A stretch of 64,000 bases of DNA, taken from contig JBJXFN010000129.1 in assembly GCA_046155535.1 (NCBI GenBank), positions 9,659 through 73,658 on the forward strand, written 5' to 3'. Both the position numbers and the translations under genes were made by a program. The notes under the pieces were generated by a model. The model worked only from the letters and a program-made list of their open reading frames with translations. It had not been told where the DNA came from and ran no database searches. The stretch comes from Burkholderiales bacterium. Lineage in GTDB: Bacteria; Pseudomonadota; Gammaproteobacteria; Burkholderiales; JACQAP01. Shown piece by piece: positions 1-64,000 of the stretch; position 1 is the stretch's first letter, and every line of letters begins with the position of its first letter.

Positions 1-101
1 CCCGCCAGGAACTGGCGACGTGACAGGCGCGCCTGCACGATCTCTTCGAAAGTCTGGTTGTTGGAGGGATTGCTGATGCCATCATCGTCGATCATTGACA
101 T
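1..101 (-). CDS. 5' end of a Tat-exported protein (N-terminus reminiscent of PhoX-type phosphatases); the gene continues beyond the window
   Basis: Reverse strand from ATG at 101 reads MSMIDDDGISNPSNNQTFEEIVQARLSRRQFLA, with twin-arginine motif SRRQFL. Only 33 codons are visible. Neighbouring genes are phosphoesterases. Confidence 0.4.
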   Translation of the reverse strand, partial: MSMIDDDGISNPSNNQTFEEIVQARLSRRQFLA

Positions 102-213
102 GCTTTCGGTCCTCTAGGTTGATTGTCGGAATGCTGAAGAACGGGTCGGATCCGCCGCTACCTGTAGTTGCACACTGAAAAAGGATCTCCCGGCAAGAAA
201 CAATGCACGGCAG

Positions 214-233
214 GTTTTACAGTCGTGTGACGG
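214..233 (-). promoter_or_regulatory. Pho-box-like 7-4-7 direct repeat upstream of the PhoX-like gene
   Basis: Reverse strand reads CCGTCAC-ACGA-CTGTAAA, compared with the E. coli Pho box CTGTCAT-AWAW-CTGTCAY. It lies about 115-130 nt upstream of the ATG at 101. Confidence 0.25.
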
Positions 234-331
234 TTCGCCACTGGCTCCGCTGCACCAGTCCTTCGTGTCGTCCGCATGACGAACTCATTGCACCGGGGTG
301 CGCCTTTCGCATCAAACCACCGAGCGCTTGT

Positions 332-349
332 TTGTCATCTGCGCGTCCT
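332..349 (+). promoter_or_regulatory. Pho-box-like 7-4-7 direct repeat upstream of the NPP-glpQ operon
   Basis: TTGTCAT-CTGC-GCGTCCT, about 85 nt upstream of the GTG at 435. Confidence 0.25.
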
Positions 350-434
350 AGCATGAATGTCGCGTGTCGGGCTCATCTCTCGCGGATGCACCAGGCGCCC
401 TGCCTGCCGCCCAACGAAAACAGGAGCGAATCCA

Positions 435-2663
435 GTGACCGCAAAATTCCGACTTTCTTTCTCTTCTTACGTGGCACGACTGACGGCACTAGTGCTGGTG
501 GCATTGAGTGCCGCCGCGCAGGCCCAACCGAAAATAATCGTGATATCTCTGGATGGCGCTCAACCCGAAACTGTGCGCCGTTTTCTCGATCGGGGTGTGC
601 TGCCGGCGGACAAAGGCCTTGGCCTCCTGCGCGCGCACGGGGTGGTGGCGACGCGCAACGTCACGGCAACACCTTCGCTGACCGCCGTGAGTCACATGGC
701 CATCGCCACCGGTTCGACGGCGGTGAACAACGATATCCCCGGCAATACTTTCAAGCTGGTCATCAGTCCGGCAGGCAGCACGATTAGCGGCTTCGGCGCG
801 CCCATCGGCGGATACGATGTGCATGGCCAGGGACTTGCCGCTGTGCCCACGGCCACGCCCCTGTGGGTGACCCTGCGCGAAGCCGGCAAGAAGGTGGTGA
901 CCGCCACCTGGCCCGGCGGCGATGGCGTCGACGTGCGCGCCCCGGGCGTGACCGGTGCTCCGCTGTTGCAAGCGGCGGCACCCGCCCGCACGGTGGATTA
1001 CACGGTGCCGTTCGGCGCCTTTGGCGGCGTCGGCGCGCAAGGATTCTCGACACTGACCGCCGCGCAGTTTTCGCCCGATGCCGCCATTGGGGCGCAGTTG
1101 AATGCTGCCGGGCGTTCGTCGTACAGCCCGGTGATGGTCACCAACTTGCCCGTCGAGACACTCTGGTGCCCGACAGCCGGCACCGCGGGTACCTGCGGCA
1201 CCAGCGCGAGCGCGTTGCGGACCGTCGCATATGCCATCAAGGCCGTAGCGCTGGACGGCACGGACGACGCCGTCGTGAACTACGACCACCTCGTGTTCTT
1301 CGACGCCACTCGCGGCATTCCGCCTGGCCCATTCGCGCTGCCTGCCACCGGCCCAGCCTACGCGCGCGCGGGCGGTCCGTCGGCGAAGTTTTTTCTCGAA
1401 GGCACTGAGAACCGCATCGGCACCGCCTACTTCGTCAGCCATCTGGCGCCAGATCTGTCGAGCGTGCGCTTCGCCCGCTACAGCGCCAACTTCATTCCGC
1501 GCAATGCCCCGGTGTTGGCCATTGTCGATGACATCAACACGAACGTCGGTTTCTGGGCGCCGCAGCCGGACTTCCGCATTACGGAACGTCTGAGCCCGGG
1601 CTTCGGTCCGTTTCCAAACCTTGAACTGGAAGCCATGTACCAGGATCAAGTGCGCAGCTTCGTGGACTACCAGACCCGAGTGGGCCTGCATGCGATAGCG
1701 CGCAATGCGGATGCCGACCTGGTGATGATTTACATCGAACAGCCCGACGGCTCGGGTCACCAGTTCTCTCTGACCGACCCCCGCCAAGCCAGCGACTTCA
1801 CCAATCCCACCACCATCGGCACCCCCGGCAATCCGGCTGGAGCCGTGGGGCAGGACGCCGACAAGGTGGCCCGCTACGCGCGTTACCTGGAGGTGGCCTA
1901 CCAGGAAGCCAGCAACGCGGTGCAACGCGTCATCGAGGCCACCGGCGTCGAACCGGACGGGTCGCCGATGAGCAACATCATCGTCGTGTCCGATCACGGC
2001 ATGGCGCCCTTCCACACGGCGGTCAACCTCACCAACATGCTGCGCAACGCCGGTGTTGACCTGTCCGCCATCCGCATCACCACGTCGGGGCCGGCGACCA
2101 ACATCTATGTCAACCTCGCCGGCCGCGAGCAGGGCGGCACTGTTGACACGACGACCTACGCTGCCCTGGTAGATCAGATCAAGGGCGTGCTGAAGTCTGC
2201 CGTCGATCCCAATGACAAGTTCAATTATTCTCTGAGGCGCGGGCGAATTTTCTCCGACGTGCGGGCACGGCCTCTGAATTGCGCGCAACCCGGCCTGTGC
2301 ACCAACATCCACATTGGCCAGGATTTCGGCGACGTGTTCGCGCAACTCGCCGAGGGCTATAACTTCGACGGCACGCAGGGTCCGGGTGTCGCCCGTCTCG
2401 GCGATGCACCCTTCGATGTCGCAGCTACCGTGTATTCCGTTCCGAACTTCTACGGTGCCCACGGCCATGATTCGCACCTCGACTCCATGAGCGCCATCCT
2501 CTACGCCGCCGGTCCCGATATCCGCCGCCACCGCCGGCTGCCTGAAGTGCGCAACATCGACATCGCGCCCACTATCATGAAGCTGTTGAACGTGAGGCCC
2601 GCGCAGACCGTGGATGGCCATGTCATCGAGCGCATGCTGGAGCGCGGACGCGGCCAGCACTAA
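435..2663 (+). CDS. Secreted nucleotide pyrophosphatase/phosphodiesterase (NPP, alkaline-phosphatase superfamily) protein
   Basis: ORF 357..2663. Proposed start is GTG at 435, preceded by AGGAG, giving signal peptide VTAKFRLSFSSYVARLTALVLVALSAAAQA. Motifs: IIVISLDG, Thr-nucleophile region TPSLTAVSH, VVSDHGM, GAHGHD. Confidence 0.85.
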   Translation: MTAKFRLSFSSYVARLTALVLVALSAAAQAQPKIIVISLDGAQPETVRRFLDRGVLPADKGLGLLRAHGVVATRNVTATPSLTAVSHMAIATGSTAVNNDIPGNTFKLVISPAGSTISGFGAPIGGYDVHGQGLAAVPTATPLWVTLREAGKKVVTATWPGGDGVDVRAPGVTGAPLLQAAAPARTVDYTVPFGAFGGVGAQGFSTLTAAQFSPDAAIGAQLNAAGRSSYSPVMVTNLPVETLWCPTAGTAGTCGTSASALRTVAYAIKAVALDGTDDAVVNYDHLVFFDATRGIPPGPFALPATGPAYARAGGPSAKFFLEGTENRIGTAYFVSHLAPDLSSVRFARYSANFIPRNAPVLAIVDDINTNVGFWAPQPDFRITERLSPGFGPFPNLELEAMYQDQVRSFVDYQTRVGLHAIARNADADLVMIYIEQPDGSGHQFSLTDPRQASDFTNPTTIGTPGNPAGAVGQDADKVARYARYLEVAYQEASNAVQRVIEATGVEPDGSPMSNIIVVSDHGMAPFHTAVNLTNMLRNAGVDLSAIRITTSGPATNIYVNLAGREQGGTVDTTTYAALVDQIKGVLKSAVDPNDKFNYSLRRGRIFSDVRARPLNCAQPGLCTNIHIGQDFGDVFAQLAEGYNFDGTQGPGVARLGDAPFDVAATVYSVPNFYGAHGHDSHLDSMSAILYAAGPDIRRHRRLPEVRNIDIAPTIMKLLNVRPAQTVDGHVIERMLERGRGQH

Positions 2664-2714
2664 GCATTGCCGACGATTCATCCAACCGCAGCAAAACATC
2701 GAGAGGAGCGCCCC

Positions 2715-4013
2715 ATGCATCTACTGAGAAATGCCATCGGATTGATGAGTGCACTCGCCCTGAGCGCGGGCGCGTTGTCGTCCGCCCAGGCCGACGACCG
2801 CTACTTGAACAAGCGCCATCAGGATCATTACGATGGAAAGGGTTTCTACGACGAGCACGGACGCCACAAGAACGACGCCTCCGTGCAACTGGGACCGCGT
2901 CCCTTTTATCTGGTGGAAGGTCTTTCTGACAGCAGACTCAAGGACCGCCTCATGCAGTGCGAGAACGGCCCCTTCTACCAGACCGACTTCTCCATCGGCC
3001 ATCGCGGCGCGGCTTTGCAGTTCCCCGAGCACACGAAGGAGTCTTACGAAGCGGCTGCGCGCCAGGGCGCGGGCATCATCGAGTGCGACGTTACCTTCAC
3101 CAAGGACGGCGAACTTGTTTGCCGTCACGATGAGTGCGATCTGCACACCACGACCAACATCGTTACCACGCCACTCAACAACCAGTGCAGCGTGCCCTAC
3201 GCCGGTCCCGGCTCTATGCCCAAGTGCTGCGCCAGCGACCTGACCCTGACGGAATTCAAGTCCCTCACCGGCAAGATGGACGCCAGCAATCCGGCGGCGG
3301 CCAACGCGCAGGGCTATCTGGGCGGTACCGCGAACTGGCGCACGGATCTCTACACCGGACGCGGCACGCTGCTCACGCACGCTCAGAGCATCCAGCTCAT
3401 CAAGTCTCTGGGCGGAAAGTTCACACCCGAACTGAAAGGGGGCGACGCGTCCCGCATCCAGGCGATCTTCGGCGGGCAGGCACAATACGCTCAGAAGATG
3501 ATCGACGAGTACAAGCAGGCCGGCATACCCGCCCGCCACGTCTGGCCCCAGTCCTTCAACAAGGCCGACGTGCTCTACTGGATTGCCAACGAGCCGGCCT
3601 TCGGCAAACAGGCGGTTTATCTCGACGATATTTCCTCCCCGAGCGAGCCTTTCCCCACGCTGGACGAGTTCAAGTCGCTGCGCATGCAGGGCGTGAGAAT
3701 CGTGGCGCCGCCCATCTGGGCACTGCTGAGCGTAAACACCGAGGGCAAGGTCGTGCCGTCGCAGTACGCCATCGATGCGAAGAACGCGGGCCTGGACATC
3801 ATCACCTGGTCTTTCGAGCGCTCGGATTTGCGTCGCGGCGCTTCGCAAGCCGGGTTTTACTACATGTTCGACCCGGCAGGGCAGGCGGTGCAAAAGGACA
3901 GCGACATGTACAAGGCGCTCGACGTGTTGGCACGTAAGGTCGGAATTCTGGGTATTTTCTCCGACTGGCCCGCGACGGTGACCTACTACGCCAATTGCAT
4001 GGGGCTCAAATAG
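2715..4013 (+). CDS. glpQ: Periplasmic glycerophosphodiester phosphodiesterase
   Basis: ATG at 2715 after GAGAGGAG. Signal peptide [30 protein letters not shown] motif [20 protein letters not shown]...[19 protein letters not shown]. Confidence 0.85.
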
Positions 4014-4044
4014 GAAGGTTGTGAAGCAGGACTTTGACAATTGA

Positions 4045-4078
4045 CCCGCACTGCGAAAGCCGTGCGGGCCTTTTTATT
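4045..4078 (+). terminator. Rho-independent terminator after glpQ
   Basis: Stem CCCGCAC/GTGCGGG followed by CCTTTTTATT. Confidence 0.6.
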
Positions 4079-4310
4079 CTCCGAAAGCGCCTTGACATGT
4101 GGTGCATTGGAATATTCTCCCCTCAAGAGTAATGCCAAGAAAACGGATTGTGGAAAATTTCATGATTCGCGATGGAAGTATCTTTATCGTGAAGCTTGTC
4201 CGAGAATAAAGTCATTGGGAAACGGGATTCCAGAACGTGATGGATTTCACAAGGTGGAAATAAGCCGGAGTCTCCCTGCCGCGCAATTGACAGGTTCTCC
4301 CGGAAAACCG

Positions 4311-4595
4311 TCAGCGCCGGAACAAGAGCCACGACACGTAGGCGATCAGCGCGATCAGGATCGGCAGCACGACGATGAATACTTTTCTGGCCGCACCGAC
4401 GATCTGGCCGCTTTTTTCCTGGAGCACTTCGGCCCGGTCCTGCAAGCGCATCGCGCGTTCGTTCTGGGCTCTGACCATTGCGAACTGTTCCCGCTGGACC
4501 TGAAGCGCTTCCTGCTGACGCTCGATTTGAAGTTTCTGGTTGTCTCGGATTTCCTGCAACGTTTGGATCAGGATTTGCGCGTCGGTATCGTTCAT
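4311..4595 (-). CDS. Small coiled-coil protein with C-terminal transmembrane anchor (hypothetical)
   Basis: Internal ATG at 4595 preceded by GGAG. Sequence MNDTDAQILIQTLQEIRDNQKLQIERQQEAL...KVFIVVLPILIALIAYVSWLLFRR. Co-directional, 44 nt after the methyltransferase gene. Confidence 0.5.
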   Translation of the reverse strand: MNDTDAQILIQTLQEIRDNQKLQIERQQEALQVQREQFAMVRAQNERAMRLQDRAEVLQEKSGQIVGAARKVFIVVLPILIALIAYVSWLLFRR

Positions 4596-4639
4596 TGGTT
4601 GGCTCCGCGACGAAAAGGAATTTTTTCCAGGCACTACGT

Positions 4640-5407
4640 TCAGGCGGTCTTGATGGCCCGATATTCGGAAAACATGCCCAGCGACAGTTGGCGTTCCACG
4701 CGGGAGAATCCCGTCCCTCGCAAGCACTGTTGTACCGCTTCCGCGGAAGCGCAGGCTTCAATCGTGTCCCAGTAGTAGGTCCATAGAGTCGGAGTGTCCG
4801 CGCTACGCGAACTGAGTTTTGCCAGCCAGGGCACCACGCCGCGCAAATAGGCCTTGAGCAGTGCCGCGTGCAGGCGTCTTTCCGGCCGGGTGATCTCCAG
4901 AATGCAGAAGGTCCCACCCGGTCGCAGAACACGCAGGCATTCCGCAAAGGCGACGGACAGATCGGCGATATGTCGCAACGCATATCCCATGCTGATGAAA
5001 TCGAACTGGGCGGCGGCAAACGGCAGACGCTCCGCGCGTCCCCGCACCAAGCGCACACCGGCCGGCAAATGGGCGTTGCGTAACATCCCGGCGCTGGGGT
5101 CGATTCCGGTGATCTGCCATGGATCGCCGACAATTTTCGCGGCTTCCCTGGCGACCAGTCCGGTGCCGGTGCCGACGTCCAGCGCGCGCATGCCCGGTTG
5201 CAGGCCGGCGCGCCGCAAGGCTTCCCCGCGATACCAGGAGCCCGATCCGAATCCGATCAGGCGCTCGATGCGGTCGTAGTCCGCGGCGGAACCGTTGAAC
5301 ACGCGACCGACCCAGCCACGACGGTCTTCCTCGCGCGCGTAGTAGTCGGTCAGCGGCCGGTGCGGCGCATGGATCTGCCCATCTTCAGTCTGGCGGGACG
5401 TGGTCAT
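4640..5407 (-). CDS. Class I SAM-dependent methyltransferase (UbiE/MenG-like)
   Basis: SAM motif LDVGTGTGLVAREAA, plus FDFISMGYALRHI and LRPGGTFCILE. ATG at 5407 preceded by GGAGAG. Confidence 0.8.
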   Translation of the reverse strand: MTTSRQTEDGQIHAPHRPLTDYYAREEDRRGWVGRVFNGSAADYDRIERLIGFGSGSWYRGEALRRAGLQPGMRALDVGTGTGLVAREAAKIVGDPWQITGIDPSAGMLRNAHLPAGVRLVRGRAERLPFAAAQFDFISMGYALRHIADLSVAFAECLRVLRPGGTFCILEITRPERRLHAALLKAYLRGVVPWLAKLSSRSADTPTLWTYYWDTIEACASAEAVQQCLRGTGFSRVERQLSLGMFSEYRAIKTA

Positions 5408-5596
5408 CGGTTCTTCTCTCCGTTCAGGCGCAAGGTTGCCTGACATTTACCCGCCCGTCGAGGCATGGGATGGCGGGGCATTAATTCGATAGCATGTGCA
5501 ACATTCAGTGTGCACGCGCGTATCCCCGTAGCGGTGCGGTAGGATTCGCTCGTCGGCCCGCCATGACGCGGGGAATATTCACGGAAAGACAAACGA

Positions 5597-6562
5597 ATGA
5601 TTCCAAGGCTGCGTTTTGCACATCTGCCCACTCCCGTGGAGGAAATGCCGCGGCTTGAAAAAGCAATTGGCGGGCCCCGCCTGCTGGTCAAACGGGACGA
5701 TCAGACCGGGCTCGCATTTGGCGGCAACAAGACCCGCAAGCTGGAATTTCTCGTGGCGCATGCCCGGACCGAAGGCGCGCAAACCCTGATTACCGGCGGC
5801 GCTCTCCAGTCAAATCATTGTCGCCAGACGGCTGCGGCGGCGGCACGACTCGGACTGGGTTGCGTCTTGGTGCTGACCGGCGAAAGGCCGGTGAATTCCT
5901 CGGCGAATCTTTTGCTGGACCAATTGTTCGGTGCCGAAATCGTGATGGTGGCGGACCGGGCGGACCGGGACCGGGTTCTGCGGGAGACGCACAACCGCGT
6001 GGCGGCAGAAGGACGCCGACCGTATCTGGTCCCCTACGGGGGCTCCAGCCCGATCGGTGCGCTGGGATATGCCTATGCCGTGGAGGAACTCATGCAACAG
6101 GGCGTGCAGGCGGACTGGGTGGTTTTCGGCACGTCTTCCGGCGGCACCCACGCCGGTCTGGTGCTGGGCAAGCGCCTGTTCGGATTCCGCGGCAAGCTGC
6201 TGGGCGTGAGCATCGATGAATCGGAAGGCTGGTTGAAATCGCACGTTGCGGCGCTGGCCACGCAAAGTGCGCAACATCTGGGACAGACATTCTCGTTTTC
6301 GGCAACCGACGTGCTGGCGACCGATGCCTATTGCAGGGCGGGCTACGGTGTGCTGACCGATGCGGAGCGCGAGGCTGTCCGTCTGTTTGCCCGGACCGAA
6401 GGACTGCTTCTCGACCCGGTTTACAGCGGGCGTGCGGCGGCCGGCATGATCGACCTGATCCGCAAGGGGTCCTTCGCAGCCAATGAAACCGTGCTGTTCT
6501 GGCATACCGGCGGCCAGCCAGCCTTGTTTGCGGAAAGTTATGGTCAGCGCCTTCTCTGTTGA
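5597..6562 (+). CDS. PLP-dependent D-cysteine desulfhydrase / ACC deaminase family protein
   Basis: KRDDQTGLAFGGNKTRKLEFLVAHA, the PLP-lysine region typical of the DcyD/AcdS family. 321 aa. Confidence 0.8.
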   Translation: MIPRLRFAHLPTPVEEMPRLEKAIGGPRLLVKRDDQTGLAFGGNKTRKLEFLVAHARTEGAQTLITGGALQSNHCRQTAAAAARLGLGCVLVLTGERPVNSSANLLLDQLFGAEIVMVADRADRDRVLRETHNRVAAEGRRPYLVPYGGSSPIGALGYAYAVEELMQQGVQADWVVFGTSSGGTHAGLVLGKRLFGFRGKLLGVSIDESEGWLKSHVAALATQSAQHLGQTFSFSATDVLATDAYCRAGYGVLTDAEREAVRLFARTEGLLLDPVYSGRAAAGMIDLIRKGSFAANETVLFWHTGGQPALFAESYGQRLLC

Positions 6563-6624
6563 AGTGCTGTTTGGCCGGGTGCATTGAAAAATCTTGCCCA
6601 GCCAGCGGGCAACGCGCGCTGCGA

Positions 6625-7350
6625 TCAACCGGTCAGGCCGGCAACGAATCTCGGATACGTTTCGGCAATCTCGCGAAGAATGTGCAAGCGAATCGTCGCG
6701 AGCTCGCCGGCATCGGGGGCGGCCGTGACCGGGACCCGATCCGGGCAGTCGAAATCGAAACCCGTCTGGTCGCGCACTTCTTCGATGCTGTGGCCGGGAT
6801 GCACGCTTTCCAGCCGGAAACGCTGCCTGGCCTTGTCGAAGTGAAACAGGCATAACCCGGTCAGCAAGGCGAATGGCCCGCCGGTGCGAAAAATGTTGCC
6901 GTCGCTGACGCCTGGCGCGCTGACAAATTCCACCTTCGAAACCATCACGCGGCGCGTGTGTTCTTCGCGAAACAGAATGACGCGAGGTACCAGGAAGTAC
7001 AGATACGCCGAGCCAAACGAACCCGGCCAGCGTACGACCGTGTGCGGATACTCGCCCGTGCCCACCAGATTGATATTGGCCTGCTCGTCGATCTGCCCGC
7101 CCCCGAGAAAAAAAGCGTCAATGCGGCCCTGTGCGGCGAGATCGAACAATTCCACGCCGCCGCTGGTGAAGAAATTGTTTAACGTGGAGCCCAGCACGCT
7201 GACCCGCATGGCGCCGGCGGACTGCGCTCTGGCCAGCAGGGCACCCGAGCCGGGGATCGGCGAGGAGGCGCCGACCGCGACGTGGCGGCAGCCGGCAAGC
7301 AGCCGCGCAATCACCGAGACCAGCAGTTCCGTCTGCGTGAACGATGTCAT
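6625..7350 (-). CDS. CoA-transferase subunit B (glutaconate/3-oxoacid CoA-transferase family)
   Basis: GASSPIPGSGALLARA...FFLGGGQIDEQANINLVG. ATG at 7350 overlaps the stop of the upstream subunit (ATGA). Confidence 0.75.
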   Translation of the reverse strand: MTSFTQTELLVSVIARLLAGCRHVAVGASSPIPGSGALLARAQSAGAMRVSVLGSTLNNFFTSGGVELFDLAAQGRIDAFFLGGGQIDEQANINLVGTGEYPHTVVRWPGSFGSAYLYFLVPRVILFREEHTRRVMVSKVEFVSAPGVSDGNIFRTGGPFALLTGLCLFHFDKARQRFRLESVHPGHSIEEVRDQTGFDFDCPDRVPVTAAPDAGELATIRLHILREIAETYPRFVAGLTG

Positions 7351-8168
7351 GCCGCGAGGCTGGCGCCGTGGTCCCATTCGGCCAGGCATTGCATGAATCC
7401 CGCGGGGGTGCGCGCCAGCGCCGCATAGCGGCCGAGGGCCGCACTGTCCTCGGGAACCTGGTCAAAAGCCAAGGGCCAGGTGCCGCGATTGGCGATTGCG
7501 ATGCCGGACACATAAATGGCCGGCAATACTGCGCCGGCACGCGCGGGATCTTCCAGCAGATTGCCATCGACAATGTCGTCCACGGTGACCAAGGTGCTCC
7601 GCGCTGCATGGGCCATCAACAGAACTTCGCGCTCCCGGCCGATGAACACATTGCCGAAGCGATCCGCCATGCGCGCATGGAACAGCGCGACATCGGGCCG
7701 GATCGCAGGCAGCGCGACGATCGGATCGTTGCCGGCGAACGGATTGTCGATGACTTTCCAATCGGCGCGATGTCGCAGCACATCGGTACCGAGCAGTCCG
7801 CGCAAGGGAATGAAAGGCAGCCCCTTTTCGCCTGCCTGGAGGGCGGCATAAATCGCCGGGCAGGTCGCATCCTTGACCACAAGCCGTCCTTGTTGCACGG
7901 CTTCGACGAAACGCGGGCCGGTACCATATTCTCCCAGGGTGACGGCAGAGGTTTCGATGGTGCGGACCGCACCGGCACCGATCAGCAAGTCGGCTTGCAA
8001 ACCGCTGGTCGGCACGCAGATCAGGTGCAGATCCCGTATGCCTCGCCGTACCAGCGCCCGCGTGGCGGTCATTGCCACACCCGAAGTGTCCTTGGGCACG
8101 GCCACCATGGCGCCGTGGGGAATATCGGTGACCAAGGATGCGATGTCCGGCCGGATACTGGATGTCAT
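7347..8168 (-). CDS. CoA-transferase subunit A
   Basis: From ATG at 8168: MTSSIRPDIASLVTDIPHGAMVAV...IETSAVTLGEYG...LPFIPLRGLLGTDV. Translationally coupled to subunit B. Confidence 0.75.
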   Translation of the reverse strand: MTSSIRPDIASLVTDIPHGAMVAVPKDTSGVAMTATRALVRRGIRDLHLICVPTSGLQADLLIGAGAVRTIETSAVTLGEYGTGPRFVEAVQQGRLVVKDATCPAIYAALQAGEKGLPFIPLRGLLGTDVLRHRADWKVIDNPFAGNDPIVALPAIRPDVALFHARMADRFGNVFIGREREVLLMAHAARSTLVTVDDIVDGNLLEDPARAGAVLPAIYVSGIAIANRGTWPLAFDQVPEDSAALGRYAALARTPAGFMQCLAEWDHGASLAA

Positions 8169-8293
8169 GGGCGTCGCCGCGCACGCGGCTTGCAGGGAAG
8201 AGCCAGCATTATGGCGCCGCAGGCAGGGTGGGGTCCAACGTGCGCTTGCGTGGGGACCCCGCGGGTGGAATAGTGGATCCATCACGGGGAGCG

Positions 8294-8701
8294 ATGAAGG
8301 GCGACGGAATGATGCGATGGCTTCAGAGGGCGGTTTGGGTTGGCGCGGCGCTATCGGCGAATTTTCTGAATGCGGACGAGGGTGCGGAGTCGGCGTTGCC
8401 GCCGGAACTGGCGAAACTGCGGCAGGAAATTGTGGAATTGATCGGCGTGCCGCGCTGCGCCAACCTGGTCAATTGCAGGATTGCCGAACTGGGCAGCCGT
8501 CCCTGCGGCGGCCCGGCCGAATACCTGACGTTTAACACCTTCAGTGCTGATCAGACTGCGATCGAAACCAAGTTGTCGGAATACAATTTTGCCTACGAGG
8601 ATTGGCTGGCGAAACGGCGTACGGCGGGTGTTTGCGTCAAATTGCAAAGACCCGTGGCCGCCTGTGTCAACGCCCGTTGCGTGATCCCGGGTGCTCGTTA
8701 A
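8294..8701 (+). CDS. Secreted cysteine-rich hypothetical protein
   Basis: ATG at 8294 after GGGGAG. Signal-like MKGDGMMRWLQRAVWVGAALSA. Six Cys residues. No family recognised. Confidence 0.55.
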   Translation: MKGDGMMRWLQRAVWVGAALSANFLNADEGAESALPPELAKLRQEIVELIGVPRCANLVNCRIAELGSRPCGGPAEYLTFNTFSADQTAIETKLSEYNFAYEDWLAKRRTAGVCVKLQRPVAACVNARCVIPGAR

Positions 8702-8710
8702 GCGCCGGAC

Positions 8711-8893
8711 TCACGACGCACGCCCCGTCAGGGCCGCCTGAATGTCCTCGATCAGGCAGGACACCGAGTACACGGCTTCCATGGCGTCCAGTCGTCGGCC
8801 GAGGTGAATCGCCTGGAGGCTTTTGTCCAAAAGTAAATCGGCATTCGCAAGCTGGTCGCGAACTTTGTCGTGGCAGGTCATCCGGGTATCCAT
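8711..8893 (-). CDS. Small hypothetical protein (60 aa)
   Basis: ORF preceded by a strong SD (AAGGAGGGTGACATG). No family recognised. Confidence 0.4.
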   Translation of the reverse strand: MDTRMTCHDKVRDQLANADLLLDKSLQAIHLGRRLDAMEAVYSVSCLIEDIQAALTGRAS

Positions 8894-9013
8894 GTCACCC
8901 TCCTTGCAGGCTTTGGGCTCTCTGTTGCATGCCGCGTGCCCGGGACATCTTCCGTCTGTCGGCGCTTTCCCGTCACCCGGCCGCCGTTCGTCGGTATAAA
9001 TGCCCGTTAAGGA

Positions 9014-9049
9014 CGAAAAAAATCCCGCGGGGCTTGCGCCGCCGCGGGA
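9014..9049 (-). terminator. Rho-independent terminator after hppA
   Basis: Reverse strand: TCCCGCGG-loop-CCGCGGGA followed by TTTTTTT. Confidence 0.55.
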
Positions 9050-9075
9050 CGGTGTCTGAATTTCGTCGCGGGCTG

Positions 9076-11112
9076 TTAGAGAACCGGCACCAGCAGCAAT
9101 GCGACGAGGTTGATGATCTTAATGAGCGGGTTGACTGCCGGGCCGGCGGTGTCCTTGTAGGGATCGCCAACCGTGTCGCCGGTCACCGCGGCCTTGTGGG
9201 TTTCGGAGCCTTTGCCGCCGAAGTTGCCATCTTCAATATATTTCTTGGCGTTGTCCCAGGCACCGCCGCCGGTGGTCATCGAAATGGCGACGAACAGGCC
9301 GGTGACAATGGTGCCGATCAACAGGCCACCGAGTGCGCGTATTCCGGCGCCCGGTCCCATCAGCCAGTTCATGCCGAAGGCAACCACCACCGGCACCAGC
9401 ACCGGCAGCAGAGACGGAATCATCATTTCCTTGATGGCGGACTTGGTGAGCATGTCCACCGCGCGGGAATAATCCGGCTTGGCGGTGCCTTCCATGATGC
9501 CTTTGATTTCGCGGAATTGGCGGCGCACTTCGACTACCACCGAGCCTGCCGCACGGCCCACGGCTTCCATGGCCATCGCGCCAAACAGGTAAGGCACCAG
9601 ACCGCCGATGAACAGGCCGATGATGACGGCCGGGTCAGATAGCGAAAACACCTGCAATTTTCCAAGTGCTTCCAGATTGTGGGTGTAGTCGGCGAACAGA
9701 ACCAGCGCTGCCAGACCAGCGGAGCCGATGGCGTAGCCCTTGGTCACGGCCTTGGTGGTGTTACCCACCGCATCCAGAGGATCGGTGATGTCCCGAATCT
9801 TCGAAGGCAGGCCAGACATTTCGGCAATGCCACCGGCGTTATCGGTGATGGGGCCATAAGCATCCAGCGCTACGATCATGCCGGTCATCGACAACATGGC
9901 GGTGGCGGCGATGGCAATGCCGTACAGGCCGGCGAAAGCGTTCGCAGCCCAGATGGCGGCGCAAACCGCGAGCACCGGCAGCGCAGTGGATTTCATGGAA
10001 ACCCCGAGGCCGGCGATGATGTTGGTGCCGTGTCCGGTTTGTGAAGCTGCGGCGATGTGACGCACCGGCGCGTATTCGGTGGCGGTGTAGTACTCGGTGA
10101 TCACTACCATCAGCGCGGTGAGCACCAGGCCGACCAGCGAAGCGTAAAACAGGTTCATCGATCCCAGCGGGCTGTCGCCCATCATCTTGCCGGTGATGAA
10201 ATAGAACGCGATGGCCGCCAGGACGCCCGACACGATGACCCCTTTGTAGAGCGCGTTCATGATTTTTCCGCCATCGTTGGCTTTGACGAAGAAGGTACCG
10301 ATGATGGAGGCGATGATCGAAGCGCCGCCCAGGACCAGCGGGTAGAGCACGGCGTTGGTTCCCACCTTGTCCAGCATCAGGCCACCGAGCAACATGGTAG
10401 CCACGATGGTCACGGCATAGGTTTCGAACAAATCGGCGGCCATGCCGGCGCAGTCGCCGACGTTGTCCCCGACGTTATCGGCGATCACCGCCGGATTGCG
10501 CGGATCGTCCTCGGGAATGCCGGCCTCGACTTTGCCCACCAGATCGGCGCCGACGTCGGCGCCTTTGGTGAAGATGCCGCCGCCCAACCGCGCAAAAATC
10601 GAAATCAGCGAGGAACCGAAGGCCAGACCCACCAGGGAGTGCAGGGCCTTGTCCGGGGAAATCATGGTCAGCAGGATGCCGTAGTAGCCTGCAACGCCCA
10701 GCAGACCGAGGCCGACCACCAGCATCCCGGTGATTGCGCCGCCGCGGAAGGCAACCTGCAGCGCCGCATTGATGCCGTTGTTAGCGGCTTCGGCGGTACG
10801 CACATTCGCGCGCACCGAAACGTTCATGCCGATGTAACCTGTCAATCCCGACAGCACAGCACCGATTAGAAACCCGACAGCCGAATACCAGTCGAGTCCG
10901 AACCCGAGCACCACGAACAGAACGCCGCCAACCATGGCGATCGTGGTGTACTGGCGGTTCAGGTAGGCCTGCGCGCCTTGTTGAATGGCTGCGGCTATTT
11001 CCTGCATGCGCGAATTCCCGGCAGGCTGGCCGAGAATCCACTGAGTGGAAATCGCCCCGTAGGCAATCCCGATGATCGCGCACACCAGCGCGAAGATCAG
11101 TGCTGAAGACAT
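9076..11112 (-). CDS. hppA: Membrane-bound proton-translocating inorganic pyrophosphatase
   Basis: 678-aa polytopic protein with hallmark H+-PPase motifs [39 protein letters not shown] and [10 protein letters not shown]. Confidence 0.95.
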
Positions 11113-11464
11113 GAATCCCCCTTATTGATATCAAATCACTGCGGAGCCGAAGAAGAAATGGGCCGACTCCCTGAACCCTGAAATGCGATGCCTGACTTGT
11201 TTATTTCACCGTCATGGCCCTTGAAAATGGGGACCGATCGGAAAAATAACGCGCGATTTTAACCGAATTGCTGCTCCGGTCCACTGGGAGATTGTGCCGA
11301 GACCGGCCCGATATGGAGTGGCCGGGGGCTGTTTCACGCCCCGGACGGTGTGGCCGCGGCACGGGAGTTTGCCGGTATCCGACCTCAGGCCGGCTTGGTC
11401 GTCCTTCCGGCCCTTCTCCGAAGGGAGCAAGGGGCCAGTGCGCGAGGCCTTCCAGGCAAGGGAG

Positions 11465-12724
11465 TCAGAGTTTGAACTCTGGCAGTTTGCGGGCAACCGC
11501 GATATTTTTGAGCGTCACATAACGTGGCAGTCCGTCCCGAAACGGCGGGTAATCCTCGCCCTGGATCAACGGGGCGAGATAGGTCCGGCATTTTGCGGTG
11601 ATGGAGAAGCCGTCTTCGGAAATAAAGTCGCGCGGCATGAATTTTTCGCGATTGGCCACGTCCTTGAGTTCGGCCACTCCGATGCTCCACCTGTAGGGTT
11701 TTGCGGACTTGCGCACAATCGTTGGCATGACCGCATTGCGCCCCTGCAAGGCGAGTTCCACCGCGGACTTGCCCACGGCATAGGCTTGGAGGACGTCGGT
11801 TTTGGAGGCGATGTGGCGGGCGGCCCGCTGCAGATAGTCCGCCACGCCCCAGTGATACTTGAGTTTGAGTCCCTGTTTGATGATGCCCGCCACCACTGGC
11901 GCCACACCGCCGAGCTGGGCGTGGCCGAACGCGTCGCGCAAGCCCTGGTCGGACAAAAACTTGCCGTCGCCGCCCTTTACGCCTTCCGACACGACGACCG
12001 AGCAATAACCATGTTTTTTGACCATGGTATCGACCTTGGCCAGAAACTTCCCCTCATCGAACACGATTTCCGGAAAAAGGATCACGATCGGCAATTCTGA
12101 CTCTGAGCTGCTGGCCAGTCCTCCCGCAGCCGCGATCCACCCGGCATGGCGGCCCATGACCTCCAGCACAAAGACCTTGGTCGAGGTCTTGGCCATGCTG
12201 GCAACGTCGAAACTGGCTTCGCGCATCGACACCGCCACGTATTTGGCGACCGAGCCGAATCCCGGACAGCAATCGGTGATCGGCAGATCGTTATCGACGG
12301 TCTTGGGGATGTGAATGGCCTGCAACGGACAACCCAGGGTGGCCGACAATTGCGACACTTTCAGGCAAGTATCGGCCGAGTCGCCGCCACCGTTGTAGAA
12401 GAAGTATCCGATGTTGTGCGCCCGGAAGACCTCGATCAGACGTTCGTATTGCGCCCGGTTTTCTTCCAGGCCCTTGAGTTTGTAGCGGCACGAACCAAAA
12501 GCCCCGGACGGGGTATGCCGGAGCGCGGCAATCGCGGCAGCGGTTTCCTTGCCCGTGTCGATCAGGTCTTCGGTCAGGGCGCCGATGATGCCGTTTCGTC
12601 CGGCGAATACCTTGCCGATTTTTGTTTTGTGTTTGCGGGCCGTCTCGATGACCCCGGCGGCCGAGCTGTTGATGACGGCGGTAACCCCGCCGGACTGGGC
12701 ATAGAACGCATTTCGTTTTTTCAT
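11465..12724 (-). CDS. pfp: Pyrophosphate-dependent 6-phosphofructokinase
   Basis: From ATG at 12724 (SD GGAGG): MKKRNAFYAQSGGVTAVINSSAAG...GGGDS...PKTVDNDL...MGRHAGW. Sits upstream of hppA, as in methanotroph pfp-hpp operons. Confidence 0.9.
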   Translation of the reverse strand: MKKRNAFYAQSGGVTAVINSSAAGVIETARKHKTKIGKVFAGRNGIIGALTEDLIDTGKETAAAIAALRHTPSGAFGSCRYKLKGLEENRAQYERLIEVFRAHNIGYFFYNGGGDSADTCLKVSQLSATLGCPLQAIHIPKTVDNDLPITDCCPGFGSVAKYVAVSMREASFDVASMAKTSTKVFVLEVMGRHAGWIAAAGGLASSSESELPIVILFPEIVFDEGKFLAKVDTMVKKHGYCSVVVSEGVKGGDGKFLSDQGLRDAFGHAQLGGVAPVVAGIIKQGLKLKYHWGVADYLQRAARHIASKTDVLQAYAVGKSAVELALQGRNAVMPTIVRKSAKPYRWSIGVAELKDVANREKFMPRDFISEDGFSITAKCRTYLAPLIQGEDYPPFRDGLPRYVTLKNIAVARKLPEFKL

Positions 12725-12749
12725 GATGACCTCCGTAAGACAATGTTCA

Positions 12750-12932
12750 CCACGGAGGACACGGAGAACACGGAGAAAAACATAAAGACAAATTTGAATG
12801 GGAAAACGAGGGGCAAATGTTTCTCCCGCGTTCGGATTGCATGCCGTCGACGCACCGCCAACGTACAAATATCCCCAATACTTTATTCCTCCGATCTCTT
12901 GTTCTTCTCCGTGTTCTCCGTGTCCTCCGTGG
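12750..12932. repeat. Hairpin element: perfect 28-bp inverted repeats made of three tandem 9-mers (CACGGAGRA), 127-bp spacer
   Basis: 12750-12777 CCACGGAGGACACGGAGAACACGGAGAA is the exact reverse complement of 12905-12932. Lies between the adk stop and the pfp start. Confidence 0.85.
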
Positions 12933-12941
12933 TTCAATTCA

Positions 12942-13655
<714 letters not shown>

Positions 13656-14432
13656 TTATAAGTCCCGCAGGGAATCGGCGGAAAACCGGCGCCGCACGTT
13701 TTCCAGGTCGGCAGGCGTATCGACGCCCGGGTCCGGCGCATCATGGGTGACGGCGACCCGGATCCGGAATCCATGCCAGAGCACGCGCAATTGTTCGAGC
13801 GCCTCGAAAGTTTCAATGTGCGCGGCCTCCAGCGTTGCGTAAGTCTGGAGAAATCTGCATCGGTAGGCATACAGGCCGAGATGCCGGAAAACCGGCAGGC
13901 CCTCTGGCAGTTGCCGGACAGGCTTCGCGAACGCATCTCGCGCATAGGGAATCGGCGCCCGTGAAAAATAAAGTGCCTGTCCGTTTTTGTCGAGTACGAC
14001 TTTCACGACATTGGGATCGAAGGTTTCCGAAACCGATTGCATCGGGTGGCAGGCGGTCGCGACGTCAGCGTCCGCATGATCCTGTAACTGCGCGGCCACG
14101 GCCGCGATGAGCGCGCCGGGAATTCTAGGTTCATCCCCCTGGACATTGACCACGATCTGGTCTGCATGCCAGCCGCGAATCGCGGCGACCTCTGCGAGGC
14201 GGTCGGTGCCCGACAGGTGGTCCGCGCGGGTCATCATGGCGGTGTGCCCATGTTGCCGCACGGCCTCCGCGATTCGCAGGTCATCGGTGGCAACGATGAC
14301 TTCCGCAGCGCCGGATTGCCGCGCACGGTCCGCGACATGCACGACCATGGGTCTGCCGGCAATATCCGCCAGCGGTTTGCCAGGGAGCCGCGACGAGGCG
14401 AAGCGCGCGGGGATGACAACGACGAAATTCAT
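13656..14432 (-). CDS. kdsB: 3-deoxy-manno-octulosonate cytidylyltransferase
   Basis: [33 protein letters not shown]... ATG at 14432. No SD, because the heptamer repeat abuts the start codon. Confidence 0.9.
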
Positions 14433-14529
14433 GTGACGGGTGACGGGTGACAAGTGACGGACAGGTCAGACTCGGGGCGCGTGCGACGGATTTTCCTTCT
14501 CCTCACGAGTCACTTCTTACTTGTCACTC
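14433..14529. repeat. Tandem-heptamer hairpin element (GTGACGG type)
   Basis: Left arm GTGACGG GTGACGG GTGACAA GTGACGG. Right arm, reverse-complemented: GTGACAA GTAAGAA GTGACTC GTGAG. Fills the whole trm112-kdsB gap. Confidence 0.8.
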
Positions 14530-14707
14530 AAACTTCCTCCTCCGGAGGAAGCTTGCGCGCTTCGTCGTCCAGCATGACTGGAATGTCGTCCTGGATCGGG
14601 TAGGCGAGTCGGCACGGCTTGCAGAGCAGTTCTCGCTCCGGTTTCTTGTACAGCAGTGGGCCCTTGCAAAGCGGGCAGACCAGGATATCAAGCAGTTTTG
14701 GATCCAT
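14528..14707 (-). CDS. Trm112/YcaR (UPF0434) family zinc-ribbon protein, 59 aa (below the ORF-track cutoff)
   Basis: Reverse-strand translation [59 protein letters not shown]. Canonical position between lpxK and kdsB. Confidence 0.75.
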
Positions 14708-15710
14708 GCCGGGCTTTCAGTTTGTGGAGAACGATGCGGCCAAGTTCGGGATCGACGCTGGCCTCCACGGGCAGATACCAGTGGGTCTCCAGAGCGAAGC
14801 GCCGGCATTTTATCGCATCCTTCTCGGTCATGATCACGACATCGGCATCCTTGAACGCAAGATCGGAAGGCACAAAAGCATGGTGATCGGGAAATGGGTG
14901 CCCGACAAAACTCAATCCCAGCCGCTGCAGATGTGCAAAGAACCGCCCCGGGTTGCCGATGGCAGCGATGGCGTGTATCTGTTTTCCGGCAAATCCGCTT
15001 GCCGCGGTTCGAAATTGCGGATTCAGGAGGTTGACGCATTCACCACCGTCCAGGTTCATGCGCAAGGGACGGGGGGCGCCCGGCAGGCGCGCGGTTAGTT
15101 CACCGTTGACCACGACGGCATCGACTCTTGTCAGCCGATCGGCGCCTTCCCGCAATGGCCCGGCCGGCAGCCGTCGGCCGTTGCCCAGGCCGCGCGCACC
15201 ATCAACGACGGCAATTTCCATATCGCGCGCCAAGCCGAAATGTTGCAACCCGTCGTCGCTGATCAGGACATTGCAATCGGGATGGGATTTCAGCAGACCG
15301 GCAGCCGCCGCCGCGCGCGAGTAACCGATCCATACGGGACACCGGCTGCGTTGCGCAAGCATCACCGGTTCGTCCCCGGCAATCGCGGGATCGGTGTTCG
15401 CCGTCACAGCCCGGGTTGCCCCGACGCCGCCGTAACCGCGACTGATGATTCCCGGGGCAAAGCCTTGTTCGCGGAGAAACTCGCATAACCAGAGGACCAG
15501 CGGGGTTTTTCCGGTGCCGCCGGCGTTGATATTGCCGACAACGATCACGGGAACCGGCATCGACCGAATTTTTATCAGGCCGATGTGGTACGCGGCTGCC
15601 CGCGCTGCAGCGAGCATCGCGAATACCCCCGCCACAGGCAGCAGCAGGACGGAAACGAAGGAAGGTTGATACCAGATGTGTTCCCAGGACAGCATCGAAG
15701 CCTTGCGCAT
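14688..15710 (-). CDS. lpxK: Tetraacyldisaccharide 4'-kinase
   Basis: P-loop [16 protein letters not shown]. 340 aa. lpxK-trm112-kdsB synteny. Confidence 0.9.
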
Positions 15711-15751
15711 GGCCAGTGATGCCTGGGTGTCGAAGGGCGATGTGCCGCCGC

Positions 15752-16168
15752 TCAGCGTTTCTGCTGGGTGGTAAACGTGATGCGCGCCATCCCGGCGACA
15801 CGCGCGGCTTCCATCACATTGATGACAGACTGATGCGTGGCACCGGCATCTGCGTTGATGATGATGACCGGATCTGGATGATCGCCGGCGGCGCGACGCA
15901 ATTCGGCACCCAGCGCGTCAGGTGTGGTGAAGACGACGTTGGTGCGATTGATCACGTATTGACCGGACGCGGAGATGCCGACGTTGATCTGGCTCGGCCG
16001 GTCTGCCGGTTTGTTCGCCTCGGCGGTCGGCAAATTGATCTGAAGCTCGGAAAATCGAGAATAGGAAGTCGTGACCGCCAGAAAAATCACAATCACGATC
16101 AGTACGTCGATAAAGGGAACCAGATTTATCTCAGGCTCTTCACGAAACGATCCGCGGCGGAAATTCAT
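15752..16168 (-). CDS. exbD: ExbD/TolR family biopolymer transport protein
   Basis: Internal ATG at 16168: MNFRRGSFREEPEINLVPFIDVLIVIVIFL... (138 aa). The longer listed ORF overlaps exbB out of frame. Confidence 0.85.
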   Translation of the reverse strand: MNFRRGSFREEPEINLVPFIDVLIVIVIFLAVTTSYSRFSELQINLPTAEANKPADRPSQINVGISASGQYVINRTNVVFTTPDALGAELRRAAGDHPDPVIIINADAGATHQSVINVMEAARVAGMARITFTTQQKR

Positions 16169-16185
16169 CGGGGGCTCCTGCGGGG

Positions 16186-16797
16186 CTATGCCTTGCGCTC
16201 GCCGTGGATGATCTCGACCAGCTTGACCGCCTGGATTTCCATTTCGACGACCAGCGTATCCGCGCGCGCGCGGAAATGCCGGTAGAAAACCAGACTGGGC
16301 ACGGCAACAATGATGCCGAATGCGGCGTTGTATAGCGCAATGGAGATGCCGTGGGCGAGCTGGGCCGGATTGGCCACGCCGGTGGGGCCCTGGGAGCCGA
16401 AGATTTCGATCATGCCGATGATGGTGCCAAGCAGACCCAGCAGCGGTGACATGGTGGCGATGGTGCCCAGTGTGGTGAGGAAACGGTCCAGCTCGTGGGC
16501 CACGCTCCGGCCGGCTTCTTCGATGGTTTCCCTCATGACTTCCCGCGTACTGCCTACATTTTTCAGAGCCTCGGCAAAAATTCTTCCCAGTGCGGATCCC
16601 TGCGCAACGCGTTGCAGCATGTCTGCACTCACGCCTTTTTGCCGATATTCGCTGACGACCCGGCCGAGCAGATCGCGCGGCGCGACCACTGACTGGCGCA
16701 GGCTGTAAAAACGCTCGCCGATGATGCCAACCGCGACGATCGAACAAAAAATGATTGGCCAGATCGGCCATCCGGCCGCTTCAATGATGTGTAGCAC
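16186..16797 (-). CDS. exbB: MotA/TolQ/ExbB proton-channel family protein
   Basis: 203 aa with three TM segments. TLGTIATMSPLLGLLGTIIGMIEIF motif. Confidence 0.85.
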   Translation of the reverse strand: MLHIIEAAGWPIWPIIFCSIVAVGIIGERFYSLRQSVVAPRDLLGRVVSEYRQKGVSADMLQRVAQGSALGRIFAEALKNVGSTREVMRETIEEAGRSVAHELDRFLTTLGTIATMSPLLGLLGTIIGMIEIFGSQGPTGVANPAQLAHGISIALYNAAFGIIVAVPSLVFYRHFRARADTLVVEMEIQAVKLVEIIHGERKA

Positions 16798-16930
16798 CCG
16801 CGCACTCCTTGCTGGTAAAAGCGCGTCACTGTAAACCGCATCCTCTGGACGGGCAAGTTACGACACTAAGATCCATTGCGGACTTGACACCAGGATGGAA
16901 ATGTTTTTAGCGCCGGAAAAGTTGTCCACA

Positions 16931-16953
16931 AACTGTGTGGATAACGCTGTGCA
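16931..16953. promoter_or_regulatory. Pair of inverted DnaA boxes inside an AT-rich island of about 300 bp
   Basis: TTGTCCACA (8/9 match) followed by AACTG and then TGTGGATAA, the perfect reverse complement of TTATCCACA. An A/T tract at 17010-17060 is nearby. Confidence 0.35.
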
Positions 16954-17256
16954 TAGTTTCTGGAATCCTTACATAAGTCGGTTTCCAGTAAGCTTTTTTC
17001 GTCTGGCGATGAAAATTTGTTCTTTGATAAATACAATAAAAAACAATTGGTTAATAACGTCTCTATGGGCAATTTGGAGACGCCGGACAGCGCGCATTTC
17101 GGTTGGATGACGATTGGGGATGGTATGGACAAACGTAACAGTGGTTGTCAAGCCTGTTTGTGATCGCTTTTGGCGATGCGATCCCGTGCATGCCCGACAC
17201 CACCAGCGCTCGAAATGCCGTGCGGCGCACGTGCGGACCCGCGTAAACTTTTGCGA

Positions 17257-18600
17257 ATGAATACTGCGAATATTCGCACCGGGGTCGTGACTGTCAGCGA
17301 ACTGAATCGGCGCGCACGCGAGCTTGTCGAGTCGGGCCTGCCCTTGTTGTGGGTGGCGGGGGAAGTGTCCAATTTCACGCGCGCCGTGTCGGGCCACTGT
17401 TATTTCTCCATCAAGGATGCCACCGCCCAGGTGCGCTGCGTGTTTTTTCGTCACAAGGCCGCGGCCATGGACTGGCGTCCCGAAAACGGCATGCAGGTGG
17501 AGGTCAACGCGCTACCGACGCTCTATGAAGCACGTGGCGAATTCCAATTGACGGTCGAAACCATGCGGCGTGCCGGCACCGGCGCGCTGTTTGAGGAATT
17601 TGAGAGGCTGAAGAAAAAGCTTGATGCCGAAGGACTGTTCGATGTCAGTCGGAAAAAAATCCTTCCCCAATTGCCACGTACCGTAGGCATTGTCACATCA
17701 CCCCGTGCCGCCGCATTGCGCGACGTGTTGAGTACCCTGGCGCGCCGCATGCCGGGGATACGCGTGATCATTTATCCCTGCCCGGTGCAGGGAGCGGGCG
17801 CCGGGGACAAAATTGCGGAAGCCCTGCGTGTGGCGGCAGCGCGCGCGGAGGTGGAAGTATTGATCCTGTGCCGCGGTGGCGGCAGCATGGAGGATCTCTG
17901 GTCATTCAACGAGGAAGTGGTGGCGCGCGCGATCGCGGAGTCGAAGCTGCCGGTGGTGACGGGCGTTGGTCACGAAACGGACTTTACGATTGCCGACTTT
18001 GCTGCCGATCTGCGTGGACCCACACCGACTGCGGCAGCGGAGATGGTGAGCCCCGATCGCGCCGAGTTGGCGGGACTGCTGCTCGCGTTGCAGCAACGGC
18101 TGCAGCGCGGCCTGCGACGGGCGATCGAGGCGCGCATGCAACATATCGACCATCTGGGCAAGCGACTGCGCCACCCCGGCGAACGCCTCCGGGAGCGAGG
18201 GCGCCAACTTGAACAATTCGCAGGTCGGTTGCGGGCGGCAGCTGCGCGGGGGTTGGAAAACAAGGTCTGGGAGTTGAATGGCTTTCGGCAGCGCGTGCAG
18301 TCCGCCGTACCGGATCTGGCGGGATACGTCCTGCGCCAGCAGAGTCTGCGCGTGCAACTGAATCAGGCGCATGCCCGGCTCACCGATCGAGCCGTGGCCC
18401 GGCTTGCCGCGCTCCGTGCGGGCTTGCAAGGCCTGAATCCGCACGCTGTGCTGGAGCGCGGCTATAGCATTGTGGCGGGCCCGGATGGCCGAGTCGTCAG
18501 AGCAGCAGCGCAAATCGCAGTGGGCGAGAGACTTTCCATTTTGTTTTCGCGCGGCTCGGCGGTGGCGGAAGTGGAAAGCACCCGGGAGACCGACCCCTGA
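17257..18600 (+). CDS. xseA: Exodeoxyribonuclease VII large subunit
   Basis: From ATG at 17257: MNTANIRTGVVTVSELNRRARELVESGLPLLWVAGEVSNF...SGHCYFSIKD...GRGGGS.EDLW. Confidence 0.9.
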   Translation: MNTANIRTGVVTVSELNRRARELVESGLPLLWVAGEVSNFTRAVSGHCYFSIKDATAQVRCVFFRHKAAAMDWRPENGMQVEVNALPTLYEARGEFQLTVETMRRAGTGALFEEFERLKKKLDAEGLFDVSRKKILPQLPRTVGIVTSPRAAALRDVLSTLARRMPGIRVIIYPCPVQGAGAGDKIAEALRVAAARAEVEVLILCRGGGSMEDLWSFNEEVVARAIAESKLPVVTGVGHETDFTIADFAADLRGPTPTAAAEMVSPDRAELAGLLLALQQRLQRGLRRAIEARMQHIDHLGKRLRHPGERLRERGRQLEQFAGRLRAAAARGLENKVWELNGFRQRVQSAVPDLAGYVLRQQSLRVQLNQAHARLTDRAVARLAALRAGLQGLNPHAVLERGYSIVAGPDGRVVRAAAQIAVGERLSILFSRGSAVAEVESTRETDP

Positions 18601-18715
18601 TCCCTGCTCGTTCGCCGGCGGAATATCGTATGCTTCGTGGGCATTCGTTTGCGGCTGCGCCGGGCGAATTCTTCCCCGGCAGCCGATTTTTTCAATATTG
18701 AGGAGGAACCATCCC

Positions 18716-19189
18716 ATGAATCGATTTGTAAAGGTATTCACCGCGGGCATGTTTTTGGCCGCATCTTTTGGCGCACTGGGGCAGACCGTCGACAAAAAGG
18801 TGCTCAATCTGGAGGGCGCTAAAAAAGCGGCGGCGGCTGCGGAAGCGGAGGCCAGGAAGAACAACTGGAACGTGGTCATCGCGATCGTGGACGACGGCGG
18901 TCACCTGCTCTACCTGCAACGCATGGATGGCACCCAGACGGGAAGTATCGATGTCGCCATCGGCAAGGCTCGTACTTCGGCGGCGTTCAGGCGTCCGACC
19001 AAGGTTTTCGACGAATTGGCCAAGACGCGGCCTTCCATTATCTCCATTTCGCCTGACGCAGTGCTGCTCGAGGGTGGTGTACCGATCATGGCGGGCGGAC
19101 AGGTGATGGGTGCCGTTGGCGTAAGCGGCGTCACTTCGCAGCAGGATGCTCAGATTGCCGAGGCGGGCATCGCGGCGCTGGGCCTGTAA
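18716..19189 (+). CDS. GlcG/HbpS-like (DUF336) haem-binding family protein, secreted
   Basis: AGGAGG then ATG at 18716. Signal peptide MNRFVKVFTAGMFLAASFGALG. Also VIAIVDDGGHLLYLQRMDG...AIGKARTSA. Confidence 0.75.
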   Translation: MNRFVKVFTAGMFLAASFGALGQTVDKKVLNLEGAKKAAAAAEAEARKNNWNVVIAIVDDGGHLLYLQRMDGTQTGSIDVAIGKARTSAAFRRPTKVFDELAKTRPSIISISPDAVLLEGGVPIMAGGQVMGAVGVSGVTSQQDAQIAEAGIAALGL

Positions 19190-19194
19190 AGCGT

Positions 19195-20181
19195 TCAGCC
19201 TGGATCGGCGAGTTGGCCTTCCAGCCACTCGCCGACCTGGGCCGATAGGTCAGCCGCCAGGCAATCGAATTCCCTCACGTTTGGGGTGGCGCGCAACCAG
19301 GTGAGTTGGCGTTTGGCGAGTTGGCGGGTGGCTGCGGTCGCCTTTTCTTTCAATCCGTTCAGGTCCAATTTGCCATCCAGGTGCTGCCATGCCTGGCGGT
19401 AACCCACGCACCGCATGGAGGGCAGGTCCGGATGCAGCTCGAAGTGTTCCCGTAGCCAGCGGACCTCGTGCAAGAAGCCGGCTTCCATCATGCGCTCGAA
19501 CCGTTCGGCAATGCGGGCATGCAATGCCGCGCGGTCCCCGGGTGTCAAAGCCAGAGAAATCATGCGAAACGGCAAAGGCCTGGATGATCCTTGGGCGAGC
19601 AGCGCCGACATCGGTTCGCCGGTGAGAATAAATACTTCCATGGCGCGCTGAATGCGCTGCGCATCGTGCGGATCGAGTCGCTCCGCAGTGGCGGGGTCCA
19701 TGCGCTGGAGTTCACGGTGCATCGCGGGCCAGCCGGCATCCCGCGCCATGGCATCGATCTCGAGGCGGGTGGCGCTGTTCGCGGCAGGCAGCTCGGACAG
19801 TCCTTCGCGAAGCGCCTTGAAGTACAGCATGGTGCCGCCGGTTAACAGCGGGATGTGATTGCGTCCGGTAATCTCGTGCATGGCGAGGAGCGCATCCGCG
19901 CAAAATTGCGCCGCCGAATATCGCTCGGTCGGATCGAGTAGATCAACCAGATGGTGTGGAATCTGCAGGCGGGTGGCGGCGTCGGATTTCGCGGTGCCGA
20001 TATCCATGTGCCGGTAAACCTGCGCTGAATCGACACTGACAATTTCCACCGGGAAATGTCTGGCAAGCTCGATCGCCACGCCGGACTTGCCGCTTGCCGT
20101 GGGGCCCATCAACAGAATTGCCGGGGGGCGCGGCTGCGCAGTGGCAGGTGCCGGGTGAGAAGTGACGGAGTTCGAACCCAA
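19195..20181 (-). CDS. miaA: tRNA dimethylallyltransferase
   Basis: LLMGPTASGKSGVAIELA...DSAQVYRHMDIGTAK. The listed start is TTG and lies inside a heptamer repeat arm, so the true start is uncertain. Confidence 0.9.
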   Translation of the reverse strand: MGSNSVTSHPAPATAQPRPPAILLMGPTASGKSGVAIELARHFPVEIVSVDSAQVYRHMDIGTAKSDAATRLQIPHHLVDLLDPTERYSAAQFCADALLAMHEITGRNHIPLLTGGTMLYFKALREGLSELPAANSATRLEIDAMARDAGWPAMHRELQRMDPATAERLDPHDAQRIQRAMEVFILTGEPMSALLAQGSSRPLPFRMISLALTPGDRAALHARIAERFERMMEAGFLHEVRWLREHFELHPDLPSMRCVGYRQAWQHLDGKLDLNGLKEKATAATRQLAKRQLTWLRATPNVREFDCLAADLSAQVGEWLEGQLADPG

Positions 20182-20275
20182 TTTTGCTTCAGTCGGGAAT
20201 GGAAGGCAGCGCCTGATTTCAGGAATGGGGCCGAAGACCTGTCACTCGTTACCCGTCACGGGTCACTTGCCCCTC
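20148..20275. repeat. Tandem-heptamer hairpin element
   Basis: Left arm GTGCCGG GTGAGAA GTGACGG. Right arm, reverse-complemented: GTGACCC GTGACGG GTAACGA GTGACAG. The mutL stop TGA is part of the first heptamer. Confidence 0.75.
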
Positions 20276-22035
20276 ATGAACATCTTGTCCAGCTCACCGA
20301 GCGTGACCTGAAACCAGGTGGGCCGGCCGTGATTGCACTGCCCGGAACGCTCGGTAGCTTCCATTTCCCGCAGCAGCGCGTTCATCTCTCCGAGCGAGAG
20401 GATGCGGTTGGCGCGCACCGCGGCATGACAGGCCATGGTAGCCAGCAATTCGTTCTGTCGATCCGCCAGAACGCGGCTGCCCCCGTAAGTGCCGATTTCA
20501 CCGAGCACATCGCGCGCAAGCTGGTTTACGTCGGCGCTCGCCAGCGTGTTCGGCACCGCCCGGATGGCGATGGCGTTGGGCGCAATGACCGCCAGTTCGA
20601 ATCCGAGTTTCGAAAGCGTCTGCGTGTTTTCCTCCACGGTTGCCACTTCGAGGGAACTGGCAGGAAATGTGGCGGGAATCAACAACTGCTGGGTGGGGAT
20701 GCGTTCAGCCGCCAGTGCGTTCTTGAGATTTTCATACACGATACGTTCGTGCGCGGCGTGCATGTCCACGACCACCAGGCCCCGTTCATTCTGCGCGAGG
20801 ATGTAGATGCCGCAGAGTTGCGCGAGGGCAAATCCGAGCGGGTAGCCGGCTTGCGCCGGGTCGGGCAACCCTGCATCCATGATCGCGGCGCGCGGCAGCG
20901 CAGAAGGCGCATTGCCAAACAGTGTCTGGTAGAACGCCCGGGGTTCGCCGGCACGCAGATCCATCGGCGTTTGCGCAGGGTATGCTTGTATCGGCATGGC
21001 AGACAGTACGCCGGCGCTGGCGGCAGGCAGGGATGCGGGCTGGCCGGCGCGGGTGCTCGCCAGGGCTTTTTCCAGTGCGTGAAACACAAACTGATGAATC
21101 GCGCGCGCATCGCGGAAGCGGATTTCAATCTTGGTGGGATGCACGTTGGTGTCTACCTGTGCGGGATCCAGTTCCAGAAACAACACGTAGGCAGGATGCC
21201 GGTCGTGGTGCAAGACGTCCGCATAGGCGTCACGCACCGCATGGGCCAGCAACTTGTCGCGAACAAATCGTCCATTGACGAAAAAATACTGGGCATCGCG
21301 CACGCCCCGCGAATATGCCGGCTGCGCCATGACGCCTGATAGCCGCAATCCGCCGCTTTCGACACGCACGGGCAGGGCCGCGTCGCGAAACGCATCGCCC
21401 AAAATGGCGTGAATCCGGGCATCGGCAGTGCCGCCGGGCAAGTGCTGCTGTGCGCGGCCATTGTGGGCCAGCGTGAAGCGCACGGCGGGACGGGAGAGTG
21501 CGACGCGCCGGAAGGCTTCTTCGCAATGGGAGAATTCCGTGGCCGGGGTGCGCAGGAATTTTCGTCGCGCGGGGGTATTGAAATACAGATCCCGGGCATC
21601 GATGCCAGTCCCTTGGCTCATGCCGACCGGTTCGGGCTTGGTGATGTTTCCGTTGAGAGCTTCGACTTTCCAGCCGTGTTCGCTGCCGGCCACGCGGCTG
21701 GTCAGGCTCAGGGTTGACACTGACGCAATACTGGCCAGTGCCTCGCCACGAAATCCCAGACTCGCCACCCCCTCCAGATCTTCGAGAGAGGCGATTTTGC
21801 TGGTGGCGTGGCGGGCCAGCGCCAACGGGAGATCTTCCCGGGCAATTCCTCCGCCGTTGTCTGCGACGCGGATCTGTTTTATTCCGCCCTCCTGGAGCTG
21901 CACCGCAATTTCGGTGGCCCCTGCATCCAGGGCGTTTTCCAGCAATTCCTTGAGCGCAGCCGCCGGCCGTTCGACCACCTCCCCCGCGGCAATCTGGCTG
22001 ATCAGCAGGTCAGGGAGCAATCGGATCGCAGGCAT
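20263..22035 (-). CDS. mutL: DNA mismatch repair protein MutL
   Basis: N-terminal GHKL ATPase motifs IAAGEVVERPAAALKELLENALDAG and DNGGGI. 590 aa. Confidence 0.9.
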   Translation of the reverse strand: MPAIRLLPDLLISQIAAGEVVERPAAALKELLENALDAGATEIAVQLQEGGIKQIRVADNGGGIAREDLPLALARHATSKIASLEDLEGVASLGFRGEALASIASVSTLSLTSRVAGSEHGWKVEALNGNITKPEPVGMSQGTGIDARDLYFNTPARRKFLRTPATEFSHCEEAFRRVALSRPAVRFTLAHNGRAQQHLPGGTADARIHAILGDAFRDAALPVRVESGGLRLSGVMAQPAYSRGVRDAQYFFVNGRFVRDKLLAHAVRDAYADVLHHDRHPAYVLFLELDPAQVDTNVHPTKIEIRFRDARAIHQFVFHALEKALASTRAGQPASLPAASAGVLSAMPIQAYPAQTPMDLRAGEPRAFYQTLFGNAPSALPRAAIMDAGLPDPAQAGYPLGFALAQLCGIYILAQNERGLVVVDMHAAHERIVYENLKNALAAERIPTQQLLIPATFPASSLEVATVEENTQTLSKLGFELAVIAPNAIAIRAVPNTLASADVNQLARDVLGEIGTYGGSRVLADRQNELLATMACHAAVRANRILSLGEMNALLREMEATERSGQCNHGRPTWFQVTLGELDKMFMRGK

Positions 22036-22221
22036 GAGGAATACTGGGAAATAGGCTTGGCGATTATAGCCGCTGGTCCCTGTGGTCCGGCATTCGACTG
22101 CCGGCTATCGCCTCCGACGCGGGCTTTCTCTATAATTTGCCAGCTTTTTCCCTTCCAGGTCGTAGTTTCCTCGGCGCAACGTGTCGCGCCAGGGCTGTTC
22201 CAGAAAAAGGAAATTCCATTT

Positions 22222-23343
22222 ATGCAGATTGGCATACCGGCCGAAATTCGTTCAGGTGAGACTCGCGTGGCGGCAACGCCGGAGACCGTCAAGAAGCTCG
22301 CGGCTTCCGGACATCACAAATTGCTGGTCCAAGCGGGCGCGGGTCTGGCCTGCTCAATTCCGGATGCCGAGTTTGCCGCAGCTGGGGCAACGATGGTTTC
22401 GGATGTCGCCCAGATTTACCAGTCTGACATCGTGCTGAAAGTGCGCAGCCCGGAAGCATCGGAACTGCCCTTGCTCCGAAAAGGCAGCATTCTGATCGGG
22501 TTGCTTGCCCCGTACCAGAAGGACGGCGTGGAGGCGATTGCCCGCACAGGAACCACTGCGTTTGCGATGGAAAAATTGCCGCGCATTTCGCGAGCGCAAA
22601 GCATGGATGTATTGTCTTCGCAGGCCAATATCGGGGGTTACAAGGCCGTGATGCTGGCGGCAAACGCCTACCAGCGGCTGATGCCGATGATGATGACGGC
22701 GGCCGGCACCATCAAGGCGGCGAGGGTCATCATCATGGGCGTCGGGGTGGCGGGATTGCAGGCGATTGCCACCGCCAAGCGCCTGGGCGCGGTGGTGGAA
22801 GCCACCGACGTGCGGCCGGAAACCAAGGAACAGGTGGAATCCCTGGGTGCCAAATTCATTGATGTTCCGCTGACCGATGCAGAAAAAGAAAAGGCAAAGG
22901 GCCAGGGCGGATATGCCAGGGAAATGGGCGACGAGTACCGGAAACGCCAGGCTGCATTGGTCGCCGAGCGCATACGCCAGGCCGATATCGTGATCACCAC
23001 GGCGCTGATCCCGGGACGTCCGGCCCCGGTCTTGGTCTCCGAGGACATGGTCAAGTCCATGAAACCCGGGTCCGTGATTGTGGACATGGCGGTGGAACAA
23101 GGCGGCAACTGCCCGCTTTCGGAACTGGACAAGACAGTCGTTAAACACGGCGTGCGGATCATCGGCATTGCCAATCTGCCGGCCCAGGTGCCGGCCGATG
23201 CCAGTGCCCTGTATGCCAGGAATCTTCTCAATTTCCTGAATTTGCTGGTGGACCCGAAGTCCGGTGCGCTGACACTGGATCGCGGAGATGAGATCATCGC
23301 CGGGTCCTTGCTCTGTATCGACGGAGCAGCAGTCGGGACCTGA
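22222..23343 (+). CDS. pntAA: NAD(P) transhydrogenase subunit alpha part 1
   Basis: From ATG at 22222: MQIGIPAEIRSGETRVAATPETVKKL...VIIMGVGVAGLQAIATAKRLGA. Confidence 0.9.
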   Translation: MQIGIPAEIRSGETRVAATPETVKKLAASGHHKLLVQAGAGLACSIPDAEFAAAGATMVSDVAQIYQSDIVLKVRSPEASELPLLRKGSILIGLLAPYQKDGVEAIARTGTTAFAMEKLPRISRAQSMDVLSSQANIGGYKAVMLAANAYQRLMPMMMTAAGTIKAARVIIMGVGVAGLQAIATAKRLGAVVEATDVRPETKEQVESLGAKFIDVPLTDAEKEKAKGQGGYAREMGDEYRKRQAALVAERIRQADIVITTALIPGRPAPVLVSEDMVKSMKPGSVIVDMAVEQGGNCPLSELDKTVVKHGVRIIGIANLPAQVPADASALYARNLLNFLNLLVDPKSGALTLDRGDEIIAGSLLCIDGAAVGT

Positions 23344-23406
23344 ACAGCGGCGGAGCAGGCAGTATGTGCCTTCTTCCGTGTGGCGCTTTGTTAACTGGAG
23401 GATGCA

Positions 23407-23712
23407 ATGGAAGCAGTGGATCCGATCGTCAATCATCTGACGGTGTTTGTTCTGGCGATTTTTGTTGGTTATCACGTCGTGTGGACGGTGACCCCGGCAC
23501 TCCACACGCCCTTGATGTCGGTGACCAATGCCATCTCCGGCATCATCATCGTGGGCGCCATGCTGGCAGCCGGCCCGCAGCCGATAGATTGGGGCACCCT
23601 GCTGGGATTGCTCGCCGTGACCCTGGCCAGCATCAATGTTTTTGGCGGTTTTCTGGTCACCCAGCGGATGCTGGAAATGTTCAAGAAAAAAGACCGAAAA
23701 CCCGGACACTGA
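23407..23712 (+). CDS. pntAB: NAD(P) transhydrogenase subunit alpha part 2 (membrane)
   Basis: 101-aa hydrophobic protein [21 protein letters not shown], located between pntAA and pntB. Confidence 0.85.
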
Positions 23713-23757
23713 ACCCTGCCGCCGCCCAAACGCCCATGAAACATCCCGGAGAATTGC

Positions 23758-25140
23758 ATGTCGGCTAACTTCGTAGCGCTCGCTTATCTGGTGGCATCGG
23801 TATTTTTTGTCCTGTCCCTGAAAGGACTTTCTTCGCCTTTGACCGCCCGCCGTGGAAACCTGTTCGGCATGGTCGGCATGGCGATTGCCGTCCTGACCAC
23901 CCTGACGGTGACCCGGAACTGGATGCTCATCGTGCTCGGGATCGCCGTGGGCGGGACCATCGGCGCGGTCATCGCCCGGCGTATCCAGATGACGGCGATG
24001 CCGGAATTGGTCGCCGCCATGCATTCGCTGGTGGGTTTGGCGGCGGTGTTGATTGCCATTGCGGCGGTCCACAATCCCGGCGCCTACGGAATCCTGACGG
24101 CCGATGGCATGATTCCGCGCGGAAATCGACTGGAACTGTTCATCGGTACCTTTGTGGGGGCCATCACCTTCAGCGGTTCGGTGATCGCCTTCGGCAAATT
24201 GTCGGGAAAAATTCGCAGCGCCCCGATCGTGTTCGGGGGGCAGCACTGGCTGAATCTGGCCTTGGCAGTGGTGATGGTCGGTTTCGGCGTGGCCTTTATG
24301 TTCAACGACAGTTGGACCCCGTTTGCGGTCATGACCGCTGTGGCCTTCGTTCTGGGCGTGCTGATCATCATTCCGATTGGTGGCGCCGACATGCCGGTGG
24401 TCATCTCAATGCTCAACAGCTACTCCGGCTGGGCAGCAGCCGGAATCGGCTTTTCCCTCAATAATCCGATGTTGATCATTTCCGGTTCCCTGGTGGGCAG
24501 TTCCGGCGCGATTCTGTCGTACATCATGTGCAAGGCGATGAACCGGTCGTTTTTCAGCGTGATCCTGGGCGGATTCGGGGGCGGAGAAGGTGTTGCCGCC
24601 GCCAGTGATGGTGCGCAGAAGACGCATCGCAGCGGCAGTCCGGACGACGCGGCTTTTCTCATGGGCAATGCCGAAACCGTCGTCATTGTTCCCGGCTACG
24701 GCCTTGCAGTGGCGCGGGCGCAACACTCGGTCAAGGAAATGGCCGAGAAACTGCATGCCAAGGGGGTCAATGTGCGATACGCCATTCATCCGGTCGCGGG
24801 GCGCATGCCCGGTCACATGAACGTACTGCTCGCAGAGGCCGAGATTCCCTACGATCAGGTGTTCGAAATGGAGGAGATCAACAATGAATTCTCTACCACC
24901 GACGTGGTCCTGGTCCTGGGAGCCAACGATGTGGTGAATCCGGCTGCTTACGTAAAGGGCAGTCCAATCTACGGAATGCCGATACTGGACGTCCAGAAAG
25001 CCCGCACCGTCATGGTGGTCAAGCGCAGCATGGCCGCCGGATACGCAGGCCTGGACAATGACCTCTTTTACATGGACAAAACCATGATGGTGTTCGGGGA
25101 CGCCAAGAAGGTCGTCGAGGATATCGTCAAGGCCCTTTGA
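23758..25140 (+). CDS. pntB: NAD(P) transhydrogenase subunit beta
   Basis: 460 aa. PGYGLAVARAQHSV...HPVAGRMPGHMNVLLAEA...GANDVVNPAA. Confidence 0.9.
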   Translation: MSANFVALAYLVASVFFVLSLKGLSSPLTARRGNLFGMVGMAIAVLTTLTVTRNWMLIVLGIAVGGTIGAVIARRIQMTAMPELVAAMHSLVGLAAVLIAIAAVHNPGAYGILTADGMIPRGNRLELFIGTFVGAITFSGSVIAFGKLSGKIRSAPIVFGGQHWLNLALAVVMVGFGVAFMFNDSWTPFAVMTAVAFVLGVLIIIPIGGADMPVVISMLNSYSGWAAAGIGFSLNNPMLIISGSLVGSSGAILSYIMCKAMNRSFFSVILGGFGGGEGVAAASDGAQKTHRSGSPDDAAFLMGNAETVVIVPGYGLAVARAQHSVKEMAEKLHAKGVNVRYAIHPVAGRMPGHMNVLLAEAEIPYDQVFEMEEINNEFSTTDVVLVLGANDVVNPAAYVKGSPIYGMPILDVQKARTVMVVKRSMAAGYAGLDNDLFYMDKTMMVFGDAKKVVEDIVKAL

Positions 25141-25336
25141 TTTTGCGCTTGCGTCCGGGGATGCACCGGCGCATGGGAGACTGGACGGGTGCAGCCGCAA
25201 GCCCAATAATTGTCATGCGCGACCCGGGCGGCGCCGGATTGTTCCCTGAGGCGGGTTGCCGCGCGGCGGGCGCAGCGGGTTGCAGGCATTGCAACCGGAA
25301 TTCGTCATCGTCCGTTCCCTAGGACCCAGACCAAAC

Positions 25337-28300
25337 ATGATGGACAAAAAAACGATTTTCTCCAAAACCGGAAAAGGCGTTCTGGAGGTCAAGAACAAAT
25401 CCGGGAAATTGCCCAAGGATCTGACCAGGGTGCTGTCCCTGATCGATGGCAAGTCGCCGATGGTCGACCTGCTCGAAAAATCCGGCCTGAGTGACGCCGA
25501 CATGGAAAAGGCGATCACGCAATTGACGACCGGTGGTTTCATCAAGGAATTCGGCAATACCTCCGGCGCTTCGACCGGCGGGGGAGCCGGCAGTGCCTAC
25601 GTTGACGATCTGGATTTCACTTCTTCGCTCAGTTCGGGAAAATCTGTCTACCAAAATGCCCAGTCGGAGTGGCGTCAACGCGAGTCCGCCGACCGTCTGA
25701 AAGCGGAGGAGGAGGAAAAGCGCAAGCGGGAAGAGGCGGAACGTCTCAAGAAGGATCAGGCGCAACGCCATGGCCGCGAAGAATCCTCTCGTATGGCGGC
25801 CGTGGAGGCCGAGCGCAAAGCCAAGGAAGCGGCTGCGCTGAAGATGCGCGAAGAGGCGGAGCGCAAAGCCAAGCTGCAGGCCGTCGCCATGGAACAAACC
25901 CAGCGCGACATGCAGAAAATTCTGGAGGCCGAACGCAAGGCCTTCGAGCAGGCCGAGTTGAAGCGCCAGCAGGAAGAGCAGAAAAAAGGGCAGGAGGAGG
26001 CGGCCAGGCGGGCAAAGGAAGATGCCGAGCGCAAACGCATCGAGGAAGAAGGGCGCCGGCGCAAGGAGCAGGAGGAGGCGGAGAAGCGCGCCCGCGACGA
26101 GGCTGAACGCAAACGCCGGGAGGAAGAAGAGCGTAAGCGCAAAGAGCGCGAAGACGCGGAAAGACGGGTTCGGGAGGAGGCCGAACGCAAACGCCGCGCG
26201 GAGCAGGAAGAAGCCAGACGGCGCGAGGAGGAAGAGCGCAAGCGCAAAGAGGAAATGGAACGCAAGCGCCGCGAGGAAGAGGAGCGCAAGCGGCGCGAGG
26301 AGGATGAACGCAAGCGTCGCGAGGAAGAGGAGCGCAAACGCCGGGAGGAAGAAGAGCGCAAACGCAAGGAAGAAGAAGAGCGCCGCAAACGGGAGGAAGA
26401 AGAACGCAGGGTGCGCGAAGAAGTCGAGCGCAAACTCAAGGAAGAGGAGGAGCGCCGCCGCAAGGAGGAGGAGGAGCGGCGCAGACAGGAGGAAGAGGAT
26501 CGCCGGCGACGCGAAGAGGAGTTGCGCAAGCTTCGTGAAGAAGAGGAGCGCAAGCGCAAGGAGGCGGAAGACGCCGAGCGCAAGCGCAAGGAAGAAGAAG
26601 AGCGCCTGCGCCTGGAGGCGGAAGTGGCGCGACGCTTGCGGCGTGAAGAGGAGGACCGCCGCCGCCAGGAGGAGGACGAACGCCGTCGGCGCGAGGACGA
26701 GGAAATGCGCGGCGCCGATGGCGACGGACGTGCCGAGGAAGAAAGGCGTCGCGAAGAGGAAGACCGTCGCCGTCGCGACGAAGAGGAACTCCGCCAGAAG
26801 GAGGACGCGGAGCGTCGTCAGAGGGAAGAGGCGGAGGCTCGCCGGCGGGAAGAAGAGGATCGGCGCCGTGCAGATGCGGACCGTCAAGCCCGGGAGGACG
26901 CGGAACGGCTGCGCCAGGAAGATGACCGTCGCCGTCGGGAGGACGAAGAACGCACACGCACCCGCACCCGGGAATCGGCCAGCAGCGATCTGGGTCAGAT
27001 CGACTTGTCCGGCCTTGCGGGATTGCAAGTGCCTCCGCCCTCGACGAAGGCGGATCTGCCGACGTTCGATCTTTCCGGTCTGCGCGCGATGGAAACCCAG
27101 GTCGCGGCGGAATTCGACAAGCAACAGGAAGACCTACGGCGCCGGGAGGAGGAGGAGGAGCGCCAGCGTGAAGAGGCCGAGCAGGCCCGCATGGCCATGG
27201 AGCGCGCGGAACGCGAAGAACACGCGCGCCTGGAATCGGCCCGTCGCGAAGCGGAGGACCGGGAGCGGCGCATCCTGATGGAGCGCGAGCGCGCGGAGCG
27301 GGAAGAGGGCGAACGCAAACGCAAGGAGGAAAAGGAACAACGCATCCGGGAGCAGGAGCAGGCCAAGATCAAAGCTGCGATCGAACGCGAGCGCCAGGAG
27401 GCGATGCGTATCGAAAACGAGCGGCGCAGCCGCGAAGAGGCGCTGGTGCAACGGCGCAAGGAACAGGAGGAGCGGGACCGCAAGCGGGCGGAAGTCGACT
27501 CGCTCCGAAAAACCAAAGCCGTCAAGACACCGCTCGAACGCCTCAAACCCCTGGTGCTCGGGGTCGGCATCCTCGCGGCGGTGGTGCTTGGGGGTATCCA
27601 GCTTGCGCCGCTGAATTCCTATATTCCGGCGATCGAGAAACTGGCCTCCGATCATATCAAGGAGCCGGTGTCGATCGGTTCGGTGAAATTGTCGGTGTTC
27701 AGCGGGATCGTCCTGAATCTTGACGACGTCAAGCTGGGCGCAACGCAGGACGTCAAAATCGGCAAGGTTTCATTGGCCACCGATTTCGGCTCCCTGTTCG
27801 GCGAAACCAAGGTCATCAAGACTTTGCAGGCCGAATCGGTAAACGTGGCGGAAGAAGTGTTGCAACGATTGCCGAAATGGAAGGACGCTGCGGTTGCCGA
27901 CACCCATGTGCAGGTGGGTCGTGTCCTTCTCAACTCCGTGAAACTGGAAACCCAGGCGATGCAGGTGCCAAGCTTTGACGTGCAATTGCAAATGCTGCCC
28001 GATGGCACCATCCGTGGAGGCAGCGTCAATACCACCGATGGCAAGTTGCGCATGGAATTTACACCCAAGGGTAGCGATGTAGAGATTGCCGTGACCGCCA
28101 CCAAGGGCTGGAAACTTCCGCTGGGACCCCAGATCGAAGTGACCGACCTGACGGCGCGTGCCATCGCGTCCCACAGCCAGATCCGGGTGGAGAGTTTCGA
28201 AGCATTCTTGTACGGCGGCGTCGCTAAAGGCAGCGCACTGATCAACTGGGGTGGTCCGTGGTCCATTGAGGGCGACGTGAGCACCGAACGGGTGGGCATG

Positions 28301-28744
28301 CAGGAGCTCATAGCGACCTTCAGTCGCGAAGCCAAGGCCACCGGGCAGCTGGAATCGAAGTTCCGCTATGCCATGGTGGCGGCCGGATTGGGCAAACTTT
28401 TCGAGTCCCCGAAGGTGGACGGCACGTTCACGCTTCGCAAAGGTGACCTCGACGGTGTGGATCTGGTCCGGGCATTACAAGGCGGCGGGCGTGGGGTTGT
28501 ACAGGGGGGTGCTACGCGCTTCGAGGAAATCTCCGGCAGCTTTTCGCTTGCCAACGATCGCTTTCAGTATCGCGGCCTGAAGCTCGCCTCCGGATTACTT
28601 TCCGCCAGCGGCGGGTTCGAAGTGACTCCGGCCAGGGATGTGACAGGAAGAATATTCGTCGAATTACGATCCCAGGCGGCACAGATTCAGGGCAACTACG
28701 ATTTGGATGGTTCTTTGAAAGCGATCATGCTCCGGCCGCGGTAA
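25337..28744 (+). CDS. AsmA-family protein with a small N-terminal domain and a Glu/Arg/Lys (ER/K) repeat tract of about 600 aa before the single TM helix
   Basis: ATG at 25337 (MMDKKTIFSKTGKGVLEV...). ER/K repeats such as EEERKRREEEERKRKEE. TM helix LKPLVLGVGILAAVVLGGIQLAPL. C-terminal AsmA-like region (...FSLANDRFQYRGLKLASGLLSASGGFEV...LDGSLKAIMLRP). Confidence 0.8.
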   Translation: MMDKKTIFSKTGKGVLEVKNKSGKLPKDLTRVLSLIDGKSPMVDLLEKSGLSDADMEKAITQLTTGGFIKEFGNTSGASTGGGAGSAYVDDLDFTSSLSSGKSVYQNAQSEWRQRESADRLKAEEEEKRKREEAERLKKDQAQRHGREESSRMAAVEAERKAKEAAALKMREEAERKAKLQAVAMEQTQRDMQKILEAERKAFEQAELKRQQEEQKKGQEEAARRAKEDAERKRIEEEGRRRKEQEEAEKRARDEAERKRREEEERKRKEREDAERRVREEAERKRRAEQEEARRREEEERKRKEEMERKRREEEERKRREEDERKRREEEERKRREEEERKRKEEEERRKREEEERRVREEVERKLKEEEERRRKEEEERRRQEEEDRRRREEELRKLREEEERKRKEAEDAERKRKEEEERLRLEAEVARRLRREEEDRRRQEEDERRRREDEEMRGADGDGRAEEERRREEEDRRRRDEEELRQKEDAERRQREEAEARRREEEDRRRADADRQAREDAERLRQEDDRRRREDEERTRTRTRESASSDLGQIDLSGLAGLQVPPPSTKADLPTFDLSGLRAMETQVAAEFDKQQEDLRRREEEEERQREEAEQARMAMERAEREEHARLESARREAEDRERRILMERERAEREEGERKRKEEKEQRIREQEQAKIKAAIERERQEAMRIENERRSREEALVQRRKEQEERDRKRAEVDSLRKTKAVKTPLERLKPLVLGVGILAAVVLGGIQLAPLNSYIPAIEKLASDHIKEPVSIGSVKLSVFSGIVLNLDDVKLGATQDVKIGKVSLATDFGSLFGETKVIKTLQAESVNVAEEVLQRLPKWKDAAVADTHVQVGRVLLNSVKLETQAMQVPSFDVQLQMLPDGTIRGGSVNTTDGKLRMEFTPKGSDVEIAVTATKGWKLPLGPQIEVTDLTARAIASHSQIRVESFEAFLYGGVAKGSALINWGGPWSIEGDVSTERVGMQELIATFSREAKATGQLESKFRYAMVAAGLGKLFESPKVDGTFTLRKGDLDGVDLVRALQGGGRGVVQGGATRFEEISGSFSLANDRFQYRGLKLASGLLSASGGFEVTPARDVTGRIFVELRSQAAQIQGNYDLDGSLKAIMLRPR
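25667..27510 (+). repeat. Purine-rich coding low-complexity repeat (GAG/GAA/CGC/AAG codons, partly about 30-nt periodic) encoding the ER/K tract
   Basis: Runs of gaggaagaggagcgcaagcg-type units, interrupted by a non-repeat linker near 26950-27130. It generates spurious long ORFs in five other frames. Confidence 0.7.
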
Positions 28745-28756
28745 TCCGCGGAACGA

Positions 28757-29317
28757 TCAGCTGAGGTCGGCCCGAGTGTCGATGTCGCGCAGGATGCCGG
28801 GATCGCCACATTCCACAATGTCGATCTCGGCAGCATGGCGCTTGACGATTGAGCGCGCGCCTTCGTCTCCCCGCAGGGCAAGAAGCTCTTCCCGGTACCG
28901 ACGATCAAAACCAACCGGATTGCCGCGCTCCCCCGCGCAGGCCGGGATGACAATCGGGGCTCCCCCGGACAATCTCGTAGTCAGTTTTCGAAGAGTGGCT
29001 GGCAGAACATACGGCATATCTCCCAGCGCACACAGCCAGCCATCGGCATTGGCGGATTCCCGGATTGCCCGGATCAGGCTGCGAGACAAACCCTCGTGCG
29101 CGTCCTCGCAAACGAGGACTTTGGCCCCTTCTTTTTCGAACAGCTCCCGCAATGCTTCGTCGCCTTCCCGGATCACCACCAACGTGTCGGGCAGCGCATT
29201 GCGCAGATTTCGATACGACACCATTCCCAAGGCTTCTCCGTTCGAAAGAGGATGCAGCAATTTACCGCCGCCGAAGCGACTGCCACTGCCGGCCGCGAGA
29301 AGGATGCCCTGGATCAT
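28757..29317 (-). CDS. MobA/MocA-like nucleotidyltransferase (molybdenum cofactor cytidylyl/guanylyltransferase family)
   Basis: MIQGILLAAGSGSRFGGGKLL...LGDMPYV...GERGNPVGF. Confidence 0.75.
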   Translation of the reverse strand: MIQGILLAAGSGSRFGGGKLLHPLSNGEALGMVSYRNLRNALPDTLVVIREGDEALRELFEKEGAKVLVCEDAHEGLSRSLIRAIRESANADGWLCALGDMPYVLPATLRKLTTRLSGGAPIVIPACAGERGNPVGFDRRYREELLALRGDEGARSIVKRHAAEIDIVECGDPGILRDIDTRADLS

Positions 29318-29327
29318 TTTGAAGGTC

Positions 29328-29436
29328 GGCGAATGGTGATCAGTGATCGATGGCCGGTGAAAGGCCGGGACAGAACCGGTGAATCCTGGCGCAAAGCGCG
29401 TTTTTACCGTTCACTGTGCGCCGATCACCGTTCAAA
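29328..29436. repeat. Tandem-heptamer hairpin element (GGTGATC/GGTGAAA type)
   Basis: Left arm GGCGAAT GGTGATC AGTGATC ... GGTGAAA ... CGGTGAATCC. Right arm ACCGTTCACTGTGCGCCGATCACCGTTCAAAC is complementary in kind. Fills the amiC-mocA gap. Confidence 0.7.
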
Positions 29437-29438
29437 CT

Positions 29439-30710
29439 TCAGTACTGCGCGAGTTTGTTTCGTGGCACAGGCGGATTGGCGGCGAAATATTTGCGTATCC
29501 CGGAAAGGATCGCCTGCGCCAGTTTCTCCTGATATTTTTCATCCTTGAGTTTCTTTTCTTCTTCGGGATTGGTCAGGAAGGCGGTTTCCACCAGTATCGA
29601 TGGAATTTCGGGGGCCTTGAGCACGGCAAATCCGGCCTGTTCGACGCGTGCCTTGTGCAGATCGTTGATCTCGCCTATTTCCCCCAGGACTGATTTGGCC
29701 AGCTTGAGACTGTCATCGATGGTTGCGGTCTGTGCGAGATCCACCAGAATCTGCTGGACCATCGGATCCTTGTCCGCCAGGTTGACGCCACCGATCTGGT
29801 CCGACTGATCCTGTGCTTCGGCCAGGATGCGCGCCGCCGCCGACGTGGCTCCGCGCTCCGACAGGGCGAACACCGACGAACCCCTGGCATGAGGCTTGAT
29901 AAACGCGTCGGCGTGGATCGAAACAAACAGGTCTGCCTGCACTTTTTGCGCTTTTTTCACGCGGTCTGTCAGTTTCACGAAATAGTCACCATTGCGGATC
30001 ATGACCGCGCGCATCGAGGGCTCGTTATCGATCAGCGCTTCGAGACGTTTGGCGATCGCCAGCGTGATGTGTTTTTCGTAAGTGCCGCCGCGTCCCCGGG
30101 CACCGGGATCTTCACCGCCGTGGCCTGCATCAATGGCGATCGTGATCAATCTTGCAACGTCGGCCGGCGCCGGCGGCGGCGAGTTCGTTGTGGCGGACGC
30201 GCCCGGGGTTTCGGGTTTTGCGCTGACGATGGGCGCTTTCGGCTTCTTTTCTTCCAGCAGCGCCAGGATCGGATCGACAGGCTCGCTGGGGTAGACGTCC
30301 AGCACGAGACGATGGCCGTATTCGCCGATGGGCGCCAGTGCGAAAACCTGGGGCTTGACGTCGGCTTTCAGATCCAGCACCAGGCGCACCATGCCCGGTT
30401 TGAACCTGCCGGTGCGAAGTCCGCTGATATAGGGGTCATCGGCTGAAATTTTGGCAGGCAATTTTTCGATCTCTGCGCCGAATTCCACATCTTCCAGATC
30501 AATGACAAGTCGGCGTGGATTGGCGATGGTGAATACCGTGTGGGCAATGCGCCCATTCGATTCCAGAGTCAGGCGTGTATATTCCTGCGCCGGCCAGATG
30601 CGGGCCGAGCTGATCTGGACGGCCGCGAAGGCCGGGACGGGTAGGCTCACGCAGGCAAGAAGGAAAATCGCCAGGAAATGAATTTCCTTTTGCCAGACGC
30701 CGGTTTTCAT
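29439..30710 (-). CDS. amiC: N-acetylmuramoyl-L-alanine amidase (AmiC-like, with AMIN domain)
   Basis: From ATG at 30710: MKTGVWQKEIHFLAIFLLACVSLPVPAFA...ARIWPAQEYTRLTLE (AMIN domain)...IAIDAGHGGEDPGA...SIHADA. Confidence 0.85.
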   Translation of the reverse strand: MKTGVWQKEIHFLAIFLLACVSLPVPAFAAVQISSARIWPAQEYTRLTLESNGRIAHTVFTIANPRRLVIDLEDVEFGAEIEKLPAKISADDPYISGLRTGRFKPGMVRLVLDLKADVKPQVFALAPIGEYGHRLVLDVYPSEPVDPILALLEEKKPKAPIVSAKPETPGASATTNSPPPAPADVARLITIAIDAGHGGEDPGARGRGGTYEKHITLAIAKRLEALIDNEPSMRAVMIRNGDYFVKLTDRVKKAQKVQADLFVSIHADAFIKPHARGSSVFALSERGATSAAARILAEAQDQSDQIGGVNLADKDPMVQQILVDLAQTATIDDSLKLAKSVLGEIGEINDLHKARVEQAGFAVLKAPEIPSILVETAFLTNPEEEKKLKDEKYQEKLAQAILSGIRKYFAANPPVPRNKLAQY

Positions 30711-31201
30711 CACTGTGGACCCCGGAAGGTGTGGCGCAGGGATTGCACGCAGGCGATGCCGAGTGGCGTGGATGCCTGTGCTCTGGCCCGGCGACCTGCC
30801 CCTTCGATACTCAGCATGATCTCCAGATCCGCCGGGGGGAGTTGGCCGGCGACGCGCTCGGGCCATTCGACGACACAGACGTTGTGACCGTCGAAGTAAT
30901 CCCGGAAGCCCGCATCCGACCATTCTTCGGCATTCGCGAATCGATAGAAATCAAAGTGATATAAGTCTAGCGTGGATGGTTTGTAGTGTTCAACCAATGT
31001 ATAAGTCGGACTTTTGACTTTCCCCGTATAACCCAGGCCGCGCAGCACACCACGGGTCAATGTCGTTTTGCCGCTCCCCAGATCTCCTCGCAGCGCGAGC
31101 AACATTCCCGGAGCGAGCGCATGGGCGAGGCGGGTGCCGAGTTCAAGAGTGGATTCCTCGTCGGGCAGAAACCAGTCCTCCAAAACGTTTTCCGATTTCA
31201 T
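30710..31201 (-). CDS. tsaE: tRNA t6A biosynthesis ATPase TsaE
   Basis: LRGDLGSGKTTLTRGVLRGLG...SPTYTLVEHY...HFDFYR. Its stop overlaps the amiC start. Confidence 0.85.
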   Translation of the reverse strand: MKSENVLEDWFLPDEESTLELGTRLAHALAPGMLLALRGDLGSGKTTLTRGVLRGLGYTGKVKSPTYTLVEHYKPSTLDLYHFDFYRFANAEEWSDAGFRDYFDGHNVCVVEWPERVAGQLPPADLEIMLSIEGAGRRARAQASTPLGIACVQSLRHTFRGPQ

Positions 31202-32115
31202 GGGGTTGACCTCTTCGCGGCGCGCCGCGTCTCGGTCACCCAGTCCGAGGCCAGATCCACGAAGGACTGTATGGCCGGCAGTGCATCGTCGCGGCGCCAG
31301 GCGAGGTGGATTTCAATCAGCGGGCTGGTCTCGCGCAAGGCCTTGTAGGTCACGCCGGTACGGCGCAGATTGGTCAGCGATGCCGGAATGAGCGCGACCC
31401 CCAGTTCCGCCGAAACCAGGCTCACGATGGTCTGCATCTGGACGGCTTCCTGCTCGACTCTGGGACTGAATCCGGCGGCGCGGCACATCCCGACGATGTC
31501 ATCGTGCAGCCCGGTTGCCATGCGTCGCGGGAACAGGATAAACGGAGAATCCCGGAGTTTGACGAGCGAGAGCTTGCCCGGCCGCCGGGCAAGCGGGTGG
31601 CGCGAGGGCAGCGCGGCCACCAGAGGTTCTTTCAGGACCGGCATTGACTGCAGCAGCGGTTCGTCGATGGGCGGGAGCACAAGGCCGAGGTCTATCCGTC
31701 CGGCGCACAGATCCGCCACCTGCGCGTCGGTGGTGGATTCGCGCAAGATCAGATTCACCTCCGGAAACCGGCGGCGGAACTCGCGCAGCATGACGGGTAG
31801 CACGTTGTAGTCGGCCACACTGATGAAGCCGATGACCAGTTCGCCGATCTCGCCCCGCCCCGCCCGGCGGGTGGTCAGCACGGCCTGATCGAGCCGGGAC
31901 AGCACCTTGCGGGCCTCCTGAAAAAAAACTTCTCCGGCCTGGGTCAGGGTGACCTGGCGTTGCGTCCGGTTGAACAGCGTGACTCCGAGCTCTTCTTCGA
32001 GAGAGCGGATCTGCATCGACAGGGGCGGCTGGGAAATGTGCAGTTTCTCGGCCGCCCGGCCGAAATGCAGTTCTTCGGCGACCGCCAGGAAATAACGCAG
32101 GTGGCGCAGTTCCAT
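31198..32115 (-). CDS. LysR-family transcriptional regulator
   Basis: MELRHLRYFLAVAEELHFGRAAEKLHISQPPLSMQIRSLEEELG. 305 aa. Divergent from ilvD. Confidence 0.85.
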   Translation of the reverse strand: MELRHLRYFLAVAEELHFGRAAEKLHISQPPLSMQIRSLEEELGVTLFNRTQRQVTLTQAGEVFFQEARKVLSRLDQAVLTTRRAGRGEIGELVIGFISVADYNVLPVMLREFRRRFPEVNLILRESTTDAQVADLCAGRIDLGLVLPPIDEPLLQSMPVLKEPLVAALPSRHPLARRPGKLSLVKLRDSPFILFPRRMATGLHDDIVGMCRAAGFSPRVEQEAVQMQTIVSLVSAELGVALIPASLTNLRRTGVTYKALRETSPLIEIHLAWRRDDALPAIQSFVDLASDWVTETRRAAKRSTP

Positions 32116-32118
32116 TCA

Positions 32119-32133
32119 ATACTTAGCAAGTAT
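32119..32133. promoter_or_regulatory. LysR-type T-N11-A palindrome in the lysR/ilvD divergent region
   Basis: ATACTTAGCAAGTAT (ATAC-N7-GTAT), immediately upstream of the LysR gene start. Confidence 0.4.
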
Positions 32134-32259
32134 CAATAAGCTTCCAATAATATATTAGACGCTGGAAGTCGGTGCGCCCACACTGCGCTCCCGCGGTTTT
32201 CCCGGTCATGGCGGGCCGCACGAACAGATTTCGAACAATCATTGGAGGAGCATTGGATC

Positions 32260-33936
32260 ATGGCAGACAACTGGCGCAGCAAACTGATCACCGCAGGGAC
32301 AAATCGCGCGCCCAATCGCGCGATGCTGCGGGCGGTGGATTTCAAGGACGGGGACTTCGACAAGCCCATCGTTGGAGTCGCCAACGGACATTCCAATATG
32401 AATCCCTGCAATGCCGGCATCCAGCCCCTCGTGGACCGGGCCATGGATGCCCTGCGCGCCGCCGGTGCGATGCCCCAGGTATTCGGCACACCCACCGTGA
32501 CCGACGGCATCGGCATGGGTACCGAAGGCATGAAGTATTCGCTGGTGTCGCGAGAAGTCATTGCCGACTCCATTGAAACGGCGGTCAACGGCCAGATGAT
32601 GGACGGCGCCCTGGTGATCGGTGCCTGCGACAAGAACATGCCCGGAGGCATGATGGCGATCGCCCGCATGAACGTGCCGGCCATCTACGTTTACGGGGGC
32701 ACCATCCGCCCGGGCCGCTGGAAAGGGCAGGACCTGACAATTGCCAGTGCTTTTGAATCGGTGGGCGCCTATGCCGCCGGGAAAATATCGAAGGAAGATT
32801 TCGAAGGGATTGAAAGAAATGCCTGCCCGTCGGTGGGGGCCTGCGGCGGCATGTTTACCGCCAACACCATGTCTTCGTCCTTCGAAGCCCTGGGCCTGAG
32901 CCTGATGGGGTCTTCACAGATGGCGGCTCCGGATTCCGAAAAAGCGGATTCGGCCGCGGATTCGGCGCGGGTGCTGGTCAATGCCATCAAGAAGAACATC
33001 CGTCCGCGCGACATCATCACCCGCAAGTCGATCGAGAACGTGGTGAGCCTGGTCATGGCCACCGGCGGCTCGACCAACGCGGTGTTGCACTACCTGGCGA
33101 TTGCTGCTGCCGCGGAAGTGGAGTGGACCATCGACGATTTCGAACGCATCCGCCGCAAGGTGCCGGTGTTTTGCGACCTCAAACCTTCCGGGAAGTACGT
33201 GGCGGTGGATTTGCACAGGGTGGGCGGCATTCCGCAGGTATTGAAGATATTGCTGGCGAATGGATTGTTGCATGGAGACTGCCTGACGATTACCGGCCGC
33301 ACCATTGCCGAGGAACTGGCGAACATCCCATCGGAGCCCCGCAAGGACCAGGATGTCATTCGTCCGTTCAGCGCCCCGATTTACAAACAAGGCCATCTGG
33401 CCATCCTCAAGGGCAATCTCGCGCCCGAAGGTTGTGTGGCGAAAATCACCGGCCTGAAGAATCCGGTCATCACCGGTCCGGCCCGCGTGTTTGATTCGGA
33501 ACACGAAACCATGGACGCCATCATGGCCAAGAAAATCAAGGCCGGCGATGTGGTGGTCATTCGTTACGAAGGACCCAAGGGCGGACCTGGCATGCAGGAA
33601 ATGCTCTCCCCAACCTCGGCCCTGATTGGACAGGGACTGGGGGATTCCGTGGGCCTGCTCACCGACGGCCGCTTCTCGGGGGCCACCTGGGGAATGGTGG
33701 TGGGCCACGTTGCACCGGAAGCCTATGTGGGCGGCACCATTGCCCTGGTCAAGGAGGGAGATTCCATCACCATCGATGCGCACAAGCAGTTGATCCATCT
33801 CCACGTCCCCGAGGATGAACTGGCCAAACGTCGGGCGGCATGGAAGGCACCGGCGCCCCGATATACGAGGGGCCTGCTCGCCAAATACATGAAGCTGGTG
33901 TCCACGTCGTCCAAGGGCGCAGTCACGGATCAGTAG
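32260..33936 (+). CDS. ilvD: Dihydroxy-acid dehydratase
   Basis: GGAGGAG then ATG at 32260. [28 protein letters not shown]...CDKNMPG...TDGRFSG. Confidence 0.95.
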
Positions 33937-33959
33937 GACATATCCGGGACGGATTTTCG

Positions 33960-33993
33960 GGCGGCACCGGATTTTTCGGTGCCGCCTGTCTTT
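33960..33993 (+). terminator. Rho-independent terminator after ilvD
   Basis: Stem GGCGGCACCG/CGGTGCCGCC followed by TGTCTTT. Confidence 0.6.
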
Positions 33994-34041
33994 GGCGACG
34001 GCAGTGGTACCTGCCGCCGATTTTCTGGCGCGGCGGTGAAT

Positions 34042-34410
34042 CTACCTCGGCGTCACCATGACCGGCCGGTGGTAACAGCCGAAACAGGGGTGCCATACCA
34101 ACCAGCCGTGGTAGCGCATGCGTTCTTCGAAGCGGATGCTCTCGGCGTAGGTATTCAGCATGTGATCCAGCACCAAGGGATCCACCCCTTCGTCCCGCAG
34201 GCTCACCAGGCGGGACGCGGTCAGCGGGTAGGTCGTGCGCGATTCGCGCAAGGCCTGGATGATTTCTTCGGCGGGTTTGCCCTCGTGGCTCATGTGCACG
34301 ATGTCATCCAGGCTCAGATGTGGGCGACTCGTCGCGCATCCGGCGAGCAGCGCAGCCAGCAAAGCCGCACACGCCAGATGTTTCGGTTTTCTCCATCGCA
34401 TGGCCAGCAT
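34042..34410 (-). CDS. Hypothetical lipoprotein
   Basis: Lipobox LLAALLAGC. 122 aa. No family recognised. Confidence 0.6.
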   Translation of the reverse strand: MLAMRWRKPKHLACAALLAALLAGCATSRPHLSLDDIVHMSHEGKPAEEIIQALRESRTTYPLTASRLVSLRDEGVDPLVLDHMLNTYAESIRFEERMRYHGWLVWHPCFGCYHRPVMVTPR

Positions 34411-34423
34411 CGCCGATGCCGGT

Positions 34424-34645
34424 TTACGCCGGAATGTCGGGAACGAGTTGCCGTTCCAGCAGCGTGATTTCGTCCTTGAGCAGCAATTTTCGCCGCTTCA
34501 AACGACGCAGTTGCAGTTCGTCCATGTCGGCACTGCGTGCCAGACGTCCAATGATGTCGTCGAGGTCGCGGTGCTGGACTTTCAGCGATTCGATTTTTTC
34601 CAGCAGGCGGTCGCGTTCGTCGCCACTCAGTTCCATGTCGTTCAT
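34424..34645 (-). CDS. DUF465 (YdcH-like) family protein
   Basis: MNDMELSGDERDRLLEKIESLKVQHRDLDDIIGRL...LQLRRLKRRKLLLKDEITLLE. An alternative start at 34675 is possible. Confidence 0.65.
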   Translation of the reverse strand: MNDMELSGDERDRLLEKIESLKVQHRDLDDIIGRLARSADMDELQLRRLKRRKLLLKDEITLLERQLVPDIPA

Positions 34646-34674
34646 GCCATTGCCCGCCGTTGACCGTGCATTCA

Positions 34675-35364
34675 CTATAGTCCAATGCGCGCCAATCGGT
34701 AGGCCGGGGGTACCGGACTGCGCCCCAGCCCGGCGTCTTGCGCCAGAACAATATCGAAGGTGGTGCTCGATTCCCCGGTGTTTGCGGTAGAAGGCGTCAG
34801 CGGGACGATCAGGCTTTCTCTCGCCTTGCGATTGGCAATACGCGAGAGCAGGAAGTCGTGGTTGTTCTCCGGCGCGCCTGCCAGATACATCTGCGTGGAA
34901 AACGTGCCGACGTCCTGACGCGTCAGGGCAAAATGGATATGCGGCGCCCGGCCGGGATAAGCCACGGGTTTGACGGTTCGAAACCGGTACGCGCCCTCGG
35001 CATCTGTGATCGCCAGGCCATAGCCCTGAAAATTGGGGTCCAGCGGCAGGTTCTGATCGTCATGCTCGTGGTGGTAACGACCATACCCGTTGACCTGCCA
35101 GATTTCGACGTTTACGCCGGCTTGCGGGCGGCCGCGGGCATCCACGATGCGCCCACTGATGTCTACAATATGTCCGAAAGCCACTCCGGGACGACCACGA
35201 ACGCGGACCAGGTCGTTGTCCTTGTCGAGCGGGATTCTGCTGGGATAAAACGGGCCCCGCATCTGTGCCGGCGTAGGCAGCAGTTCCGCCGAGAGGGCAG
35301 GCAAGGCAGCGGTTGCCAAAAGGACGCCGGCCGATTCCAGGATTCGTCTGCGGATCTGATTCAT
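34675..35364 (-). CDS. Tat-exported intradiol ring-cleavage dioxygenase family protein
   Basis: From ATG at 35364: MNQIRRRILESAGVLLATAALPALSA. Also VEIWQVNGYGRYHH...YPGRAPHIHF. Confidence 0.75.
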   Translation of the reverse strand: MNQIRRRILESAGVLLATAALPALSAELLPTPAQMRGPFYPSRIPLDKDNDLVRVRGRPGVAFGHIVDISGRIVDARGRPQAGVNVEIWQVNGYGRYHHEHDDQNLPLDPNFQGYGLAITDAEGAYRFRTVKPVAYPGRAPHIHFALTRQDVGTFSTQMYLAGAPENNHDFLLSRIANRKARESLIVPLTPSTANTGESSTTFDIVLAQDAGLGRSPVPPAYRLARIGL

Positions 35365-35468
35365 GTTGTACCCCCGATGTTTATTGGCTGATTCCGGTGC
35401 GGAAAGTTCGGATGTTGAAACCCGGTTGACCATGCACTTCGCGATGGGTTCCGCCAATTTCCGCCCGG

Positions 35469-36194
35469 TCAATAACGATTGTAGATTTCCAGTGCCTTCA
35501 ACATCGATTTTTCCCGTTCGATGATGGGAATCATTTTGGACTCCTTGTCGTCGTATTGCCTGAGCGCCGTGATCACTTTTTCCGCTGCTTCCGTTGGCAC
35601 CACGACAACACCATCGCTGTCGCCGACGATGTAGTCTCCGGGCCGCACCAGGATCCCGCCGCATTGCACCGGGATCTGCTTGTCCACGCTGATCATGCGG
35701 CCTACCGAGGTGGCCGGGCTGACGCGCCGCGACCATACCGGAAACTGCAGCCGGCGCAGTTCCGCGATGTCGCGAACCGCCCCGTCGATGACCGCGCCGG
35801 CCAGGCCGCGCACCTTGGCGGTGGTGCCCATGAGATTACCCATGGCCGCGATCTCCAGGCCGTCCTGCATGACGTAGACCAACACACTGCCGGGTTCGGC
35901 CTGATCCAGAATTTCGAGATGATGGTTCGGATACTTGCGCGGATCGCTGCGCAACACCGGGCGCATCAGGGCGGTGGCGGCCCGCCCTGCCATGCGGGTG
36001 TCGAAAATCGGCTTCATGTCCGACGCCATCCATCCGCGCGCCCCGGTGACTTCCTCCACCGCGTCGGCGATGTTGCCGGTGCTGTTTTGCGGGTGCGCCA
36101 GCGCAGCAATAATTTCCTGTGGCGTCAGGGCAGCGGCTGCCTGCGCAAATGCCCACAATCCCATGGCTACACACCACTGGAAGCGGTTCTTCAT
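35469..36194 (-). CDS. RraA/aldolase-family protein carrying an N-terminal signal peptide
   Basis: MKNRFQWCVAMGLWAFAQAAAA, then GNLMGTTAKVRGLAGAVIDGAVRD...GDYIVGDSDGVVVVP. Confidence 0.7.
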   Translation of the reverse strand: MKNRFQWCVAMGLWAFAQAAAALTPQEIIAALAHPQNSTGNIADAVEEVTGARGWMASDMKPIFDTRMAGRAATALMRPVLRSDPRKYPNHHLEILDQAEPGSVLVYVMQDGLEIAAMGNLMGTTAKVRGLAGAVIDGAVRDIAELRRLQFPVWSRRVSPATSVGRMISVDKQIPVQCGGILVRPGDYIVGDSDGVVVVPTEAAEKVITALRQYDDKESKMIPIIEREKSMLKALEIYNRY

Positions 36195-36300
36195 GATTTC
36201 CCCTTGTGTCATGTCGGATCGGGAAAATGGTACACCGATCATCGCGCGGCGACCTTGCTGGATTGAGGCGCCATCCGTCAGCGCCTATGATGTGAGGCTC

Positions 36301-37212
36301 ATGGGGAACACAATGCACACAACGGATTCGCCAGGCGGCATCTGCCCGATGTTGTATGCGTTCTTTGATCGCCACGACCAACTCGATCCCCAGGGGATGC
36401 GCCGCCAGGTGAAGGCGTGCGTCGACAACAGTGCGCAGGGCGTTGCCGTACTCGGACTCGGTACAGAGGTCAGCAAGCTCTCCGACCATGAGCGTCGCAC
36501 ACTGGTGGAATGGGTCGCGGACGAACTCGCCGGGCGTCTGCCCATGGTGGTGACGGTGAACGCGCCCAATGTCGAGGCCCAGGTGGAATTTGCCCGATTT
36601 GCGCGCCGGCAGGGGGCAGCCTGGGTGATTCTCCAGCCGCCTCCCGGACGCAATCTTACGGAAGAGTTTCTCATCCGGTTTTTCGGCGCGGTGGCGGATC
36701 AGCTCGATTTTCCGGTGGCGATCCAGAACGCACCGGAGTATCTGGGGGTGGGATTGCGTCCCGAGGGCATCAATACGTTGCGGCGCCAGCACCCGAATTT
36801 CCAGATTCTGAAGGGCGAAGGTCCCGCCATGACGATCCGGCGGTTTGTGGAAGCGACGGACGGCGAGTTGCCCATCTTCAATGGACGCGGCGGCCTGGAA
36901 TTGACCGATAACCTGCGCGCCGGTTGCGCCGGCATGATTCCGGCGGTGGATACGGTGGATGTGCAGACGCGCATTTATCGCTGGATGCGGGACGGCGCGG
37001 AAGAGGAAGCCGAAGCTGCCTATCGCACGATCCTGCCGGCGATTGCGTTTGTGATGCAAAGCCTGGAGACCTTGCACACCTATGGCAAACGCCTGACGGC
37101 GCAGCGCCTGGGCCTCGGGACCGTTTATGATCGCCAGCCCGGTTTGCCGGTGGAAACGTTTGGCATGCAATGCGTGCAGCGGTTCGCCCGTCAATTGGGA
37201 TCTCTGAATTGA
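36301..37212 (+). CDS. Dihydrodipicolinate synthase/N-acetylneuraminate lyase (DapA) family protein
   Basis: GVAVLGLGTEVSKLSDHERRTLVEWV...PVAIQNAP...ILKGEG. Start at ATG 36301 or 36313. Confidence 0.75.
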   Translation: MGNTMHTTDSPGGICPMLYAFFDRHDQLDPQGMRRQVKACVDNSAQGVAVLGLGTEVSKLSDHERRTLVEWVADELAGRLPMVVTVNAPNVEAQVEFARFARRQGAAWVILQPPPGRNLTEEFLIRFFGAVADQLDFPVAIQNAPEYLGVGLRPEGINTLRRQHPNFQILKGEGPAMTIRRFVEATDGELPIFNGRGGLELTDNLRAGCAGMIPAVDTVDVQTRIYRWMRDGAEEEAEAAYRTILPAIAFVMQSLETLHTYGKRLTAQRLGLGTVYDRQPGLPVETFGMQCVQRFARQLGSLN

Positions 37213-37213
37213 G

Positions 37214-38764
37214 GTGCAGATGAATGTTTATTTCCTGCCGGCACTCCTGCCGGTGCTGATGGCGACGGCCACCTACGCTGAAACGCCGGAACAATGGTTC
37301 GAAAGCGGCCGCGCCGCGGTGGAAAAGGCGAATCAGGTCCGACCGATCACGGGCCGTGCCAAAAACGTGATCCTGTTTGTCGGTGATGGCATGGGCATCT
37401 CGACCGTGACCGCTGCCCGCATTCTCGAGGGACAGCAACGCGGCGGCAGCGGCGAGGAAAATCAGTTGGCTTTCGAGCAATTGCCCTACGTTGCGTTGTC
37501 GAAAACCTACAGCGACAACCAGCAGACCTCCGATTCCGCACCCACAATGAGCGCCATGGTGACCGGCATCAAGACCGGTGACGGATTGATTTCGGTGACC
37601 GGACGGGTGGCGCGGCGCGACTTCCGGGCAGTGGCCGCGCATTCCGCCAGGACCATCCTGGAGCATGCCGAGGCGCGCGGCATGGCGACCGGCGTGGTGA
37701 CCACCACCCGAGTTACCCATGCCACACCAGCGGCCTGTTATGCCCACTCGCCGGATCGCGATTGGGAGAGTGACGCCAATCAGCCCGCCGAAGCAAATGC
37801 CGCCAATTTTCCCGACATTGCCCGGCAACTGATCGAGTTTTCCATTGGCGACGGACTGGAGGTCGCGTTCGGTGGCGGCCGGCTGAAATTTCTGCCGGGC
37901 GGGACGCGCGATCCGGAATATCCGCAGAGGGTCGGAGAGCGTCAGGACGGGCGCGACCTGACCGATGAATGGAAGGCCCGGCGCGCTGGAGCAGCCTATA
38001 TCTGGAACCGGTCGCAATTCGATGCGCTGGATGCGGGAAAAACCGGGCCGGTGCTCGGGTTGTTCGAGCCGTCCCATATGCGCTACGAACACGATCGGCT
38101 CCGGGATGCCGCCGGCGAGCCTTCTTTATCGGAAATGACGGTTAAGGCCCTGAAGATGCTCGCAAGCCGCGACAAGGGATATTTTCTGATGGTCGAAGGC
38201 GGGCGCATCGATCATGCCCACCATGAGGGCAACGCCTTCCGGGCGTTGACCGACGCCATCGAATTCTCCCGCGCCGTGCGACAGGCGATGGACATGACCG
38301 ATCCGCAAGACACCCTGATCATCGTGACGGCGGACCACAGCCACGTGTTGAGCATCGCCGGATATCCCAAACGCGGCAATCCGATTCTCGGCAAGGTGAT
38401 TGATGCCGGCCGTCCCGCCAGAGAATATTCGAAAGATGCGCTCGACCTGCCTTACACCACGCTTTCCTACGCGAACGGCCCGGGTTACAGCGGTAAGTCC
38501 GATACGCAGGCGGAGGGGCCCAAGAAACATGCGCACGCCGTCAGCGGGTCTCGAGGCATTGCACGCGGCCGTCCGGATCTCACCGAAGTGGACACCGCCG
38601 CGCCCGATTACCTGCAGGAGTCAACGGTGCCGATGGCGTTCGAAACCCATGGCGGGGAGGATGTGGCGATTTATGCGCGCGGACCGCAGGCGCATCTGAT
38701 CCGCGGTGTACTGGAACAGAATGTCATCTACCACGTCATGGCCAAGGCGCTCGGGCTGCCCTGA
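37214..38764 (+). CDS. phoA: Alkaline phosphatase (PhoA family), secreted
   Basis: Signal peptide MQMNVYFLPALLPVLMATATYA. NVILFVGDGMGIST, Ser-nucleophile region DSAPTMSAM, ADHSH, THGGEDV. Confidence 0.85.
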   Translation: MQMNVYFLPALLPVLMATATYAETPEQWFESGRAAVEKANQVRPITGRAKNVILFVGDGMGISTVTAARILEGQQRGGSGEENQLAFEQLPYVALSKTYSDNQQTSDSAPTMSAMVTGIKTGDGLISVTGRVARRDFRAVAAHSARTILEHAEARGMATGVVTTTRVTHATPAACYAHSPDRDWESDANQPAEANAANFPDIARQLIEFSIGDGLEVAFGGGRLKFLPGGTRDPEYPQRVGERQDGRDLTDEWKARRAGAAYIWNRSQFDALDAGKTGPVLGLFEPSHMRYEHDRLRDAAGEPSLSEMTVKALKMLASRDKGYFLMVEGGRIDHAHHEGNAFRALTDAIEFSRAVRQAMDMTDPQDTLIIVTADHSHVLSIAGYPKRGNPILGKVIDAGRPAREYSKDALDLPYTTLSYANGPGYSGKSDTQAEGPKKHAHAVSGSRGIARGRPDLTEVDTAAPDYLQESTVPMAFETHGGEDVAIYARGPQAHLIRGVLEQNVIYHVMAKALGLP

Positions 38765-38798
38765 GCCGGTCTTGCGGCTTGTGGGCCGCAAGACCGGC
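38765..38798. terminator. Perfect 14-bp-stem hairpin between convergent phoA and the THX-like gene
   Basis: GCCGGTCTTGCGGC-TTGTGG-GCCGCAAGACCGGC followed by CTTT. Confidence 0.55.
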
Positions 38799-38806
38799 CT
38801 TTGCGC

Positions 38807-38950
38807 TTAACCGGTTCGCGGCTTGCGCCCTGCCGAGCGTGTGACCCGGAGCTGCAAGGCTTTGGTCTTCTTGTTGCCTTTCGGCCGGGTATTGCCATGT
38901 GAACCGCGGAACAGTTTTCCGCGCCGCGTCCGTGCGTCGCCACTTCCCAT
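38807..38950 (-). CDS. 30S ribosomal protein THX-like small basic protein, 47 aa (below the ORF-track cutoff)
   Basis: SD AGGAGA then ATG at 38950. MGSGDARTRRGKLFRGSHGNTRPKGNKKTKALQLRVTRSAGRKPRTG, compared with Thermus THX [26 protein letters not shown]. Confidence 0.55.
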   Translation of the reverse strand: MGSGDARTRRGKLFRGSHGNTRPKGNKKTKALQLRVTRSAGRKPRTG

Positions 38951-39091
38951 CGAAATCTCCTCTTGAATGTTCGTTACCGTGAAATTCTAGCAAGGGCAAT
39001 GCAGGACGGGAATGGTGAATTCCGGATGTGCAAATTCTTCAAACCGGGCGCACCCATGAATATTCGAACTTGGCGCCCCGCCCGGCGAGAC

Positions 39092-39682
39092 TCAGCCTTT
39101 GGTGGTGGTCTTGCGAATTTCTTTTTCGTCGGACCATTCCAGAAGCCCGTTTCGCACATTCCAGAGCTGCAGATTGAATTTGTAATAGACGTCTTTTACA
39201 TCTTCTGCCTGTTTGACGATGGACACGATGTTGCCTTCCAGCCGGAATGCTGCGCCCGCCATCTTGCCGATCGGCGCCGCCTGGCCCGGTTCGTAAAATT
39301 CGGTCTGTTGCCTTTGCAGCTCATCGATCTGTTGTTGCATGTCGGCTGCATCGACCGCGAAGCGCACCCGGCCGCTTTTTTGCAGCTCGACCCGTATGGA
39401 GTCCGTGATGGCGCGGGTATCGATGTATTCACTGGTCTTGTTCTTCACATCCTGCACGGTCACGATGGGCAGGTTGCCGCCCGCAACCACCGGCGCATTG
39501 AGCATCGAACGCGCCATGGATTCGGCAATCAGTTGCAGATCGGTGGAACCGAACTGATTGGTCACGGTTTCCACGCTGCGCGCGTCCCCGTAGCGGGTCT
39601 GGTCTTTGGCGCAAGCGCCAACGAGCACTAAAAGGCAGATGCCGAAGAATGCGGGGGCCGAGCGGATGAATGGCTGGGTCAT
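39092..39682 (-). CDS. lpoB: Penicillin-binding protein activator LpoB
   Basis: From ATG at 39682: MTQPFIRSAPAFFGICLLVLVGAC (lipobox). VTVQDVKNKTSEYIDTRAITDSIRVELQKSGR...FRLEGNI. Confidence 0.75.
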   Translation of the reverse strand: MTQPFIRSAPAFFGICLLVLVGACAKDQTRYGDARSVETVTNQFGSTDLQLIAESMARSMLNAPVVAGGNLPIVTVQDVKNKTSEYIDTRAITDSIRVELQKSGRVRFAVDAADMQQQIDELQRQQTEFYEPGQAAPIGKMAGAAFRLEGNIVSIVKQAEDVKDVYYKFNLQLWNVRNGLLEWSDEKEIRKTTTKG

Positions 39683-39732
39683 GCTGCGTCTCCTTTGAAA
39701 AATTATCGACTGCGCGATTTTCACGGTCACGG

Positions 39733-40170
39733 CTACTCCAGATTGCGGACCACGAAGCGGAAATCTACCGCTTCCGCGCTGGGTGAAACCGTGGATACCG
39801 TGTGGCGGGTCTTGCCGTAGAGCAATTCGGGTTTCCAGGTTTCCTCCGCCCAGGCTCTCATGCCTTCCTTGTCCAGCCAGCGGAAGCGCCAGGTCAAACG
39901 CCGATCGTCCTTGCTCCGGTTCATGAGATCGACCTCGATACGCAGGCGATCTCCGCGATCGCTGCAACGCATTTCTATCACCTCCACGTCGGCGAGCGCA
40001 CCGGAGGATTCGACTTTGGCCTTGAGCAAGTCGTTGCTGTTCTTGATTTTCTTGTCGCCGCCCGTGGGGCAGCCCATGACGTAACCAGCTGGTTCGTAGC
40101 CTTTGCTCTGGCACCCGATCAGCGAGGCCGCCAGAAAAAACAGGGCAAGAAATTTTCGGATCATGTCCAT
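39733..40170 (-). CDS. YcfL-family (DUF1425) lipoprotein
   Basis: MDMIRKFLALFFLAASLIGC lipobox. RLTWRFRWLDKEGM. Adjacent to lpoB, as in enterobacterial ycfL-lpoB. Confidence 0.65.
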   Translation of the reverse strand: MDMIRKFLALFFLAASLIGCQSKGYEPAGYVMGCPTGGDKKIKNSNDLLKAKVESSGALADVEVIEMRCSDRGDRLRIEVDLMNRSKDDRRLTWRFRWLDKEGMRAWAEETWKPELLYGKTRHTVSTVSPSAEAVDFRFVVRNLE

Positions 40171-40190
40171 CGTCCTTTCAGAATGAAGGG

Positions 40191-41639
40191 TTACCACAAT
40201 GCCTGCGCGAAGGAAAACGTTGACCGAGCCTCGCGGATTTTCGTTTCGTCACTTGGCGGCAGCATGAAGACACGGCCACCCAGGACCCGGATACTCACCA
40301 CAGCATGGGCACCGGTCAGGTCGACTTCGACGGAATCCACACCACTTGCGGTGCGGATGCGCAGTCGTTGCTTCCCCATGGTAACCCGCCCGCGGGCAAT
40401 CGAAATTTGTGCTGGCAAGGTGCGCCACCCGCGTTCATCCGCGGATTCGGTCAACAAGCCTCCCAGCGCAACGGCCAGTTCCGCCAGACCTTGCGGGTCG
40501 CTCTTTTTGGCCTGCTTCTGCATGGCGGCTTTCACCGTGGAACGAATGATACCGCGCAGCATGATCCCCGGCAGGTCGTCTTGCAAAGCCCGCCGCGCCA
40601 TGGCATCGATACTGGTGAGTGGTGTCACCGCCAGCGTGCCGTTGCCGTCGATGTCGATGGATTCCGGCATCGCGCCAATTTCCGCCGATCGCAACACCGG
40701 GAAAGAGACGGGGAACCAAACCAGATCGTTCCCGGATGGGATCGGAAGATTGAATCCGCGGGACTGGCGGCCGGGTGCCAGCCCGGTTTCGATCACCACC
40801 AGCAAATCGGTCTGGCCGTCGTCCGCTTGCGGTCGATCGAGGCTTTCCAGTGCGCGTTCGAGCAGCGGCTGATTCGGCTGGAGTTCGATGGCCTGCCGGT
40901 AACCTGCGGCGGCAAGCCCGGGTTCCCCCAGCGCCTCATAGACATACCCGGCCAGGTAATGACTGAAGGCGGATTGGTAACTATTGCGCAATGCGGCGAC
41001 TTCCGGCGTGTCCAGGGTGGCGACCGGATAGCCGTTCAACTCGCGGTACTGCGTCTTGGCGCCGCGGGATTTGGCCTCGCGCTCGACTTCCTCGACTTGC
41101 CGGGCACGAAGATTTGCGATCACGGCTTCACGCTCGTGGGTTTTCTTGATTTCCACCCGGGCGTTGTCCCAGTCGCCCTGAGCGAGTTGGTTCATCGCGA
41201 TCCGGGTGGTGAGCATCACCTTCTCGTAGTCGTGCCCCTCGTAAGGGCGCAGCTTTTCGTTGACCGCGTAGGCAGCCGCGCCGGCGAGCAGTTTCGCCGG
41301 GTCACTGCGGGCGGCGCTTTCCCACGCCTGAACCATGGCGTCCGCTTTTCTCCACGCAGCCTGGCTGTCCGCGAGATTGCCTTGCAGGCGCTGCAATTCC
41401 CCCAATTCCATGAAATGCAACAGATCATTTTGCGAAGCCTTGCCACGCGATTCCAGCGAGCCGATCGCCGCCTGCAGGCGCCCGGCACTGGCGAGGGCAA
41501 TGGTGTCGGACAGTTCAACGTCGTAACTGCGCAATGCCGCGCAACCGGCACACGCCAGCGCAACCGCGGTCAGGCCCGCGGTCAGAGACCGCCGGGGATC
41601 CGCTTCCGGGGCCCGGGTGCGGGCGGCGGTACGTCTCAT
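40191..41639 (-). CDS. Large putative lipoprotein co-transcribed with ycfL-lpoB (family not confidently recognised)
   Basis: 482 aa. N-terminal LTAVALACAGC lipobox-like. The start of ycfL lies about 20 nt after its stop. Confidence 0.6.
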   Translation of the reverse strand: MRRTAARTRAPEADPRRSLTAGLTAVALACAGCAALRSYDVELSDTIALASAGRLQAAIGSLESRGKASQNDLLHFMELGELQRLQGNLADSQAAWRKADAMVQAWESAARSDPAKLLAGAAAYAVNEKLRPYEGHDYEKVMLTTRIAMNQLAQGDWDNARVEIKKTHEREAVIANLRARQVEEVEREAKSRGAKTQYRELNGYPVATLDTPEVAALRNSYQSAFSHYLAGYVYEALGEPGLAAAGYRQAIELQPNQPLLERALESLDRPQADDGQTDLLVVIETGLAPGRQSRGFNLPIPSGNDLVWFPVSFPVLRSAEIGAMPESIDIDGNGTLAVTPLTSIDAMARRALQDDLPGIMLRGIIRSTVKAAMQKQAKKSDPQGLAELAVALGGLLTESADERGWRTLPAQISIARGRVTMGKQRLRIRTASGVDSVEVDLTGAHAVVSIRVLGGRVFMLPPSDETKIREARSTFSFAQALW

Positions 41640-41646
41640 GGGTCGA

Positions 41647-42174
41647 TCAATTGACCGTGTGGGGAGGGGTTTGTTCTTCCGGGGCCAACGGAGAAAACGC
41701 CGGCACCGCCAACGCGATGTCCCAATCGGCTTTGGCCGCCGTGTCCTGCATCAGTTTGAGCAGGCCGTGCAGCAGCGTGTCCCCGAGCGCCAGGTCGACA
41801 CCACTGCCCTGATGCGGCAGGAAGGACAAAACCGTTTGATTGCGCTGGTTGCGGCGCGCACGCACCTTCGCCACCAGCATGGGTGTGTCACCCTGTGGCA
41901 GTTCGCGCGCGGGTTCCTGAGGGGCCTTGGAGAATTTGACTTCCTGCAGGGCCTTCTCGTGCTGGAGTCCGAGCAATGCCTTGCGCGCCTCCGGGTTGGA
42001 TTGCATCTGGATCTCCGGTTTTGCCTGGGCCAGTTGAAGCAGCACCGGCCAGATGCGTTTGACCAGGCGACGGGTCATCCAGAAGCGAAATTCGGATGTC
42101 GCATTGAAGAACACCCGCATCAACATGCGGTCTTCCTCGGCGTGAAATTCGACAGTCAGGCGTTCAAGATTCAT
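41647..42174 (-). CDS. Hypothetical protein
   Basis: From ATG at 42174: MNLERLTVEFHAEEDRMLMRVFFNATSEFRFWMTRRLV... Ends 8 nt before the next gene. No family recognised. Confidence 0.5.
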   Translation of the reverse strand: MNLERLTVEFHAEEDRMLMRVFFNATSEFRFWMTRRLVKRIWPVLLQLAQAKPEIQMQSNPEARKALLGLQHEKALQEVKFSKAPQEPARELPQGDTPMLVAKVRARRNQRNQTVLSFLPHQGSGVDLALGDTLLHGLLKLMQDTAAKADWDIALAVPAFSPLAPEEQTPPHTVN

Positions 42175-42228
42175 GAAAACACTATAACCCGCCGCATTGC
42201 GACCGCAAATACGCAAGCGCAGCCGATG

Positions 42229-42627
42229 TCAGTCGTGTGTGTCGATCCGCACCACGCCAGCGTGCCGGGCCCAAAGTAGATACACATAACAGGCAAACAA
42301 GCCACCCACCAGATCGGCCAGCCAGTCGAGCAAAGAGGCATATCGTCCGGGCACGGACATCTGATGCCACTCGTCCAGGCCGCCGAGAACCGCGACCAGG
42401 AGGACCGCCAGCCACAGTCGGCTGTAACCCAGGCCGTGGGCAAGCAGTCCGGCAATGGCCGCGAAATAGCCGAAATGGACAAGCTTGTCGAAGGGTTCCG
42501 CGATCCATGGGGGCTGGTTGGAAACCTCGGCGCCGACGAACAGCCACATGCTCATCGCGGCACTCGCGATCAGGCAGAGGGCGCGACACCACGGGCTCCA
42601 CAATTTCTGCTGCCACCCTGCCATCAA
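42229..42627 (-). CDS. VanZ-family membrane protein
   Basis: 132 aa with four hydrophobic segments. FDKLVHFGYFAAIAGLL...LDEWHQ. Confidence 0.65.
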   Translation of the reverse strand: MMAGWQQKLWSPWCRALCLIASAAMSMWLFVGAEVSNQPPWIAEPFDKLVHFGYFAAIAGLLAHGLGYSRLWLAVLLVAVLGGLDEWHQMSVPGRYASLLDWLADLVGGLFACYVYLLWARHAGVVRIDTHD

Positions 42628-43721
42628 GGCACCCGGTACCGTCGTATCACGTCCGGATCCGGATCGAACCCGAGACCGGCGCCTTGCGGCACTTCGATAT
42701 TGCCGCCGCGGGGAATTGCGTGTTCTGCATAAAGCCTCGCCTCGAGATCAAAAAAGCGCCATTCGACCAGCGGGTTTGTGCCCAGTGCGGCGCTGGCATG
42801 CACTGCGGCGAGAAACGCCGGACCGTCGTAGAAGCTGTGCGGGATCACGGCCTGGCCATGGCCGGCCGCCAGCGCAAACACCTTTCGCAGTTCGGTGAGG
42901 CCGCCCATTTTCGCCGGACTGGGTTGCAGAATATCCACCGCGCCGGCTTCCAGCATCTGTCGATAGTGCACAAGGGTGGCGGCGTTTTCGCCGGCCGCGA
43001 GCGGAATGCCGCACTGGGCGCGCAGCCGGGCGAGTGTGCCGTGATCCTCGGGGGGCCACACGGGCTCCTCCAGCCAACGCAGCCCAACAGACTGGAGTAT
43101 TTCCGACATGGAGAGGGCCTCGTCGATTGTCCATGGGCAGTTCACGTCCAGCATGATGTCGATATCGCCACCGAGCGCCTCCCGCGCGGCCCGCACAGGC
43201 GGGACGTCGATTTCGTGCAACTTCACGGCGCGGAACCCCTGCGAGACCGCGCGCAGCGCATTTTCCACTACGACCGCGGGTTCGTTGTAGCGGATCAGGC
43301 TCGCATAACAGGGCAGCAATTTTTTCCCTCCGCCGAGCAAACGATGCACGGGTTGCCCGGAGGCCTTGCCGGCAATATCCCAGAGCGCAATATCAATGCC
43401 GGAGATGCCGTACACAATCGGACCGCCGCGCCCGAAGATATGCAACTTCTGCTGCAATTCAAGCATCAGCGATTCGATTTGCAGAGGATCCCGCCCGATG
43501 CACATCGGCGCCAGAATGCGTTCGATCACCGCACGCGTGGCGGGAATCACGTTGTAACCGAACGCTTCTCCCCAGCCTGTGATCCCCTCGTCGGTCGTCA
43601 CCTTGACCAGCAGCACGTCGGCGGTTTGCCACGCCTTGCCGCCCCACGCGGCGGCATCCGACGATCCGCCTGTGGAATAGGGTATGTGCAATTCAATCGT
43701 TTCGATACTGGCAATTTTCAT
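42624..43721 (-). CDS. Enolase-superfamily enzyme (mandelate racemase/muconate lactonizing family dehydratase)
   Basis: MKIASIETIELHIPY...ITGWGEA...KLHE...IMLDVNC...WLEEP...AAGEN. Confidence 0.85.
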   Translation of the reverse strand: MKIASIETIELHIPYSTGGSSDAAAWGGKAWQTADVLLVKVTTDEGITGWGEAFGYNVIPATRAVIERILAPMCIGRDPLQIESLMLELQQKLHIFGRGGPIVYGISGIDIALWDIAGKASGQPVHRLLGGGKKLLPCYASLIRYNEPAVVVENALRAVSQGFRAVKLHEIDVPPVRAAREALGGDIDIMLDVNCPWTIDEALSMSEILQSVGLRWLEEPVWPPEDHGTLARLRAQCGIPLAAGENAATLVHYRQMLEAGAVDILQPSPAKMGGLTELRKVFALAAGHGQAVIPHSFYDGPAFLAAVHASAALGTNPLVEWRFFDLEARLYAEHAIPRGGNIEVPQGAGLGFDPDPDVIRRYRVP

Positions 43722-43801
43722 TTGGAGATACCTGATGCCTTCTGCGACAAGGCGTAATCATATTCGCAGATGGCAATGATTTCCTGCCAACCCGGCCTGC
43801 C

Positions 43802-43819
43802 GCGTCACAAAGGCGTCAT
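43802..43819 (+). promoter_or_regulatory. Pho-box-like 7-4-7 direct repeat
   Basis: GCGTCAC-AAAG-GCGTCAT, about 150 nt upstream of the GTG at 43966. Confidence 0.3.
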
Positions 43820-43965
43820 TCCCGGGGATTAGTGTTGGCAGGGTGCGTTCCGTGTCACCGGTGTGGACGGACTTCACAAAAAGATCCTGAACACCTGGAA
43901 CGGACACGGGTTGCATGTGCGCGCGATCCGGTCGAGATTTATCAACCCTGCATTGAGGAGTTCTT

Positions 43966-45405
43966 GTGAAAAAAAGAATGGCATTCCTGATGGTGGCGGC
44001 AGCCACCCTGTTTCCCGCCGGTGTCATGGCGGTCGAGCCGGCTGTGCCGGCCATCACTTTCAGCAAGCTGTGGACCCATAGCCACACTGCGATTCCGGGC
44101 CAGGTGTCGGAGATTTCGGCATTTGACCGCAAGACCAATACCCTCTGGGTCGCCGGCGTTGTGGGCGTCGACGTGCTGGATGCCGGCACGGGAGAACTGG
44201 TCGAGCATATCGACATCACTTCCTATGGCGCCATCAATAGCGTGGCGATCCACAACGGACTCGCCGCGTTTGCCGTCGAGGCGGCGCCCGATCGGCGCAA
44301 TCCGGGCATGGTTCTGTTCTACGATACCCGGACGCGCCTGCACAGCGGACCGATCAACGCGGTGCCGGTGGGCCCGCTGCCGGACATGCTGACCTTCACC
44401 CACAACGGTCGCAAACTGCTGGTGGCCAATGAGGGAACTCCCAATGCGGTGGCGGACACGCCTTATGTCAGCCCCGATCCGGCGGGCAGCGTGAGCATCA
44501 TCGACGTGGAGACCCGCAGTGTAATTGCAACGGCGACTCTGGCCGGCGTGCCGGTGAGCGGTGACAATGCCCGCACCAACACCGGGATGGATTTCGAGCC
44601 CGAATACATCGCGGTGGACGAGGATGACAGGAAGGCCTACGTGACCCTCCAGGAAGGCAATGCGATGGCAGTGCTGGATCTCAGGCGCCACGAGTTCACC
44701 AGGGTGTTCGGCCTCGGCGCGAAGGATTTCAGCCAGCCCGGCAATCAGATCGACCCGCTCGACACTGTTCCGCCCGTCGTGGGTTTCCTCTCGCCCGATG
44801 CCAAAGGCCTTTACATGCCGGACGGGCTTGCCGTCTATGAACGGCGTGGCAAGACCTACCTGGTCATGGCCAACGAAGGCGATTTTCGCGAAGACAATGC
44901 CGATCGCGTCGCGGCCAGCACGTTGGGCGCGGTGGCGCCCCTGAACCGCCTGCGTGTGTCCAGTGCGGACTCTTCCGCCGGCAATCTGTTCGCGGCCGGC
45001 GCGCGCTCGTTTTCCATTCGCAATGAAGACGGCGGACTGGTCTACGACAGCGGCGATTTCCTCGACAAGAAAGCCGCCGAACTGGGCATCTACGACGACA
45101 GCCGCAGCCGCGACAAGGGTGTGGAGCCGGAAGGCGTGGCATTGCTCGATATTGCCGGCCGCACCTATGCCTTCATCGGCCTGGAGCGCACGCTCAAGGG
45201 GGCGGTGGCGGTGTTCGACATTACCCGGCCAACCGAGGTCCGCTTTGTGGACATCATTGTCACGGATGGCGACGTGTCGCCCGAAGGTCTGGCAGCCTAT
45301 CAGTACCGGGGCGATTTTTTCCTGGCAATCGCCAATGAAGTTTCGCGCACCACAACGCTGTACAAGATCGAAAAGGCGCGCCGGCATTCCGAGCACGACG
45401 ACTGA
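43966..45405 (+). CDS. Secreted beta-propeller protein of the choice-of-anchor I / phytase-like esterase family (some members are annotated as atypical alkaline phosphatases)
   Basis: GAGGAG then GTG at 43966. Signal peptide MKKRMAFLMVAAATLFPAGVMA. PDMLTFTHNGRKLLVANEG, EPEYIAVD, PDGLAVY...YLVMANEGD, EPEGVAL. Confidence 0.7.
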   Translation: MKKRMAFLMVAAATLFPAGVMAVEPAVPAITFSKLWTHSHTAIPGQVSEISAFDRKTNTLWVAGVVGVDVLDAGTGELVEHIDITSYGAINSVAIHNGLAAFAVEAAPDRRNPGMVLFYDTRTRLHSGPINAVPVGPLPDMLTFTHNGRKLLVANEGTPNAVADTPYVSPDPAGSVSIIDVETRSVIATATLAGVPVSGDNARTNTGMDFEPEYIAVDEDDRKAYVTLQEGNAMAVLDLRRHEFTRVFGLGAKDFSQPGNQIDPLDTVPPVVGFLSPDAKGLYMPDGLAVYERRGKTYLVMANEGDFREDNADRVAASTLGAVAPLNRLRVSSADSSAGNLFAAGARSFSIRNEDGGLVYDSGDFLDKKAAELGIYDDSRSRDKGVEPEGVALLDIAGRTYAFIGLERTLKGAVAVFDITRPTEVRFVDIIVTDGDVSPEGLAAYQYRGDFFLAIANEVSRTTTLYKIEKARRHSEHDD

Positions 45406-45722
45406 CGCAATAGATCGGGGCCATCGGCGTCCTGCCGGGCGCCGGGGGCCCCGCACACTTATCCCTGTCAGGTAACAAAAAGTGCGGGGAAGCCCATTTG
45501 CTCTCGACTGTCAAAGTGGTCGGACGGGAAATCTCCACGCTTGCGGTGCCACGGTGACGCCACAGTGAAGATGTTGCCCGGGTCCCCGATTCATAAAAGG
45601 GACCTGGCGATGGATACCCCGGAGGTCTTGGGTGCCGTGGAAAGAAGCAATATTTCGACGTCGACGATTTGCCTGCCGCACACACCATGGTCCGTCGCCC
45701 ATGGCCTGAAGTCCACCGGCTG

Positions 45723-46439
45723 CTAGACCGGCGGAAATGCCAGATCAGACGCACCTGACGCCGTTGGACGGTCTTTGACCGGCGCCTTGTTCAGCGGGTT
45801 CTCGCAAAGCCGGCGCGAGACCAGGACACATGCGACGGCAGCCGTCAATGGCAACAGCCAGCGGCCCCCGGATTCCATGAAGACCATTAGCGTGACCATA
45901 CCAGACTCCTGAAGCGCGGCCCCTCGCCGCAAAGCGGCTTCGAAGAATGCGAGTTGTTGTCCGCCTACCAGCAGCACAGGCGTACTGAGCGCAAGAATCG
46001 GTGGCGTGACGGCGATCGCAAGTGTCATGCGCATGACCGCTTCCCGGTTGCCTGAAAAAGGCCAACTGATGATCCCCGCCATCAACAGCACCAACGGAAC
46101 CAGTGCATGGTCGACGCTGACAGTGATCGGCGGCAGTGAAACGAATGGCCGCAACGCCAGTTGATCGGTCAGCGGCACCGCGTGCAGCAGGAACGCTGTC
46201 ATCTGGATGGCCGATTGCCCCTTGTATTCCATCCATTGCAGGCTGCCTGTGAAATCCTGCTGCAGCAGGCGGATGACCGTTTCATAAAACGGCAGAAGCA
46301 ACACGGTGAGAGGACGTTGCGCGAAATATATGGTCAAACACACGGTCATCCACGCGAGCACCGTGCGAATGGCCAGATGCACCGCGAAGCGACCATTCCG
46401 GCACGCACCGCCGATTCCGCCAGCGTCCGGATGCATCAT
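45723..46439 (-). CDS. Polytopic membrane protein immediately downstream of the exosortase (possible XrtH partner)
   Basis: 238 aa with several hydrophobic segments. Starts 19 nt after the exosortase stop. Confidence 0.6.
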   Translation of the reverse strand: MMHPDAGGIGGACRNGRFAVHLAIRTVLAWMTVCLTIYFAQRPLTVLLLPFYETVIRLLQQDFTGSLQWMEYKGQSAIQMTAFLLHAVPLTDQLALRPFVSLPPITVSVDHALVPLVLLMAGIISWPFSGNREAVMRMTLAIAVTPPILALSTPVLLVGGQQLAFFEAALRRGAALQESGMVTLMVFMESGGRWLLPLTAAVACVLVSRRLCENPLNKAPVKDRPTASGASDLAFPPV

Positions 46440-46458
46440 TGCAGAGTTACGACTCCCG

Positions 46459-46986
46459 TCATGGTTCGGATCTCCGTTGCGTGCCTGGCGCCCAGGTTGT
46501 CCACCAAAGGAAGAACAGGATGCCCGTCACGATCATCAGCATCGGCACGAAGTAATTGTGCAGGGGGCCGAACCATTCGCCCCGATAGGCAACGACAAAA
46601 TAGAGTGCGATCACCCGCAGTTCGTTGAGAATATAGATCAGCAGCATTCCGCCCAGAATGCCCAGCAACTTCTTTCTGAAACCAGCATTCGAGGCAGTCA
46701 TTGCGGCAACGAGTAGAAACATCACTCCGGCGCCATCACACCCGCGCACGATTTCCAGCGACGCCCTGGCTGAATGAAGGGATCCGGCGTTGGCGGATAC
46801 CGCCTCAAGAGGGGCGAAGAAGTTCAGCAGCCCGGCCGCGGGCAGGACGATACCGTAGTAATGCACGCCGTTGCGAAGCATGTGGTCCGGCAACGCGAAG
46901 TACAGAAAATGCAGGAGCCCGTAAACCGCCGGAAAGACCAGCAGGAATACCCATGGCTTCGTCTGCTTAGTGTCGTTCGACCGCAT
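46459..46986 (-). CDS. xrtH: Short exosortase-family protein, XrtH-like
   Basis: From ATG at 46986 (175 aa). Exosortase Cys/Arg/His signature: LEIVRGCDGAGVMFLL, ILNELRVIALYFV, WFGPLHNYFVPM. An IPTLxxWG-type substrate gene lies at 58594. Confidence 0.7.
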   Translation of the reverse strand: MRSNDTKQTKPWVFLLVFPAVYGLLHFLYFALPDHMLRNGVHYYGIVLPAAGLLNFFAPLEAVSANAGSLHSARASLEIVRGCDGAGVMFLLVAAMTASNAGFRKKLLGILGGMLLIYILNELRVIALYFVVAYRGEWFGPLHNYFVPMLMIVTGILFFLWWTTWAPGTQRRSEP

Positions 46987-47445
46987 CGTGAACGCTCGCG
47001 AAACCGTTATTGTCCGTTGGGCTGATCGCGTTGATTGAAGTGGCCAGGCGGAGTTGTATCGTTTGTCGAAACGAATCTCAAACTGGCGCAAGCACCACAC
47101 GGAGAAATGGCCGTTTACCTTTGAAGCCAGCCGACCGAACGACGCCAATAGCGGGTCGATACATTCCATCCGCGGCTCGTGAAAGACGAAGAGCCGCCCC
47201 ATCCATCTTCCTCGGCGCCACCGGGACGAAAGGCGGGACATCTATAACACGGCCACGAAGCCACCAAGAAAACTGGCTTTCGGCAGACACCTGGCAATCT
47301 TAGATCGCGTCCTGTTTCAGTCGCATTACGGACACTGGTTCATGACATTCTCGTGAAGGCCATTTCACGGGTCTGTCATCTGTGGCGCGTAAATTCCAAA
47401 TGGATGTCCACAGTGGCGGGATTGGCCCGATAAGAGAGCCCCGGC

Positions 47446-47910
47446 GTGGCAGAAGAGGACGGATCAGTGCGCGCGTCGCAAATACGAATCAAACATAAAA
47501 CTGCAACATGGGGTCGGGGTTTCACGCTGCTCGAGCTGCTGGTGGTCATGGTCATCATCGGCCTGCTGGCCGGCTACGTGGGACCCCGCTACTTTGCGCA
47601 GATCGGCAAGTCGGAAGTCAAGACCGCACGTGCGCAGATCGACGCTTTCGAGAAGGCGCTCGATCAGTATCGGCTGGATACCGGGCGCTATCCCGTCAGC
47701 GATCAGGGGCTTGCATCATTAATGACGAAACCGGACAGTGAAACGAAATGGGCGGGACCTTATCTCAAGAAAGCCGTGCCATCGGATCCTTGGGGTAACC
47801 CTTATGTCTATCGGGCACCTGGTGAGCATGGCGAATTCGATCTGTTTTCGCACGGCAAGGATGGCAAGCCCGGCGGTACCGGTGAAGCCGCGGACATCAC
47901 CAACTGGTAA
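47446..47910 (+). CDS. gspG: Type II secretion major pseudopilin GspG-like
   Basis: Prepilin motif WGRG/FTLLELLVVMVIIGLLA, then GspG body DQYRLDTGRYP...WGNPYVY...GKDGKPGGTGEAADITNW. Start uncertain (ATG at 47446 or GTG at 47467). Confidence 0.85.
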   Translation: MAEEDGSVRASQIRIKHKTATWGRGFTLLELLVVMVIIGLLAGYVGPRYFAQIGKSEVKTARAQIDAFEKALDQYRLDTGRYPVSDQGLASLMTKPDSETKWAGPYLKKAVPSDPWGNPYVYRAPGEHGEFDLFSHGKDGKPGGTGEAADITNW

Positions 47911-48027
47911 GCGCATGAGTGGGCAGGGCACTGGCGTCAACAAGGTATGGGGCAATACGTTCCGTGCCTCTGCTTACCCGCATAGGACGTGCTCGTCCTC
48001 GATCGGAAACAGTCGTTCGACGATAAC

Positions 48028-49218
48028 ATGAAATTTCAGATCAAGGCATTACAGGCGTCCGGTGGGGTGGTGTCGACCAGCTTCGAAGCGAGTGACGAGG
48101 CGGATGCCCTGCGCCAGGCACGCGGTGGCGGCTTGCTTGTGCTGGCACTCCGGCGAGAGTCGTCCTGGACGCCGGCGGTACTGCGTCGCAATGCGCGATT
48201 TCCCCTGGGATTGTTCTCGCAGGAATTGCTGTCTCTCCTTGAGGCCGGTCTGACCCTGGTGGAAGCCATCGAGGGACTTGCCGAAAAGGAATCGCAGAAC
48301 GCGAGCCGGACCGTACTCGAACATTTGAGGACGCAACTGCACCAGGGCCGAACACTGTCGCAGGCCATGGACGACCTTCCGCAGACTTTTCCCGCACTGT
48401 TTGTCGCCACGGTGCGTGCCACCGAACGCACCGGTGATCTGCCGGACGCGCTGCGCCGCTATATCGCCTACCAGTCGCAGCTCGACCTGGTGCGCAAGAA
48501 AATCGTCAGCGCTTCAATCTACCCGATGGTGCTGATGGGGGCAGGAGTCCTGGTGATGCTGTTCCTGCTGGGCTACGTGGTGCCGAAATTCAGCCATGTC
48601 TATGAAGACATTCATGGCGACCTGCCCCTGCTTTCGCGCGCGTTGCTGCAAGCCGGCCAGTTCCTCGATGCGCATGGGCCCGGCATGGCGCTCCTTTTTG
48701 TGGTTGCCGTGACGTTGACAGTGCGATGGCTGAGGCGTCCCGCCCTACGTGCCTGGATCGGCGCAACTCTCCGGAAGTTTCCCGCGGTCGGTGAACGCAT
48801 GCGAGTTTATCAACTGGCGCGCTTCTATCGCACGCTTGGCATGTTGCTGCGCGGCGGCACTCCCGTGGTTTCGGCACTGGACATGGCCTCGGGATTGTTG
48901 TCCCCGCTGTTGCGCGCGCGTTTGAGCGCGGCGGCGCTGGCAATTCGCGAAGGCAGGACCATTTCCGAGGCGATGTCGGCGCACCAACTGACCACCCCGG
49001 TGGCGCTGCGCATGCTACGCGTGGGCGAACGCACCGGGCGCATGGACGACATGATGGAGCGCATCGCCGCCTTCTACGACGACGAAATATCGCGCTGGGT
49101 GGACTGGTTCACGCGACTGTTCGAGCCGCTGCTGATGGCCTTCATCGGCGTGGTGATCGGCGCCATTGTCGTGCTGATGTATCTGCCGGTGTTCGAACTG
49201 GCCGGGAGCATCCAGTGA
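48028..49218 (+). CDS. gspF: Type II secretion / type IV pilus platform protein GspF/PilC family
   Basis: Two T2SS-F repeats (FSQELLSLLEAGLTLVEAI... and FYRTLGMLLRGGTPVVSAL). Three TM segments. Confidence 0.9.
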   Translation: MKFQIKALQASGGVVSTSFEASDEADALRQARGGGLLVLALRRESSWTPAVLRRNARFPLGLFSQELLSLLEAGLTLVEAIEGLAEKESQNASRTVLEHLRTQLHQGRTLSQAMDDLPQTFPALFVATVRATERTGDLPDALRRYIAYQSQLDLVRKKIVSASIYPMVLMGAGVLVMLFLLGYVVPKFSHVYEDIHGDLPLLSRALLQAGQFLDAHGPGMALLFVVAVTLTVRWLRRPALRAWIGATLRKFPAVGERMRVYQLARFYRTLGMLLRGGTPVVSALDMASGLLSPLLRARLSAAALAIREGRTISEAMSAHQLTTPVALRMLRVGERTGRMDDMMERIAAFYDDEISRWVDWFTRLFEPLLMAFIGVVIGAIVVLMYLPVFELAGSIQ

Positions 49219-50915
49219 ACGCGCCCGCCGACATGTCCTTCCCGGTGGCGGCCCTGTTGTCCGCGCAGGATTTGACGCGGGCCCGCTTCGAGGCCACTCG
49301 CAGCCGGCGACGGGTGGTAGAGGTGCTGGAGGAACAACTGGCCCTGCCTGCGGAAGATTTCATCCGGGTACTCGCCGAGGTGTTGGGTTTCGACGTGCTT
49401 CGGATGCAGGACATGCAACGGCTGCAACCCGCCTTCGATCTGTTGCCGTTTGCCGACGCGACGCAATACGAGGTGGCGGCCTTTCGCGACGCGCAGGGTG
49501 AGGCGATCGTGGCAATGGGCGATCCCTTCGATCCGGATCGCCAGGCGTGGGTGCAGGAGCGGGTCCATGCCGCGTTCTCTTTTTGCCTTGCACACCGCAA
49601 CGACATCACCGCCTTTCTGGCGCAGGTCGAGGAAGGCATGCGCGCCATGGACGACGTGGCGATCACCGGCACTGCGGGCGGTGCATCAGGCCATCACGTC
49701 GAGGATCTCTCGCTCAAGGCGATCAGCGAAAACAACAGTCCGGTGGTCAAGGTGGTGAATTCGACCTTGTACGACGCGCTGAAAACCGGGGTCAGCGACA
49801 TCCATCTGGAATCCACCGGCACCGGACTGGCCATCAAATACCGGATCGACGGCGTGCTGGCGCAGGCCGGGGCGGCACAGGGCGCGGAAACCGCTGAACG
49901 GGTGATCTCGCGCATCAAGGTGATGGACGAGCTGGACATCGCCGAGCGCCGGGTGCCCCAGGACGGGCGTTTCAAGGTGTCGGTCAAGGGCAGGGAAGTG
50001 GATTTCCGGGTGTCGATCATGCCGAGCATCTTCGGGGAAGATGCGGTGCTGCGTATCCTCGACAAGCAGGCGCTGGCCGATGAGTTCAAGGGTTTGCGCC
50101 TGGAGGCGCTGGGCGTGGATGCGACTTCCATGGCCTGGTTGCGCAAACTCGCGGCCGAGCCCTACGGCATGCTCCTGGTCACCGGACCCACCGGCAGCGG
50201 AAAAACCACCACGCTGTACGCGATCCTGTCGGAAATTCACCGCGGCCACGACAAGATCATCACCATCGAGGATCCGGTCGAATATCAGTTGCCCGGCATC
50301 CTGCAGATCCCGGTCAACGAAAAAAAAGGGCTCACCTTTGCCCGCGGCCTGCGCTCCATCCTGCGCCACGATCCGGACAAGATCATGGTCGGTGAAATCC
50401 GTGATCCGGAAACCGCGCAGATTGCGGTGCAGTCGGCGCTGACCGGGCACCTGGTGTTTACCACGGTGCATGCAAACAACGTCTTCGATGTGATCGGGCG
50501 GTTCCTGCACATGGGCGTGGACCCCTACAGTTTTGTCGCGGCGTTGAACGGCGTGCTGGCGCAGCGGCTGGTACGGGTCAACTGCCCGCATTGCGCGGAG
50601 CCTGACACGCCGGATGCGCAGCGCCTGGCCGATTCCGGGCTAAGCGTCGAAGCTGTTGCTGGCTTTGCCTTCCAGGCGGGGCGCGGCTGCGGGCATTGCC
50701 GCGGTTCGGGATACCGGGGGCGCAAGGCCATTGCCGAGACGCTGCTGCTCAACGACGAGTTGCGCGAATTGATCGTCGCGCGCCAGCCGATCCGCGTGAT
50801 CAAGGAAGCGGCGCGAAAACTCGGTACGCGCGATCTGCGCGAGGCGGCGCTCGATCTGGTGCGCAGCGGCGAAACCACTCTTTCGGAGATCAATCGTGTC
50901 ACTTTCGTGGCGTGA
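49215..50915 (+). CDS. gspE: GspE/PilB-family secretion ATPase with N-terminal T2SSE_N domain
   Basis: Walker A GPTGSGKTTTLYA. IITIEDPVEYQ, MVGEIRD, tetracysteine CPHC...CGHC. Overlaps the gspF stop. Confidence 0.9.
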   Translation: MNAPADMSFPVAALLSAQDLTRARFEATRSRRRVVEVLEEQLALPAEDFIRVLAEVLGFDVLRMQDMQRLQPAFDLLPFADATQYEVAAFRDAQGEAIVAMGDPFDPDRQAWVQERVHAAFSFCLAHRNDITAFLAQVEEGMRAMDDVAITGTAGGASGHHVEDLSLKAISENNSPVVKVVNSTLYDALKTGVSDIHLESTGTGLAIKYRIDGVLAQAGAAQGAETAERVISRIKVMDELDIAERRVPQDGRFKVSVKGREVDFRVSIMPSIFGEDAVLRILDKQALADEFKGLRLEALGVDATSMAWLRKLAAEPYGMLLVTGPTGSGKTTTLYAILSEIHRGHDKIITIEDPVEYQLPGILQIPVNEKKGLTFARGLRSILRHDPDKIMVGEIRDPETAQIAVQSALTGHLVFTTVHANNVFDVIGRFLHMGVDPYSFVAALNGVLAQRLVRVNCPHCAEPDTPDAQRLADSGLSVEAVAGFAFQAGRGCGHCRGSGYRGRKAIAETLLLNDELRELIVARQPIRVIKEAARKLGTRDLREAALDLVRSGETTLSEINRVTFVA

Positions 50916-51666
50916 GCGGGTGCGCTGCGCCCTGACGCCGCAGGGCGTTGACATGGTGCGATTCGGGCGCGGCTGGAAGCGCCGCGCCGAGGATCGCAAG
51001 TCCGTGCCGGCGTCGGGCGCCGGCTGGCAGCCCGCGCTCGATGCCCTGCGCGAAATGCTCGCGCATCCGGACATCCGGGCCGCGGAAGCCACCGTGGTGT
51101 TGTCGATCTGCTTCACCCGACACCTGGTCCTGCCGTGGGATCCGGCACTGCGCACGGAGCGCGAATTCGCTGCCTATGCGCACGCGCGCTTTGCGCAGAT
51201 TTACGGCGCCGCGGCCGAAGATTGCGAGATCCGGCTCTCCGGCTCCGGTGCCGGCGCGCCGCGGGTGGCGGTCGCGGTGGAGCGTGCCCTGCTGGAGGCC
51301 CTGCATGCGGCTTTTGCGGCTTCGGCATTGCGGTTGACTTCGGTACAGCCGCGACTGATGGAAATCTGGAACAGCTCGCGCGCGGCCATCGACGGGAACG
51401 CCTGGATATCGATCGCGGAACCAGGACGTCTGCTGCTTGGCCTGATTCAGGGGCGCCGGTGGGTGACATTGCGAACCCGGCCGTTGCGCGGGGAGGTCGT
51501 GGCGCTGGGGGATACGCTCGATCAGGAGAGCCTGCTGCTGGGCATCGAAAACCATCACAAGAAGGCATTTGTCCACGAAGAAGGCGGGGTACGTTTCGAC
51601 GCGCAGGATGTCGACATGCGGCCACTGCGCGCATTGACGGTCCCGCCCAACGGAGCGCTCGCATGA
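50896..51666 (+). CDS. Cytoplasmic assembly component (GspL-cyto/PilM-like by position; weak assignment)
   Basis: 256 aa with no TM segment. GTG start overlaps the gspE end. The next gene overlaps by ATGA. Confidence 0.5.
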   Translation: MSLSWRERVRCALTPQGVDMVRFGRGWKRRAEDRKSVPASGAGWQPALDALREMLAHPDIRAAEATVVLSICFTRHLVLPWDPALRTEREFAAYAHARFAQIYGAAAEDCEIRLSGSGAGAPRVAVAVERALLEALHAAFAASALRLTSVQPRLMEIWNSSRAAIDGNAWISIAEPGRLLLGLIQGRRWVTLRTRPLRGEVVALGDTLDQESLLLGIENHHKKAFVHEEGGVRFDAQDVDMRPLRALTVPPNGALA

Positions 51667-52202
51667 TCGGCCGGCTGGAACTGGATTTTTCCCGCACGCA
51701 GGCACGCCATGGGTCTGCCGGCTGGGTTGTACTGGCCGCGGCCTTGCTGCTGGCGTGGAAATGCGTGGATATGTATGCGGTGGCCCGGCACGAGTCCGAC
51801 TTTCTCGAAAGCCGGATCGACCAGCTTCGAAGTCAGGCGGCGGGGCGCGCCGACCAGGCGCCGGCCATGCCCGAGGCGACTCTGCGTGAAATCCGCCAGG
51901 CCAACCAGGTCATCGAACAGATTTCGCTCCCCTGGGAGCGCTTGTTCGGCGCTGTGGAAGCGGCCGCCGGGTCCGGCATCTCCCTTCTGGGCATCGCGCC
52001 AGATCCCCGCAGTGCCACGGTCGAAATCAGCGGCGAAGCGGTGGATCTCTCGGCGATGTTCGACTATGTGAAAACCCTCGAGCGTCAGGGCACGTTGACG
52101 CGGGTGTACTTGCTCAACCATCAGGTCAGTGAACAAGACCCGGACCGCCCGGTCCGCTTCACCCTCTCCGCATCATGGTCGGCCAAATCCCTGCATTCCT
52201 GA
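51663..52202 (+). CDS. Bitopic PilN/GspL-periplasmic-like assembly protein
   Basis: 179 aa. N-terminal TM WVVLAAALLLAWKCVDMYAV followed by a coiled coil and a C-terminal domain. Confidence 0.5.
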   Translation: MIGRLELDFSRTQARHGSAGWVVLAAALLLAWKCVDMYAVARHESDFLESRIDQLRSQAAGRADQAPAMPEATLREIRQANQVIEQISLPWERLFGAVEAAAGSGISLLGIAPDPRSATVEISGEAVDLSAMFDYVKTLERQGTLTRVYLLNHQVSEQDPDRPVRFTLSASWSAKSLHS

Positions 52203-52738
52203 ACTGGCACGCAACGCGTGTCCTTCGCGGGCTGAACTGGCCGTTCGCCCTGGCACTGGTCCTGCTGGCCTTTGCCGCGGCGTTTTATTTTTCCGCGCTG
52301 GCCCCGGTGCAGGCGCACAACACCTCTTTGCACGCACAATTGGAACAGTTGCGCCGTGAACTGGCCGCCAGCCCGGCAAACCCGACGCAGCGGCGCGATG
52401 CCGCCGCCGATCTGGCCGAGTTTTACCGGGCACTCGGCGCGGAAAACGCCACACCTGACTTGCTGCGTGCCCTGCATCGCGCCGCGAAATTGCAAAACCT
52501 CGCTGTGGCCAAATCCGAATACCACCTGGTCGCCGACCCCGGCGGCAAACTGATCCGCTATCAGATCCTGATGCCAGCGCGCGGAAAATATTCGGCTGTG
52601 CGCGGGTTTCTTGCCCAGGCCGGCCGCGACATTCCCGGACTGGCCCTGGATGGCGTGAATTTTCAGCGTCAGCGTATCGGCGAAGAAGCGCTCGACGCGC
52701 AGATCAAGTTCACCCTGTTTCTTGGTGTCGGCGGATGA
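52175..52738 (+). CDS. Bitopic PilO/GspM-like assembly protein
   Basis: 187 aa. TM WPFALALVLLAFAAAFYFSALAP, then coiled coil LHAQLEQLRRELA. Confidence 0.5.
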   Translation: MVGQIPAFLNWHATRVLRGLNWPFALALVLLAFAAAFYFSALAPVQAHNTSLHAQLEQLRRELAASPANPTQRRDAAADLAEFYRALGAENATPDLLRALHRAAKLQNLAVAKSEYHLVADPGGKLIRYQILMPARGKYSAVRGFLAQAGRDIPGLALDGVNFQRQRIGEEALDAQIKFTLFLGVGG

Positions 52739-53292
52739 GTATCGGCACGCGACAGCGCTGGGTTGTGTTGGGCGCCTTGCTTCTGGCCACGCTGACGGCC
52801 GCGGCCTGGGTGAGTGAAGACGAAAAGACCACGTTGGCGGAAGCGGTCGGACACGTGTCGCCTGCTTCGCAAGCGACCGAAGCGCCGCAAAGGTCCGGGT
52901 CGAAACAAAGCGCCGAACCGATGGAAACGCTGCAGATCGAAAAATTGCGCAAGTCGCAGACGGCGCCGATTGCCGGTGATCCCTTCGCGGCCAGGAGCTG
53001 GCGCAAACGCGCCCCGGCGGCAAGGCCGGTGGCGGTGGTTGCCGCGCCGGCGCCGCCCGCCCCGCCCCCGCCCCCGAGCGCACCGCCGCTGCCCTACACC
53101 TATATGGGCAAACTGGTCGACGATGCCGGCATGGCGGTATTCCTGGTGGCGGGTGATCGCAATCTGGTGGTGCGGCAGGGGGAGACTATCGATGCCACCT
53201 ACCACCTGGACAGCGTTTCGGACGCGCGCTTGTTGTTCACGCATTTGCCAACCGGCATCCAGCAATCCTTTCCCATCGGGGAACCGCAGTGA
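52735..53292 (+). CDS. PilP/GspC-like protein (TM, Pro-rich linker, small beta domain)
   Basis: 185 aa. TM WVVLGALLLATLTAAAWV, linker APAPPAPPPPPSAPPLP, C-terminal YMGKLVDDAGMAVFLVAGDRNLVVRQGETID. Confidence 0.5.
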   Translation: MSIGTRQRWVVLGALLLATLTAAAWVSEDEKTTLAEAVGHVSPASQATEAPQRSGSKQSAEPMETLQIEKLRKSQTAPIAGDPFAARSWRKRAPAARPVAVVAAPAPPAPPPPPSAPPLPYTYMGKLVDDAGMAVFLVAGDRNLVVRQGETIDATYHLDSVSDARLLFTHLPTGIQQSFPIGEPQ

Positions 53293-55160
53293 AAAAATAT
53301 GCTCTCACGCATTCCGTTCTGGCCTTGGCGTTGTGGACCCTCGCGGGCGGTTGCGCAACGGACGACGCCTTTTCCCGCGGCAAATCGATGATCGAGGAGG
53401 GGCGGGTCGAAGAAGGTCTGCAGCAGGTCGATACCGTGGCCAGGGCCAATCCGAAGAATGCCGAGTACCGAAGTTATTTCGTGCGCAACCGCGACAACTA
53501 CGTGGACCAGTTGCTGACACAGGGCGACCGGCAGCGCGCGCAGGGCAACCTGGAGGATGCCGCGGTGTTTTACCAGAGGGGGTTGAAGTACGACGAGTCC
53601 CATCCCAGGGCGCAGGCCGGTCTGGCCGCGGTGGCGTCCGGGCAGCGGCAGCGAATTGCCGTGGCAGAGGCCAGGACACTCGCGGAGGCAGGAGACCTGG
53701 AGACGGCGCTGACGAAGCTGCGGGCCGTTCTGGCGGAAAATTCACGGCATGCCGAGGCGCGCGCGCTGGCCCGCGGGTTGCAGGAACAACGCATGAAGAA
53801 ATCGGCGCCAAACGCCACGCTCAAAAGCGCGATGCGAAAACCCGTCACGCTGGAATTCCGGGACGCCCTGCTCAAAAACGTGTTCGACGTGCTCTCGCGC
53901 ACCGCCGGCATCAATTTCGTGTTCGACCGCGACGTGCGGCCGGACATCAAGACCACGTTGTTTCTGCGTAATACGCCGATCGAGGACGCCATCACTTTCC
54001 TGCTGGCCACCAACCAGCTCGAGAAAAAAATCCTCAACGACAATACCCTCCTGGTGTATCCCAACCTGCCGAACAAGCTGAAGGATTATCAGGATCTGAC
54101 GGTGCGCAGTTTTTATCTCGCCAATGCCGACGTCAAACAGACGCTCAATCTGATCAAGACGGTGGTGAAGACCCGGGACGTATTCATCGATGACCGCCTG
54201 AACCTGCTGGTGATGCGCGATACGCCGGAGGCCATCGGACTGGCGGAAAAATTAATCGCGGTGCAGGATCTGGCGGAACCGGAGGTCATCCTCGAGGTGG
54301 AAGTGCTGGAGATCTCCCGAAATCGCCTTCAGGAACTGGGTGTGCGCTGGCCTTCGCAGGTTGGCGTGGGGGTCAATGGCGGCAGTCTGACGTTGTCGCA
54401 GGCGAAGGGCAGCCTGCAGGATCTGACCCAGATCTCCATCACCGATCCGGCGTTCCTGGTGAACTTACGGCAGCAGGATGGCGACACCAATCTGCTGGCC
54501 AATCCGCGAATCCGGGTCAAGAACCGCGAGAAGGCGAAAATCCACATCGGCGACAAACTGCCGGTCATCACCACGACGTCCACGGCCAACGTCGGCGTAT
54601 CGGAGTCGGTCGCTTACCTGGACGTCGGCCTCAAGCTGGATGTCGAGCCAAACGTTTATCTGGAGGACGAGGTGGCGATCAAGGTGGGTCTTGAAGTCAG
54701 CAACATCGTTCAGGAAGTGCGCAGCGCCAACGGCACGCTCACCTACCGCCTCGGGACGCGCAATACGGCCACCACCTTGCGGTTGCGCAATGGCGAGACG
54801 CAGGCACTCGCAGGCCTGATTCAGGACGAAGAGCGAAATTCCGCGGACAAGGTACCCGGCCTGGGAGACCTGCCGGTACTCGGCCGCTTGTTCGGCAGCC
54901 GCAAGGACGAACGCATCAAGACGGAAATTGTTCTGCTCATCACGCCTTACGTCGTGCGCAATATCGAGCGCCCCGACGCTGCCGCCGTGGAGTTTCATTC
55001 CGGCACCGACACGGCCATCGGCAGCCTGCCGTTGAGCCTGCGTAGCGCCGGACCAGGAGCGCTGCCCCAGGCGACACCGGAGGTGCAGGCGGCGCCCCAG
55101 GACGCAACCGCGCCGCAGCCGTTGCCCGAGCTGCCGCCGGCGTCATCGCCGAGTCAGTGA
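53289..55160 (+). CDS. Secretin (GspD/PilQ family) with lipoprotein signal and N-terminal TPR-like region
   Basis: MKKYALTHSVLALALWTLAGGC lipobox. TPR-like helices about aa 30-170. Secretin core NLLANPRIRVKNREKAKIHIGDKLPVITT...PGLGDLPVLGRLFGS...IVLLITPYVV. Confidence 0.85.
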   Translation: MKKYALTHSVLALALWTLAGGCATDDAFSRGKSMIEEGRVEEGLQQVDTVARANPKNAEYRSYFVRNRDNYVDQLLTQGDRQRAQGNLEDAAVFYQRGLKYDESHPRAQAGLAAVASGQRQRIAVAEARTLAEAGDLETALTKLRAVLAENSRHAEARALARGLQEQRMKKSAPNATLKSAMRKPVTLEFRDALLKNVFDVLSRTAGINFVFDRDVRPDIKTTLFLRNTPIEDAITFLLATNQLEKKILNDNTLLVYPNLPNKLKDYQDLTVRSFYLANADVKQTLNLIKTVVKTRDVFIDDRLNLLVMRDTPEAIGLAEKLIAVQDLAEPEVILEVEVLEISRNRLQELGVRWPSQVGVGVNGGSLTLSQAKGSLQDLTQISITDPAFLVNLRQQDGDTNLLANPRIRVKNREKAKIHIGDKLPVITTTSTANVGVSESVAYLDVGLKLDVEPNVYLEDEVAIKVGLEVSNIVQEVRSANGTLTYRLGTRNTATTLRLRNGETQALAGLIQDEERNSADKVPGLGDLPVLGRLFGSRKDERIKTEIVLLITPYVVRNIERPDAAAVEFHSGTDTAIGSLPLSLRSAGPGALPQATPEVQAAPQDATAPQPLPELPPASSPSQ

Positions 55161-55186
55161 TTGCGATCCCAGAGAGCGGTGCAGGC

Positions 55187-55396
55187 GTAAACGGTGATCG
55201 GTAAACGGTGAATGGTGAATGGTGAACGGTAAGCGGCGAACGGTGAACGGTGAATGGTGCAAAGCGAACAAGGCCGGAGGAAGACGGTGACAGGTAATGG
55301 GCATCGTTTGAACGGCGATTCAACAAAGCAGTTTGAGAGGACCAGCGTCGCCTTTTCGAGGCCTCCCCGTTCACCGTTCACCATTCACCGATCACC
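55187..55396. repeat. Tandem-heptamer hairpin element (11 left-arm units GTRANNG; 4 right-arm units)
   Basis: 55187-55263: GTAAACG GTGATCG GTAAACG GTGAATG GTGAATG GTGAACG GTAAGCG GCGAACG GTGAACG GTGAATG GTGCAAA. 55366-55396 CCCGTTCACCGTTCACCATTCACCGATCACC is the complementary arm. Confidence 0.85.
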
Positions 55397-55859
55397 ACAA
55401 GCAGGCTTCACCCTGATCGAGCTCATCATCACCGTGGCCATTGTGGCGATCCTGGCCTCCGTGGCCATGCCGCTCACCCAGCTTGCGATCCAGCGCGGCA
55501 AGGAACAGGAACTGCGCACGGCACTGCGGCAGATCCGGGAGGCAATTGACGCTTACAAACAGGCAACCGACGAAGGACGTGTGGAACGCCCCGCCGACGC
55601 TTCCGGGTACCCCTCGAATCTTGAGGTCCTGGCCGCCGGCGCGGATGACATCAAGATGCCGGTGCGCAAGTCGATCTATTTTCTGCGGCGCATCCCGAGG
55701 GATCCCTTCGCGCCGGAAAACATGCCCGCCGCACAGACCTGGGGCAAGCGCAGTTACGCAAGCCCGCCGGAGGCGCCGCGCGAGGGCGCCGACGTTTTTG
55801 ACGTGTTTTCACTTTCCGAAAAGACCGGCATGAACGGTGTTCCCTACAAAGACTGGTGA
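55254..55859 (+). CDS. GspG-like pseudopilin (second copy); start codon and leader uncertain
   Basis: PQAG/FTLIELIITVAIVAILASVAMP then a GspG-like body ending YKDW. No ATG/GTG/TTG within 32 codons upstream of the G/F site. The ATG at 55254 lies inside the repeat arm. Confidence 0.75.
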   Translation: MVQSEQGRRKTVTGNGHRLNGDSTKQFERTSVAFSRPPRSPFTIHRSPQAGFTLIELIITVAIVAILASVAMPLTQLAIQRGKEQELRTALRQIREAIDAYKQATDEGRVERPADASGYPSNLEVLAAGADDIKMPVRKSIYFLRRIPRDPFAPENMPAAQTWGKRSYASPPEAPREGADVFDVFSLSEKTGMNGVPYKDW

Positions 55860-55991
55860 TCGGTGAACGGTGATTGGTGATCGGTGATTGGTGATGGGAG
55901 AATGGCAACAATTGAACGACAGGCGGTCAAGTCTGCATTCGACGGGCAGGGATAATCTTGTCCGTTCACTGTGCACCATTCACCGTTCGCC
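55856..55991. repeat. Tandem-heptamer hairpin element (6 left-arm units GTGAYNG)
   Basis: 55856-55897: GTGATCG GTGAACG GTGATTG GTGATCG GTGATTG GTGATGG. The first unit contains the stop of the preceding pseudopilin. Complementary arm at 55962-55991: CCGTTCACTGTGCACCATTCACCGTTCGCC. Confidence 0.85.
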
Positions 55992-56358
55992 GGTTCCCGG
56001 CTTCACTCTCATCGAATTGCTCGTGGTGATGTCGATCATCGCGCTGCTCCTCACGCTGGCGGCGCCGCGCTACTTTCACAGCACGGACCGGGCGCGGGAG
56101 GCGGTGTTGAAACAGAATCTGGCGCAAATGCGGGATGCCATCGACAAATTTCACGGCGATCGCGGCCGGTATCCAGACCGCCTCGACGATCTGGTCGAGA
56201 AAAAATATCTGCGCCGGATTCCGACCGATCCCATCACTGATTCGCCGGACTCCTGGGTCCGGATTTCGCCCGATGAAGCACAGTCCGGGGGCGTGTTCGA
56301 CGTGCGCAGCGGCGCACCGGGTACCTCCCTGGATGGAACTGCTTACGCAAGCTGGTGA
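55894..56358 (+). CDS. GspG-like pseudopilin (third copy); start codon and leader uncertain
   Basis: PVPG/FTLIELLVVMSIIALLLTLAAP then DKFHGDRGRYP...ending YASW. The ATG at 55894 lies in the last heptamer. The leader would be about 37 aa. Confidence 0.75.
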   Translation: MGEWQQLNDRRSSLHSTGRDNLVRSLCTIHRSPVPGFTLIELLVVMSIIALLLTLAAPRYFHSTDRAREAVLKQNLAQMRDAIDKFHGDRGRYPDRLDDLVEKKYLRRIPTDPITDSPDSWVRISPDEAQSGGVFDVRSGAPGTSLDGTAYASW

Positions 56359-56787
56359 GTGACTCGCATTGGAAGCGCGTCGGCAGGCAGCGACACTTGA
56401 CCGTCGTGTGCGCACGCGACGGACGAATTGCCTGGATACGAATGGCCCGTCGAGGCCGGTCGCATCGCAACGACGTTCATCACATCTTCACGTATTGGCG
56501 GTAGTCTGCATGAAAACGTGCACACGACTCGCGGGAGTGGTGTGCGAATACTTCAACCACTTGATGCGGACCGGCACAACGATGGTGAAAAGCAGACTGG
56601 ATCAGGCAATTCCGCCCGGCCTGGAAAGTTCGGAGTCTTCCGAGGCGATGCTGGAACACGAGTGGGCCGAATACAATCCTTCGATTGCGATGCTGCTGCG
56701 CCTGGCATTTCCGCTGGAGGAGGAAGACGGCCTTGCCTTCCTGGCTCTGGGCATGGATGTGCCGGGTGAACTGGAAGGCGGCGCGCA

Positions 56788-58347
56788 ATGAATTCCGTTC
56801 TTTTGCGGCATGACGCGGCACTGCTTGATCCGGATCTCCGGTCATCGGAAATCCCGAAACAATCCGTCGGACAAGACGCGTTCACCGCGCAGGCGGCACT
56901 TGCACCGGTGGTCTTGTGCGGCGGCACCGGTACCCGGCTTTGGCCACTTTCTCGCGAATCGTACCCGAAGCAGTTGATGTCGCCATTTGGCGGCGAGACG
57001 CTGCTGCAATCGACTTTGCGGCGCGTGGAAAATCTCTCGCCGGGACAAACCCCGGCACTTGCGCCGCTGGTCCTGTGCAGCGAAGAGACGCGATTTCTGA
57101 CGGCCGAACAGTTGCGCGCCTCCGCGCAGCCGACCCATGGCATCGTGCTGGAGCCTTGCGGCCGCAACACGGCGCCAGCGCTGACGCTTGCCTGTCTGAT
57201 CCTGGGCGGGACAACGCAACGCGATCCGGTGCTGCTCGTGATGCCGGCCGATCACGTGATCCAGGACGTCAAGGCTTTTCATGCCGCGGTCAACGCCGGG
57301 TGGACGCTTGCATTGCAGGGCCAGATCGTTACGTTCGGCATCGTGCCCGACGCGCCAGAAACCGGGTATGGCTACATTCGGGCCGGAGGTCGCATTGGCG
57401 GCGCGGGCACTGCGTTGCGTGCGGAGGCCTTTGTGGAGAAACCGGACGCGCAAACAGCTCGACACTATGTCGAATCCGGCCGGTATTTCTGGAATGCCGG
57501 CATTTTCCTGTTGCGGCCCTCGGTGTGGCTTCGTGCAATCGGAAAATTCCGGCCGGACATCCTCAGGGCCTGCCGGATGGCGGCCGAAGCACTGGATCGC
57601 GACCAGGATTTTCTGCGCATCGGGCGCGAGGCATTTTCCGCCTGCCCCGCGGATTCCATCGACTACGCGGTCATGGAAAAAGTCTGCGCGCAGAACAGCA
57701 ACCACGTGGCCGTTGTGCCGCTGGACGCCGGCTGGTCCGATGTGGGCGCCTGGGACGCAGTCTGGAAAACCAGCGCGCGCGACGTTCGGGACAATGCGGT
57801 GCAGGGAGACGTGATCGCAATCGACACCCGGGGCAGCCTGTTGCTGGCGCAGGATCGGCTGCTTGCCTGTGTCGGCCTGGAGGATATGGTGGTGGTGGAA
57901 ACTCCGGATGCCGTGATGGTGGCGAGGAAAGACCGGACACAGGATGTCAAGGCCATTGTCGAACAACTCCGGGCGGTGAAGCGCACGGAACACGTTTCGC
58001 ACCGCAAGGTATTCCGGCCGTGGGGAAGTTACGACAGCGTGGACGAGGGCAAACGCTTTCAGGTCAAACGCATTGTTGTCAACCCGGGCGCGTCGCTTTC
58101 CCTGCAGATGCATCATCATCGCGCCGAACACTGGATCGTGGTGTGCGGCACCGCCGAGGTCACGCGGGGCACCGAAACGATCCTGCTGACCGAGAACCAG
58201 TCGACCTATATTCCCCTGGGCGTGACCCACCGGCTGTCCAATCCCGGACGCGTGCCACTGGAGATTATCGAGGTGCAGTCGGGCGCGTATCTCGGCGAGG
58301 ACGACATTATCCGCTTCGACGACCGGTATGGCCGGGTCGGCGGATAA
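56788..58347 (+). CDS. manC: Mannose-1-phosphate guanylyltransferase / mannose-6-phosphate isomerase
   Basis: VVLCGGTGTRLWPLSRESYPKQ...cupin QMHHHRAEHWIVV. The N-terminal extension of about 38 aa has weak codon bias, so the start is uncertain. Confidence 0.85.
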   Translation: MNSVLLRHDAALLDPDLRSSEIPKQSVGQDAFTAQAALAPVVLCGGTGTRLWPLSRESYPKQLMSPFGGETLLQSTLRRVENLSPGQTPALAPLVLCSEETRFLTAEQLRASAQPTHGIVLEPCGRNTAPALTLACLILGGTTQRDPVLLVMPADHVIQDVKAFHAAVNAGWTLALQGQIVTFGIVPDAPETGYGYIRAGGRIGGAGTALRAEAFVEKPDAQTARHYVESGRYFWNAGIFLLRPSVWLRAIGKFRPDILRACRMAAEALDRDQDFLRIGREAFSACPADSIDYAVMEKVCAQNSNHVAVVPLDAGWSDVGAWDAVWKTSARDVRDNAVQGDVIAIDTRGSLLLAQDRLLACVGLEDMVVVETPDAVMVARKDRTQDVKAIVEQLRAVKRTEHVSHRKVFRPWGSYDSVDEGKRFQVKRIVVNPGASLSLQMHHHRAEHWIVVCGTAEVTRGTETILLTENQSTYIPLGVTHRLSNPGRVPLEIIEVQSGAYLGEDDIIRFDDRYGRVGG

Positions 58348-58593
58348 ACTCAGCCTGGCTACGCCTGAATGATCTTTGGCGGGTTCCAGGCGGGAAATTT
58401 TCTACGTTGTGTCGTGTGACGAGTTCGCCGCTGCTGGCGCGATTTCATCGGAGGCAATACCCGGCCATCAAAGCCACCCGGTACGAAGCACTACGCAACT
58501 AGTGCGAATACTCTACCCGGCGGCGCCCGTCGCCGTGCTCGCTGTAAAGCGAGCGCGATTAACCTGTCGCGGGCGTGCGAGTCGGCGGCGAAC

Positions 58594-60855
58594 ATGCGCC
58601 ATGCCCTGCCGCGCGCACCTTTTTCCATTCCTCCATCCGTGATGCGCCTGCGAAAGATTGCTCAGCGAATGGCCGCGGACGCTGCTCGCGCCGCCTGTCT
58701 GGTTTGTGTGACCCAATTGGCCTGGTTGCCGTGCGCCCATGGCGCAAACCCGGCGGACAAGAAGGTGCCTGACGCAATCCGGCAGGCGCTGCAGCGTGGC
58801 CTCACGCAGGACATCATTGTCGAATTCGATGATAAGGCGGTGCGCAAATGGGCGGACGACGCCGTGCGGCGCCGAGGCCTGCAGCACGAAGACCAAGCGA
58901 TTATCGAAAGCAAGGCGTTGCGGTTTGGCGCCCTCAAACGCGCTGTTTTTCAGGGGATCGGGCCGGGCGCTGCCCTCGAGTTGCGCGCCTACGATCATCT
59001 GCCGTTGGCCTTTCTTCGCGTGCGCGACCGGCGGGCGCTGGACAGGCTGGCGGCGCGCGCGGAAGTCGTCGCCGTTTATCCCGACGAGCGCAAGCGCTCG
59101 AACCTCGACGCCACCAGCGCGGGGCTCGTCGGTCAACCTGCTGCCGCGGGGATGGGACATACCGGCAGCGGAACATCCGTGCTGGTCATCGACGGCGGCG
59201 TGAATTACACCCTCGCGGAATTTGGCTCCTGCACCGCGCCGGGCGTGCCGGCCTCCTGCAAGGTCGTGTATGCCAACGATCTCACCGGCACCGCGACGCA
59301 GTTGGATCACCACGGTCACGGCACCAATGTATCGGGAATTGTAATTGGCACGGCGCCCGACGCCAGGATCGTCATGCAAAACGTGTTCGGGGCCAACAAT
59401 TTCACTTCCGATTCCTTGATTCTGCAGGCCATCAACTGGGGCATTGCCAACCGCAGCGCTTACAACATCCGCGCGATCAACATGAGCCTGGGCGATGGCA
59501 GCCTGAACGCAGTCGCCTGCTCTGCCGGAAACCCTTATCGCAGCGCGGTCCAGACAGCCTGGAATGCGGGCCTGATCACAGTCGCCTCGGCGGGCAACGA
59601 AGGATTCACCAGTGGCATCGGCAAACCGGCCTGCACGCCCTATGTGGTGTCGGTCGGCGCGGTGTATTCCGCCGACTGGGGTGGTCTGGCCTGGTCGAGT
59701 TGCACCGACAACCCGACCGCGGCAGACAAGGTGATTTGTGTTTCCAACAGCGCCAGTATCCTGACCCTGCTTGCGCCCGGCGCACTCGTTACGGCGGGTG
59801 GCAGTCAACTGGGGGGGACCTCGCAGGCGAGTCCGTTTGTGGCCGGCGCCGTCGCCGTGTTACGAGCCGCCTTCCCCGGTGAAACACTGAGCGCGACCGT
59901 TTCACGCCTCACCAGCACCGGTGTTCCGGTGACTGACCCGCGCAACGGTCTGGTCAAGCCGCGGCTGAATCTGGGGCAGGCGGTGCGGCCGGTGAACGAT
60001 TTGTTCGTCAATCGGATGACTCTGAACGGGAATTCCGGTGCCACGGCCGGCAACAGTGTCAACGCCACTCACGAGGTTGGCGAACCGGCGCACGCCGGCA
60101 ATGCGGGCGCCGCATCGCTGTGGTGGTCCTGGACACCCGTGGCGAACGGGCAGGCGAGCCTGGATACGACGGGCAGCGGAATTGCGACGCTCCTGGCGGT
60201 ATACACCGGCGCATCGGTGTCGTCCTTGTCACCGGTCGCTGCACGGGTCGGCAACGGCGCTTTATTTTTCCAGGGGGTGGCAGGCACTTCCTACGCGATA
60301 GCGGTGGATGGCAGCAGCGGCGCATCCGGCAATGTCAGTCTGGGCTGGAGTCTCAATACCTCCGCGGCGGCGGATCTGTCCTTGACGTTTTCATCCGGCG
60401 CCGGTGCGGTGAGCGCCGGATCGACGGTCAATTTCGACGCGGTGATTCACAACAACGGACCACAGGCCGCCACCAATGTGATGCTGAGCGACACCTTGCC
60501 GGCCGGTTTGTCCTACGTTTCGGGAACCGCGGGTTGCTCGGCCAATGCCGCCTCGGTGACTTGTGCAATCGGTACCCTTGCCAGTGGCAGTAATGCAAAC
60601 GTGGTGATAACAGTGTTGACCGCTGGCACAGGAACCTTTCAGAGCGATGCGACAGTCACATCGGAAGTGACCGATCCCGTTGCCGCCAACAATATTGCGG
60701 CAGCCATCCTTTCTGTCACCGCGGCTGTCCCGGGGCAGGTCGTGCCCGCGGTGTCCGGGTGGGGGATGTTGCTTTTTGCGCTTGCGCTTGGGGCAATTCT
60801 TTTTCGCCAGCGCACGACCGGTGCGTCAGTTTTCGCCGCGGGGCGAAGACGATGA
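58594..60855 (+). CDS. Secreted subtilisin-like S8 peptidase with DUF11-type repeat and IPTLxxWG-CTERM-like sorting signal
   Basis: Catalytic triad regions VLVIDGGVN, HGHGTNVSGIV and GGTSQASPFVAGAVA. C-terminus VPAVSGWGMLLFALALGAILFRQR. Confidence 0.85.
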   Translation: MRHALPRAPFSIPPSVMRLRKIAQRMAADAARAACLVCVTQLAWLPCAHGANPADKKVPDAIRQALQRGLTQDIIVEFDDKAVRKWADDAVRRRGLQHEDQAIIESKALRFGALKRAVFQGIGPGAALELRAYDHLPLAFLRVRDRRALDRLAARAEVVAVYPDERKRSNLDATSAGLVGQPAAAGMGHTGSGTSVLVIDGGVNYTLAEFGSCTAPGVPASCKVVYANDLTGTATQLDHHGHGTNVSGIVIGTAPDARIVMQNVFGANNFTSDSLILQAINWGIANRSAYNIRAINMSLGDGSLNAVACSAGNPYRSAVQTAWNAGLITVASAGNEGFTSGIGKPACTPYVVSVGAVYSADWGGLAWSSCTDNPTAADKVICVSNSASILTLLAPGALVTAGGSQLGGTSQASPFVAGAVAVLRAAFPGETLSATVSRLTSTGVPVTDPRNGLVKPRLNLGQAVRPVNDLFVNRMTLNGNSGATAGNSVNATHEVGEPAHAGNAGAASLWWSWTPVANGQASLDTTGSGIATLLAVYTGASVSSLSPVAARVGNGALFFQGVAGTSYAIAVDGSSGASGNVSLGWSLNTSAAADLSLTFSSGAGAVSAGSTVNFDAVIHNNGPQAATNVMLSDTLPAGLSYVSGTAGCSANAASVTCAIGTLASGSNANVVITVLTAGTGTFQSDATVTSEVTDPVAANNIAAAILSVTAAVPGQVVPAVSGWGMLLFALALGAILFRQRTTGASVFAAGRRR

Positions 60856-61551
60856 CAGGGGACGCAGGCCACGCGATCCCGCACGGCCACGCCGCCGCAA
60901 ACCGATCCCGCCGAGCAAGAAGCTGCCGGCTGCCAGCAATCCGACGGATGCAGGCAGCGGAACCGCCGCGGGAACCGGCGTGCCGTCATTGGGAAAATAG
61001 GGGCAGCGATCTTCATGATCGTGGTGGTAATGATCGCGGTGGCGATGCCGCGGCTTGCCATGGTGGCGCCGACGGTTTTCTGCGAATTGGCGCGCCGCTT
61101 CGCTGAATTCCTTTTTCCAGAAATGACCGGCGCCGCGCCGGTCGAACGACTTGTCATGATGCGCGGTATCAATATATTGCCCGATCCAGGCGCCCAGATC
61201 TGGAGACTCTTGCGTGTGCATGGCTCTGTCGTCTGCCTCCCGCAGTGTCCGGGCGAGTCGAAAGGCAATGCCGGTCCGGGCGTCGGGATCGTCGGCCGAA
61301 TCGTGCCTGCCGCCGGGGTGAAAACGGCCCTGAAAATTGAATTCGCGCGGGGCGTCAGACAGCCAGTCCTCTGTTTCCATACCGGATTGCACGCCTGCCG
61401 GCATGGCCGCGATACAGGCTTCGTGACCCAGGCTGTCCCTGCAGAGCATTGCTCCGAATGATGAAGAAGCCGTGAGGACGAGCGCAACGCAGCTCACGAC
61501 AAGACCGGATTCCTGGCCCCGAAAATTGATCATGAAGCGCAGTATTTCCAT
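60826..61551 (-). CDS. His-rich secreted protein with VPLPA/PEP-CTERM-type sorting signal
   Basis: Signal peptide LVVSCVALVLTASSSFGA. HHGKPRHRHRDHYHHDHED. AVPLPASVGLLAAGSFLLGGIGLRRRGR followed by 18 extra residues that overlap the S8 gene end. Confidence 0.6.
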   Translation of the reverse strand: MEILRFMINFRGQESGLVVSCVALVLTASSSFGAMLCRDSLGHEACIAAMPAGVQSGMETEDWLSDAPREFNFQGRFHPGGRHDSADDPDARTGIAFRLARTLREADDRAMHTQESPDLGAWIGQYIDTAHHDKSFDRRGAGHFWKKEFSEAARQFAENRRRHHGKPRHRHRDHYHHDHEDRCPYFPNDGTPVPAAVPLPASVGLLAAGSFLLGGIGLRRRGRAGSRGLRPLSSSSPRGEN

Positions 61552-61929
61552 AGGAAGCCTCCTGCCTGCGAATGAGGGATGGGCCGATTGCGGGAAAGTC
61601 TGCGCGGAGCGTCGGCCAGACGAGACACTTTAAGGAAACTTGATTACTGCACGGAATTTCTTTTGCCGCGGCACATGAGCAGAAAGAACCATTTTCTCCG
61701 TTTATCCTGACATCGATCGACAGAATTGTCCGCAGGCGTCCGAAGCCTGGATCCGACCGCGACCTGCGAAATCTCGCCGAATGTCATGCGGCGATCATCT
61801 CCCTGTCACCAAATCTGGTTACCTTGCGCTGCTTGGAAGGGTTGCCATACGGGACGAAAACGCGGCGCGGTTCGCGAATTGGGCCTGGGGGCCGACTCGG
61901 GATGTCATCAGGAAACAAATGAAGCAAAG

Positions 61930-62691
61930 ATGGACTACGAATCGTCCCTGAAAAACGAAGATCGCGACCGGCTGGTGTGGATTGTCGAATCGTCCCTGCA
62001 TGTGCGCAATCATCCCGGGTTTTTTCTCTGGAGCCAGGGTGCGCTGCAACTCCTGTTGCCGCACGAAATTCTGATCTGCGGCGCCCGCAACGGCGGATCC
62101 CGATCCTTTCAGATGCGCCGGTTCTCGAGCAGCCGTTATTTCCGGGATGAACATTTTGCCGCGGTTTGCGATCCCCAGAGCGGCTTGATTCCGCGCACGG
62201 TGTCGCAGTGGCTGCGAACCGGAAAGCCCTGTTTCCTGTTTCCCGGGAGCGACGACGAACAAAACCGGCAGTTGATCGATTGTGAACTCAAGAATCTGGT
62301 TGTCCAGGCCGTCCTGGGTGCCGACGCCGAGGTTTCGGGATATTTCTGTTTTTCCAGAACGCCGGTGGTAAACGAGGAGAGGACGGTACGCATTCTGGAA
62401 CTGCTGGTGCCAGTGGTGTACGTGACGTTCATGCGGGTGCTCGCCTCGGATGCCAGGTCGACGGAAGGCGAAATCCGGATGAACAGTCTGGTGACGCGCC
62501 GTGAAGTGGAAATACTCGGCTGGATCAAGGAAGGCAAGACCACCTCGGATATCGCGGGCATCCTCAGCCTGAGTCCATTCACGGTCAAGAATCACGTGCA
62601 GAATGTCTTGAAGAAACTCGGCGCCCGTTCGCGCAGTCACGCGGTGGCCCAGGCGATCAACCTTGGCTTGTTGCAGAACGCTTCACGGTGA
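61930..62691 (+). CDS. epsA: LuxR-family regulator of the EpsA type (exosortase/PEP-CTERM locus-associated)
   Basis: From ATG at 61930: LVWIVESSLHVRNHPGFFLWSQGALQLLLPHEILICG. C-terminal LuxR HTH LTRREVEILGWIKEGKTTSDIAGILSLSPFTVKNHVQNVLKKLG. Confidence 0.7.
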   Translation: MDYESSLKNEDRDRLVWIVESSLHVRNHPGFFLWSQGALQLLLPHEILICGARNGGSRSFQMRRFSSSRYFRDEHFAAVCDPQSGLIPRTVSQWLRTGKPCFLFPGSDDEQNRQLIDCELKNLVVQAVLGADAEVSGYFCFSRTPVVNEERTVRILELLVPVVYVTFMRVLASDARSTEGEIRMNSLVTRREVEILGWIKEGKTTSDIAGILSLSPFTVKNHVQNVLKKLGARSRSHAVAQAINLGLLQNASR

Positions 62692-62721
62692 CGGAGGCGT
62701 TGCTTCGTGAAGGAGGGATGA

Positions 62722-63255
62722 TTGAAGTCACAAACCACAATCTACAACGTGTTGTTCCTGTGTACGCACAATGCCGCGCGCAGCATCATGGCCGAGGCCA
62801 TTCTGAACAATCTGGCGATGGGAAAGGGCCGGTTCCGCGCCTTTAGCGCGGGGAGCGCGCCGGCAACCCAGGTGCATCGCCTGGCGCTCGAACAGATTCA
62901 AGCCGCCGGGCTTTCCAGTGACGGGCTGCGCTGCAAGTACTGGCGCGAATTCGCGACGCCCGATGCGCCCATCATGCATTTTGTTTTTACAGTCTGCGAC
63001 GATGCCGCGCGGGAGGTCTGTCCGGTCTGGCCTGGCACGCCGCTTTCCGCCCACTGGGGGGTGCCGGACCCTTCGAAGGTCACGGGGTCGGATCAAGTCA
63101 GGCGGCGGGCGTTTTCCAATGCCTTCATCTTCTTGCACAACCGGATCAGCATATTTGCCAGCCTGCCTTTCGACCAACTCGGCCGATCAGGGTTGCAAGG
63201 CAAGCTCGACACCCTGGGGTCCATGTCCCATCCGGTGCAATCGTCGGACATGTGA
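62722..63255 (+). CDS. arsC: Arsenate reductase, LMW-PTPase (thioredoxin-coupled) type
   Basis: AAGGAGGG then TTG at 62722. VLFLCTHNAARSIMAEAILN. Downstream Cys pair in FTVCDDAAREVCP. Confidence 0.85.
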   Translation: MKSQTTIYNVLFLCTHNAARSIMAEAILNNLAMGKGRFRAFSAGSAPATQVHRLALEQIQAAGLSSDGLRCKYWREFATPDAPIMHFVFTVCDDAAREVCPVWPGTPLSAHWGVPDPSKVTGSDQVRRRAFSNAFIFLHNRISIFASLPFDQLGRSGLQGKLDTLGSMSHPVQSSDM

Positions 63256-63484
63256 GACAGGTCCGAGCGCTCCATTGCCGGAATTAAGGCGCCGAGCAGT
63301 CTAGCGCCGCTGATCCGATGGAACCCATCCCCGTGGGTAATATTCACCATGGGCTGTCCGGGGGCCATCGCGATGCGTGTCATCAAACTCGGGCATCGTC
63401 TGCATGCGGGGAATTTTCCCGTTGACGTGCAAGCGTCGGTCTGTCGACTTTGCCGCGCAATTCGTCTGGAAGAGGAGGTGGACA

Positions 63485-64000
63485 GTGAGTCGAAAAATGT
63501 TCAAGACCGGGCTTGCCCTGCTGGCAATGGTTCAAGGCACCAACGGTCTGGCGGCTGTGCTGTTCGCCGAAAACTTCGAGGGCTACAGCCTGTTTCCCAC
63601 GCTCGTCAACACCTATTCGGTGCCTTCCGGCGGACTTCCCTTCGCCGGCTCGGTGCAGGAACGTATCAATGAGGGCATCCCTGTGTCCACCGAAGGGGCA
63701 GCCCAAACCTGGTATGGCGGCCGCTTCGAAGACCCAACCAGCGGCAACAGTTCAAATTCGAGCATCAACGCCGACCTCGCGGTTCAGAATTTCGGCAGCA
63801 TCAACCGGCCGGACGATCCCAACGCCAACTACACACATGTGGGCCGATTCGAAGACGACGCCGGTCTGGTGTTCAAGGTGGGCACCACTGGTTTCCAGGA
63901 CGTGCACCTGACGTTCGGGTGGCGGACCTTTAACGTGGAATCCTCGGATGTCGTGCGGGTCGGGTACCGCCTGAGCAATCCCGGTTTTGGTTCCTGTGGT
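63485..64000 (+). CDS. Secreted hypothetical protein, 5' part only (runs off the window)
   Basis: GGAGG then GTG at 63485 or ATG at 63497. Signal peptide MFKTGLALLAMVQGTNGLAA. Open frame of 172 codons to the window end. Confidence 0.55.
   Translation, partial: MSRKMFKTGLALLAMVQGTNGLAAVLFAENFEGYSLFPTLVNTYSVPSGGLPFAGSVQERINEGIPVSTEGAAQTWYGGRFEDPTSGNSSNSSINADLAVQNFGSINRPDDPNANYTHVGRFEDDAGLVFKVGTTGFQDVHLTFGWRTFNVESSDVVRVGYRLSNPGFGSCG

Follow-up and report, generated by a model that had tools for sequence, protein, structure and literature searches.

Tandem-unit hairpins in the window

Between trm112 and kdsB, in the 64-kb stretch of DNA analyzed here (the window), lies a hairpin whose arms are built from tandem heptamers, and this raises the question of what kind of element occupies the junction, whether it is one of many, and what it means for the two genes. 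Element 1 (14433 to 14527) separates genes of the minus strand; its left arm at 14433 to 14460 (GTGACGG GTGACGG GTGACAA GTGACGG) and its right arm at 14500 to 14527 (TCCTCAC GAGTCAC TTCTTAC TTGTCAC) enclose a loop of about 40 nt (about 14461 to 14499), and the predicted RNA fold reached −42.3 kcal/mol (z −3.5) for the plus strand and −30 kcal/mol for the minus strand. On the mRNA strand, the trm112 stop codon TGA (14528 to 14530, minus) abuts the first heptamer (...GAA GTT TGA followed by GTGACAA) and the kdsB start codon ATG (14430 to 14432, minus) abuts the last one (...CCGTCAC followed by ATG), with no Shine-Dalgarno sequence in between. The KdsB N terminus read from this ATG agrees with KdsB relatives.

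Four further heptamer hairpins were located in the window. Element 2 (20148 to 20267, minus) fills the mutL-miaA junction with a degenerate left arm, a spacer of about 70 nt and the right arm CTGTCAC TCGTTAC CCGTCAC GGGTCAC; the mutL TGA (20263 to 20265) lies inside its first unit, GTGACCC, and the arm distal to mutL is the decayed one. Element 3 (29328 to 29436, minus; −50.4 and −41.5 kcal/mol for the two strands), composed of GGTGATC/GTGAACG units, starts 4 nt past the amiC stop (TGA at 29439 to 29441) and stops 9 nt short of the start of the mocA-like gene (ATG at 29315 to 29317). Element 4 (55187 to 55397, plus) links a secretin gene to a pseudopilin gene and comprises about 10 AACGGTG units, a loop of about 105 nt containing GGAGGAAG-N3-GTG, and 4 to 5 CCGTTCA units. 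Element 5 (55855 to 55992), between pseudopilins 2 and 3, consists of about 6 GGTGATY units, the first of which contains the upstream TGA, a loop of about 70 nt and 4 complementary units. All five hairpins proposed in an earlier note on this DNA were confirmed by coordinates and units, and its statement that they fill their gaps and contact the flanking codons was borne out by both ends of element 1, by the mutL stop and by the short distances at element 3.

The architecture extends beyond heptamers to units of 8, 9 and 10 nt, and one such element lies in the window at 12749 to 12933, in the junction between the MKKRNAFYAQSGG... ORF (start codon at 12724 to 12726, minus strand) and the minus-strand ORF preceding it. 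Its arms, CACGGAGGA CACGGAGAA CACGGAGAA and TTCTCCGTG TTCTCCGTG TCCTCCGTG, are 97% complementary around a 117-nt loop, the consensus being CACGGAGRA three times followed by TYCTCCGTG three times.

A dispersed family of intergenic hairpins

The window belongs to a 3.8-Mb MAG of an uncultured Burkholderiales genus, a soil betaproteobacterium. Throughout this genome we found 102 paired elements with tandem-unit arms, compared with 0 to 2 in the control. The earlier note had supposed a dispersed family and had set a genome-wide scan as its test; the outcome was in favor, and the tandem-unit elements were thereby confirmed to form a real family of hairpins dispersed through intergenic DNA. Two unit classes are present, one of 7 to 8 nt (GTGAnnG and derivatives) and one of 8 to 10 nt (CACGGAGGA type); heptamer arms contain 3 to 11 units each. 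GTGA/TCAC arrays with at least three units at 7-nt spacing numbered 91, whereas GCGC gave only 59 under the equal criterion despite being four-fold commoner in the genome, and TRF returned 126 period-7 arrays, compared with 9 at period 5 and 7 at period 11. GTGAACG, GTGACGG, GTGAGGC, GAGGGGC and GGGACTC can be lined up as one-step derivatives of GTGAnnG.

For 37 of 122 period-7, 17 of 48 period-8 and 86 of 150 period-9 arrays, a strong inverted partner lay no more than 350 nt away, compared with 0, 0 and 2, respectively, in the reversed-sequence control, and in 104 of 108 pairs the purine-rich arm came first on both strands (p = 3 × 10−26). The native arm partner was the best match in 9 of 31 heptamer and 18 of 54 nonamer elements (about 1 expected by chance), variant units were mirrored in order between the two arms of one element, and the mean stem energy was −64 kcal/mol. 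The loops of different copies were unrelated in an all-against-all blast of about 100 loops, with only 4 small clusters. The sense strand had no folding advantage (42 versus 39 elements), and this lack of strand bias indicated that there is no G:U signature of selection on mRNA; the symmetry of the arms could be a purely DNA-level property. Rfam gave no covariance-model match at gathering score anywhere in the 64-kb window, and a literature search with the repeat sequences as query returned unrelated primers only.

The earlier note had put weight on the fact that such units yield a TGA in every frame of either strand. This is arithmetically true for GTGAnnn, yet it is neither a defining nor a selected property of the family, since congeners carry units without a stop at the orthologous junctions and the 9-mer class (CACGGAGGA) has none either.

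Plain replication slippage would make the arrays spontaneous heptamer microsatellites that are paired by accident, with no link to intervening sequences or cargo genes and no role in RNA. It would accommodate the different unit numbers of close species and the patchy occurrence of arrays in the order (45 of 142 genera), and many bacteria have more heptamer SSRs than expected, at least in the account of Mrazek's long SSRs cited in PMC4692102. It is contradicted by pairing far beyond the control, by the fixed polarity and by the mirrored order of variant units, as well as by the precise positions that the elements take with respect to stop and start codons and by the co-occurrence with PF05635 genes described below. 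Together, the pairing, polarity and placement statistics largely refute a slippage-only reading, which we consider very unlikely.

Placement at operon junctions

With gene calls and starts taken from our own, crude ORF caller, 81 of 90 elements lay in gaps between co-directional genes, as the earlier note had described for the window, compared with 71.5% of gene pairs (p = 1.9 × 10−5) and 64.6% of intergenic DNA (p = 3 × 10−8); convergent gaps held only 4 of the 90. In about 20 of 24 cases, heptamer-class elements start no more than 7 nt to either side of the upstream stop (−7 to +7), starts 0 to 7 nt past a stop codon being typical of the class, and its elements end 0 to 25 nt ahead of the next start codon. 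The missing Shine-Dalgarno sequence, to which the earlier note had drawn attention at kdsB, is typical of this class, as only 1 of 24 downstream starts has one, compared with 784 of 2,089 (37.5%) genome-wide (p = 3.8 × 10−4). At the trm112-kdsB junction, a Shine-Dalgarno sequence (GGAGGAGGAAG) is found just ahead of the trm112 TGA, and the stem would bring it near the kdsB start. Such sequences brought near the start by the stem were not enriched overall (3 of 24 versus 17%); bridging by the stem fits trm112-kdsB as a local case and not as a general rule.

Stable stems in intergenic DNA might also be intrinsic terminators or G-quadruplex elements, and heptamer pairs in Xanthomonas have been read as G4 forming (PMC4692102). 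A T-run past the 3′ arm was present in only 7 of 81 elements, and this, with the 4 of 90 in convergent gaps, led us to reject intrinsic terminators. As to G-quadruplexes, the Xanthomonas units have G-tracts, whereas no G triplet occurs in the GTGAACG, GTGACGG or GGTGATC units, so that a quadruplex cannot form and that reading is inapplicable here. We therefore regard this explanation as hardly credible, and the G-tract-free units remove the only experimentally pursued explanation of heptamer repeats.

Conservation and turnover among congeners

A hairpin occupies both the trm112-kdsB and the mutL-miaA junction in 30 of 30 congeners examined, with differing units; those at orthologous junctions include GGGACTC, GTGCTGG, GAGGGGC and CGTGGCT. 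The close species G011, G012 and G052 have a common loop, each arm differing by a single unit. Native arm pairs fold at −29 kcal/mol versus −20 kcal/mol for cross-species pairs, and no sense-strand folding advantage was seen across congeners at the kdsB junction (12 versus 17). These comparisons showed that the elements are inherited vertically and that their arms change fast and in concert, units being gained and lost with the complementarity of the two arms kept. No target-site duplication was seen at the junctions read, the genomes compared being of species level and the occupied sites orthologous. Decay of the junction hairpin, with no visible harm, was seen in G003, G007, G008 and G021.

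In genomes from other families of the order, trm112 and kdsB overlap or lie no more than 2 nt apart in 6 of 12 cases, and mutL and miaA overlap or lie no more than 7 nt apart in 9 of 12; in Escherichia coli, the mutL/miaA overlap is 8 nt.

The placement and its persistence could be taken to mean that the hairpins punctuate operons, as selected RNA elements that set the expression ratio of neighboring cistrons in the manner of E. coli REP/BIME, whether by protecting the upstream cistron from 3′ exonucleases, by stalling terminating ribosomes before the stem or by serving as processing sites. The strong enrichment between co-directional genes with depletion of divergent and convergent gaps, the fixed start of the stem 3 to 7 nt past the stop codon and the genus-wide position at two junctions all argue for it, and a like proposal exists for the STRR hairpins of cyanobacteria (PMC2670836). 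However, the sense strand has no folding advantage, the kdsB-junction hairpin has decayed in several congeners, and unit type, length and loop are all free to vary; moreover, the occurrence of an identical architecture within rRNA, and around cargo genes that look selfish, presented in the next section, points to a passenger. We judge operon punctuation to be unlikely.

Cargo genes and 23S rRNA intervening sequences

Two protein families are encoded inside hairpins of this architecture, namely PF05635, the 23S-rRNA intervening-sequence protein (S23p), pentameric and with an Avd-like four-helix bundle, and PF13366, a PD-(D/E)XK "GxxExxY" nuclease. All four PF05635 genes of this genome lie inside loops of tandem-unit hairpins, as do at least 56 of 62 among its relatives, and PF05635 is present in 17 of 25 array-rich versus 2 of 25 array-free genomes of the order (p = 2 × 10−5). 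Cargo follows arm class, PF05635 going with 7- to 8-mers and PF13366 with 8- to 10-mers, with agreement in 9 of 9 cases in this genome. PF05635 is not strictly required, as G004, with 175 array hits, lacks it altogether; in G021, a single PF05635 copy occurs without any arrays.

None of the loops of the five window elements, which span 40 to 105 nt, contains a gene, and tblastn detected no cargo-gene remnants in gene-less loops. Because such remnants are lacking, derivation of the gene-less elements from gene-bearing cassettes is conjectural. The notion that gene-less loops are decayed PF05635 genes found no support in the same search.

The 23S rRNA is absent from the assembly of the window's genome, and inserts within the genus were searched with a DNA query. 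In rrn copy C2 of the congener G014, a GTGAACN-armed hairpin (GTGAACG GTGAACA GTGAACA GTGATTG ... CGATTAC TGATTAC GGATCAC TGGTCAC) was found at E. coli 23S positions 540 to 553 in helix 25, the classical site of 23S intervening sequences (IVSs); this is a feature of the family and not of the window. ORF-bearing 23S IVSs of Coxiella burnetii and Leptospira have, like the elements here, a long stem of terminal inverted repeats (PMC4990558). They carry the PF05635/S23p gene in the loop and sit in rRNA, whereas the window elements are gene-less and sit in mRNA junctions. In the C. burnetii IVS, the stem holds tandem heptamers (GACAGAT), more of them in some strains than in others, and RNase III cuts at the first repeat (Warrier et al. 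2016, PMC4990558).

The enclosure of PF05635 and PF13366 cargo genes by like arms gives some support to the idea of a nonautonomous element, but the proposed kinship with REP/BIME or MITE families moved by a transposase did not hold up. REPs are conserved imperfect palindromes of 20 to 40 nt with a GTAG/CGTC head that flank their own RAYT gene. REP/BIMEs and REPINs resemble the present elements as abundant intergenic palindromes that often lie within operons near stop codons, and a few related cargo cassettes do occur at nonhomologous sites; Y1-transposase genes (PF01797) are present in 31 of 37 congeners. Yet REP sequences are conserved, whereas the arms here are tandem repeats of many sequences, with no conserved palindrome or terminal sequence, and the internal sequences are unique to each copy, contrary to what a classical MITE would show. 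The earlier note had also called for a search for RAYT genes elsewhere in the genome; Y1 genes are uncorrelated with arrays across 37 genomes (G021 combines 12 genes with 0 arrays; G011, G009 and G013 have arrays and 0 Y1 genes), and arrays adjoin none of the 3 Y1 genes in this genome. Since, in addition, occupied sites are orthologous throughout the genus, a transposase-driven REP or MITE family is extremely unlikely.

Relation to known heptamer repeats

Heptamer repeats in bacteria have been known since 1990 (STRR), and their over-representation was shown in 2007. Elements of this kind are already known as Xanthomonas GGGAATC pairs, Geobacter paired sites and cyanobacterial STRR. The Xanthomonas GGGAATC repeats occur at 70 to 75 sites per genome as convergent pairs with one array per strand (Rehm et al. 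2015, PLoS One, PMC4692102), which implies that, whichever strand is read, the G-rich arm is the leading one. Some 90% lie outside genes, chiefly between ORFs that share a direction and near the upstream stop on the coding strand; 83% are found at an equal position in two species with varying length and sequence, and the repeats are transcribed (PMC4692102). Tandem 7-nt units, convergent pairing, a purine- or G-rich leading arm, co-directional junctions near the stop and orthologous positions with variation all recur here. The differences are that one unit sequence per genome is used in Xanthomonas and many here, that a second class of 8- to 10-nt units exists here, and that the PF05635 and 23S helix-25 links found here were not reported for Xanthomonas (PMC4692102).

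Cyanobacterial STRR, for example in hupS-hupL, can form hairpins between cotranscribed genes, for which roles in transcript stability or translational coupling were proposed (PMC2670836), and the TAACTGA repeats of Beggiatoaceae lie just 5′ of starts without ribosome-binding sites (PMC4679880). Both share with the present elements tandem 7-nt units in intergenic operon DNA, although sequences and lineages differ, and the TAACTGA repeats are direct and unpaired, whereas the elements here are paired.

In Geobacter metallireducens, "global regulator binding sites" form opposite-strand pairs at variable distance, each site comprising 4 to 5 tandem units of 7, 8 or 9 nt, and proB and proA flank one of the pairs (Aklujkar et al. 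2009, PMC2700814). They belong to a different phylum and were interpreted as IHF/HU binding sites, with no hairpin, cargo or rRNA link drawn (PMC2700814). The arrays here might likewise be DNA-level sites bound by a nucleoid protein or by the pentameric PF05635 protein. The symmetric structure without strand bias is consistent with this, as are the annotation of the Geobacter paired tandem 7- to 9-mers, the class 2 consensus TCTCCGTS[Y], which equals the 9-mer of the second class here (PMC2700814), and the match of cargo class to arm class. Against it, dozens of unrelated units fit a single architecture, and do so even when one junction is compared between species, so that one regulator cannot read all arms; arms match better within an element than between elements, which argues for a pairing requirement and not for a common binding site; and an insert in 23S helix 25 is intelligible only at the level of RNA. 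DNA-level binding is thus, in our judgment, decidedly improbable.

A proposed reading: gene-less, IVS-like cassettes at former gene overlaps

Like arms are found in three settings, at operon junctions, around PF05635 genes and in 23S helix 25, and the latter two led us to read the window elements as IVS-like elements in mRNA. According to this interpretation, to which we assign about an even chance, the five window elements lack a gene and belong to a large family of hairpin cassettes with stems of tandem 7- to 8-nt units, which lie at once-overlapping gene junctions mainly as tolerated passengers. The sites would be operon junctions whose stop and start formerly overlapped or nearly touched. 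In the polycistronic RNA, the stem would loop the insert out and bring the upstream stop and the downstream start, which lacks a Shine-Dalgarno sequence, side by side, and by this juxtaposition the ancestral translational coupling may survive. The stem would probably be cut by RNase III, a cleavage shown for IVSs (PMC4990558) and transferred to the window elements by analogy with rRNA. Homogenization of the arms probably proceeds by replication slippage combined with template-switch correction of quasi-palindromes, and the net effect would be that of passengers that are mainly tolerated, not of regulators evolved operon by operon.

A more far-reaching version, which we put forward as doubtful, is a two-class self-maintaining system of hairpins and cargo proteins with class-specific arms, in which the hairpins act as RNA-level "introns." PF05635 would recognize arms of 7- to 8-nt units and PF13366 those of 8- to 10-nt units, and each protein would generate hairpins of its class that lack a gene, homogenize them or spread them. 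The hairpins would then be "introns" of polycistronic messages and of rRNA, with the stem either cut by RNase III or simply closed, and a ribosome that has terminated at the stop ahead of the stem would reinitiate across the stem base, at the AUG without a Shine-Dalgarno sequence, as a bacterial counterpart of ribosome shunting.

In the IVS-like reading, arms common to the three settings would tie heptamer repeats to RNase III-excised intervening sequences and so provide a concrete, testable mechanism. The junctions are also natural experiments on how translational coupling survives an insertion of 70 to 230 nt at former overlaps ahead of genes without a ribosome-binding site.

Effects on gene calls

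The earlier note had warned that start-codon calls near the elements are unreliable, and indeed open frames run through the 3′ arm and mislead start-codon prediction, adding spurious N-terminal extensions to gene calls. The decayed arm of element 2 may be read as the MiaA N terminus. The elements probably break short-read assemblies as well. In element 4, the prepilin leader is in frame with the 3′ arm (...HRSPQAG followed by FTLIEL).

Census and unit classes of the hairpin family

Throughout G000, the window's own genome (3.8 Mb in 263 contigs, 60% GC), we found 91 arrays in which GTGA or TCAC occurs three or more times at intervals of 7 nt, against 59 for the four-fold commoner word GCGC. 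Tandem Repeats Finder returned 126, 49 and 154 arrays of periods 7, 8 and 9, respectively, and 9 and 7 of periods 5 and 11. A strong reverse-complement partner lay at most 350 nt away for 37/122, 17/48, 86/150 and 6/14 arrays of periods 7, 8, 9 and 10, while the control, in which the sequence was reversed and not complemented, yielded 0, 0, 2 and 0 partners. These results indicated that arrays and pairing are far above chance; the paired heptamer arms proposed in an earlier note were thus recovered genome-wide, and the family is wider than first described, with 102 of the 108 elements obtained after merging as members.

The units are of class A (7-8 nt: GGTGAAC, GTGACGR, GTGAGGC, GAGGTGC and GTGAATGA) or class B (8-10 nt: GACGCAAA, CACGGAGGA, CACAGAGGA, CGCAGAGGA and CACGAAGGAA). 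The pattern (GTGANNN)x3GTGA was present in 22 of 24 congeners and, across the order, in 87/301 genomes and 45/142 genera, with more than 80 matches in several unrelated families; these genomes are MAGs, whose contigs break at repeats and from which cargo cassettes may have dropped out. A complete flgG (G000 C104:21954-22956) has a GTGAATGA-type array on one flank and a complementary array on the other; rather than a cassette carrying flgG, these arrays probably represent arms of two adjacent elements that face each other.

Anatomy and folding

The purine-rich arm came first in 104/108 elements (p = 3 × 10−26), and since the elements are inverted repeats, this order is true of both strands. One speculative explanation of the polarity is selection against a C-rich 5′ arm that, when exposed, would load Rho. 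Loops measured 13-170 nt, and those of different copies were unrelated to one another. Arms within one element matched more closely than did arms of other same-class elements, the native partner being the top-ranked match among same-class arms in 9/31 and 18/54 cases. The predicted stems are very stable (mean of −64 kcal/mol), with no strand advantage in folding energy (sense better in 42, antisense in 39). An intrinsic terminator was rejected, since T-runs past the 3′ arm are absent as a rule (7/81 elements).

The REP- or MITE-like affinity suggested earlier did not survive: the Y1-transposase genes that are frequent in this genus bear no relation to the arrays, none adjoins an array in G000, and each loop is unique, with no common internal sequence. 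Most congeners have 1-12 of these Y1-domain (PF01797) genes, whose length is unusual (open frames of 240-350 aa; for example, G000 C89:2117-2827 and C198:2355-3194) and which are unrelated to the hairpins.

Placement between genes

By our own, rough gene calls, the flanking genes are co-directional for 81 of 90 classifiable elements, as the earlier note had it (divergent, 5; convergent, 4), compared with 71.5% of adjacent gene pairs (p = 1.9 × 10−5) and 64.6% of intergenic DNA (p = 3 × 10−8). Class A elements start at −7 to +7 nt relative to the upstream stop in about 20/24 and end 0-25 nt ahead of the next gene's first in-frame start, at which a GGAG/GAGG/AGGA motif was found in 1/24, versus 784/2089 genome-wide by the same procedure (p = 3.8 × 10−4). 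Class B elements leave 10-60 nt free on either side, and 14/42 of their downstream genes carry a Shine-Dalgarno motif, which is the genome's rate. At trm112, a Shine-Dalgarno sequence stands directly upstream of the stem (GGAGGAGGAAG); there was no general enrichment at this position (3/24 versus 17%).

All five window hairpins agreed with their earlier description when the sequences were re-read, and an Rfam scan of the whole window gave no match. In element 1 (trm112-kdsB), the left arm (14433-14460) reads GTGACGG GTGACGG GTGACAA GTGACGG on the plus strand, and the right arm (14500-14527, about 40 nt further on) reads TCCTCAC GAGTCAC TTCTTAC TTGTCAC. Both flanking genes are on the minus strand, so that in mRNA order trm112 ends in GAA GTT TGA, the first unit follows without a gap, and after the loop and the complementary units kdsB begins directly (ATG AAT TTC). 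The mutL stop codon (20263-20265) falls within a unit of element 2 (mutL-miaA), and element 3 is separated by 4 nt from the amiC TGA upstream and by 9 nt from the mocA-like ATG downstream. The first arm holds about 10 units in element 4 (secretin-pseudopilin) and about 6 in element 5 (pseudopilin 2-pseudopilin 3); a class B element lies at 12749-12933.

In the region 55260-55397, the element 4 loop contains GGAGGAAG, followed 3 nt on by an in-frame GTG (55287); translation from this codon would continue across the 3′ arm and reach the prepilin cleavage motif (HRSPQAG|FTLIEL), and the next pseudopilin has the same kind of arm-encoded leader, HRSP(V)PG|FTLIEL. Because arm-encoded HRSP leaders occur in both pseudopilins, the repeat units appear to encode their leader peptides.

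Junctions across genomes

A hairpin was present at trm112-kdsB in all 30 genus genomes read and in six named MAGs, reaching the kdsB start codon from the upstream stop, which the first unit may itself provide, and its units differed by species (GTGACGN, GGTGAAC, GGTGATT, GGGACTC, GTGTCTG, GAGGCNA and CCCTCGC). Three close species (G011, G012 and G052) have a common loop and differ by a single unit in each arm; two congeners without GTGA arrays (G008 and G021) hold decayed remnants only. Native arm pairing gave −29 kcal/mol, versus −20 across species. The mutL-miaA junction behaved alike, with hairpins of varying units in 30/30 genomes. In the order's other families, trm112 and kdsB overlap (TGATG, ATGA or GTGA) or are at most 2 nt apart in 6/12 genomes, and mutL and miaA overlap or are at most 7 nt apart in 9/12; the E. 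coli overlap of the latter pair is 8 nt. The nearest outgroup, G027, already carries GAGGACT-type hairpins at both junctions. These comparisons indicated that the elements occupy junctions formerly tightly coupled, and that they are old and vertically inherited, with arms that change quickly and in concert.

TGA in every frame, which the earlier note emphasized, is real for GTGAnnn units and is missing from many unit types at the same junctions and from class B; hence it is a by-product. Slippage and template-switch correction of quasi-palindromes are established mutational mechanisms, and both probably keep the arms homogeneous. The elements would be co-transcribed with their operons, and stem closure would set the stop and the next start side by side, such that coupling would be retained. 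An adaptive role in operon punctuation seems to us unlikely.

The last codons of trm112 (14531-14556, minus strand) form an 8-12-bp hairpin, AAACTTCCTCC-GGA-GGAGGAAGTTT, directly ahead of the stop and the big hairpin. This small hairpin holds the only Shine-Dalgarno-like sequence near kdsB and is kept genus-wide, and its compensatory changes alter the protein sequence; in G011, CTTCTTCC/GGAAGAAG gives LLPTEEV in place of LPPEEEV. At the miaA 5′ end (congener loci L096-L124; window about 20100-20135), a short palindrome directly upstream of ILLMGPT precedes or encodes the MiaA N terminus in two co-varying versions, GAATTGCCGCCGGCAATTC with ELPPAILLMGPT and GGATCGCCCTGCGGCGATCC with QDRPAAILLMGPT, and G000 has lost its 5′ half. 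In some species, an ATG right past the hairpin reads across a (CCCTCAC)n array as a MiaA N-terminal extension.

Cargo genes and 23S rRNA intervening sequences

All four G000 genes for PF05635 (S23p, the 23S rRNA intervening-sequence [IVS] protein) are enclosed in the loops of tandem-unit hairpins, and the class A unit (7-8 nt) differs at each (CCAGGCN, GTGAATGA, GTGAGGC and GGTGAAC); in relatives arrays flank both sides of at least 56 of 62 such genes. PF05635 was present in 17/25 array-rich versus 2/25 array-free genomes of the order (p = 2.2 × 10−5, a statistic that ignores phylogeny). Proteins more than 70% identical had similar arms, with most such pairs at orthologous sites and a few not. 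A second cargo is PF13366 (PDDEXK_3, a PD-(D/E)XK nuclease family, 'GxxExxY'), whose five G000 genes (C36:735-1161, C166:11881-12366, C249:12604-13346, C213:962-1417 and C20:~1880-2294) each lie in a loop between class B arms of 8-10-nt units; cargo class therefore matches arm class in 9/9.

23S rRNA is present in only three congener assemblies. In G014, helix 25 of one rrn copy is interrupted by an insert of 129 nt (E. coli positions 540-553; C2:179552-179680), whose stem reads GTGAACG GTGAACA GTGAACA GTGATTG ... CGATTAC TGATTAC GGATCAC TGGTCAC; the other copy's insert is about as long. The intergenic elements share their design with the PF05635 cassettes and with the helix-25 insert. In the Coxiella IVS, the terminal stem spans 28 bp, the tandem heptamers (GACAGAT) vary in number by strain, the loop contains an ORF for S23p/PF05635, and RNase III cuts at the first repeat (PMC4990558). 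By analogy, RNase III would cut the stems of the present elements. We give about even odds to the elements being IVS-like passengers; the remaining rivals share what this reading and operon punctuation leave.

Both G014 and G051 have inserts in helices 25 and 45 (G014:C2:179552-179680 and 180294-180508; G051:C4:441824-442221 and 440985-441209). Within the roughly 400-nt helix-25 insert of G051, an ~84-nt unit is present three times in tandem. At helix 45, the inserts measure 215-225 nt and are structured, without tandem units.

Known relatives of the design

A literature search found no paper tying such repeats to IVSs or PF05635/PF13366. The paired tandem-heptamer design itself has already been described in Xanthomonas, where 70-75 convergent GGGAATC pairs, alike to the present elements, lie in co-directional context near the upstream stop, with 83% positional conservation; they are transcribed, of unknown function, and were read as G-quadruplexes (PMC4692102). 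That reading was rejected here, as the units lack G3 tracts. Cyanobacterial STRR hairpins lie between hupS and hupL, and transcript stability or translational coupling was suggested (PMC2670836). Tandem 7-9-mers paired across opposite strands are also known from Geobacter metallireducens, where they were interpreted as IHF/HU sites; the class 2 consensus, TCTCCGTS, equals the G000 class B 9-mer (PMC2700814). This 9-nt unit, TCTCCGTG/CACGGAGA, is thus common to a betaproteobacterial genus and a deltaproteobacterium, which suggests either that cassettes spread horizontally or that the lineages converged on a word resembling Shine-Dalgarno/anti-Shine-Dalgarno (GGAGG/CCUCC).

Tandem Repeats Finder also reported long 24/48/72/96-nt periodic Glu/Arg/Lys-coding repeats at 26024-26800, within the large ORF for an AsmA-like protein (25256-28744).

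Follow-up and report, generated by a model that had tools for sequence, protein, structure and literature searches.

A family of heptamer-repeat hairpins, lineage-specific and dispersed, has two copies in the junctions of a secretin-pseudopilin operon in the window, by which we mean the whole 64,000-nucleotide stretch of DNA analysed here. Judging from the sequence and from orthologous loci, we think it likely that both copies were inserted at these junctions, and that the two pseudopilins are translated from canonical start codons as precursors with cleavable leaders of 30-40 residues, with no exotic initiation involved. Members of the family share the architecture 5'-(GTGAnnn)n, unique loop, (nnnTCAC)n-3'. 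The coordinates of the two copies and of the surrounding genes are collected in Table 1.

Table 1. The two heptamer hairpin elements and the genes around them (positions within the window).
Feature	Position	Strand	Description
Secretin	53289-55160	+	Upstream operon gene; TPR, STN and secretin domains (Pfam Secretin 141 bits; STN, Secretin_N and TPR matches)
Element 1, 5' arm	55187-55259	+	10-11 tandem heptamers (GTAAACG/GTGATCG/GTGAATG/GTGAACG...)
Element 1, loop	55260-55366	+	Unique; GGAGGA 55276-81, GTG 55287 and TTG 55308, in frame with pseudopilin 1
Element 1, 3' arm	55367-55396	+	Period 7, 4.3 copies, CCGTTCA (Tandem Repeats Finder)
Pseudopilin 1 (GspG-like prepilin)	55287-55859	+	PF07963 35.2 bits; TIGR02532; database gene call P0001, 190 aa
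Element 2, 5' arm	55855-55895	+	Period 7, 5.9 copies (Tandem Repeats Finder); GGTGATC/GGTGAAC/GGTGATT
Element 2, loop	55896-55961	+	Unique; exposed GGGAG 55896-900, in-frame TTG 55912
Element 2, 3' arm	55962-55994	+	Degenerate CCGTTCA CTGTGCA CCATTCA CCGTTCG, read as RSLCTIHRSP; from inverted pairs and fold
Pseudopilin 2 (GspG-like prepilin)	55894-56358	+	PF07963 31.7 bits; TIGR01710 55.3 bits, under cut-off

An earlier reading made from the letters alone (the sequence-only reading) had described each element as a tandem heptamer arm, a unique spacer and a complementary arm, and this is borne out by Tandem Repeats Finder and an inverted-repeat search. The left arm of element 1 (55190-55259, period 7) holds 10.0 copies with 79% matches. 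The 11 and 6 units counted earlier thus compare with 10.0 and 5.9 copies detected, the eleventh unit of element 1 (GTAAACG at 55187) being degenerate. In element 1, 55200-55229 pairs with 55367-55396 (30 nt, 90% complementary); in element 2, 55852-55887 pairs with 55962-55994 (27-33 nt, 73-81%). Both left arms had also been placed at or just after the upstream stop codon. In element 2 the pseudopilin 1 stop (TGA, 55857-55859) forms part of the opening heptamer; in element 1 the heptamers begin 27-30 nt past the secretin stop (TGA, 55158-55160). Both ends of each element consist of repeat units, which would obscure any target-site duplication.

The sequence-only reading had proposed folding the transcript and comparing orthologous loci. 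The predicted RNA folds reach -103.3 kcal/mol for element 1 (z = -3.9 against dinucleotide shuffles) and -77.8 kcal/mol for element 2 (z = -5.7). A promoter and terminator scan found no terminator-like or promoter site at either element; the pattern of an intrinsic terminator, a GC-rich hairpin with a U tract after it, is absent, the sequences next to the arms on the 3' side being ACAAGCAGGC and GGTTCCCGGC. An Rfam covariance-model scan returned no family, its single match being a chance snoRNA hit (E = 0.18) far under the gathering score. BLAST of both loops matched heptamer portions only and detected no second loop copy in the genome.

The two arms have characteristic coding properties. The G-rich 5' arm carries TGA in all three frames, so that incoming translation ends there. 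In element 1 the last unit of this arm supplies an ATG (55254); in element 2 its end carries TTG 55888, GTG 55891 and ATG 55894. Since the C-rich 3' arm cannot hold a stop in any frame, each pseudopilin frame is open back into the loop. Both 3' arms extend to 2-3 codons short of the prepilin G/F site, and in element 1 the arm reads PFTIHRSP in the pseudopilin frame. As read earlier, the translated arms run ...TIHRSPQAG/F in pseudopilin 1 and ...TIHRSPVPG/F in pseudopilin 2.

The genes thus preceded are recognizable prepilins. Both encode G/F-x-x-x-E followed by a hydrophobic helix, with PF07963 scores above the cut-off of 21.2 bits (Table 1) and TIGR02532 scores of 32.2 and 29.8 bits (cut-off 16.3). 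Cleavage falls at 55406/55407 in pseudopilin 1 (G codon 55404-06), giving a mature protein of 150 residues, and at 56001/56002 in pseudopilin 2 (G codon 55999-56001). The two are GspG-like paralogues and not the TIGR01710 GspG equivalog: their scores against that model, 34.8 and 55.3 bits, fall short of its curated cut-off (88.85 bits). The genome also encodes a prepilin peptidase (PF01478, Peptidase_A24, 103 bits, contig C81).

Elements 1 and 2 are copies of a dispersed family. The genome holds 88 GTGA-period-7 arrays against 0-29 for control tetramers, the highest-scoring of which are pieces of the same heptamer units. All 29 inverted pairs found genome-wide have the GTGA arm first, and none has the opposite polarity. 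Arrays are located mostly in spacers between co-directional genes; left arms frequently begin at the upstream stop or contain it, and several elements terminate 1-7 nt ahead of the downstream start. GTGAnnn x4 arrays were found in 22 of the 24 same-genus genomes searched; of the 16 other families of the order that were sampled, just 2 have any, and these have few. This genome-wide and genus-wide family, together with its putative insertion into overlapping junctions, had been overlooked by the sequence-only reading. Mobilisation by a RAYT (REP-associated tyrosine transposase) was considered and rejected: three PF01797 (Y1-transposase) genes are present, but no period-7 array lies within 1.5 kb of them. 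A MITE reading was likewise set aside, as the loops are unique and no internal sequence is common to the copies.

Comparison with orthologous loci suggests how the junctions came about. In Methylobacillus flagellatus and two metagenome-assembled genomes they read TAGcATGATG, GTGA or TGATG, with short leaders (MMPRQAG/F, MKRSSG/F, MPFKHKRG/F and MKRAG/F), and in eight more out-of-genus loci the closest canonical start lies 5-12 codons before the cleavage site. Same-genus loci, collected by whole-genome search across the genus, have hairpins at each of the three pseudopilin junctions, built from several different types of unit. Because out-of-genus orthologues have overlapping stop/start junctions and leaders of 5-12 residues, we infer that the elements inserted where stop and start once overlapped and so displaced the earlier starts. 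The ancestral secretin/pseudopilin 1 and pseudopilin 1/2 junctions would thus have consisted of an overlapping or abutting stop and start followed by a 5-12 codon leader, and insertion would have split off or abolished the start codons formerly used. With the ancestral starts gone in this genome and stops in all frames of the left arms, one might suppose that the insertions inactivated both pseudopilin genes and that these are now decaying, an idea we find hardly credible: the mature regions are intact, free of stops and 67-84% identical to many homologues bearing insertions of this kind, the cleavage motif is preserved as well, and in-frame starts are retained at every one of the same-genus junctions described below.

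Together with the prepilin peptidase gene, these features speak for functional genes. As the sequence-only reading had recognized, there is no ATG, GTG or TTG for about 30 codons before either G/F site; the closest in-frame canonical starts, TTG 55308 and TTG 55912, give leaders of 33 and 30 residues. The in-frame ATGs at 55254 and 55894 would yield leaders of 51 and 36 residues, figures that replace its estimate of 37-44. A short basic leader of about 5-8 residues from a canonical start is absent in both genes, and it was right that leaders from canonical starts far exceed the usual length for type II secretion pseudopilins; to our knowledge, leaders of 30-50 residues are unreported for these proteins. 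The start that it missed is GTG 55287, which lies in the loop of element 1, 6 nt past GGAGGA, gives a 40-residue leader and is also the start of the database gene call. We regard it, on sequence grounds, as the most likely start of pseudopilin 1. In the predicted fold this Shine-Dalgarno sequence is mostly unpaired (probability 0.81); against this start, the fold places the GTG codon within a small local stem (probability unpaired 0.05). Pseudopilin 2 is without a well-spaced strong Shine-Dalgarno sequence: ATG 55894 is preceded only by a GGTGAT-type motif, and the exposed GGGAG (probability unpaired 0.97) lies 11 nt from TTG 55912. Its translation would begin at one of these two codons, with a 36- or 30-residue leader. 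As for the earlier proposal that arm pairing buries the start regions, the predicted fold does partly sequester the start codons of the last heptamer in the left arm. GGTGATC units were also considered as Shine-Dalgarno mimics complementary to the 16S rRNA 3' end and left aside, since other unit types lack such complementarity.

Conservation across the genus argues that translation does begin at canonical codons upstream. At all 56 prepilin junctions from 22 same-genus loci, the reading frame followed upstream meets an ATG, GTG or TTG sooner than a stop, compared with 65 of 112 (58%) control frames, the controls being the other two frames; such retention is expected only if these starts are used, though the 56 junctions share ancestry and the nominal probability of about 6e-14 overstates the support. 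The closest start is more than 12 codons away in 44 of the 56. Of the 12 pseudopilin 1/2 junctions where the ancestral overlapping start survives, six keep it in frame, with no stop throughout the hairpin.

These data bear directly on the unusual initiation suggested by the sequence-only reading. In both genes an in-frame ATT (55383 and 55978) sits 8 codons before the F, as that reading had seen, and initiation there would give 8-residue leaders, MHRSPQAG/F and MHRSPVPG/F, short and basic as in the out-of-genus orthologues. The distance from ATT to the cleavage site is equal in the two genes, and AUU is known as a rare bacterial start, for example in infC. Even so, we consider initiation at ATT very improbable. 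In both orthologous copies of element 2 (loci L104 and L089), where the arm aligns gap-free, the codon is GTT, and an ATT arises from the common unit variant GTGAATG. No Shine-Dalgarno sequence lies ahead of it, and in the predicted fold the codon is within the stem, nearly fully paired at 55383 (probability unpaired 0.02) and partly paired at 55978 (0.36). Genus-wide retention of in-frame canonical starts would moreover be needless if non-canonical codons near the site served as starts.

Repeat units whose length is not a multiple of three, with the 3' arm inside a reading frame, also bring phase variation to mind, in which slipped-strand gain or loss of 7-nt units between the start and G/F would shift the frame and toggle each pseudopilin, in the manner of the CTCTT repeats of the Neisseria opa leader. 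Left-arm copy number does vary among species, and in about half of the pseudopilin 1/2 junctions of the genus the ancestral start no longer shares the reading frame. Yet the coding (3') arms comprise just some four imperfect units, with no long perfect in-frame tract, and the orthologous 3' arms of element 2 show no indels in three taxa, which indicates that the reading frame is preserved. In addition, all junctions examined are 'on' with some canonical start, and the same elements occur in ordinary intergenic spacers genome-wide. We therefore judge phase variation to be improbable.

A kdsB junction in the same window raises a further alternative. There the upstream stop, the hairpin and an exactly abutting ATG follow one another, with GGAGGAGGA immediately 5' of the hairpin, and the folded hairpin could act as a structural bridge that juxtaposes the upstream stop and Shine-Dalgarno sequence with the 3' base of the stem and allows re-initiation across it. 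Phage T4 genes 38 and 25, whose ribosome-binding sites are bridged by a hairpin, offer a parallel, and the elements that end close to a downstream start, like the left arms that begin at or include the upstream stop, would suit it. For the two pseudopilins, however, the bridge is improbable too: neither has a canonical start at the 3' stem base, the 3' end of pseudopilin 1 lacks the GGGAG present in Methylobacillus, and the genome-wide analysis of stem-to-start distances is noisy, gene starts and fold boundaries being uncertain.

The preferred reading is thus insertion followed by canonical initiation. Translation would now begin at codons in or beside the loops, namely GTG 55287 for pseudopilin 1 and ATG 55894 or TTG 55912 for pseudopilin 2. 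The resulting precursors would carry basic leaders of 30-40 residues, of which the C-terminal third is the translated repeat arm, and prepilin peptidase would cut them at the intact G/FTLIE site to leave the mature pseudopilins unaltered. Such cleavage would account for both the tolerance and the accumulation of these elements at the 5' ends of prepilin genes. With a long predicted stem separating the cistrons, pseudopilin translation is probably no longer coupled to that of the upstream gene; the stem may also reduce or adjust this translation, or make the mRNA a target for double-strand-specific processing. The repeats may exert translational control or attenuation, as the sequence-only reading suggested.

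Prepilin genes are enriched in such insertions. In this genome a 3' arm lies at the 5' end of 3 of 13 prepilin genes, compared with 34 of 3249 genes (1%) overall (Fisher p = 3e-4), the third being GspJ of the canonical gsp operon. So strong an excess at three tiny leader windows may call for target preference or positive selection beyond mere tolerance. A bolder conjecture, which we offer tentatively and think rather unlikely to hold, is that the heptamer hairpins form an undescribed class of self-spreading or polymerase-generated element, whose fixed polarity joins an all-frame stop arm, a loop capable of supplying a ribosome-binding site and start, and an all-frame open arm. Such an element could invade junctions in which stop and start overlap, and genes once translationally coupled would then each initiate on their own under the gate of a hairpin. 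Because the translated arm is discarded, it would favour cleavable prepilin leaders as targets, and these might even be selected; some copies, as at kdsB, might instead fold into bridges from an upstream Shine-Dalgarno sequence to a downstream AUG.

The elements have consequences for annotation. Hundreds of database 'GspG' proteins of this lineage have odd N-termini such as VHRSPFTVH, SPLTPHG and VTVVTVV, which are translated repeat arms belonging to the leader and lying outside the mature protein, as gene callers and their users should know. The cleavable leader appears to be a safe harbour for repeat insertion within a coding region, and the leaders themselves would be unusually long for pseudopilins. 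With its strict polarity, its filling of stop-to-start intervals in operons and its near-confinement to one genus, the family offers a tractable case for studying the function of heptameric repeats.

Intergenic heptameric repeats have been described in Xanthomonas (GGGAATC), in Nostoc and Calothrix (STRR-type GGGGAYT), in Beggiatoaceae (TAACTGA) and in Geobacter metallireducens (heptanucleotide elements) (PMC4692102, PMC4679880, PMC2700814). The present elements resemble them in being tandem 7-nt units that are over-represented, lineage-restricted and mainly intergenic, with copy number and sequence differing among close relatives; the known repeats, too, often lie within a few nucleotides of a start codon, with TGA present in some and a few forming inverted pairs (PMC4692102, PMC4679880, PMC2700814). 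Here, in contrast, the inverted pair round a unique loop with the G-rich arm first is the rule (29 to 0), a single genome contains many unit types, and the 3' arm repeatedly lies within protein-coding leader sequence. REP/BIME and REPIN sequences of Enterobacteria and Pseudomonas are likewise dispersed, hairpin-forming and mostly intra-operon between co-directional genes, and are thought to influence mRNA stability and translation of neighbouring cistrons (PMC3116915, PMC2817692). A REP, however, is one conserved palindrome, about 20-40 nt long, rather than an array of 7-nt units, and REPINs, which share a conserved spacer, lie on either side of a RAYT gene, whereas here the loops are unique and no arrays lie near Y1-transposase-like genes. 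The Correia elements of Neisseria are miniature inverted-repeat transposable elements that are co-transcribed and cut by RNase III, and their stems alter downstream gene expression. They share with the present elements the insertion of inverted repeats beside or inside transcription units and the long double-stranded RNA stems, but are conserved over their full length, carry promoter or IHF sites and are flanked by a TA target duplication, features not seen in the present elements, whose repeat ends would mask such a duplication. In the opa genes of Neisseria, CTCTT repeats lie in the signal-peptide coding region, similarly a repeat tract of non-multiple-of-three units in the cleavable leader of a surface-structure gene; the tracts here are short, imperfect and part of a hairpin, and the 3' arms of element 2 differ by no unit indel among three taxa. 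Finally, prepilin peptidase cleaves type IVb and Flp/Tad pilins, whose leaders measure about 15-30 residues, which indicates that long leaders can be processed. The proteins considered here, in contrast, are GspG-like pseudopilins whose orthologues have leaders of 5-12 residues, and the extension of their leaders would be a recent by-product of repeat insertion, of a sequence that is not conserved.

The heptamer arms and reverse-complement arms described in the sequence-only reading were confirmed by Tandem Repeats Finder and an inverted-repeat search, with each 5' array pairing with the 3' arm of its own element. Folding in silico, proposed there as a check, predicted long RNA stems for the regions of element 1 (-103.3 kcal/mol, z = -3.9 against dinucleotide shuffles) and element 2 (-77.8 kcal/mol, z = -5.7). 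Both downstream genes encode prepilin-type proteins with an intact G/FTLIE motif (PF07963 and TIGR02532 above cut-off), and pseudopilin 1 terminates within the opening heptamer of element 2.

Coordinates of the repeat elements, candidate starts and related features (window positions unless a contig, C, of the same genome is named)
Feature	Position	Strand	Remark
Secretin gene, last base	55160		
Period-7 array, 10 copies	55190-55259		Tandem Repeats Finder; pairs with 55367-55396
GGAGGA	55276-81		element-1 loop
GTG	55287		element-1 loop, 6 nt 3' of GGAGGA
Period-7 array, 4.3 copies	55367-55396		Tandem Repeats Finder
ATT, pseudopilin 1	55383		
G codon, pseudopilin 1	55404-06		cleavage site
Period-7 array, 5.9 copies	55855-55895		Tandem Repeats Finder; pairs with 55962-55994
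TGA stop, pseudopilin 1	55857-59		
ATG	55894		
GGGAG	55896-900		
TTG	55912		
ATT, pseudopilin 2	55978		
G codon, pseudopilin 2	55999-56001		cleavage site
GspG-like major pseudopilin	47446-47560		G codon 47518; GTG 47467
trm112-like/kdsB junction	14433-14529	minus	
GspI/GspJ junction	C144, about 14366-14560	minus	outside window
Y1_Tnp (IS200/RAYT-like) gene	C89:2462-2785		
Y1_Tnp (IS200/RAYT-like) gene	C198:2835-3158		
Y1_Tnp (IS200/RAYT-like) gene	C208:2287-2493		

The orthologous operons outside the genus, as in Methylobacillus flagellatus and two other genomes, contain no repeats. In M. flagellatus, the secretin stop and pseudopilin-1 start form TAGcATGATG (leader MMPRQAG/F) and the next junction is TGATG (MPFKHKRG/F); a Burkholderiales metagenome-assembled genome has GTGA (MKRSSG/F) and TGATG (MKRAG/F), in the third genome the leaders are 12 and 9 residues long, and in eight more out-of-genus loci the nearest canonical start lies 5-12 codons 5' of the cleavage site. 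Within the genus, the junctions of pseudopilins 1, 2 and 3 hold hairpins of differing unit types, including CTCGGCC, GACGAGG, GGTGATT, GTGAGGC, GGACTCA and GCGAGGC; the locus of the closest homologue found (L104, 84% identity) carries another unit type before pseudopilin 1 and an orthologous element before pseudopilin 2. Since ...PQAG/F in the window resembles ...RQAG/F in Methylobacillus, the right arm ends within the former leader. This comparison of orthologues, which the earlier reading had suggested, indicates that the two elements are insertions into once-tight stop/start junctions. Another same-genus genome (G043) has two pseudopilin loci on two contigs (L194 and L195), one with heptamer hairpins and long leaders, the other repeat-free with nearest canonical starts giving leaders of 10 residues for pseudopilin 1 and 5 for pseudopilin 2; the pair offers a natural with/without comparison.

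We then considered where translation starts. The nearest upstream in-frame ATG, GTG or TTG is 33 (pseudopilin 1) and 30 codons (pseudopilin 2) away, in line with the earlier statement of about 30 codons, and the ATT noted 8 codons 5' of F is present in both genes. The earlier inventory of starts needs correction: leaders from the ATGs are 51 and 36 residues rather than 37-44, and the loop GTG 3' of GGAGGA had been overlooked. Neither ATT codon has a Shine-Dalgarno sequence, and when the right arms of element 2 from the window, L104 and L089 are aligned, which needs no gaps, the window's ATT is GTT in the other two. GTGAATG, a common variant of the unit, simply yields ATT on complementation. 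In the predicted folds, pairing is almost complete at the first ATT (probability unpaired 0.02) and partial at the second (0.36). GGAGGA, at the correct spacing to its GTG, is mostly unpaired (0.81), and GGGAG, between the ATG and TTG of pseudopilin 2, is unpaired (0.97).

If near-site non-canonical starts were in use, no upkeep of canonical in-frame starts further upstream would be expected. Reading upstream from the cleavage site, an ATG, GTG or TTG in frame was reached ahead of any stop in all 56 prepilin junctions of 22 same-genus loci, compared with 65 of 112 control frames (the remaining two frames at each site, likewise crossing the stop-free arm); shared descent inflates the nominal probability of this difference, but its direction is clear. 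The nearest start was more than 12 codons off in 44 of the 56. Where pseudopilin 1/2 junctions retain the ancestral overlapping start, it is in frame and open across the whole hairpin in 6 of 12, the unit types at those six lacking TGA in that frame. The long leaders entertained earlier thus gain support over unusual initiation. Judged by conservation, the pseudopilin genes are functional; the genome encodes a prepilin peptidase, and long leaders of type IVb pilins are processed. Most likely, each pseudopilin is synthesised with a long leader, part of which the 3' arm encodes, and this leader is cut off at G/F.

The GspG-like major pseudopilin (G/FTLLELLVVM) likewise has no ATG near its cleavage site; its best start, a GTG 7 nt 3' of GAGGA, yields a leader of 18 residues (MRASQIRIKHKTATWGRG/F), and its L093 orthologue has 8 residues (MKTKRHDG/F). 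Ala rather than Gly at -1 (…RA/FTLIEL), an unusual residue for prepilin peptidase cleavage, occurs in many homologues (P0012, P0017, P0023, P0027 and others) and in pseudopilin 2 of L082, L083 and L084. Some homologues are called in the database with 3-residue leaders (MKG/F or MRG/F; P0109, P0110, P0114, P0115, P0117), and L104 has an in-frame TTG at -3 (TTG GCA GGC/TTC); the family may include leaders as short as these, or the starts may have been miscalled.

The heptamer hairpins are not specific to pseudopilin genes. In the 3.8-Mb assembly, 88 arrays of at least three GTGAnnn units were found, compared with 0-29 for control tetramers, the higher controls being pieces of the same units; unit types include GTGAACG, GTGACGA/GTGACGG, GTGAAGG and GTGAGGC. 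Of 24 genomes of the genus, 22 carry GTGAnnn x4 arrays (as many as about 200 matches); such arrays are absent from 14 of 16 other sampled families of the order, with a few in the remaining two. In all 29 inverted pairs genome-wide (18 arrays with an obvious partner, 10 with a weaker one, and element 2) the GTGA arm comes first and the TCAC arm second; the G-rich-first rule also holds for arrays of any unit, and the loops are unique in sequence. Most elements sit between co-directional genes. Because period-7 GTGAnnn places TGA in all three frames and nnnTCAC permits no stop, the 5' arm frequently begins 0-9 nt past the upstream stop or contains it, and the downstream frame frequently continues into the 3' arm. 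The 29:0 ratio suggests that the polarity is either built into the mechanism or strongly selected, with stops placed ahead of the open frame.

GspJ, from the canonical gsp operon, is a third hairpin-bearing prepilin gene: GspI terminates within the opening heptamer of a GTGACnn hairpin, the 3' arm extends to the G codon (…SPVTCHPPRVTRHSSLVTG/FTLVEM) and the only in-frame ATG, in the loop, gives a 43-residue leader. Of 13 prepilin genes in this genome, 3 begin with a 3' arm, versus 34 of all 3249 genes (Fisher p = 3e-4). Few coding positions can take an arbitrary N-terminal extension without harm, and a cleavable leader is among them, which would explain why prepilin genes tolerate the elements. 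The junctions also contain GTGA or TGGTGAT, resembling repeat units, and targeted insertion or selection may operate besides tolerance.

As to function, the scan found no terminator or promoter site at either element, Rfam gave no match, and the features tested excluded a REPIN, miniature inverted-repeat transposable element or terminator; none of the three Y1_Tnp genes has period-7 arrays within 1.5 kb. At kdsB, the upstream TGA, a GTGAC-type arm, the loop, a TCAC arm and the ATG follow without spacer, with GGAGGAGGA immediately 5' of the stem. Since the hairpin fills the junction, the folded stem could bring the Shine-Dalgarno sequence beside the start codon, and this layout suggests that some copies may serve as folded bridges; such a bridge cannot operate at pseudopilins 1 and 2, where no start codon adjoins the stem on its 3' side. 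The hairpins may exert the translational control suggested earlier; they might plausibly uncouple translation from that of the preceding cistron, lower or gate initiation, or attract double-strand-specific cleavage. The unit GGTGATC (55855-55895) is complementary to the sequence at the 3' end of 16S rRNA (…GAUCACCUCCUUA), so that some 5' arms resemble extended Shine-Dalgarno and some 3' arms anti-Shine-Dalgarno sequences; this is probably coincidental, because other unit types lack the complementarity.

A full-text literature search found no description of heptameric repeats in prepilin leader-coding sequence. Over-represented intergenic heptameric repeats are known from Xanthomonas and Nostoc, where some form inverted pairs (PMC4692102), and from Geobacter metallireducens (PMC2700814). 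The present family is of this kind, with distinguishing features: its inverted pairs, each enclosing a unique loop, are obligate, it combines a fixed polarity with many unit types, and it lies repeatedly inside prepilin leader-coding sequence.
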